NCBI GenBank assembly: GCA_016933055.1
Contig: JAFGBS010000004.1
Coordinates: 394,972-426,971 of the forward strand
From: Promethearchaeota archaeon
Lineage (GTDB): Archaea; Asgardarchaeota; Lokiarchaeia; Sigyniarchaeales; Promethearchaeaceae
DNA length: 32,000 nt
Direction of reading: 5' to 3'
The notes under the pieces were generated by a model. It was not told where the DNA came from. It searched no databases and saw nothing but the letters and a program-made list of their open reading frames with translations. This document shows positions 1 through 32,000 of the stretch, piece by piece. Positions within the stretch are counted from its first letter, which is position 1. Each line of letters begins with the position of its first letter. The position numbers and the translations under genes were made by a program.

Positions 1-1
1 A

Positions 2-109
2 AATCCTGATTTAGTGAGAGTAGTTGAAGAAAAAGTAAAAATAATTCGACCTTATATCGTACTGTGCGCAATTAAAGACATTGATATGGATGATAAGCAA
101 TCGATCTAA
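2..109 (+). pseudogene. 3' end of a truncated ORF resembling part of the archaeal Phe-tRNA synthetase beta subunit
   Basis: Frame 2 reads NPDLVRVVEEKVKIIRPYIVLCAIKDIDMDDKQSI*. VxxIRPYIV recalls the archaeal PheT B3/4 region, but the frame stops where PheT would continue. The 5' part lies outside the window. Confidence 0.4.
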
Positions 110-263
110 AAAATAGAACATGTGTATTGTTCAAATCCATACTATATTTATTCCGGTTATTACCAGAATTTCAATAAAATGTAATTAGATTGATAAATTA
201 AATAGTAATGTAGATACCAAATGGGCTCTATAAATTTTTAAAAATTGAAAACTCGATTATCTT

Positions 264-887
264 ATGAATAATACTGTATTTATCCCTACAATTTCGGATC
301 TATATCAATTAAGTATTAAGGATTATAAATTGGGGTGTAATATATTAGGGGAAGCATTTCGTGATGATCCTATCTGGTCGAAAATAATGGAAGAGCAACC
401 AGATAAATTCAATACAGTCTTTGGAGTTCCTTTAAAATATTGTTTACGTTTCGGTAAAGTTTTTGCCCCATCAAGAGATCTAGAAGGACTCGCAGCGTGG
501 ATAGGAAGTCCATACACGAATATGAGTATCTGGAGATTAATTATTAGCGGTGCATTTATTCCATCTTTTCAATTAGGAGTAAATATCGGACAGAAAATCT
601 TCCAAGTGTTCAGTGTTATAGAAAAAGATCGAAAAGAGTTTATGAAAGAAGCATATGTGTACTTATATGTAATTGGGGTCCATCCTAGTAAACAAGGTCA
701 AGGAATCGGCACAAAATTAATTCGATCAATGCTAGAGATATTACCAAAACACATCCCTATATATTTAGAAACCGAAACACAAGATAATGTAAAATTCTAT
801 GAGAAATTGGGTTTCGAAATTCTAAATGAAATCAAAGTACCACTCTTTGATTTACCTATGTGGGAAATGATATCTAATAGAGAATAA
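264..887 (+). CDS. GNAT family N-acetyltransferase
   Basis: Acetyl-CoA motif LYVIGVHPSKQGQGIGTKLI and C-terminal YLETETQDNVKFYEKLGFE. Confidence 0.88.
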   Translation: MNNTVFIPTISDLYQLSIKDYKLGCNILGEAFRDDPIWSKIMEEQPDKFNTVFGVPLKYCLRFGKVFAPSRDLEGLAAWIGSPYTNMSIWRLIISGAFIPSFQLGVNIGQKIFQVFSVIEKDRKEFMKEAYVYLYVIGVHPSKQGQGIGTKLIRSMLEILPKHIPIYLETETQDNVKFYEKLGFEILNEIKVPLFDLPMWEMISNRE

Positions 888-1404
888 ATCTTATAATTTC
901 CAATTCTTTGCTTGAATAATTGTTTGAATATATAATGTCTGAATTATTCCTGAATTCTTCTTCTTTTTTTATTTAATGGATGGGCTGGGTCATTTCCTGT
1001 ATCTTTTTTATTTTACTGCAATAAAAGCTGAGATCATCATCATTCTTAAAAAAGCAGAGACTATAATCATACCTCCTATATTCTAACTTCTTATTATGCG
1101 ATGATAACACTCTGTACAAACAATTTTGGATATTTCATTGTAATTTATTTATGGTTATTTCAAAATATAAGAAATTTAAATTTGATGAATTCGTGGAAAA
1201 GACAATTACTTCTCAGTTGGAATAATCAATTCCTTTTACAGCAGAAAAAGACATTGGGGTAAAAATTGTCTTCGTGTGAAAATTCCTCGAACATTGAAAA
1301 AAAGTTATTGAATTTCTTGTCCCATTTTCAGTTCGATTTTCTTCTGTTACTCCGCACCTTAACGATCATCTAAAACACTTTAACAAGATATTAAATATAA
1401 AAAA

Positions 1405-2703
1405 TTAAATTGGGCATATTCCGAAGATCAAATCCTTATAAATCCCCATTCCGAAGCGCTCCCCCGTAAAATATGCACATGTTGAAGAACTAAAGAGGGA
1501 TTCACCACTTCTTCCTACGATAGGTTGATCTCCAAGAATTGCACATAATTCATTTTGAGTTAAAATCCCATCACTTCGATTTGAGTCTACCATATATTCC
1601 ACATAGATTTGACGATTCCACGAATAATCAAGATCTAAAAGATATTGCTGCCATGTTTCAATTGTGTAGGTATTCGTAAAGACAACTTCATCTGAAGTGT
1701 TAAAAATATATTGGCTGGGTATATGTTGGGAGGCAAAGAAGTCAGTGGAATTTCCAAACATCATGGAATACCCATATGAAGAAACTGGACTTGCATAAAT
1801 TATATTATACATTTCTTCCAGGGTTGCAGAAGTCTCTAACGCTAATTTTGTGATACTGGATAACGGCATCATGGGATCTGCAGGTTGGTTAATTGAGACT
1901 AAACTAGAAAATAAAGAGAACCCATTCTCATTCTTTCCACAGATTAGTGACAAACAAGCACCTCCACGAAGTGAAAAAGTTTCTTGTTTTCCGGTCAAAT
2001 TCGCGTGAACCCATACCATTGTTGGTTTAAACGCATCAGAAAAATCCCAATTCTGCCCAATGGTGACTGAACCATCTGTATTGTTGGATCCAATTACTGT
2101 ACAACCCCTCGGTTCAAAAAAACCATAGGTTGCTTCCGTAAAAACATGTTGAGCTAATGCATCTGTATAGGAGATATGAAATCCGGTCTTTTGGGACGCA
2201 CCATCCGCAAGTCCTCGTAATTCTTCTAAATGGTCTTCGGGTATATACTGTTCATATGTTGCTGCAACTTTCTTGAATTTTGGATAACTAAATCCATAAA
2301 AAAATCCTGTTCCTACAAGATAAAGCTTCATATAGTAGATTTTCCATGCAATTTCTTGTCCAACAAGATATCCCATATCATAGGGATTATCGGATTCGAC
2401 ATATAAATATGGCATGGTATTGTCCTCACGCCATTCTGCATAACCAGTAATATCAAAACGTATATAGGATAAACGATTACTAGCCATCCATAACCCTTCA
2501 CCTATTATCCCCGATAACAATACAATCAACACAATGGCTCCAAATTTTTTCCATTTCGGATGTTTCGCATTGGGGAATTTAAAATTTTTACATAAACCAC
2601 GAGTAATTTGTTTGCGTTTGCATACCAATTCTCTAAATAAAACAATTCCAGTAGCGATGAATGCTACAAACACAATAAACACAATAACTGCAATCCATAA
2701 CAT
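1405..2703 (-). CDS. Membrane-anchored C45 family (Ntn-hydrolase) cysteine peptidase/acyltransferase
   Basis: YLEELRGLADGA-type pro-region (HLEELRGLADGA), autoprocessing site G|CT followed by GQNWDF, two N-terminal hydrophobic helices. Confidence 0.78.
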   Translation of the reverse strand: MLWIAVIVFIVFVAFIATGIVLFRELVCKRKQITRGLCKNFKFPNAKHPKWKKFGAIVLIVLLSGIIGEGLWMASNRLSYIRFDITGYAEWREDNTMPYLYVESDNPYDMGYLVGQEIAWKIYYMKLYLVGTGFFYGFSYPKFKKVAATYEQYIPEDHLEELRGLADGASQKTGFHISYTDALAQHVFTEATYGFFEPRGCTVIGSNNTDGSVTIGQNWDFSDAFKPTMVWVHANLTGKQETFSLRGGACLSLICGKNENGFSLFSSLVSINQPADPMMPLSSITKLALETSATLEEMYNIIYASPVSSYGYSMMFGNSTDFFASQHIPSQYIFNTSDEVVFTNTYTIETWQQYLLDLDYSWNRQIYVEYMVDSNRSDGILTQNELCAILGDQPIVGRSGESLFSSSTCAYFTGERFGMGIYKDLIFGICPI

Positions 2704-2785
2704 AATACCAAATTCTCAATGTTATCTTAAAAACATACTCTAAAGAAATTCTATAGAATACCATAAATAAAAAAGAAAAAAGTGT

Positions 2786-3694
2786 TTAAAGTTGTTTTCG
2801 ACGTGGAATAATAAATGCTGGTATATATAACACTGCATGGATAAAACTCAAGAAGTGTTTGATAGAACGGATTAAAAATGTCCAATCTGAGGAGAACATG
2901 CTAAATACCAGTGCAACAATAAGTAGTAGCAAAATTGTTGTCGAAAGGATTAGTTGCAATAAAATATACCCAAGTATTTTTCGATATTCTTGTACCTTCG
3001 TCATCATTTTCACAATATACACAATATCCACGATGATTAGAACTAGAATCACTACAACAAACACATATGAGGCTCCTATTACGTAAAAAGTGATATCAGA
3101 ACTCCAATATTCCTCTACAAATACACCTACAACCCCAAATAAAAAGGCCAGATACATTATTATCTCAAGGAATACCACAAATTGTTCATTACGTTTAATA
3201 TTATCCATCAAAAAGACTTCAATGGTAAATATGATGAACATAGAATAAGCTAATGCTTCAAATGGAATGTAAAATTGCCCTAATACATAGATTATTCCCC
3301 TCAAACTGGATTCTGAGACGGTATAAAAACTTTCCAATAAACGAGTAATTCCTAGGAATACTGCGGTAAAGAATATCATATTTGCCATATATTTATCTGT
3401 TCGTTTTTTTCTGCCCTTGTTTAACCCTATAACCACACCGAAATAGGTTAATCCGGCAATTGCAGAACTTATTGCACTAATTATCATCCATATGGCTCGA
3501 AAATCCATATCATAAATTTGATAATCAAGCCTCCAAAATGTAAAGGGACGTATGATTTCTAGTGAATTGTGCACAGTAATTACGTCGTTGTATACTAATA
3601 TGTCTAATGCAACAACCGCAATAACTGCAATTATCGTTATAGTCCACACAAATGTGAGTACTAACTTCAGTTTAATTTTAGCCATGTTGTGCAT
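2786..3694 (-). CDS. Multi-pass (about 7-8 TM) membrane protein of unknown function
   Basis: 302-aa ORF with alternating hydrophobic segments; no recognisable catalytic motif. Confidence 0.75.
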   Translation of the reverse strand: MHNMAKIKLKLVLTFVWTITIIAVIAVVALDILVYNDVITVHNSLEIIRPFTFWRLDYQIYDMDFRAIWMIISAISSAIAGLTYFGVVIGLNKGRKKRTDKYMANMIFFTAVFLGITRLLESFYTVSESSLRGIIYVLGQFYIPFEALAYSMFIIFTIEVFLMDNIKRNEQFVVFLEIIMYLAFLFGVVGVFVEEYWSSDITFYVIGASYVFVVVILVLIIVDIVYIVKMMTKVQEYRKILGYILLQLILSTTILLLLIVALVFSMFSSDWTFLIRSIKHFLSFIHAVLYIPAFIIPRRKQL

Positions 3695-3985
3695 GTTAAT
3701 TTCTATGTTCTTTAATAGTTTATCTTAGATTCATACCGAAAATTTCTATTACGATTTCCACATGAAAACAGAATTTAAAGTATCAACAACTATTCTGTTG
3801 AATATATCGTAATTGGCAACCCTTTACCGTAAAACTATCGTAATATAGAGTCAAATCCATAAACCAGAATCAAATTGTGAATTTACATTAATTTAATGCC
3901 CGTACACATGAAGAATAGTTCGGTCCTTGGTGCAGGAACGTGAACTGATGAATATTATATTTCAAGCGCCGAATGCGAAGCTGGA

Positions 3986-4017
3986 GGCAATGTCATGCGT
4001 AGCATGATACATCCGCC
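3986..4017. repeat. REP-like hairpin with GTA triloop
   Basis: GGC-A-ATG-TCATGC-GTA-GCATGA-TA-CAT-CC-GCC. The 13-mer ATGCGTAGCATGA (3995-4007) recurs at 5999-6011. Confidence 0.55.
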
Positions 4018-4052
4018 AAATCATTAATAGATTCAATCATATTTACTTCATA

Positions 4053-4294
4053 ATGACTGAAATACTGCTAGATAAAGAGAAAACACTTGAATGGCTCGAT
4101 TTAAGCTTTATTTCTTACGCGATGCTATCGCTAAAATACTGAAGCGATGGAATGAGAATTCTACCCAGAAATTTTTAGAAAAAGCTAAAAAAGGTACTTA
4201 TAGTCAAGCCGAAAATGATGCAATTGAACTGCATCAATTAATTGCGAATGAACAAGATTAGCTTGAATTAATTAAGAAAATTGAGGAACAATAG
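4053..4294 (+). pseudogene. Degraded small antitoxin-like gene
   Basis: MTEILLDKEKTLEWLDL, then a frameshift to LRDAIAKILKRWNENSTQKFLEKAKKGTYSQAENDAIELHQLIANEQD*LELIKKIEEQ*. One frameshift plus one premature stop. Confidence 0.5.
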
Positions 4295-4296
4295 CT

Positions 4297-4440
4297 ATGA
4301 GCTAATGGGATAAACTGGATCTTGCTCACTCTCTTATTCAAAAACAATTGATGGACCAGATTATACAAATAAAGTGTGAAGATTATCGTCTACTCGATCG
4401 TATTTGTGTGTTATACTCTATTTTTCTCAATCTAACCTAA
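4297..4440 (+). pseudogene. Degraded partner gene (possible toxin remnant)
   Basis: ATG 2 nt after the upstream stop; MS*WDKLDLAHSLIQKQLMDQIIQIK... has an early stop and looks truncated. The toxin identity is inferred from layout only. Confidence 0.3.
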
Positions 4441-4580
4441 TTCCACGGCTAAGTTTGTGGAAAATAGAAACGTTGCTTTAGCGTAGACGTTTCTTATACC
4501 CACCTATCGCAAGAGACAGGCTATGAATTCACTCGGAACATGTTGATTAGTGACTATGTGGCAGGTACCTTTTTTTCCAC
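4441..4580 (+). other. Cluster of adjacent hairpins (small structured element or terminator region)
   Basis: TTCCACG/TGTGGAA (4441-4462), AGAAACGT/ACGTTTCT (4466-4494), a GCAA-loop hairpin (4503-4520), TCACT/AGTGA (4529-4553). G-U pairs favour the + strand. Confidence 0.45.
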
Positions 4581-5579
4581 TCACTTAATGGTCATTAACA
4601 TTTTATCTTCACCTAATACAACGGGACCAGAAAATATTTTTTTAACGCCTTTAAGATACTTCCTTTTTATCATCCAGTTGAGTATAGGAGGTGTAACATG
4701 AACTAGTACTAATTTTTTCGCACCAGCTTCATGTGTGAGGGTTGCTGCTTGGATGGGACTCATGTGATAGTTCTGGATATCTGTTGTTATTTTAGCAAAT
4801 CTGAAAAATCCTAAATTTGCATTTGCTACTGATAATAACCCAGCAGCTTCATGTAATATGGCATTACTAATGATTAGATCTGCGTTCTTGCATAATTTGT
4901 GCATCCACGGATGATAATTCGTGTCTCCCAGAATTACAATGTGTTTCCCATGAATATATATACGGTAGCTAACGGCTGGTTTGACAGGACCATGATCAGC
5001 TTCCCATGCATGAATATTGAAGGTTTCATCAGTGTAGACTCTGACAGATTCCGAAGGAAGTTCTGGTGTACCTTTCAGAGGCAGGGAAATTGGTTTGGGA
5101 ATTAACTGGGATGCTTCTATAGGCATAATTTCTTCGCCATGATGAAGGATACGGTATCTAAAATCGTGTGAATACGCTTTTGAATAGCCATCTACAATGT
5201 CTTGGACTCCTTCTGGTCCATAAATTTCCAATGGAATGGTTCTACCTTGCACCCATGAACCAAATGCAGTTTCTCCCAAATCAGCGATGTGATCAGAATG
5301 AAAATGGGTAAGAAAAATAGCCTTTAAATTTGCCCGAGGTAATTTCATTAAATCTGCATTTCGCCAAACTCCTGATCCACAGTCAAATAGCATAAACTTA
5401 TCATCACTAATGATACCTATACCTGTAGCACCGATCCGTTTGGAGTTATTCATAGGACCACCAGTGCCAAGAAGAGCAATGTGTATGGCTGAAGACGGAG
5501 AATTTTCAATTTGGGAATTTGAGCTCTTTTTAATACGATTTTTGATGAAATTCAAAAGTTTGTAATTTCGATTTCCCAT
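4581..5579 (-). CDS. MBL-fold metallo-hydrolase, RNase Z/AtsA-like family
   Basis: LLGTGGP start of fold, FDCGSG, THFHSDH (HxHxDH), DHGP, GDT and LVHV metal-ligand motifs. Confidence 0.88.
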   Translation of the reverse strand: MGNRNYKLLNFIKNRIKKSSNSQIENSPSSAIHIALLGTGGPMNNSKRIGATGIGIISDDKFMLFDCGSGVWRNADLMKLPRANLKAIFLTHFHSDHIADLGETAFGSWVQGRTIPLEIYGPEGVQDIVDGYSKAYSHDFRYRILHHGEEIMPIEASQLIPKPISLPLKGTPELPSESVRVYTDETFNIHAWEADHGPVKPAVSYRIYIHGKHIVILGDTNYHPWMHKLCKNADLIISNAILHEAAGLLSVANANLGFFRFAKITTDIQNYHMSPIQAATLTHEAGAKKLVLVHVTPPILNWMIKRKYLKGVKKIFSGPVVLGEDKMLMTIK

Positions 5580-5676
5580 AAATACTATTTGTGAGTAAGT
5601 CGTTAAATTTCCAACCTTTTTAAGCGGTTTCTATCATGGCAATTTTTGTCAAAACTAATGCTATCTGCCATTAAAC

Positions 5677-5684
5677 CTTATATA
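5677..5684 (+). promoter_or_regulatory. Candidate archaeal TATA box for the downstream structured RNA
   Basis: CTTATATA would put a start near 5708-5712, just before the first long helix (5717). No + strand ORF follows. Confidence 0.45.
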
Positions 5685-5709
5685 TGTATAATAGAGAAAA
5701 TGAAAAATA

Positions 5710-6385
5710 GGATTTTATTAATCAATATCTATCTGAGTTCTTAAGGCTCCGTTGGTAACGCAATCCATGTGTGTTTAACGTATTTTAGCGTAAAACGTCA
5801 AACCCGTTATCTAAAGCAAATTCAGTGGGTTTAGGTGTTCCGTTTTCCAAAAGTGCAATAATTTGCAGATAGGATACGAAAGCAGATACATTCCTACGAG
5901 ATACAGCGTAATACCTCTTTTTTCCTTCCGTGAGAGATATTAATAAACGTAATTCAGAAGTGCGGGTAGGTGGTGGGAATAAAGGAGCCCAAAGGCGAAT
6001 GCGTAGCATGAGCCTACTAGATAGTATGCAGAACCCGATAGGTATTGGAGGGGTTAACCCGAACCCTTTGGACCGAAGTACGTACTAGTAGTATCGATTC
6101 ACCCGAACCAAAAATTTTTGGATTAGGTAGGATAGATATTGATTAATCAATTTCGTACACATTACCCTAATCCGTACGAACTACGCTAAAAGCCTAGCCA
6201 TGGGATAATTGGGATAGGTTCTTTTGGCGTAGGGGTGCCTAATACCCATGAAATTTATCTATGGTTATCCCAACGAAAACCCTATTTGGGTAACGATTTA
6301 CCGTAGAAATAGGATAAAGTGAGAAACATGCCATAGAGGGAGCCCAATTCAGCATGTAGAATTTGGGATAATTCACGAATTTTAA
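5710..6385 (+). ncRNA. Candidate large structured non-coding RNA of unknown class (~680 nt)
   Basis: Perfect 17-bp helix 5717-5733/6131-6147; 12-bp 6181-6192/6221-6232; 10-bp 6264-6273/6363-6372 enclosing hairpins 6281-6313 and 6326-6357; 7-bp 6152-6158/6174-6180; 8-bp 6120-6127/6166-6173; 8-bp 6048-6055/6062-6069. G-U wobbles fit the + strand. No credible ORF. Confidence 0.7.
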
Positions 6386-6454
6386 AAAAAAATACTTACC
6401 AATTTTAAGCGTGTTTGTTTTAAAACGTGAATAATTATCATATCAAGATCTTAG

Positions 6455-6660
6455 ATGTTGTTTAGTCGATATTTTATTCAAGAACCCCATAATGAGGATG
6501 TGCTGCAATATGCACCGGGATCTTGGGAACCTAAGCACTACAAGACAAATTAGAAGAACTTAAACACCAATGTATTGATATACCATTAATCATTGGGGGA
6601 AAGAAATACATACAGAGACTAAAATTAATTTCGCAACAAAAAGAGTGCTTGAAATTTTAT
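6455..6660 (+). pseudogene. pruA: 5' fragment of a 1-pyrroline-5-carboxylate dehydrogenase gene
   Basis: MLFSRYFIQEPHNEDVLQYAPGSWE, then a frameshift to ALQDKLEELKHQCIDIPLIIGGK, matching the PxNEPVxxYAPGS...IDIPLIIGGK N-terminus of P5CDH. The rest is missing. Confidence 0.65.
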
Positions 6661-6971
6661 TTCTAAAAAAACGCTCCTATCCACTATCTTATTATTAAAT
6701 TCTTGAACCTTCGGAATTGTGGATCCAGAGATAATTTTTCTTGTACTACGTTCATGGGAAAACGGAATATTTTAACAATCTTATAGGTTAGTGGTCTGTC
6801 AATTTTCGAGTAATTAACTTAAGTTTCGCCATTTATCTTGACATTCGGATTAAATGTGTTGTTTAAATACCTCTTTAGAAAAAGGAAATACCCTTCGGGT
6901 GTCAAAAAAGAATTTGAATACCCATTCTAGTAAAATGAATATCCTTATTAATCATACGGATATACAATATC

Positions 6972-7223
6972 ATGATGTCGCACCCCACTATTTCCATTGT
7001 TAACCGTAAGGGTATGGTTACTATCCCCTCCAATCTTCGAAAAAAGTATAATCTACAAGAGGGATCAGAAGTGGCCTTTCTAGATATCATGGGGAATTTA
7101 GTTCTTGTTCCAATTTTATCAATTGAGGAAATACGGAAGCAGATGCCGCCTGCAAAGGAGATGTTGAAATCCTACGAAGAATCCCGCAAACAGGAGATAC
7201 AATTGGAAAATAAACGCCTGTGA
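6972..7223 (+). CDS. AbrB/MazE/SpoVT family antitoxin
   Basis: SIVNRKGMVTIPSNLRKKYNLQEGSEVAF is a typical AbrB swapped-hairpin pattern; 4-nt overlap with the PIN gene. Confidence 0.88.
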   Translation: MMSHPTISIVNRKGMVTIPSNLRKKYNLQEGSEVAFLDIMGNLVLVPILSIEEIRKQMPPAKEMLKSYEESRKQEIQLENKRL

Positions 7224-7654
7224 AAGCCATGAAAAAGAAGATTTGCATAGATACTGGGATAATGACCCAATATATTTCTTCAAGTCCTCCGGAACCGATT
7301 GTTAATATAATAAACCGAGTGATCAAGAGAGAAATTGAATGCTATATTCTTAAATCCGTGCTTATTGAGGTGTATTATCAAATATGTAAATGGAAAGGCA
7401 TTGAATTTGCTCGTAATGCATTAACTTCTTTCCAAAAAACCGTACCTTTTGTCCCCGTAGAATTAGATGATGGGTTAATCCAAACTGCCGGGATACTAAA
7501 GTGTCAGCATCGAACTACATTATCCTATATTGATTGTATGAGTATATCTTATTGTATAAATAACAAAATGGAATTTCACACTACCGAGAAAACCTTGAAA
7601 GGAATACAAGACGACACTTTGAACAAACTAAAAGTGAAAAAATATCGATTTTGA
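7220..7654 (+). CDS. vapC: PIN-domain toxin (VapC-like)
   Basis: ICIDTG, VLIEV and LSYIDCMSI acidic PIN motifs; coupled to the AbrB gene. Confidence 0.82.
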   Translation: MKAMKKKICIDTGIMTQYISSSPPEPIVNIINRVIKREIECYILKSVLIEVYYQICKWKGIEFARNALTSFQKTVPFVPVELDDGLIQTAGILKCQHRTTLSYIDCMSISYCINNKMEFHTTEKTLKGIQDDTLNKLKVKKYRF

Positions 7655-7709
7655 TGCACTGGATGGTAATTTTCAGAGTAATCAAATCAAGTTTCATCAT
7701 TAAGATATA

Positions 7710-8050
7710 ATCGCTATTCAACCTCCGCGGTGGGTAACCGATACGAATCAATCTCTCATGGGATGAATTTTCTAATTATATCGATCGATACATACACATT
7801 ACGACACATAATTATTCTTTTCATTTTAACTCAAGGGAAGTCTCATCCTTCCAGAAACCCAAGACGAAAACCTCTACCACACCTTATCCACGAATGCGGA
7901 AGTATTGCGTATCTATCATATGATTAAAATGACTGAAGCGCAAGGTCTTAATGTCCTTTATGAGTATTTGGAGCAAATGATGAATGATGCAAAGAAAACT
8001 GATGCATCTAAAACACTGAAGAATTTAGCTTCGGATCACGAGAAAAATGT
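7710..8050 (+). pseudogene. Internal fragment of a Hef/FANCM-like helicase gene (covers part of track ORF 7905..8132)
   Basis: NAEVLRIYHMIKMTEAQGLNVLYEYLEQMMNDAKKTDASKTLKNLASD resembles the Hef insertion domain (KLxHAxELLETQGxxxLxxYLEKL). The upstream part is frameshifted and no helicase motifs are present. Confidence 0.42.
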
Positions 8051-8221
8051 GGAAGAAGTGCGTATCTTGGGGATTCTGGGTATAGTGGATAGGTTGTTTT
8101 ACTCTTTCTCTATTCCAATGGATACTCTTTAAGGCAGCATAAAAAGCCTTTGACATAATATCCTCTGACTAATTATTTTAGAAAAAAGAATTTTGTGAGT
8201 CTTTCAAGTACCATTAGATTT

Positions 8222-9055
8222 CTAGTCCTTCACGATGTGCCATCCGCATGTGTGGCAAAACGTGGCATCCGGAAGTAATTTTGTTCCGCATTTGATACAG
8301 AATCGTCCTGATTGGCTTTCATAAGGTGAGTATGTAGGGTCCTCTTCTGGAGGAGGATAATATTGAGGGGAGCCTTCTACCACCGGTTCGGTAATTCTCG
8401 AAATTAATGGTATTTTTTTGATGTTCGCACCTGTTATGAAATATCCGATAACGGAGATGACTGTTTTTGCTAATCCCAAAATTAGAATAACAACTAGCAT
8501 TACATCAATAGCAAACACAAAGACTGAAAGTATATCAAATGCTACAAATGCTATTCCGATTCCTGCTCCTATCGCAAGGAGCGTAGTTCCGTTCCGAATC
8601 TTTGCTTCGATTGGGGGACGGAGGGTTGCGCCATATTTTCCCAATCTAATCCACGCGATGATTTCAAAAATATACACGATAAGATACAATATATCGTAGA
8701 TAATCAAGCAATTCAACCAATTATGTGCATCCCACACAACTATATATGCAATATAATAGAAGACATTTGCAATTAAGGTGAGTATAAAAAACCCAATTAA
8801 CATGGAATAATATCCACTGAACGTATTGAGATTTAGAATCGTTTTGATCTTCTGATTATTAATTACCAGCACAATCAGTAGAATTACAGTTGTCACATCT
8901 AACAGTACTTGCAGAAAAAATCCTTCAAATCCTAAGAGTCCTAAAATAAATCCCAAGGCAAAACTTGCAATAGGCAATATTCCCAAGATAATTAACAAGT
9001 TTCCGAATTGCTCAAATCTTGGGGGATCTGGGTATGGTTGATACGTCATCTTCAT
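8222..9055 (-). CDS. Multi-pass membrane protein with C-terminal zinc ribbon
   Basis: About six TM segments, a Pro-rich linker, then CIKCG...FCHTCG. Confidence 0.85.
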   Translation of the reverse strand: MKMTYQPYPDPPRFEQFGNLLIILGILPIASFALGFILGLLGFEGFFLQVLLDVTTVILLIVLVINNQKIKTILNLNTFSGYYSMLIGFFILTLIANVFYYIAYIVVWDAHNWLNCLIIYDILYLIVYIFEIIAWIRLGKYGATLRPPIEAKIRNGTTLLAIGAGIGIAFVAFDILSVFVFAIDVMLVVILILGLAKTVISVIGYFITGANIKKIPLISRITEPVVEGSPQYYPPPEEDPTYSPYESQSGRFCIKCGTKLLPDATFCHTCGWHIVKD

Positions 9056-9449
9056 CCCTCACTAGTCTATTGGATACTCGTTGAGGGACTATAAAAAAAT
9101 TTCGATAAGTTAGATTATCCCAGTGAAAGAATTAATTAAATGCTCTTTTCTATAGTAACTTTTTTTTTGATTTGTAATTACCTGCATTAAATTTTTGAGT
9201 AATCTCTGCTTTCACTGCTGCTCCATCCCCTGTCATGGAATCCAAATTTTTTCTGGATTTTTGCCATTTTGGGAAAGGAGACGCTGGTTGAGTGCCATTA
9301 AATCAATGGATCGTCTCCGATCGCATCTCCTTGCGTTCGTATCTTATTTGTGGTGTAGTGAGTGTTTCCGTAGTTTTAGTAATATTGTTTAGAAAAAATA
9401 CTCCAGAATTAACGAGATTGGCAAAATTTGGACTAAATAAATAATATTT

Positions 9450-10739
9450 TTATAGATTTTCGCTACTGGCGGGTGGAGTTTTTTCACTCGGAGGTTGGGT
9501 TGTATGAATCTCATCAAATTTAAAGATAGGAGTCGATAAACCTAGGATTATGAAAGAAATTATGGAAAGTATTGGTGTCAAGATAAATTGGAACCAAATC
9601 CCCGTAAATTCTGCAAGTGCTCCCCAAATAATTAAACCTAATGGCATAATTGATTTAATAAGGGTAAATAAACTGGAAAATATCCGACCTTGATATTCTC
9701 GCGGAATAACGATTTGTAAAATAGTGATCAATTGCGTGTCGATAAAAGTTATACACAATCCCAGAACAAACCCCACTACATAAATCGCCCAAAAATTCCA
9801 AGAAACCGTATTTGGAATTGCTGCGAGTGCTAAAAGCACGAATGAGTTTATAAATGCCCAGATAACCACCCCTTTCATTTTTGGCTGTTTTTTAATTAGC
9901 ATCAAGATTAGTCCCCCGATAAAAAACCCTACTTGAACAGAAGCCATCAAAAAACCAAATTCTCGTTCAAGTCCACCGTGATAATTTTGTAATAATAAAG
10001 GTAAAAGGCTAAACAAGGGAACCACAAAGAAATTGGCTAATCCAAATAGGATAAAAGGTGGTATTAATTTTGTTTCATGCATATATCGGACAGAAATTTT
10101 GAAATCCTCAAGAAAATGAAGTTTTCCGGTGCCTTGTGTTGCTACCCTTGGAATTTTCACGATTAACAATACAATCAGAGTCGGTACACACGTAATTACA
10201 TCAAACCAATAAATCTGGTTAATCGGCATAATTTGTATGAGGAATGCTCCGGCTATTGGGGTAACAATTGAGAGAAGTGCCATAAAAACCCGATCGAAAG
10301 CATTTATTTTTTGAATAAACTTCTTGGGCACCATTAAAGAGTTTAGACTAACTGCAACCGGCATCTGGAACCCTTGACATATTCCTCTAATTCCCATAAG
10401 AACTAAAATCTGCCAAATTTCGAAAATTCCGAAAAAGAAAAGCATTATCAGCACAAAAGTAGCAAATGCTTGAACCGCATCAGAAATGAAAAGAATTTTG
10501 TTCTTGGATCGCCGATCTGCAATCACCCCAGCAAAGGGGGATACAAGTATCATCGGCACCATATTCGATATGGTTGATAAAGATAGAATCAGAGAACTTC
10601 CTGTTTCGATTGTCAGAAACCATGTCACACTAAAGGATACGAGTTGAGAACCAATTAAAGAAATGTACTGAGTAGCCCATAACCATAAAAATTGCTTAAA
10701 AGTCTTTCTTGGGATGGACACTTCATTTAAGTTTTCCAT
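9450..10739 (-). CDS. MFS transporter (MefA/EntS-like efflux family)
   Basis: LWATQYISLIGSQL, motif A GVIADRRSK, REYQGRIFS, about 12 TM. ATG 10739 is preferred over the track start at 10811. Confidence 0.9.
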   Translation of the reverse strand: MENLNEVSIPRKTFKQFLWLWATQYISLIGSQLVSFSVTWFLTIETGSSLILSLSTISNMVPMILVSPFAGVIADRRSKNKILFISDAVQAFATFVLIMLFFFGIFEIWQILVLMGIRGICQGFQMPVAVSLNSLMVPKKFIQKINAFDRVFMALLSIVTPIAGAFLIQIMPINQIYWFDVITCVPTLIVLLIVKIPRVATQGTGKLHFLEDFKISVRYMHETKLIPPFILFGLANFFVVPLFSLLPLLLQNYHGGLEREFGFLMASVQVGFFIGGLILMLIKKQPKMKGVVIWAFINSFVLLALAAIPNTVSWNFWAIYVVGFVLGLCITFIDTQLITILQIVIPREYQGRIFSSLFTLIKSIMPLGLIIWGALAEFTGIWFQFILTPILSIISFIILGLSTPIFKFDEIHTTQPPSEKTPPASSENL

Positions 10740-10789
10740 ATGTATACCAAGAATTCCCGAATAAATATCCTTCGATATGTTATGCAGTG

Positions 10790-10975
10790 GAGATGTTGCT
10801 AGCGAATGCAAAATCCAAAGTACAAAATGCTACCTTCTTTCAAGCTAAAGCAGAATTATTATCCTTCGATTCAGAGTACTTCGATTACCTTTATTGTTCT
10901 TTCGCGTTTCATCATTTTACCAATGATGCTTAGGTACTCCAGAAGATGTATCGGGTATTAATGCCACTCGGGGAT
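10790..10975 (+). pseudogene. Fragment of a class I SAM-dependent methyltransferase gene
   Basis: EMLLANAKSKVQNATFFQAKAELLSFDSEYFDYLYCSFAFHHFTNDA*VLQKMYRVLMPLG. UbiE-like C-terminal motifs with an in-frame stop; motif I is missing. Confidence 0.7.
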
Positions 10976-11215
10976 TGCTAAAAAACATTACCACAAGTTC
11001 TGAATTTCTGGATGGCCGGTATATCAATCAATTCTTTCCCGAATCCAAAAAAATTGACATTGATAGATGTGGAAAGCTACTTAGATTTTATAATCATTAG
11101 ATCGGTTGGATTAGCCTTCACTCATGCGAATTTTTTTTCCGAGTGTCTGTTTATACAGCCATTGTTTCACCATTCTTAAATAGATATATATGTATGCATA
11201 GTGGTTTGCGATAAT

Positions 11216-12832
11216 ATGGATGCATTCCGGTATTCTTTATATATATCTGTAGGATTCGGGCTGTTGGTCTTTATTTGCTGCTTATTAAGTTCAAAAAAAA
11301 GGGCTGATTACGAGGATTATAGAAGGGAAAAATGGAACAAATATGTTTCTTTTCAAGACCCCGAGCTAAGAAAATCCTTGGAACACGATATCATTGTATC
11401 AACAGATGAAGAATTTGAGGCATTTTTGGTTTCTTTGCGTTCTTCGGTCAAGTATAGACGGGATAAAAACGGTTTACGCATTAGAAAAAACATATGCATG
11501 TTTATCAACAATATCTGGATGAATTCGTATTCGGAAAAAGGTAGAAAAATTTACAAACGATTGAAAAAACTAGAAGAAATTGTCCCATTACTCAAACGAG
11601 TTTATTTTGGGCCTAAATACACCCCCATTATTTATCGAGAACGAAAATATGAGAAATCCTATCAAAGGCGGAAGTTTAATTTCCCGCTCCAACCGGATTC
11701 CACGGCTCCAAAACTCGATACAATAATTGATGTAGCATATCACCTTCAAACCTCAATTCGCTTGATTCTTGCCATTATTTATACTCAATCGCATTCACGC
11801 GATCGTAATTATGTTAAAATCACTCAAATCGACAAGGCTTTGCATCAAAAGGGGAACTCTTACCTTAGGGTGGTTGGTTCTCCTATAGCTAGACATGTGG
11901 ATATTGATCAATCATTCATCTTAAAGGACAAGAGGGGAAAGGTCCCTAAAAACGCAAAAACAACCGATCCACAAGATGCTTATTTAGAATATAAAGAACT
12001 GGATAGTAATTTTTATACACGGAAAACGTTAGTAAAACCTAATGGCAGAAAACGATTAATAGCCGTTCCCAATGAGAAATTGCGATCCTTCCAGCGAATT
12101 ATCCTCAAGACTATTCTTGAAAAGGCAGCCCTTCCTGATGTGTGTACGGGTTTTACAAAGACTCGTTCTACCGTGACCAATGCAGAATTTCATGTGGGTG
12201 CGCAAACTCTAGTAAAAGTTGATTTGCATAATTTTTTCAATAACTTGTCTCTTGACCATGTATTTGAGGTATTCCGAGGATTTGGATATAATCGTCCTGT
12301 TTCGGGGATTTTGGCAAATTTATGCACGGATTATTACAGAAGTCGTCGGTATTTACCTCAAGGAGCATCTACAAGTCCCATGATTGCGAATCTGTACGCA
12401 TTGCATTTAGATAGACGTCTAGAAGGACTTGCGAACAAGTATGATTTGATCTACTCTCGATATGCAGATGATCTCACCTTTTCTTCTAAGGATCCCAAGA
12501 TTCGTGTAAGAACCTTTATCCAAGCGGTATACAAAATCATAAAAAGTGAAAAATTATACCCGAATTATCAAAAAACCAAAGTATATCGCAAGCAGCATAA
12601 AAAATCTGTTACGGGTATCACAGTAAATGAGAAAGTGAACATTGATCGAAAGTGGGTAAACGCATTTCGGGGTGAACTCTATCGCTATTCAAAATTCGGT
12701 GTGCCGGAAGAAGATAGGTTTAGAATCGTGCATCAAATGCACGGAAAATTTGCCTTTCTGAAAATGGTTAATCCTGAAGTTGCAAAGAAATATGAGACAC
12801 AAATATCCAAATTCATTGCTGAAAATTCATGA
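11216..12832 (+). CDS. Retron-type reverse transcriptase with N-terminal transmembrane helix and long extension
   Basis: KPNGRKRLIAVP, NAEFH (retron NAxxH), KVDLHNFF, LPQGASTSP, YADD, VTGITVN (retron VTG). Hydrophobic stretch YSLYISVGFGLLVFICCLL at the N-terminus. ATG 11216 lies ~25 nt after TATATA (11185-11190); the track uses GTG 11201. Confidence 0.92.
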   Translation: MDAFRYSLYISVGFGLLVFICCLLSSKKRADYEDYRREKWNKYVSFQDPELRKSLEHDIIVSTDEEFEAFLVSLRSSVKYRRDKNGLRIRKNICMFINNIWMNSYSEKGRKIYKRLKKLEEIVPLLKRVYFGPKYTPIIYRERKYEKSYQRRKFNFPLQPDSTAPKLDTIIDVAYHLQTSIRLILAIIYTQSHSRDRNYVKITQIDKALHQKGNSYLRVVGSPIARHVDIDQSFILKDKRGKVPKNAKTTDPQDAYLEYKELDSNFYTRKTLVKPNGRKRLIAVPNEKLRSFQRIILKTILEKAALPDVCTGFTKTRSTVTNAEFHVGAQTLVKVDLHNFFNNLSLDHVFEVFRGFGYNRPVSGILANLCTDYYRSRRYLPQGASTSPMIANLYALHLDRRLEGLANKYDLIYSRYADDLTFSSKDPKIRVRTFIQAVYKIIKSEKLYPNYQKTKVYRKQHKKSVTGITVNEKVNIDRKWVNAFRGELYRYSKFGVPEEDRFRIVHQMHGKFAFLKMVNPEVAKKYETQISKFIAENS

Positions 12833-12851
12833 AACAAAAAAGAAAAAAGAA

Positions 12852-12986
12852 GTCCCTGCCAACAGATTTATGTTTTACCCTTGGTAAAATTCAACGAAAG
12901 ACGCTTATTTCGTTGAATATTGTTGATAATGTACATGTTCGTAGTCCACCACGATGGTTCATCGCAGCTCATTAGACGCCAGGGAC
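12852..12986 (+). ncRNA. Candidate retron msr-msd RNA located downstream of the RT
   Basis: Terminal inverted repeat GTCCCTG (12852-12858)/CAGGGAC (12980-12986); adjacent perfect hairpins TTTTACC/GGTAAAA (12873-12889) and ATTCAACGAAA/TTTCGTTGAAT (12889-12918); imperfect hairpin region 12927-12974. Confidence 0.6.
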
Positions 12987-13542
12987 ATAATATTCATACT
13001 TTCTATACTTTTATGCATAATTATTATTCTATTATTAAATAATCCTCAAAAGAAGCGATTCTCTTCTTTCAATATCTTAAGCTTTAGGACTCCTGCGTCT
13101 TATAGGTTTTAACCAGTGAAATATGGATTTTAGTTTAACTGGAACATCCGACATCGAACCGCAACCTTAGAGGTCTTTATAATCAATTGCGCGATTTTGC
13201 AAATCGTCTTTCTTTAACGAAAATATCCCAAATAATTTGCGTGCACCAATTGTGTTCCCAGCAATATTCCTGTCTTCATAAATATTCAGAAAGTGATTTT
13301 TAAGCAGTTAAGGCATAAAATGAGAATATCACAATACCAGGGAGAAACTGAATAAACTATGCCCAGAAATTTGCCATAGCTATTCCCAGATTTCCTGAAT
13401 ATATACCATTCGATATAAGGTTTATAAATTATCTGGTTACCCGCAATCTATTCGACTATTTACCTATGCACAATATTTCAACCACGGAAGAAAAAGAAAA
13501 TAGAGAGAATTGGGATGGACAGGTATACTTTCTTCCTCTCGA

Positions 13543-14844
13543 TTAGGTCTTAATCAGCTTCTTTCCCTTCAAGAGGTAAGGCGTGAATTTAATCAAAGAA
13601 GGACATACATACGAACACAATCCACAATCGATACAAACCTCGACGTGCAATTTTTTCAACAAAGTTACGTTTTCTTTTTTGGTTGCTTCCATGATCAATT
13701 GCGGATAAATATCAACCGGACACACGATATTGCAATAATTGCACCGAATACATGGAATCTCATCTGCGTAGGGTTTTGATCGGTCTTTAGAAAACCCGGT
13801 AATGGCGGTCGTCCCTTTTTCTATCGGAATATTTAAACTTTCGAGAGATGGTCCCATAAAAATGGAACCCATAATGGTTTTTTCAAATATCGTGGGAGAT
13901 ATGTTCAAAAAGTTGAAGATATGTTCAATTGGCGTACCGATTCGTACCCATAAGTTTTCTCCACCTGTTTGTTCGGAATAAAAGGTAATTCCGCGTGATA
14001 CTAACGGCAGTCCTTCATAAACCGCTTCATAAACCGCGTAAACTGTTGCAATATTGTGCACTACTATACCAATCTCTGGAGGATAATGCCCTTGCGGAAC
14101 TTCGTAACCCAATATCTCCTTGATGAGTAATTTTTCGCTTCCAATAGAATAGTTGGGACGCATCCGAACTACTCGAATGCCATGTTCTTGCAATATTGCA
14201 TCTAAATGAGGGGTCATTCCCTCTTTAGTCCGGGTAGCAACTATTATATCATGCACGTTTAAGATTTTGGCCATTACTTGGATACCCTTAAGTACTTCAT
14301 CAGGTTTTTCCACCATTAATCGATAATCAGATGAGGTGTTAGGATCGCTTTCTTTGGCATTAATTATCAGATTAGTAATACGGTTAGGGGTTCCTAACTT
14401 AAGATGAGTGGGGTAGGTTGCCCCTCCTAACCCTACGATGCCTGCTTTTTTCACACGATTAAGGAGATCTTCCTTGGATGCAGTCTCGGGATTCAATTTT
14501 TCGAATACTTGATTGGTTTTTGCATCTTCGGTTTGGATTTTTATGATTTGCTCTACCTTATTTGAAAACGGATTCTTTTGGGTGGTGATATCTATAACTT
14601 TCCCGTTTACGGGACTATGAACGGCTGCATAAACTTTTTGATTTTCTTCTAAATCTCCGAGTATTTGACCAAATTTAACTGAATCGCCTATTTGAACTTG
14701 AGGTTGTGTTGGAACCCCCAAATGTTGTTTTAAATACACACTCATAATTTCTGCGGGGGGAACGATCTTGACGGGTTTTTCTGCAACGCTTTCTTTTATC
14801 CCCAGTGTAATCTCAAATCTTCCTTTTTCTTTGAAACTTTTCAT
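13543..14844 (-). CDS. rnfC: RnfC/RsxC-like NADH/FMN-binding Fe-S subunit
   Basis: LKQHLG, VHSPVNGKV, GIVGLGGATYPTHLK, GSEKLLI, and two CxxCxxCxxxCP ferredoxin motifs (CIRCNYCNIVCP, CIDCGLCSYVCP). Confidence 0.9.
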   Translation of the reverse strand: MKSFKEKGRFEITLGIKESVAEKPVKIVPPAEIMSVYLKQHLGVPTQPQVQIGDSVKFGQILGDLEENQKVYAAVHSPVNGKVIDITTQKNPFSNKVEQIIKIQTEDAKTNQVFEKLNPETASKEDLLNRVKKAGIVGLGGATYPTHLKLGTPNRITNLIINAKESDPNTSSDYRLMVEKPDEVLKGIQVMAKILNVHDIIVATRTKEGMTPHLDAILQEHGIRVVRMRPNYSIGSEKLLIKEILGYEVPQGHYPPEIGIVVHNIATVYAVYEAVYEGLPLVSRGITFYSEQTGGENLWVRIGTPIEHIFNFLNISPTIFEKTIMGSIFMGPSLESLNIPIEKGTTAITGFSKDRSKPYADEIPCIRCNYCNIVCPVDIYPQLIMEATKKENVTLLKKLHVEVCIDCGLCSYVCPSLIKFTPYLLKGKKLIKT

Positions 14845-15890
14845 CTTAGGCTCCTCCTTTGTTTCTTCGATTTGAACCCGTACGGTTTCCGAAATCCGAT
14901 TTTGTCCAAGAAAGGTGTCGCTAAATTTAATAATACGAGTGCGAAAATGGATCCTCCCAGCACATTCAAAAGTTGCAAGAAAAACGTGATCACTGCTAGG
15001 GCAACTCCAAAAATTATTTGAGATATTTCCGGGAGGGGCGTCGATTGAGGTTCTGTCGCCATAAAGAATACCATGAAGATAAAACTCCCCGTGAATACGT
15101 GAAAACTAATCCGTAACAGTATATCATCTCTTACAATTAACCCAAACACTACGGCTAAGCCGATCATGGTCAATAGTGCACTACCCACTATACGCCATTT
15201 ATATCGTAACCACACAACAGCGATGGATCCTACAATTAATACTAAAATCCCGCAGGCACCTCCGATCCATCCATGAGTTTGCCAAAATAAAAGGCTGGCG
15301 GTAGCGGATAAGTCCCGACCAAAAATTGTTACTCGTTGAAAGATCCACATAGATGCTTCGAATCCTTCAGCGGTCCAAAGATTAAGATCTAAGTGATGCG
15401 GGTGAAATAGCTGTCCAATTGAAAGAGATTCCTCCCAAAATAGCATGATTGACAATAACCCTAACAGTACTGTTTTCGCTCCCGCGGCAGGATTAATGTA
15501 TTTTCGGATAAACAACCAGTTTTGTCCAAATTTGAAAACAAGAACTGTGACCAAAGCTACTGCGGCGGTGATATAAAAGGGACCGGCAATAGGCATTGCT
15601 AACCCTACAATCATTCCTGCAACCAGTGTTGACGTGTAAGAATCATACGATACGGGTTTTTTTTTCCATTTTTGAAAGGATATTATTAAGGTGTGAATGA
15701 CGAAAACCGTACCTAAGGCTGTAAGAATATGAATTAACGCATTTATCCCCATGATTATACTGGAGCCGATCGCTATGATACTCAGCATGAGAAAGGTTTT
15801 TAGCATTAGTTCATCCTTGGAAAATCCCATGTGAATATGGGGAGGTCGAATTCCTTCAAATTGCATGGGTGATCTCTCTTCTACGGTCAT
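14841..15890 (-). CDS. rnfD: RnfD/NqrB-like membrane subunit
   Basis: PPHIH N-terminus, STLVAGMIVGLAMP, NPAAG, FFMATEPQSTP, LLNLATPFLDK; 4-nt overlap with rnfC. Confidence 0.87.
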   Translation of the reverse strand: MTVEERSPMQFEGIRPPHIHMGFSKDELMLKTFLMLSIIAIGSSIIMGINALIHILTALGTVFVIHTLIISFQKWKKKPVSYDSYTSTLVAGMIVGLAMPIAGPFYITAAVALVTVLVFKFGQNWLFIRKYINPAAGAKTVLLGLLSIMLFWEESLSIGQLFHPHHLDLNLWTAEGFEASMWIFQRVTIFGRDLSATASLLFWQTHGWIGGACGILVLIVGSIAVVWLRYKWRIVGSALLTMIGLAVVFGLIVRDDILLRISFHVFTGSFIFMVFFMATEPQSTPLPEISQIIFGVALAVITFFLQLLNVLGGSIFALVLLNLATPFLDKIGFRKPYGFKSKKQRRSLR

Positions 15891-15910
15891 ATGTATTGTA
15901 TTGAGGGCTG

Positions 15911-15978
15911 TATAATTAAATATAATTAAATCCCCGTAGGTGATATTCTAATTATGACATTTTATAGATCCCCTACGG
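15911..15978 (-). promoter_or_regulatory. Candidate rnfD promoter/operator
   Basis: Exact tandem TATAATTAAA x2 (15911-15930; TTTAATTATA on the - strand) 20-40 nt before the rnfD ATG, plus a CCGTAGG/CCTACGG inverted repeat (15934-15940/15972-15978). Confidence 0.45.
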
Positions 15979-16515
15979 ATGACGTTAAAAAAAGGGAACA
16001 ATAAATCCATTTACGCTTAGATTGAATAGTTTGAACTGATTGAATGTTTTGAGTATATTGGAGTATACAGGTATCTCCGCTAGTATATACTATAATTTTG
16101 GAATAATCCCGGTTATTTCTCCCAATGTGAAAGGCTGAACCGAGATCCAGACTTTAATAGTAATCGGATCTCATTGGAAGATTAGATTGTTTGGAGGATC
16201 CGTTACTCCCTCCCTACAGATATCCGAGGAACAGGGAAAATATTCTCCCTTAATCACATTGGTTTTTAAAAGAATAGGTTCCTTGATTTCTGAGACAATA
16301 TGATCAGTTTAAACGCTAAATTAATCGAATCGCGGGAATTTCCCCCTTTCCTTTCCAATCCGATCGAACTGCTGTATAAAGAAATCTGGTTGAGTTTCTC
16401 CGGGAATTCCGTATTTTGCTAAGGTTTTATTATTTTATATTGGGGCAATAATAACGAGATGATATTGGAATTTCGCATTCTTATGCAAAACAATATTTTC
16501 TTCTTGTTATGATAT

Positions 16516-17145
16516 ATGTATATGAAGCGTAAACAAAGGATCTGGTCAATTATCGGAATTTTCCTCCTATGCATCATTCTCGGATTTGGAGGATTTATTT
16601 TATACAAACTTGCCCCAGCTCACTGGAATTCCGAACAAGTAGAATTTATTTTACCTATTGCAGAAGATGATCTTCAATATGTTTATCAAATTAATGGATG
16701 GGGTATCAAGCTAGGGGGAGGTTTTCATAATGGTATCGATTTTGATGTTAATAAAAGTGTAGAAATCATAGCATGGTGCGATTTGCGCATAAATAGTATT
16801 CACATTTTTTATAATGATGTAAATGGTCGTTGGCAAACTAACGTACTCTGTTCATATAACTGGAAATACCGATTTGATGTCGCATTTGAGAATTGGGCAT
16901 TTAACGAAACAGCAGCTCAACTACAAAAAAATGCACTTAATGTAAAACCGGGACAAATCATATCTCAAGGAGAATCATTTGGAACGTTATTAGCATTTAT
17001 CAATGTAACTCATCTGCATTTTGGATTAGAAGAAAGTGGTGAAAGCGTCTGTCCATTCAATTATATGACAAGTTTAGCACAATCACAATTCACAACATTG
17101 TACTCTCTGTACGGTAATGAGGGTGAGGATATATGTTCCGTATAA
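16516..17145 (+). CDS. M23 family metallopeptidase-like protein with N-terminal membrane anchor
   Basis: HNGID (HxxxD) and HLH (HxH) zinc motifs, VKPGQIISQGESFG barrel segment, N-terminal TM helix. Confidence 0.75.
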   Translation: MYMKRKQRIWSIIGIFLLCIILGFGGFILYKLAPAHWNSEQVEFILPIAEDDLQYVYQINGWGIKLGGGFHNGIDFDVNKSVEIIAWCDLRINSIHIFYNDVNGRWQTNVLCSYNWKYRFDVAFENWAFNETAAQLQKNALNVKPGQIISQGESFGTLLAFINVTHLHFGLEESGESVCPFNYMTSLAQSQFTTLYSLYGNEGEDICSV

Positions 17146-17364
17146 GAAATTGAACTGTAATTACGACCATATTATGTAGTGACTATTAAATTTAGAAATG
17201 ATTTAGTAACAGTTATCGATGACTAGATGAAAAATTGATTCCATCCTACTTTTTTTTCCGCAACCTACATTCAGATCTTGAAACTAACATTACCACTTAT
17301 TCGAATTTTATAATTACCTGCCTAAAATATCTCTATTTATCATATTTCCTCACCTTATGGCATG

Positions 17365-17405
17365 CAATTAATATAGTGAGAGCTTTCAAGGTCGCATGAA
17401 CTGGA
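17365..17405 (-). pseudogene. Remnant copy of part of the upstream surface-protein gene
   Basis: 41 nt matching 17771-17811 with 3 mismatches ([13 protein letters not shown] vs [13 protein letters not shown]). Confidence 0.7.
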
Positions 17406-17454
17406 TTACATGAATTCAGTATTTTATTGTAGAAAAAAAAGATGGAAATAATAT

Positions 17455-19554
17455 CTAATGGTTCATTTTCAACTTCCTATATGCAATGTAGATACCTAAA
17501 CCGATTATACATACAATAATTGGAATATTATACCCAGGGACCCTATTCGGGGATGCAGGAGTTTTTATCTCGAAAAAGTCGCTGTAAGCATAGATTAACG
17601 GGTCTAACATGTTGATTATTTTAATTCGATATTGAGTAGAATCACTCAAGCCCGATGGTACAAACCAGTAAAACTCGCCGTCATTCAAGGTGCTTGAAAC
17701 AATTTCCATCACAAAAGCCTCTCCTATATATAATTCGAGTTTCACATTAGAAATATTTCCTGTAGAAGTCCAATTAATATAATGAGAGCTTTCAAGGTTC
17801 CATGAACTGGATGAGGATGGATTAAGTATGTTCAAGGTCTTCGAAATTACCACATTAACTTCTATACATGGCGATAGTGTATTGCCATTGTTATTTGAGG
17901 CTTTCACTATGAAATAATACGCACTATCAGAGTATCCATTCAATGGCAAAGATAAATCGGTAGTATCTTCTAAAAGAAGAGTGAGACTCCCGTTTATTTC
18001 TGAAATATGCCCGGAATGTTGATATACTGTATAAGTATTTACCCATGTGGAACTCGTCCATGAAAGGGTAAAAGATCCGTCTGTATCAGGAGAATCGGCA
18101 TTGCTTGTTAGATCGAAAGGGCCGGGTACGGGTAGAGGACCACCATCCGTAATTATCCAGCTATATGTATCAATAATGTGCTGACGGGAAGTCTCTGCAA
18201 CATTGCTATAAAAAGAATTTCCTCCATCGAATTCTACTCCGGAAATCAAAGTTAACTGAGACCACCCTATCAATAAGTTATCATAATTATTAGGAGAAAG
18301 AAATGCGCTCTTGAACATATAGTTCATAGACGTGACGCTGGATACATCCCAATTCCCGATGGGTTGATTGAAGGATGATGCTGCATAGAACATCGCGGAT
18401 GTACTTATTACACTAGACACATCCCAATTCCCAATGGGTTGATTGAAGGACGATGCACTAAAGAACATCCCATACATAGTCACGACGCTGGATACATTCC
18501 AATTCCCGATGGGTTGATTGAAGGATGATGCAGCATAGAACATATAGTTCATAGACGTGACGCTGGATACATTCCAATTCCCGATGGGTTGATTGAAGGA
18601 TGATGCACCATAGAACAAATAGCTCATACTCATCACACTGGATACATCCCAATTCCCAATGGGTCGATTAAAGGAAGATGCACCTTCAAACATACGCAGC
18701 ATACTCGTTACACTGGATACATTCCAATCTCCAATGGGTTGGTTGAAGGACGATGCATATTGAAACATATAGTTCATAGTTGTTACACTGGATACGTTCC
18801 AATTCCCGATGGGTTGGTTGAAAGACGATGCATCATCGAACACCCCATACATATCCGTTACGCTGCATACATCCCAATTTCCGATGGGTTGATTGAAAGA
18901 TGATGCACCACTAAACATCGATTGCATACTTATTATACTGGACACATCCCATCCATTCATATCCCCACTACTACCGAGATCATAACAGTTTCTAAATGCC
19001 CACGATAAGCTAGTTGTACCAGTCAAATCTAGATTGTCACTTGCCGTTAAAACTAAATTGGAACAGCCGTAAAAATAACTACCTGAATTTCCTAATCGTA
19101 AACTGCCCCATTGTTGAATTTCAATGAGTTTTAATCGATCTCCTCCGTTAGCGAACCGCCAACCGATTATCATACCCGTAATATTTACAGTATATACTCC
19201 CGAGGATAAATAGGTGTGGGTTACTTCGGTTTGGTTCCATGATATGATTATATCGCTATCCCCATCGCCCCATTCTACCAAAAAATTGTAAATGCCACTC
19301 GATTGCAGAGGTAAGTGCACTTGGTTGCTGCTACTGGAACCCGTGCTGGTCTTGGTGGTATCCCACACCGATATAAAGTCATTCGGACCTCCGGTATCTG
19401 GTAAGGTAAAATCTACATGGTCTGAGTTTGGTTGATACGACGGCCTCCTTAGAATGGAGAATGCCGACACAGAGAGAATCAACGCTATACACCACACTAT
19501 TCCAACAAGCATCCCAATTTTTTTATTTTCTTTGCCTTTTTTCATTTTTAACAT
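17455..19554 (-). CDS. DUF285/BspA-like leucine-rich-repeat surface protein with Ig/Fn3-like modules and Loki-CTERM-like tail
   Basis: N-terminal TM; 25-aa repeats [25 protein letters not shown]; Fn3-like and Ser/Thr-rich domains; C-terminal [25 protein letters not shown]. Confidence 0.9.
18310..18985 (-). repeat. Coding 75-bp tandem repeat, about 9 units
   Basis: The GGATACATyCC-like anchor recurs at 18340, 18415, 18490, 18565, 18640, 18715, 18790, 18865 and 18940 (75-nt period). Confidence 0.92.
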
Positions 19555-19901
19555 CCATTTTTTCTATAATGCTGTAATCCACAGCCAATTTGTCTTAATT
19601 TTCTCGTATAACTTAATAAATCTTCATCCATCCAAACGCTAGAAGAACAAAATGAAGGTTATTGATAAAGATGGGATGAAATTTCGACAAAAACATATCA
19701 TTTTTTAAATTAGCGACCAACAATGGAATGAAATCTGATTCATCTTAATAGTCTATTTTACGGGGTATGATCCATAATTTCCTCTGTTTTTTTTTAGGAT
19801 TCTTATTTAATGGATTAAGGTTCCAAGTTTATTTCACCATATCATATTCTCACAATATTTTTATTTTCCAAGTTTTTCGAATGACTATATACCATGTAGA
19901 A

Positions 19902-20312
19902 TTATAAAGAATCACAACTAAAATCATTCTTATTTTCCGTTTCACCGCTTTCTTTGCAATAATCGCAAATGATTTCGATCAACCAATCAAAAACTGTGGG
20001 ACCAAGACCATTTTGTGCCTTCTCTAAATCCTCTTTAATGTGGGCAATATTATTGGGATCACATGTTTCCAAACGCTCAGATAATTGTCGGACAGTCTCC
20101 TCATAACCAAGTCGCTGTTGTGAGACCGCTATATTTTTCCAAATAATATGATACCCTTGCGCTGGTAGAATATCTGAATGGAATAGTTCGTCAAATGCAT
20201 CCAAATTGCGTCCCCACCATGATGGAAGGGAGAATACTGTAGAAATATGGTCATAGAATTCTTCTAATGTACTAAATTTGCTACCATCGATGATGAAAAT
20301 CGGGATACCCAT
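19902..20312 (-). CDS. Barstar family protein
   Basis: IIDGSKFSTLEEFYDHISTVFSLPSWWGRNLDAFDELF barstar signature. Confidence 0.85.
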   Translation of the reverse strand: MGIPIFIIDGSKFSTLEEFYDHISTVFSLPSWWGRNLDAFDELFHSDILPAQGYHIIWKNIAVSQQRLGYEETVRQLSERLETCDPNNIAHIKEDLEKAQNGLGPTVFDWLIEIICDYCKESGETENKNDFSCDSL

Positions 20313-20413
20313 ATCCTATTGGAAGGAATTCCGAATTAATATTCTAAATTATTTTTATCCTTATGATGGTAGAAAAAAGAAACTAAACAGTTTGGAGTAG
20401 ATGAATCCGATAT

Positions 20414-20710
20414 TCACACATTCTTTCTAGAAATCCATAATAATACTCCGATCATGCAAATGCTAGCCATTAAAACCAGAAGATAGAAAATCATGGAATG
20501 ACGGAGCCTTCAGGGTTATCAACTATTACATGTTCGCAAATTGATAACGGAGAGGTATATCCCCCGTTATTTGCTATGATTACATAAGAATTGTCTTCAT
20601 TGGATTGTCCACTATCTTCATTGTTAGATACCGTCACCTGGTAGGCCTCTACGATATGACCTACAATCCAATCGACGCATCCAATCCCCGCTATATTGGG
20701 ATTTGGGGTG
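20414..20710 (-). pseudogene. C-terminal remnant of a Loki-CTERM surface protein
   Basis: SYVIIANNGGYTSPLSICEHVIVDNPEGSVIP*FSIFW, then a frameshift to MASICMIGVLLWISRKNV*. The IPG motif Gly is replaced by TGA at 20491-20493. Confidence 0.55.
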
Positions 20711-20736
20711 AATATGAACGCTATAAGTTAATTATT

Positions 20737-21156
20737 CTAATTATCTGCCTTTTTTCTAACGGTCGCACGAACAATTTTTTCCTTGATGACGTGCTTGAGA
20801 AGCATTTCGAGAATATCGGTCTCGGGAGAACGTAGACTCTTCCCATAGGAATCCACATTGATCCAAAATTCTCCTGCATTCTGGGCATGCTTCTGAATGG
20901 AGAGGGTGGTTTTCGAGCCGTTAAAACTGTGCACGGTAGACCAGCGATCGGAAGTGCCCTCCAATACCTTGCGGAACAGGATAAGTTCTCCCAAATTGAG
21001 CTTGACGTATTTACCCTCTTTAAGGGTCGGTTTTTCCCATGCTCCGTCCTGTTTCTTTCGCAAGAAGGTGAGGTAGGCATACTCTTCATCCCACGTGCCG
21101 GAATCGAAGATCATGCCGACTTTCTGCCCGAAAAACGACCGTTGATGGCGCTGCAT
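20737..21156 (-). CDS. Conserved hypothetical protein, possibly PC4/Whirly-like ssDNA-binding (paralog A)
   Basis: 139 aa from ATG 21156 with GGAGG upstream; 123/139 identical to 24533..24952. The fold call rests on the WEKP...GKYVKLNLGELILFRKVL pattern. Confidence 0.75.
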   Translation of the reverse strand: MQRHQRSFFGQKVGMIFDSGTWDEEYAYLTFLRKKQDGAWEKPTLKEGKYVKLNLGELILFRKVLEGTSDRWSTVHSFNGSKTTLSIQKHAQNAGEFWINVDSYGKSLRSPETDILEMLLKHVIKEKIVRATVRKKADN

Positions 21157-21221
21157 TAGTCCCGACTCTCCTCCCACTTGTCTATTTCGTTCCTCTTTGT
21201 TGGGATATTTAGGGGGTTCAT
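21156..21221 (-). CDS. 21-aa leader ORF A (MNPLNIPTKRNEIDKWEESRD)
   Basis: ATG ~25 nt after a TTTAAATA box; its TAA overlaps the downstream ATG (TAATG); conserved in copy B. Confidence 0.5.
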   Translation of the reverse strand: MNPLNIPTKRNEIDKWEESRD

Positions 21222-21460
21222 GATATACTTTCTCTCTTTAGGCGGGTATTTAAAATGAGAGAGTATTATCGAAGAATCTATTTAAAGGCAAAAATTGTGA
21301 AGTGAACCCATTCTTCGCAACAACTCAAAAGGATTGCTTTAATTTCTTATTTATTAATTCTAAAGTTTCATTTGTGAGATGTCTAACTATATCAACTTAA
21401 TGTATTCCCATTCTCCACATTATCATTTTTTATAGTAACAAATGAATTCGACTCAGTTCA

Positions 21461-22162
21461 TCATTTTCTAAAATGTAACGCGTAAAATAGTACAGATAGA
21501 ACATCCATTAAGTTATATATGCCGATTGGTTCAATCTGTTTGTCTTTACCCTTGGAATCACCTTTAAATTTAGCATAATATTCAGAATATTTCCCTTTCT
21601 CCGTTAACTCACGCAGTATAAAACCTGCTGTACTCATGAATTGCTCTAAACGCCTTACTGAATAAAAATCATCTTGAATATCTATAATAGTAGAGGGTAT
21701 GTTGTAGGGAATATTGAAATCGCTTGAAATTTTTTTTATGATCGGGATATCAAAAGACTGGTTAAAGACAATAACTACATCACAATCAGCTATGTATTGG
21801 GAGCTTAAGTTTAAGAGTTCAGGTGCTAGATCTCTTTTTCGTAACATATTAAACGCTTGAAACACGGTTAATTTTTTATAATCCTGAGATTGGGGTCGTA
21901 AATCCAACACAGCTAATCCCATGATATTCATGTATCCTTCTTTTGCTCTAGAAATGATGTCGGTAGTTTCAATATCTAAACATACAATTTTTTTATTGCA
22001 GAATTCATTTCCAAGTTTCAAATTTTCAGAAACGCACTCATGGATATAGCAAATCACCCGTAAGATTTCACTGGTCCATTCGGTATTCCAGGCTGATTTA
22101 GGAGGGTATTCATAATAGGACGAAACAGCGTTATGTTCAAATTTTAATGAAGAAGTTGACAA
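21461..22162 (-). CDS. RNase H-like (DEDD, YprB/RNase_H_2-type) nuclease; true start uncertain
   Basis: CLDIETT, VFNQSFDIP and YNLMDVL acidic motifs. The frame is open up to 22252 with no ATG there. Confidence 0.72.
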   Translation of the reverse strand: MSTSSLKFEHNAVSSYYEYPPKSAWNTEWTSEILRVICYIHECVSENLKLGNEFCNKKIVCLDIETTDIISRAKEGYMNIMGLAVLDLRPQSQDYKKLTVFQAFNMLRKRDLAPELLNLSSQYIADCDVVIVFNQSFDIPIIKKISSDFNIPYNIPSTIIDIQDDFYSVRRLEQFMSTAGFILRELTEKGKYSEYYAKFKGDSKGKDKQIEPIGIYNLMDVLSVLFYALHFRK

Positions 22163-22282
22163 ATCGCATACTATTGAACGAGTAATAAAATTATCCGGAA
22201 ACCCATCTGGGATTGCCCAAGTAGGTTTGGGAATTTCTTTAGATTTCTTGAATTAATTTTTCTTTAATTAATTTTCTATGAT

Positions 22283-22519
22283 CTATCTTCTCTTTTTTTC
22301 GTCTTTTATACTTCTTTCTTGAGTCGAATCTAAAATTCGCGCTATTTTTAATGCTTGCTCTAAGGAAACTTGAGAGCGTTCTTCATCTCGCAATTTCAAA
22401 GACAATTCTGAAATCGCAATAGATACGTGATAATTTTGAGTACGATTCCCTATCTTTAATGCTTGTACAGCAGTGGTTTGTGTTTCATCTCGTTCAAACA
22501 GTCTTTTTATCGTGCTTAT
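22283..22519 (-). pseudogene. 78-codon helical ORF without ATG, in frame with the downstream nuclease
   Basis: ISTIKRLFERDETQTTAVQALKIGNRTQNYHVSIAISELSLKLRDEERSQVSLEQALKIARILDSTQERSIKDEKKRR*. It begins at ATA and is separated from the nuclease frame by three stops within about 12 codons. Confidence 0.35.
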
Positions 22520-24137
22520 GTTCTCTCTTTTTTCTTCGACCGACTGAACTGATAAGAATCGAAATTGACAATAACGCAGTGCACCCGATGATTACATACC
22601 AAAATGGTGGAAGTCCCGTAGTATCATCTTCTGAAGTTCTATGGAACAAATCCTCCATTGCTTGAACAAATGCAAGTTTAAAATACGGGGGTATGGAACT
22701 TGCTGCATCAGTTTTACAAAATGATTGACCTGCGGGTTTGATATTCACTCCTGAGTATGCGAGTGAGGATTGTACATAATTCACAATCGGATTCGATATA
22801 TATTTGTGGCTAGAGGCTAGAGATACGCTGTACAGAGTAGAACTGATTCGAGGATAACTATGCCAGTGATTGGCTTCAGCAATGGTATGAGTATGCATTG
22901 GTACTTTATAGTAACGGTGCACATGCTCTTCATTTCCTCCTATCGTGCCTATTAATGAATCATTAGCGGTAGCGAGAACGAATCTATTAAAGATTGATGT
23001 ATTCGATGTACCTTTGTATTGGGAAGTAAATTCCGGTATTTCATGCACACCATCAGCCCACCAGAAAATTGAATTATTAGGTAAATAGGAAGTTGACTCA
23101 TTTGTCGTAATAAATGACATCCGGAAGTAGGGAGGATTAGTTTCAGTATCATAGGTCACACAATTCAAATCTCCCGATTCCATTATAGTTATACCACTAG
23201 TTGTTGGATTTGTATAATCTATCTGGGTCAAAATACCGAGTGTTGATACGTCTGAACCCGGTACAATATCCTCACTAATTCGTGAGACGCCCAACTCATG
23301 ATGATGGGGATCTACATCTACCTCATGATCATGCAAAGGTAAATCGGAATAAGAATGGTTATGTAAGGCATTTCCTCCCAATAATTGGATTTGATCCTGC
23401 TTATTGGTGGAATAAATGAACCTATTCGTAAGATTTGAAGAAAATAATGAACCATTGCATAAAATCCATCCATTAGGAATTGTATCATACGATTCAACCC
23501 AGCCAAGAATTGAATGTGCTGGCAAAACTGCCTCTCCATCATCTGGCGCAATTTTCATAATGTAGGCTAATCTTATATACATGGGTAATGAACTGGATTC
23601 ATCGGAAACACAATCTTCGACTCCTGCTGGATATAGATAGAAATCAATTTTGGAAGAGGAGGTTTCCGTCGCCATCGAGTAATCATAGGAGCGATCAATA
23701 CCAGTTACCACATTAGATTCTGCTCTGGGTCCCGCAGTTCCATCTTTTTCGTACAGCCAATGTCTATGTCCTGGATCGTTTTTCACGTGGTTGTGATACG
23801 GTAATTCGTCATACGGATGAGAATGATTTATGGATCCACCCGTTTCTCCGGGATTTTCAAATTCCCCTACGCTCATAATAAATTTGTCTGTTAAGTTGGG
23901 TGTACCATTTGCACCATCACAGAGTGCCCACCCTTCGGGGATTGAACTGAGATTTCCATTCCATAGCACAATTATTCCGGTCAAATCAGAAGGTAAAAAA
24001 TTTCCATTGGAATTGGAAATAGAAAGCGTTTCTAACTTAAAATTATTGGAATCGGAAACATAATGACCCAGAACAGGAAGGAAACATAGTAAAAGGATAA
24101 GTGCCGTAAATTTTACGGAGCATTTTATTTTTTTCAT
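22494..24137 (-). CDS. Secreted, C-terminally anchored protein with three tandem phage tail-collar/HxH units
   Basis: Signal peptide; three units of pattern Px(x)xxIxxW...IPxGWxxCxG...NLTxxF...GG...HxH...P.HxH...HxH...PPYxxLxxI; C-terminal TM followed by RRKKR. Confidence 0.82.
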   Translation of the reverse strand: MKKIKCSVKFTALILLLCFLPVLGHYVSDSNNFKLETLSISNSNGNFLPSDLTGIIVLWNGNLSSIPEGWALCDGANGTPNLTDKFIMSVGEFENPGETGGSINHSHPYDELPYHNHVKNDPGHRHWLYEKDGTAGPRAESNVVTGIDRSYDYSMATETSSSKIDFYLYPAGVEDCVSDESSSLPMYIRLAYIMKIAPDDGEAVLPAHSILGWVESYDTIPNGWILCNGSLFSSNLTNRFIYSTNKQDQIQLLGGNALHNHSYSDLPLHDHEVDVDPHHHELGVSRISEDIVPGSDVSTLGILTQIDYTNPTTSGITIMESGDLNCVTYDTETNPPYFRMSFITTNESTSYLPNNSIFWWADGVHEIPEFTSQYKGTSNTSIFNRFVLATANDSLIGTIGGNEEHVHRYYKVPMHTHTIAEANHWHSYPRISSTLYSVSLASSHKYISNPIVNYVQSSLAYSGVNIKPAGQSFCKTDAASSIPPYFKLAFVQAMEDLFHRTSEDDTTGLPPFWYVIIGCTALLSISILISSVGRRKKREHKHDKKTV

Positions 24138-24532
24138 CTTTGAAAAACCTATTGAGCTTTGATTAACTTAAAACTATGCACATTTTATTCACAAGGTTTA
24201 ATAATAGATTACAGAGGGATGGTTCTCAAAAAGAGCGGGTAGAGAGATTGAAATGAAGCTCAAATAATTCACCTTTGCTTTTAGAAATCTAACTTTTAGC
24301 TATGAGCATCTTGCGAGTGAACTACCTCAATTCCAATCGTATCATGCATGATAATATCAAGTCATTGTTTTTCTTAGTTCCTACTAACAATCTAACTTAG
24401 TAAAGCTAAATCTTTTTCGTAGAAATACTAGGTAAATTTGGCGTTCTATTATTTTATATAGAATAATTATAATAGATTTCACGAATAACCTCCCTCTAAC
24501 TTCTTTGATACGAACTACCGAAACGTGAATTT

Positions 24533-24952
24533 TCAACTATCGATAACTTTTCTCACCGTTGCCCGTACGATTTTTTCCTTGATAATATGCTTGAGAAGCA
24601 TTTCGAGAATATCCGTCTCGGGAGAACGTAGATTCTTTCCATAGGTATCCACGTTGATCCAAATCTCTCCCGAGTTTTGGGCATGTTTTTGAATAGAAAT
24701 GGTGGTTTTTGTGCCATTAAAACTGTGAACGGTGGACCACCGCTCTGAGGTGCCATCCAATACTTTGCGAAACAGGATCAGCTCGCCTAAATTGAGTTTA
24801 ACGTATTTTCCTTCTTTAAGAGTCGGTTTTTCCCACGTTCCATCGTTTTTCTTTCGCAAGAAGGTGAGGTAGGCATAGTCTTCATCCCACTTACCGGAAT
24901 CGAAGATCATACCGACTTTTTGCCCAAAAAAAGAGCGTTGATGGCGCTGCAT
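24533..24952 (-). CDS. Conserved hypothetical protein, possibly PC4/Whirly-like (paralog B)
   Basis: 139 aa from ATG 24952; 16 mostly conservative differences from paralog A. Confidence 0.75.
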   Translation of the reverse strand: MQRHQRSFFGQKVGMIFDSGKWDEDYAYLTFLRKKNDGTWEKPTLKEGKYVKLNLGELILFRKVLDGTSERWSTVHSFNGTKTTISIQKHAQNSGEIWINVDTYGKNLRSPETDILEMLLKHIIKEKIVRATVRKVIDS

Positions 24953-25017
24953 TAGTCTCGAGTTTCCTCCCAATAGACTATGTCGTTCTTCTTTGTGTGG
25001 GTAGTTAGGGGGTTCAT
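24952..25017 (-). CDS. 21-aa leader ORF B (MNPLTTHTKKNDIVYWEETRD)
   Basis: Same length, TATA spacing and TAATG overlap as copy A; 13/21 residues identical. Confidence 0.5.
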   Translation of the reverse strand: MNPLTTHTKKNDIVYWEETRD

Positions 25018-25073
25018 GATAGGTTTTCTTTTTTTAGGTAGGTATTTAAAATCAGAGAGTGTTTTCGGTGAAT

Positions 25074-25292
25074 TTATTTAAAGGCAAAAATTAGGAAGCA
25101 AACCCATTCTTCGCTCTTCGCAGCAACTGAAAAAGATTGTTTTAATTCCATATTTATTAATTCTATAGTTTTATTTGTGAGATATCTGACTTTGTCAACA
25201 TCTGTCGAGTGATATAAATCTTTTTTCATCAATTTTACCTCGCTCAACACATGGTGAATAACTAACAGTATAGTTCGAATAGGTAACGACAT
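25074..25292 (-). CDS. Short hypothetical ORF or gene remnant
   Basis: VDKVRYLTNKTIELINMELKQSF matches VDIVRHLTNETLELINKKLKQSF* upstream of copy A, indicating past coding constraint. Confidence 0.3.
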   Translation of the reverse strand: MSLPIRTILLVIHHVLSEVKLMKKDLYHSTDVDKVRYLTNKTIELINMELKQSFSVAAKSEEWVCFLIFAFK

Positions 25293-25591
25293 AGTTTTAA
25301 ATGGTTCGTGCGGGTAGGTGACACGGATAAAGGCTTGTATTCATAGAATCAAAAATGGAATCAATACTGTACTATTACCTCATACATGTTGATTAACAAA
25401 ATAAAAAACAAAATAAATTTGGATTTACACGAATATAGATTGTCTTATATTTTTCCGACGAGTAGTTTGGGAAGTTCGTTTCTGTGGTAAAGAACCTCGT
25501 TTTAGAGGTGTTTTTCGTCGTTTCTCAAACGAATGGTTAGTTGCGAACAACATACAAAATGAAAAAAAAGTTCGTTTTGAAACTAAAAAAA

Positions 25592-26581
25592 TTAGTGGAT
25601 GATCTTTTTCATCGTGCGTTGTCGACTAATAGATACAGCAATTACGACAAACACCATTCCGACTGCAAATACAACACCAAAGGTCCAGTTGGGCACAGAT
25701 AACGTAATCTGAGGTGTGGGATCTCCCGAAGTATTGGTCGGCGGTTCGACGGGATCCTCTTCGGGACCATCTCCAATTACATTGCCCTTAGTGAGCAAAA
25801 ACATGAGATTTACCGTCTCAATCGTACTCGATATGTCTACGGTGATTCGATATTCGGCTTTAAAAGACACCCCAAAGGTTGCAGAAGTTGATTCGGTCCC
25901 ATAGACATTGTTCAATTCCACGTTTCGTATGAGATTATAAGCACGATTATATTTATCGTAGAGAATTACCGTTACAAATGCTTCTTGTGCCTCTCCGAAT
26001 AGTTTCTCCAAGATTGTTTCATTCCCGGGAATCGAATTCGTTCGGCAGGCGACCACGCTGTATTCGGTGTCATCTTCCAAATGAAACCAATATTCTCGCA
26101 TTTTCGTGTCGTAATATCCACTCACATCATATACAATGAAATTTCTCGAATAGGATGACCCCCGATCGTAAATTGCAATGCGCATATTGACATTCTCAGT
26201 TACATTGCCCATAACAGTGAGTATGAAATTACCCGAGATTGAACATCCGAAAATCGAGGTAACGCTTAAAGTGCTGCTATCTAACTCTCCCGCACCTAAA
26301 ACGAAGTGATCCGAGAATCCATCACCATCTCCATCAGGGCCCCTCAAAGAGAGCACCAGGTCCATTTCTACATTGGGGGAATGCAATTCACACAAAAATT
26401 CATACTTCTGGTTTTTCTCCAGCGTTAAATTAAAGGAATGGAAGGTAATCGGGGGCTCGAATAAGAAGATATGATCGATAAACTGGCCATCGGATGCAGA
26501 TACTGTCCTAATATTAGTTGAAATACCTGATAATGGCAAACACCATAGGAATATAATAAAATAGGAATGCAATTTTTTCAT
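25592..26581 (-). CDS. Surface protein with signal peptide, beta-rich domains, Pro-rich linker and C-terminal TM anchor
   Basis: Hydrophobic N-terminus, two beta-rich segments, GPEEDPVEPPT linker, TM plus basic tail. Confidence 0.8.
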   Translation of the reverse strand: MKKLHSYFIIFLWCLPLSGISTNIRTVSASDGQFIDHIFLFEPPITFHSFNLTLEKNQKYEFLCELHSPNVEMDLVLSLRGPDGDGDGFSDHFVLGAGELDSSTLSVTSIFGCSISGNFILTVMGNVTENVNMRIAIYDRGSSYSRNFIVYDVSGYYDTKMREYWFHLEDDTEYSVVACRTNSIPGNETILEKLFGEAQEAFVTVILYDKYNRAYNLIRNVELNNVYGTESTSATFGVSFKAEYRITVDISSTIETVNLMFLLTKGNVIGDGPEEDPVEPPTNTSGDPTPQITLSVPNWTFGVVFAVGMVFVVIAVSISRQRTMKKIIH

Positions 26582-26584
26582 GGG

Positions 26585-27532
26585 TTAAACCTCCGAAAGT
26601 CGGGTTACGAGATACATGCAAAATCCGAATAATGCAATTGGAATGATTCCGAATAACAAAAAGAGCTTCCATCCTTGCGGAAATAGGATAATTTGGGATA
26701 GAAAAATTCCGCCTAAGACTATCATCAACATTCCCGTAAGCAATAGGTAGAATCGTAACGATCTTCGTCGAATGAGTTCGGCTTCCGGAAGTATCGGTAG
26801 ACTTACATCGAATGCCCCCATTAGAGATTTTTTCATTTCCTCCAGTTCCAACGTTCGTTCAATCAATTTCGTGATATTAGTGTTTTCGTGTTGAATTTGC
26901 GCCGCTTCATCGTTGAATTTCGATTCTATGTATTCTTTGAGAATAGGAGAAACGGATCGGGGAATAGAAACGGTGGCCGTTCTAAAAGGGTTTAATTTTC
27001 TACGTAGCGTGTTGCTTTTTTGGAATTCAGTAACATAGCGCACGAGAGGTTGCATATAGTGGAGATTCCTTGCTAATGGGGAGTGTCGATCGTGGCGTTG
27101 AATATTTTCGCGTAGTTTTTCTCGGTATTCCGTGCTCAGATAGCGGGGATCAAAGTCTTGCAGTTGATAATACAAATCCATTATGTGGCAAATATTCGCT
27201 TTGAGGAGTTTCTGCGTGGGTTTTGCATTCGTAATGGGTGAATCGAACAGTACCTCAACTTTTATGAGTTGCTCGACTTTTGACTCTAAAACTGTGATTC
27301 CAATTTCTTGTTTCAGCATACTGGAAAAGATAGACAACAGGTCGCTTGTGTGCATATCGCTTGGGAGTTCATGATGTGTCGATTTCAAGAACGATGCGGT
27401 GCGGATTCGTATTAAATTAAGGAATATCCTTAGGATCTCCATGAGTTTCTTCTCTTTTTTAAGGTTGAGTATTAAGGTGGGCAATTCCACTTCGGGCAGT
27501 TCAGTTTGCACGTTTTCGTTCATCTTCTTCAC
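26585..27532 (-). CDS. Helical/coiled-coil protein with two C-terminal TM helices
   Basis: 315-aa ORF; 4-nt overlap with the upstream gene; 3 nt from the downstream gene. Confidence 0.78.
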   Translation of the reverse strand: MKKMNENVQTELPEVELPTLILNLKKEKKLMEILRIFLNLIRIRTASFLKSTHHELPSDMHTSDLLSIFSSMLKQEIGITVLESKVEQLIKVEVLFDSPITNAKPTQKLLKANICHIMDLYYQLQDFDPRYLSTEYREKLRENIQRHDRHSPLARNLHYMQPLVRYVTEFQKSNTLRRKLNPFRTATVSIPRSVSPILKEYIESKFNDEAAQIQHENTNITKLIERTLELEEMKKSLMGAFDVSLPILPEAELIRRRSLRFYLLLTGMLMIVLGGIFLSQIILFPQGWKLFLLFGIIPIALFGFCMYLVTRLSEV

Positions 27533-27861
27533 CTCTCAAATGCTTTCCGCAATTGTTTATGTTCTTGGGAATAATATACCATTTCGTCATTCTGAGCAGA
27601 CTCGGGATGATTCATTCTTTCCATTTTCATTAATTCCAATACCAATAGAGTTGCATTGGAGTTCTCCACGGATTCTGCTCTATTCGCTCTGAAACGTGTG
27701 CTGCGATATTGATGTGTAGTAACTAAAGAACCCCCTTTTATTCTGTTGTAGATGAGTATCTCAATTAATAAGAACACGATTCCCGCAAGAAGGTTTGCAT
27801 GGAAGATTGAATAATTGAGGAAAAAAACAAAAAACCAGATGCACATACGAATAAAGTTCAT
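27529..27861 (-). CDS. Small membrane protein (two N-terminal TM plus soluble tail)
   Basis: 4-nt overlaps with neighbours on both sides. Confidence 0.7.
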   Translation of the reverse strand: MNFIRMCIWFFVFFLNYSIFHANLLAGIVFLLIEILIYNRIKGGSLVTTHQYRSTRFRANRAESVENSNATLLVLELMKMERMNHPESAQNDEMVYYSQEHKQLRKAFER

Positions 27862-28532
27862 ACCGATTTCTCCTCCTCTTGTTGTGCGTATAATGATAAG
27901 TATTTGTCTTCCATTTTCTGCACATCGACGAAGTGAGGATTCAATACTTCTTTTTCGGATGATCGAAGACTAGAGAGTTTGGGGAGGGTCAAGATTGTCG
28001 ATAGATCCATTTTGCTTATGGGGACAAACAGGAAAGTAGTGGCAAGAAGGCATAATCCGCATCCACAGGATAAGGAATAGGTTTTGGTGAGAGAAATGGC
28101 ACCGTTTACCATCTGAATTTGCAAATAGGGGATATAGAGCCGAAATATCACGCAAGAAATCAAGAACATCCATTGTAACGCAACCGAAATCACGGGACCA
28201 CATAGCATAAACATTTGGATGGAAATTTCTTGATTATGGGTAGGATCCCTCTTGATTAAGAATACCAAAGCTAAGGATATTCCAACTCCAAAATAGAACG
28301 CATTCATAATAGCAAATATTATGGCGGATCTGAATAGGGGGAGATCTGCTATTAGGGGTTGGATGACATGGATTGGTTTCCATTGCTCAAATAAATAAAA
28401 ATTCCATCCCGACTGTGAGGTGTCCGTAGTAATTTTGTAGGTATACCACGGCAAAAACAGGGATACAACTTGAATACAGCACCCTACAACATATACTACG
28501 GAAATTTTTTGGAGTTTCGTTAGTTGGTTCAT
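27858..28532 (-). CDS. Membrane protein (about 4 TM)
   Basis: SLFLPWY after TM1, further hydrophobic helices; part of the operon. Confidence 0.75.
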   Translation of the reverse strand: MNQLTKLQKISVVYVVGCCIQVVSLFLPWYTYKITTDTSQSGWNFYLFEQWKPIHVIQPLIADLPLFRSAIIFAIMNAFYFGVGISLALVFLIKRDPTHNQEISIQMFMLCGPVISVALQWMFLISCVIFRLYIPYLQIQMVNGAISLTKTYSLSCGCGLCLLATTFLFVPISKMDLSTILTLPKLSSLRSSEKEVLNPHFVDVQKMEDKYLSLYAQQEEEKSV

Positions 28533-28589
28533 AGAAGTGACCCTTCCTCTTCCTTTATAAAACCAAAAATGAAATCAAATCAGGGATTT

Positions 28590-28829
28590 TTATTTCGAAA
28601 AAGGGGTTCCGCTGAAGAGTCCCTTAGGTTGATAAAGATACAGAAAGAGGAAGATAAGAGCACTTCCGAGCATGGTGGAAAACAGAAATACATCCATTCG
28701 CTTATGTTTGCCGAACGCATTTGCGATTCCTACTACCACAAGAAGTGTACCTATGATGAGAGAAGCCCAAGTTAAGATCCCCATCGTATTGCCTAATACA
28801 CTCGCTAACCAATCTCGTAATCCTGACAT
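28590..28829 (-). CDS. Small two-TM protein, VirB2/TrbC pilin-like pattern
   Basis: 79 aa; LLVVVGIANAFG, short basic loop, MLGSALIF. Confidence 0.6.
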   Translation of the reverse strand: MSGLRDWLASVLGNTMGILTWASLIIGTLLVVVGIANAFGKHKRMDVFLFSTMLGSALIFLFLYLYQPKGLFSGTPFSK

Positions 28830-29061
28830 ACCATAGCAAAAATTCTAACTCTATTTAAAACCGAAAATTACCGAAAATTGTTTGGGGGGCGAGTAAATTT
28901 CGAAAACCTGTCATGAATAGGAACATTTACAAGGCTATCTAAATCCAAAAAAAAATTCTTTTATTTCAAGTTTTCATCTGATTACCACAGGTTTCACAAA
29001 ATTTCATATCTGCATCTTTTTTCATACCGCATGCAGAACAGAAAATTCCTATTCCCCTCCC

Positions 29062-29799
29062 TTATTGAGAAGGTTGATTTTGTTTTTGATTTTTCTCTTC
29101 TCTAATATTCAATATTATTTCTGCCGTAAAAAGTGAAATGAACACGAAAGGAAGAATATACCAATACGGATTTCCCAGATTTAATTTGACCTCCCCCCAA
29201 TTTTCCGGTTTTGGATATGAAAAATGTTGCATCTCGCTCGAATTTACGGAAAAGTTATATTCATATTGAGAAATCCATTGAGAGTTGCCAAATTTGAATA
29301 TATAGAACCCATCCGGTAAAAATTGATTATCATAGGGTTCGGAATTGTTTATAGAGATGAATCCTGTCCAATTAAATTCGTGAACTCCCGGAAAAAAACT
29401 CCTAGATGATAGAAATAATACACCGGCGTCATTTTGACTAATACCATACTCCTGTATTTGATGTGTACTATTTTCTAACTGAGTGATTGTATAGGGAAAC
29501 CCGAAACCACCATAAGAAGAACGAAAGTTAACCCGAAATGGACCTGGATTCCAAATTTCTAGTTCGATATTGAAAGATATATCTGATCCATATTCTCCCC
29601 CATAAATTTTCTCGATAAATGTCACATCTGTAATCCAAGATGAGAAATGATTATCATTATCTAAATCAATCCATGGAATAAGCAGTCCAATATAAGGGGA
29701 TCCCAAGATTAAGGCGATGATGATTACATAAGCTATGATAAACTTCTTTCTTCGAAAAAGTGGGAATTTCATAATCCTTAGAATATATTTATTGTGCAA
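29062..29799 (-). CDS. Membrane-anchored hypothetical protein
   Basis: N- and C-terminal TM helices around an extracellular beta-rich domain; likely start ATG 29772. Confidence 0.72.
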   Translation of the reverse strand: MHNKYILRIMKFPLFRRKKFIIAYVIIIALILGSPYIGLLIPWIDLDNDNHFSSWITDVTFIEKIYGGEYGSDISFNIELEIWNPGPFRVNFRSSYGGFGFPYTITQLENSTHQIQEYGISQNDAGVLFLSSRSFFPGVHEFNWTGFISINNSEPYDNQFLPDGFYIFKFGNSQWISQYEYNFSVNSSEMQHFSYPKPENWGEVKLNLGNPYWYILPFVFISLFTAEIILNIREEKNQKQNQPSQ

Positions 29800-29982
29800 A
29801 TTTTAACTTTTGGGAGATTTTGATGGTCCCAATCAAGATGAGGTTAATTTTTTAAGATTGAACGAACTGAGATCGTTCATTTATCAAATTCCGCTCTTTC
29901 TGCACTTTTCTACATCATTTTTGCCTTTAAATAGATTCACCACTGGAGTCTTTCAAGTTTAGTAGTATTGAGAGGAATCATC

Positions 29983-31227
29983 ATGCAAAGTACGCAAGAA
30001 TTTACCGTGCAAAAAATTGATACGAGTCCGTTTTCTTTTCCCGCCGAAAGGAGGTTACCGCTCGGATTGGATGAATTTTTAGCCATGTGGGAACACCTCG
30101 GTCGCAAAAATAAATTCATCGCTACGGAGAAATTTGAGAAATCGCAACTTTCTTTTGCCGAACCCCATGATGCCCGTGCAATCGTGAAATGCCATAACAA
30201 GGCGTATTATGGGTTGTATCCTTACCACGAGATGCTCGATGTGGAGTATGTCGAGAAATTTGTGGAAGATCGGGAAAGTAATTTAGTTGGGCTCTATTCC
30301 CATGAGGATACAGGCGAAACAGCGGGTTGCGGTATAATGAATTGCCGCCCCGAAGACCGAATTGGCTATCTAAGAGGTCTCATTGTAATTCCGGAATTCC
30401 AAGGCAAGATTGATATGAAGAAAATCTGCTGTGAGAATGCGGCATTGGGCTACCAACACTTTTGGAACACGGTGGATAAATGGTATACTGAGACCCGAAC
30501 GGCGCACTCGAAAGCACAGTTTTTGGTAGAGTATATCAGTTTAAGACCGTGCGGGATTTTACCGAATAAGGATGTGTTCGTGGGCCAAGGAATACGCGAA
30601 TCGGATGTGTTAGAAATTACCTATCCTAACCGAACGCTGTATGAACTACGAAATAAATTTCCCCAATTATTGCCGGAATTGCGTCCACTGTATGATTTTA
30701 TCGCGCATCAGTTCAATTTGCCCGATGGTGAATTTACGGAATCTCAAATCGAGGTGGATACTACTTTTCGCACCTGGGCACGTAAATTATCGGAAGATGT
30801 AACTATATTCAAAACTAAGAACTGTTTGAACACGTGCACGTATCGATTGGAACTAAATAATTCATATATGGAATTCATGGTAACGGACATGATTCAGAGT
30901 GCCGAGAGAACCGATTTGCATGCAGTAAATGCTGATGAACTCGCAGGATTATTGATTCGATTTTGGGAATTAATGGACGAAGAAGACATTCAGTATTTCG
31001 AGTATTACTCGCCTGCAACGAACGTGGAATATCAGCGAGTATTTTCCGCATTGGGATTCAAGGTATTTGCCTATGCACCCGCGTGGAAACCGAATGTTAA
31101 AGGAACTTTAGATGATTGCATTGTGTTTGGATATTCGGTAGAACCGCTGAATCCCAAGCAATTGCATTTATCCGAATCTGGAAAGAGATTATGGCAAATT
31201 CTGAAATACTATATTCTTCAAAACTGA
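29983..31227 (+). CDS. GNAT-fold domain protein with long C-terminal extension
   Basis: GYLRGLIVIPEFQGK motif A; GAGGA upstream of ATG 29983. Confidence 0.7.
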   Translation: MQSTQEFTVQKIDTSPFSFPAERRLPLGLDEFLAMWEHLGRKNKFIATEKFEKSQLSFAEPHDARAIVKCHNKAYYGLYPYHEMLDVEYVEKFVEDRESNLVGLYSHEDTGETAGCGIMNCRPEDRIGYLRGLIVIPEFQGKIDMKKICCENAALGYQHFWNTVDKWYTETRTAHSKAQFLVEYISLRPCGILPNKDVFVGQGIRESDVLEITYPNRTLYELRNKFPQLLPELRPLYDFIAHQFNLPDGEFTESQIEVDTTFRTWARKLSEDVTIFKTKNCLNTCTYRLELNNSYMEFMVTDMIQSAERTDLHAVNADELAGLLIRFWELMDEEDIQYFEYYSPATNVEYQRVFSALGFKVFAYAPAWKPNVKGTLDDCIVFGYSVEPLNPKQLHLSESGKRLWQILKYYILQN

Positions 31228-31398
31228 AACAATTGTAAAAATTTCGTTGATGTATAGAGGATCCCCTAGGTCATGGGCTAGTTTAACCTATAAACTCTTA
31301 TGTTGCACACACTAATGCAATTTCTATATTAAGTTTATTATAAACTGTACTTTTTTAACTGTTTAATACAAAATACTATGTGGAGAGGAGGGGATCAT

Positions 31399-31698
31399 AT
31401 GACAGATTTAATATCAGAATTATCTCAGTATTCCGTACCAAATTTGAAAAAAATGATTAAAAGTAAATCCATTGGGGGATACAGCAAGCTAAAATCCAAT
31501 GGTTTAATTCAATTACTTATTGATAATGTGCCTCGATCAGAATTACAAACACTAATGAATAACTATCCCAAGAAATCAACTGGTAGGAAAATTTCGGGGG
31601 CATCGAGCAAATCCTCCTCTACTAAGCTCAAAATTCAAGCATTAGAGGATCAAATCAAGCATCTATTTTTTCAAATCACAACAAATGTGATCATATGA
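31399..31698 (+). CDS. Small Rho_N/HeH-like nucleic-acid-binding protein
   Basis: LSQYSVPNLKKMIKSKSIGGYSKLKSNGLIQLL resembles the Rho N-terminal helix-extended-helix; GGAGG upstream. Confidence 0.6.
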   Translation: MTDLISELSQYSVPNLKKMIKSKSIGGYSKLKSNGLIQLLIDNVPRSELQTLMNNYPKKSTGRKISGASSKSSSTKLKIQALEDQIKHLFFQITTNVII

Positions 31699-31740
31699 AG
31701 CAAAGTAACATTTCGGGGAAATAATATAAATCTATACCCT

Positions 31741-32000
31741 TTAATGGTTTTGTAATTTATCTCTTGTACTTTCTATCCAATCCATTGTCTTCTTCAAATA
31801 TTTTGGATAAATACCTAAAGAACTTAATATTTCTACACAATTCTCGAAATTGGATAATGCTTGTGCATATTTTTCTTGTTTAAACAAGAGCAAACCGATG
31901 TTGTTGAGATCTCTAGCTTTCCCTTGGAGGTCTCCCAGTTGTTCATCGATAGCAAGGGCTTCCTTATAATAGCGCATTGCCTCGTCCAATTGATCCTTCT
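31741..32000 (-). CDS. TPR-repeat protein, 3' part (continues beyond the window)
   Basis: LDEAMRYYKEALAIDEQLGDLQGKARDLNNIGLL TPR repeat; the frame is open to the window edge. Confidence 0.85.
   Translation of the reverse strand, partial: KDQLDEAMRYYKEALAIDEQLGDLQGKARDLNNIGLLLFKQEKYAQALSNFENCVEILSSLGIYPKYLKKTMDWIESTRDKLQNH

Follow-up and report, generated by a model that had tools for sequence, protein, structure and literature searches.

The locus analysed here raises the question of how a retron-type reverse transcriptase (RT) can operate that is preceded by a membrane anchor and has no effector gene beside it. Retrons are known as bacterial systems of three parts (RT, ncRNA and effector) and are scarcely studied in archaea; in their canonical form, the msr-msd region lies upstream of ret on the strand of the RT and is co-transcribed with it. 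Within the window (the whole stretch of DNA that was analysed, 32,000 nucleotides of an Asgard archaeon of the Lokiarchaeia type), the RT gene occupies positions 11216..12832 on the plus strand, stop codon included. An earlier note on this DNA had deduced a one-gene retron-like defence system from the signature motifs NAxxH, YADD and VTG, a preceding hydrophobic helix of ~19 aa, a basic region of ~140 aa, and the lack of a separate effector gene among the neighbours, a methyltransferase remnant and the convergent rnfC.

The open reading frame, Pfam and PADLOC matches and an alignment of homologs were used to classify the gene product as a membrane-anchored, retron-type RT of 538 aa. The frame is free of interruptions over its whole length; a GTG at 11201 is an alternative start, and the host genome contains one copy of the gene. 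The RT core (12005..12829, plus strand), which comprises fingers, palm and thumb, was delimited by means of Pfam, PADLOC, the alignment and Foldseek. RVT_1 of Pfam covers residues 274-470 (E 2.5e-26). The motifs NAEFH, YADD and VTG are located at positions 322, 416 and 465; in the form NAxxH, YADD and VTG they are unchanged across 21 homologs, and the same alignment shows no change at the catalytic residues D336, D418 and D419. The top RT models of PADLOC are all retron RTs, with RT_XIII being the best (1.1e-84), and retron models match all 21 members of the family. A Foldseek search of the PDB returned the retron RTs Ec86, Eco2, Ec78 and Ec83 as top folds; Ec86 RT ranks first (E 1.7e-18, 33% identity, TM-score by target 0.69). 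An RT of the diversity-generating retroelement type is ruled out by this retron-type fold. An 806-bp flanking repeat in L003 was also discarded as a sign of such an element: its copies differ mainly at third codon positions and show no adenine bias.

All 21 homologs originate from Promethearchaeota MAGs, and a scan of metagenome contigs added only one further fragment of the family. In the phylogenetic tree, a single clade within the type XIII-like radiation contains them all. This archaeal clade is monophyletic (SH-aLRT 100), and the forks joining the XIII-like branches are weakly placed. The archaeal RTs score ~283 bits on RT_XIII versus 251 on RT_III-A, and the bacterial proteins closest to them are genuine members of RT_XIII (460-630 bits). 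The RT probably branched off the type XIII lineage and was probably acquired once from bacteria. In line with its best HMM and its position in the tree, the pre-RT segment (residues 129-195; 11600..11800, plus strand) corresponds by homology to the inner portion of the N-terminal extension, long and cytosolic, that characterises type XIII RTs; it contains the motifs VYFGP..., KFxFxLK and P.L..IIDLA..N..VN.LLGY. With hhalign, RT residues 129-536 were aligned to type XIII positions 117-464 at a probability of 100%. Only the inner ~60 aa of the type XIII extension are covered (residues 129-195 versus 117-175), whereas its outer ~116 aa have no counterpart, and the first 128 residues of the Asgard protein are a transmembrane (TM) helix plus an unrelated helical domain. 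Between the pre-RT segment and the core lies a linker (residues 196-263; 11801..12004, plus strand) that is predicted to be disordered (pLDDT <50) and differs in length by 0-70 aa between homologs.

The N-terminal TM helix (residues 6-26; 11231..11293, plus strand) was assigned on the basis of Kyte-Doolittle hydropathy, the charges of its flanks and its conservation in homologs. For the hydrophobic stretch SLYISVGFGLLVFICCLLS (residues 7-25), the mean Kyte-Doolittle value of the 19-mer is 2.24, and the homologs reach values of 2.0-3.6. A conserved Cys or CxC terminates the helix, which 20 of the 21 homologs retain at 38-50% identity; 19 possess it as called, and the 20th was found after a truncated gene call had been read further upstream. 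The N-terminal flank is acidic and devoid of Lys and Arg, and the C-terminal flank is basic and rich in both. This charge distribution predicts an orientation with the N-terminus outside and the RT inside the cell. Residues 27-165 are basic (34 K+R versus 19 D+E, pI 9.9). What the earlier note had read from the protein, namely the signature motifs, the hydrophobic helix, the basic region and the kinship to retrons, was borne out by these data; for the kinship, PADLOC models, PDB folds and the place in the XIII-like radiation all agree.

Adjacent to the anchor, residues 27-128 (11294..11599, plus strand) constitute a basic, α-helical domain that, according to the AF2 model and profile searches, is specific to this family. 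The model consists of helices with pLDDT values of 81-95. A profile of the domain gave no match outside this RT family when compared with 1.84 billion representative proteins, and no significant match was found in Pfam, PADLOC, the PDB or the Atlas. The NEPRO_N family of Pfam was rejected as its identity, with 16 bits at a cut-off of 24.9. PADLOC yielded nothing for four of five members, and its ARM and WH-SWIM models did not match; the Atlas search gave nothing usable, and the best Foldseek hit in the PDB had an E-value of 0.73. A kinship to generic helical repeats was likewise rejected, as the best result of a wide VIA-align search (Z 6.9) lies within the noise of helical proteins. Neither a catalytic motif nor a known fold relative of the domain was detectable by means of these sequence and fold searches.

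The system is not confined to the RT gene, and the earlier designation as a one-gene system was wrong. A conserved gene for an msr-msd-like ncRNA of 135 nt (12852..12986, minus strand) was deduced from conservation, covariation and folding energy (MFE). It lies 19 nt past the RT stop codon, between RT and rnfC, and is encoded on the opposite strand. The element recurs beside the RT in 18 copies, and in most loci it starts 0-38 nt past the RT stop. In the host family of the RT, CM matches lie beside the RT in seven of seven genomes, and there are none in five genomes lacking the RT. The CM R1 missed the divergent copies of L083 and L095, which were recovered by motif; when applied to the 8-10 kb accessible in the lineage L004/L101, it detected no ncRNA. 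A search of Rfam identified no ncRNA family at gathering or E-value thresholds. An ORF that overlaps the ncRNA (12954-13112) was dismissed; it is not conserved and meets a stop after six codons in relatives.

On the minus strand, the RNA begins with an a1-like arm, GUCCCUG (12980..12986), which pairs with an a2-like 3' arm, CAGGGAC (12852..12858). In the 18 copies, this terminal stem comprises 7-10 bp and displays compensatory changes, which were seen in L092, L093, L095, L083 and L084. The base after the a1 arm is an invariant G (12979, minus strand), the putative branching G, and a second G (12859, minus strand) closes the msd-like 3' tail; the two residues oppose each other in 18 of 18 copies. 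The conserved msr-like hairpin (12948..12968, minus strand), delimited by pair counts, has 9 bp and a loop of 3 nt. Its positions alternate between UG, UA and CG, and some lineages add a small extra hairpin to this part. The linker AACAAUA (12918..12924, minus strand), which joins the conserved 5' half to the variable 3' half and follows the motif (A/U)(A/U)ACAA(U/A) in the copies listed, is proposed to be the stop region for cDNA synthesis. The msd-like template region (12859..12917, minus strand), supported by covariation, consists of two abutting, perfectly Watson-Crick-paired hairpins and a conserved 3' tail. The sequences of these hairpins, of which each copy contains two or more, vary between loci while their pairing is maintained; for helices 3 and 4, compensatory change was found in 14 of 14 pairs, with almost no G-U. 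For the complete structure, 90.8% of the cells pair, compared to ~41% with partners slid; compensatory change was observed at 22 of 33 pairs. Some genomes contain two tandem ncRNA genes that share their msr but not their msd hairpins.

This arrangement departs from the canonical upstream, same-strand layout, as the element is found past the 3' end of the RT gene, with its structured strand antisense to that gene. An upstream candidate for the a1/a2 arms, a perfect 9-nt inverted repeat (11038-11046 with 11252-11260), was rejected: chance alone would produce roughly one repeat of this kind, the sequence there belongs to the methyltransferase pseudogene, and the upstream spacers at homologous RT loci are short (only 36-108 nt). 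Type XIII retrons differ with respect to the RNA, since the Asgard ncRNA is downstream, convergent and without Rfam match; in 12 bacterial XIII-like loci, none of the Rfam retron RNA families was found, which left no ncRNA position there for comparison. A conserved element was noticed downstream of the canonical XIII-like RTs of L105 and L106. The hallmarks of retrons are opposing G residues, a1/a2 arms, one to three msr hairpins, and an msd stem-loop (Mestre et al. 2020, PMC7736814). The Asgard family combines the motifs and clade of retron RTs with an a1/a2 repeat, facing Gs and msr hairpins followed by msd hairpins, and we regard it as a real retron variant.

Among solved structures, Ec86 (Retron-Eco1, type II-A) is the best match. 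It shares the RT fold and the logic of the ncRNA, in which a1/a2 arms form a stem with a G at its inner end, and msr hairpin(s) precede the msd hairpin. In contrast, the RT of Ec86 is soluble and has ~320 aa, its ncRNA lies upstream and is co-transcribed, and its effector is a protein of its own (complex in PDB 7v9x); the Asgard RT is extended at its N-terminus by 263 aa that include the anchor, its RNA gene is convergent, and no effector gene adjoins it. A membrane-spanning element as the presumed output is common to the Asgard family and to type IV, where the two-TM effector of Retron-Eco6/Ec48 has been assigned this role (PMC8632793). However, the 2TM protein of Ec48 is encoded by a separate gene, and the RT there belongs to another clade; in the Asgard family, the N-terminus of the RT itself carries one fused TM helix. 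The single-gene fusions RT-Toprim (I-C), RT-TIR (XII), RT-protease (XI) and RT-DUF3800 (VII-A1) also carry their module within the RT protein and lack a separate effector gene, and their RT models score 133-208 bits on the Asgard RT. Their enzymatic domains are C-terminal, whereas the Asgard module is N-terminal, non-enzymatic as judged by sequence, and membrane-anchored.

The following reading, to which we assign a probability of roughly 0.6, is deduced from sequence analysis: the locus would be a two-gene Asgard retron that holds its msDNA at the membrane and performs antiviral surveillance by means of a built-in N-terminal module. The first gene would provide the RT of the retron clade, equipped with a single-pass anchor (N-terminus outside, RT in the cytoplasm) and the family-specific helical domain. 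The second would be an independent ncRNA gene that has its own TATA-like box and oligo-T terminator and converges past the RT stop. Its RNA, which would have the canonical order of a1, an unpaired G facing a second G, msr hairpin, variable msd hairpins and a2, is presumably bound by the RT, the conserved msr hairpin being the likely recognition hairpin. The 2'-OH of the invariant G would serve as the primer for synthesis, and the variable hairpins would be copied into an msDNA of ~65 nt here and of up to ~135 nt in relatives. The RNA-DNA hybrid could then be tethered by the RT at the inner face of the membrane; where ncRNA genes occur in tandem, one RT could serve two msDNAs. The likeliest function would be antiviral surveillance as in bacterial retrons. 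A disturbance of the msDNA-RT complex might be transduced by the anchor and the helical domain, which would replace a separate effector protein. That the anchor or the N-terminal extension is the effector is a conjecture, and a single TM helix would be a weak candidate for this role.

More tentative is the possibility of a self-contained retron that has no effector at all. Its output would be generated by the anchor and the helical domain, either as an msDNA-gated membrane lesion or as membrane signalling, and the independent, duplicable ncRNA gene would allow one RT to be re-armed by different msDNAs. If true, this would be the first Asgard-specific functional retron architecture and the first membrane-bound retron RT.

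It seems unlikely that the retron was domesticated and that a membrane-tethered RT-msDNA particle fulfils a cellular, non-defence role of a housekeeping or regulatory kind, e.g. in membrane-associated nucleic-acid handling. The chromosomal positions of the RT loci are stable; the loci are not defence islands but are surrounded by housekeeping genes, and synteny is kept within subclades (cupin-RT-TldD; RT-12TM_1-ABC). This synteny indicates a long vertical inheritance of the RT locus, which is atypical for defence genes. Domestication would further suit the presence of the RT in four of four genomes of one genus, a GC content that is the same as that of the host, and the lack of a recognisable effector domain. 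However, the distribution is patchy in the host family: the RT occurs in eight of 13 other genomes and in none of three genomes of another genus (87-93% complete). Moreover, the tandem ncRNAs with their diversified msd hairpins resemble the variation of an arms race, and we know of no retron with an established non-defence role. A tendency to vertical inheritance is shared with type XIII retrons (RT clade 10), for which it has been reported (PMC7736814).

Improbable, too, is the assumption that RT and ncRNA represent the sensor half only, that the effector is encoded elsewhere and acts in trans, and that the TM helix merely localises the complex. It would agree with the tripartite organisation of known retrons and with the lack of catalytic residues in the N-terminal domain; however, retron effectors are normally adjacent to the RT and co-evolve with it (PMC7736814). 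Here, the space upstream of the RT is filled by a frame-shifted methyltransferase remnant (10709..11179, plus strand), of which a 74-aa fragment matches Methyltransf_11 and Methyltransf_25 and whose frame proved broken on reading; rnfC and rnfD (13543-15890) are convergent to the RT. Both neighbours are as the earlier note had described them, and its statement on the missing effector gene extends to the homologs: the neighbours at 12 homologous RT loci are unrelated, and no partner protein gene that adjoins the RT is common to them. Winged-helix/SWIM and HEAT/ARM-repeat domains, which mark the partner genes of type XIII, occur in no flanking gene of these 12 loci. In L082, two small ORFs without assigned function lie between ncRNA and RT on the ncRNA strand, which could be taken in favour of an effector in trans.

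It is very unlikely that the ncRNA element acts on the RT strand, i.e. as a 3'-UTR template that the RT copies, a terminator or a stability element, although selection on a folded cDNA instead of an antisense RNA could in principle explain the G-T wobbles. Due to its short distance from the RT stop in most loci, the element would be part of a read-through mRNA; the RT strand, too, contains T-rich runs 25-35 nt beyond the element, and its a1 arm ends in a TGC triplet. However, the 15 distinct versions of the msr-like hairpin contain 101 Watson-Crick, 29 G-U and no A-C pairs on the antisense strand, and the 29 would be A-C mismatches on the RT strand. For the whole structure, the antisense counts are 65 G-U versus 5 A-C. 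On the RT strand, C would face C at the site of the G/G hallmark, and the antisense fold is the more stable one (MFE -42.1 kcal/mol, z -4.5, versus -36.8, z -3.2, on the RT strand). The copy of L082 is located 1.27 kb from the RT and has nevertheless kept its orientation. Expression signals likewise suit the antisense strand. A TATA-like box (13003..13016, minus strand), the putative promoter of the ncRNA, lies 17-30 nt upstream of its 5' end, and relatives possess AAAAATTTAAAT-type boxes ~24-36 nt upstream of a1. The a2 arm is directly followed by an oligo-T tract (12833..12851, minus strand), a putative archaeal terminator; most copies have a T5-T10 run within ~15 nt of a2, L092 and L093 a shorter one. 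The G-U and A-C counts, the box and the oligo-T run together show an ncRNA that is predicted to be transcribed antisense to the RT. Finally, a decaying, non-functional relic of a horizontally acquired bacterial retron is extremely improbable: the pseudogene upstream of the RT in the window and the lineage without detectable ncRNA (L004/L101) would fit, but all members, at 38-50% identity, have an intact ORF in which the catalytic residues are invariant and the motifs of the N-terminal domain conserved, and the ncRNA is under compensatory evolution, both of which argue for purifying selection.

To our knowledge, the combination of an anchored RT without partner gene and a downstream ncRNA on the opposite strand has not been described for retrons. 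The Asgard family breaks three rules of retrons: the RT is anchored N-terminally, no effector gene lies beside it, and the ncRNA is separate, convergent, and duplicable with new msd hairpins. A template gene that is apart from the RT both physically and in its transcription could suit tools for retron-based DNA production. If active, the system would be a minimal two-part retron for studying how the status of msDNA is converted into an output, and it would open a first way to study retron-based immunity among the archaea that are related to eukaryotes.

The reverse transcriptase (RT) gene of the window (11216-12832, + strand) belongs to the retron clade and, together with an msr-msd-like RNA gene on the opposite strand, very probably constitutes one retron-type module (probability about 0.85). 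It encodes 538 residues and is the sole long ORF at its locus; an alternative GTG start lies at 11201. The Pfam domain RVT_1 covers residues 274-470 (E 2.5e-26), and the retron signature described in the earlier note was recovered as NAEFH at residue 322, YADD at 416 and VTG at 465. The GC content of the gene (0.371) equals that of the window (0.367), and the gene is single-copy in the 3.76-Mb genome. The methyltransferase remnant and the convergent rnfC that the note had named were both recovered: the 5' side is occupied by an MFS transporter gene on the opposite strand and, immediately adjacent, by the frameshift-broken remnant of a class I SAM-methyltransferase gene (10709-11179), the 3' side by the convergent genes rnfC and rnfD. 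A TATA-like ATATATAT at 11183-11192 precedes the ATG by about 25-30 nt, a spacing that suggests that the RT mRNA of this genome is leaderless; relatives instead possess a GGAG-like motif 7-8 nt 5' of the start. Elsewhere in the window are a PIN-domain protein (7220-7654, + strand) and a Barstar-like protein (19902-20312, - strand), neither of which adjoins the RT and which are possibly toxin-antitoxin or immunity genes. Further features are a large protein that combines DUF285 repeats with a Kre9/KNH-like domain (17455-19554, - strand), a 547-aa protein matching a phage tail-collar domain (22494-24137, - strand), and a stretch of about 1.6 kb (5580-7219) without any ORF of at least 90 aa.

The top PADLOC matches of the RT were all retron RT models, with RT_XIII scoring best (E 1.1e-84, 283 bits); next came RT_III-A (251 bits), then RT_II-A (248 bits). 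The best PDB matches of an AlphaFold2 model, which was computed from 21 homologues (mean pLDDT 79, pTM 0.75), were likewise retron RTs, among them Ec86 (E 1.7e-18, 33% identity), Eco2/Ec67, Eco7/Ec78, Ec83 and Eco8; these outranked the RTs of group II introns, DGRs and DRTs. A search of 5.8 billion proteins yielded about 21 full-length relatives with 38-50% identity, and those that are named all stem from Promethearchaeota (Asgard) MAGs. Below a large score gap followed bacterial retron RTs with similarity confined to the RT half; of the ten nearest bacterial relatives that were checked, eight are bona fide RT_XIII proteins (460-630 bits). A maximum-likelihood tree computed from 20 archaeal and 60 bacterial sequences unites the archaeal RTs in a single clade (SH-aLRT 100, stem length 0.92) that lies within the XIII-like radiation and is separate from II-A-like sequences; the forks leading to the XIII subgroups lack resolution. 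Phylogeny, PADLOC and PDB matches agree with the earlier reading of the enzyme as a retron RT.

Among known families, type XIII (clade 10) is the closest; it possesses an ncRNA type of its own, and its moderate correlation with host 16S suggests vertical inheritance (PMC7736814). According to a profile-profile alignment, homology with type XIII extends from residue 129 to the C-terminus, and the segment VYFGP...P.L..IIDLA..N..VN.LLGY aligns to the inner portion of the N-terminal extension specific to type XIII; for the first 128 residues, this alignment gave no type XIII counterpart. The Asgard loci have neither the winged-helix/SWIM protein nor the HEAT/ARM protein that define type XIII as its partners. 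Given the marginal HMM score and the replacement of the outer N-terminal extension, the system was not filed as type XIII.

The N-terminal module contains the hydrophobic helix that had been noted (residues 7-25, Kyte-Doolittle 19-mer mean 2.24), and an N-terminal 19-mer with a hydropathy of 2.0-3.6 is kept in 19 of 21 aligned homologues. One exception (P0019) is a gene call that starts too late, since the helix is encoded in frame upstream of it; the second, a call of 374 aa, comes from a short contig. In nearly all homologues, K/R are missing before the helix and two to six follow within 15 residues. By the positive-inside rule, this pattern predicts an N-out/C-in signal-anchor with a cytoplasmic RT and not a cleaved Sec signal peptide. 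Where the helix ends on the cytoplasmic side (11270-11293, residues ~19-26), a Cys, frequently as CxC, is conserved family-wide; it could be lipidated, bind a metal or link dimers through a disulfide. The adjoining region is indeed basic (residues 27-165, 34 K+R versus 19 D+E, pI 9.9). Structure prediction gave four or five helices for residues 27-128 (pLDDT 81-95); residues 196-263 form a variable linker for which disorder is predicted. For the N-domain, nothing above noise was found in Pfam, PADLOC, the ESM Atlas, Foldseek against the PDB or an exhaustive VIA-align scan, where the best Z of 6.9, to generic helical repeats, is noise. The homologue alignment displayed no invariant acidic, His, Ser or Cys residue pointing to catalysis. 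A profile of residues 28-195 gave 19 matches at E <= 0.001 among 1.84 billion representative proteins and, bar a few marginal ones, these are members or fragments of the anchored RT family, across which both the anchor and the N-domain have been kept. In known retron fusions, an enzymatic module (Toprim, TIR, protease, DUF3800) is attached at the C-terminus, known TM effectors (type IV, Ec48) have a gene of their own (PMC8632793, PMC7736814), and retrons make up only ~4% of archaeal RTs (PMC8632793). The part of the literature on Asgard or archaeal retrons and TM-fused retron RTs that was covered did not contain this architecture, which may have been described elsewhere.

Twelve loci of RT homologues were compared, and no protein gene is common to all of them, in line with the previously claimed absence of a separate conserved effector. 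The flanking genes include those for a cupin, TldD/PmbA, a TPR protein, an alcohol dehydrogenase, a sulfatase, EamA, NUDIX, PPDK, a GDSL lipase, 12TM_1/ABC and EF-G-like proteins. Within subclades the position of the RT is syntenic (cupin-RT-TldD in L002, L092 and L093; RT-12TM_1-ABC in L086 and L094), which indicates vertical descent and not hopping among defence islands. This synteny and the housekeeping neighbours speak for the first rival explanation, namely a domesticated retron with a non-defence role; a second is an effector encoded in trans. We consider the complete reading, a retron module whose role would be antiviral defence, somewhat favoured. A survey of 151 genomes from the order covered 13 others of the family to which the window belongs, 8 of which possess full-length relatives, with 4/4 in one genus and 0/3 in another (87-93% complete). 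A second, larger family gave matches in 4 of 132 genomes, which cover the RT domain alone; at least three of these RTs are canonical XIII-like, with a bacterial-type cytosolic N-terminus and no TM helix. The canonical XIII-like RTs of other Lokiarchaeia (L104, L105, L106) have ORFs of ~492-496 aa, again without TM helix, and 3' of XIII-like RTs lies a distinct conserved GC-rich element, a long hairpin with variable interior (L105:2540-3040, L106:2550-2800; twice in L105).

When the spacers between RT and TldD in L002, L092 and L093 were aligned, a block of ~135 nt stood out, conserved far above its surroundings. The window copy (12852-12986, - strand) begins 19 nt past the RT stop codon; the element has no Rfam match. 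By motif and covariance model (R1), 18 copies were found in at least 13 loci, invariably 3' of the RT, and the gap between stop codon and first copy is 0-90 nt. The exception is L082, where the ncRNA (8716-8907, - strand) lies 1.27 kb from the RT; two ORFs of 85 and 205 aa on the ncRNA strand (L082:7492-8907), both without Pfam match, intervene and could be lineage-specific partners or an insertion. In genomes of the family, model matches adjoin the RT in 7/7 cases, and five genomes without the RT have none; the available sequence of the L004/L101 lineage yielded no ncRNA. Tandem pairs (L002:7658-8018, L084:7334-7721, L097:1055-1455, L100:953-1443) have a near-identical msr half and differing msd hairpins, such that a single RT may serve two templates. 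At L003, an 806-bp direct repeat (85.7% identity; 4879-5684 and 7817-8621) brackets the module. It corresponds to the 3' end of a TPR-protein gene, whose stop codon ends both copies. A DGR template/variable pair was rejected, because the differences fall mostly on third codon positions and lack adenine bias; the repeat is an old duplication and may be a trace of the module's insertion route.

The ends of the ncRNA (arms a1 and a2) pair over 7-10 bp, and this stem displays compensatory changes (GUCCCUG/CAGGGAC, AUCCCUG/CAGGGAU, CCUUG/CAAGG, GACUCUG/CAGAGUC, GUAGCUUUG/CAAAGCUAC). Across 17 distinct copies, 90.8% of the cells of the model alignment pair, compared to 35-44% with partners slid; 22 of 33 pairs have changed on both sides, and none of 500 shuffles matched the observed covariation. 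Function on the RT (sense) strand, a third rival, would leave 29 mismatches in the conserved 9-bp hairpin, because its 15 distinct versions contain, read antisense, 101 Watson-Crick pairs, 29 G-U and no A-C. For the entire structure the antisense count is 65 G-U versus 5 A-C, with UG, UA and CG interchanging at the same positions, and the window copy folds at -42.1 kcal/mol (z -4.5) versus -36.8 (z -3.2) in sense. The residue after the 5' arm and that preceding the 3' arm are each a G in 18/18 copies when read antisense and would be C/C on the RT strand; two G residues that face each other are emphasised in the retron msr/msd consensus of Mestre et al. (PMC7736814). Antisense, most loci have a AAAAATTTAAAT-type TATA-like box ~24-36 nt upstream (in the window AAAAGTATAG-like, 13003-13016, in ncRNA orientation), and most copies a T5-T10 run directly after the 3' arm. 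The last rival, a relic of a retron, is the least favoured. On the antisense strand, a1 is followed by G and the conserved hairpin, preceded in some lineages by an extra small hairpin, then by a conserved GGAnUACGAA segment, an AACAAUA-type linker, at least two hairpins, and a conserved tail ending in G before a2. The hairpins vary by locus yet are perfectly Watson-Crick, as expected if folding is required as both RNA and DNA. The halves measure 59-133 nt (5') and 65-136 nt (3'), and the order of parts is that of canonical retron RNA. The co-occurring, covarying RNA bears every msr-msd hallmark of sequence and structure, and the strand on which it is structured runs antisense to the RT.

In the retron-type module that we propose, the ncRNA would be transcribed from its own promoter, and the RT would prime on its invariant G (12979) and copy the variable hairpins into msDNA, with a predicted ~65 nt in the window (+ strand, 12859 to ~12924). 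The complex would be located at the membrane, with the N-terminal module acting as output device or mere tether; that this module is itself the effector seems rather doubtful. Four testable features of retrons were found, and that of gene order and co-transcription failed. The earlier notion of a one-gene retron-like system holds in that there is no effector gene, but not in its gene number, the convergent ncRNA being a second gene. The feature is real, and its interest exceeds that of a TM helix on an RT: a retron variant specific to this Asgard lineage, it comprises two genes, one for a membrane-anchored RT and one for a convergent ncRNA, and lacks an effector gene.
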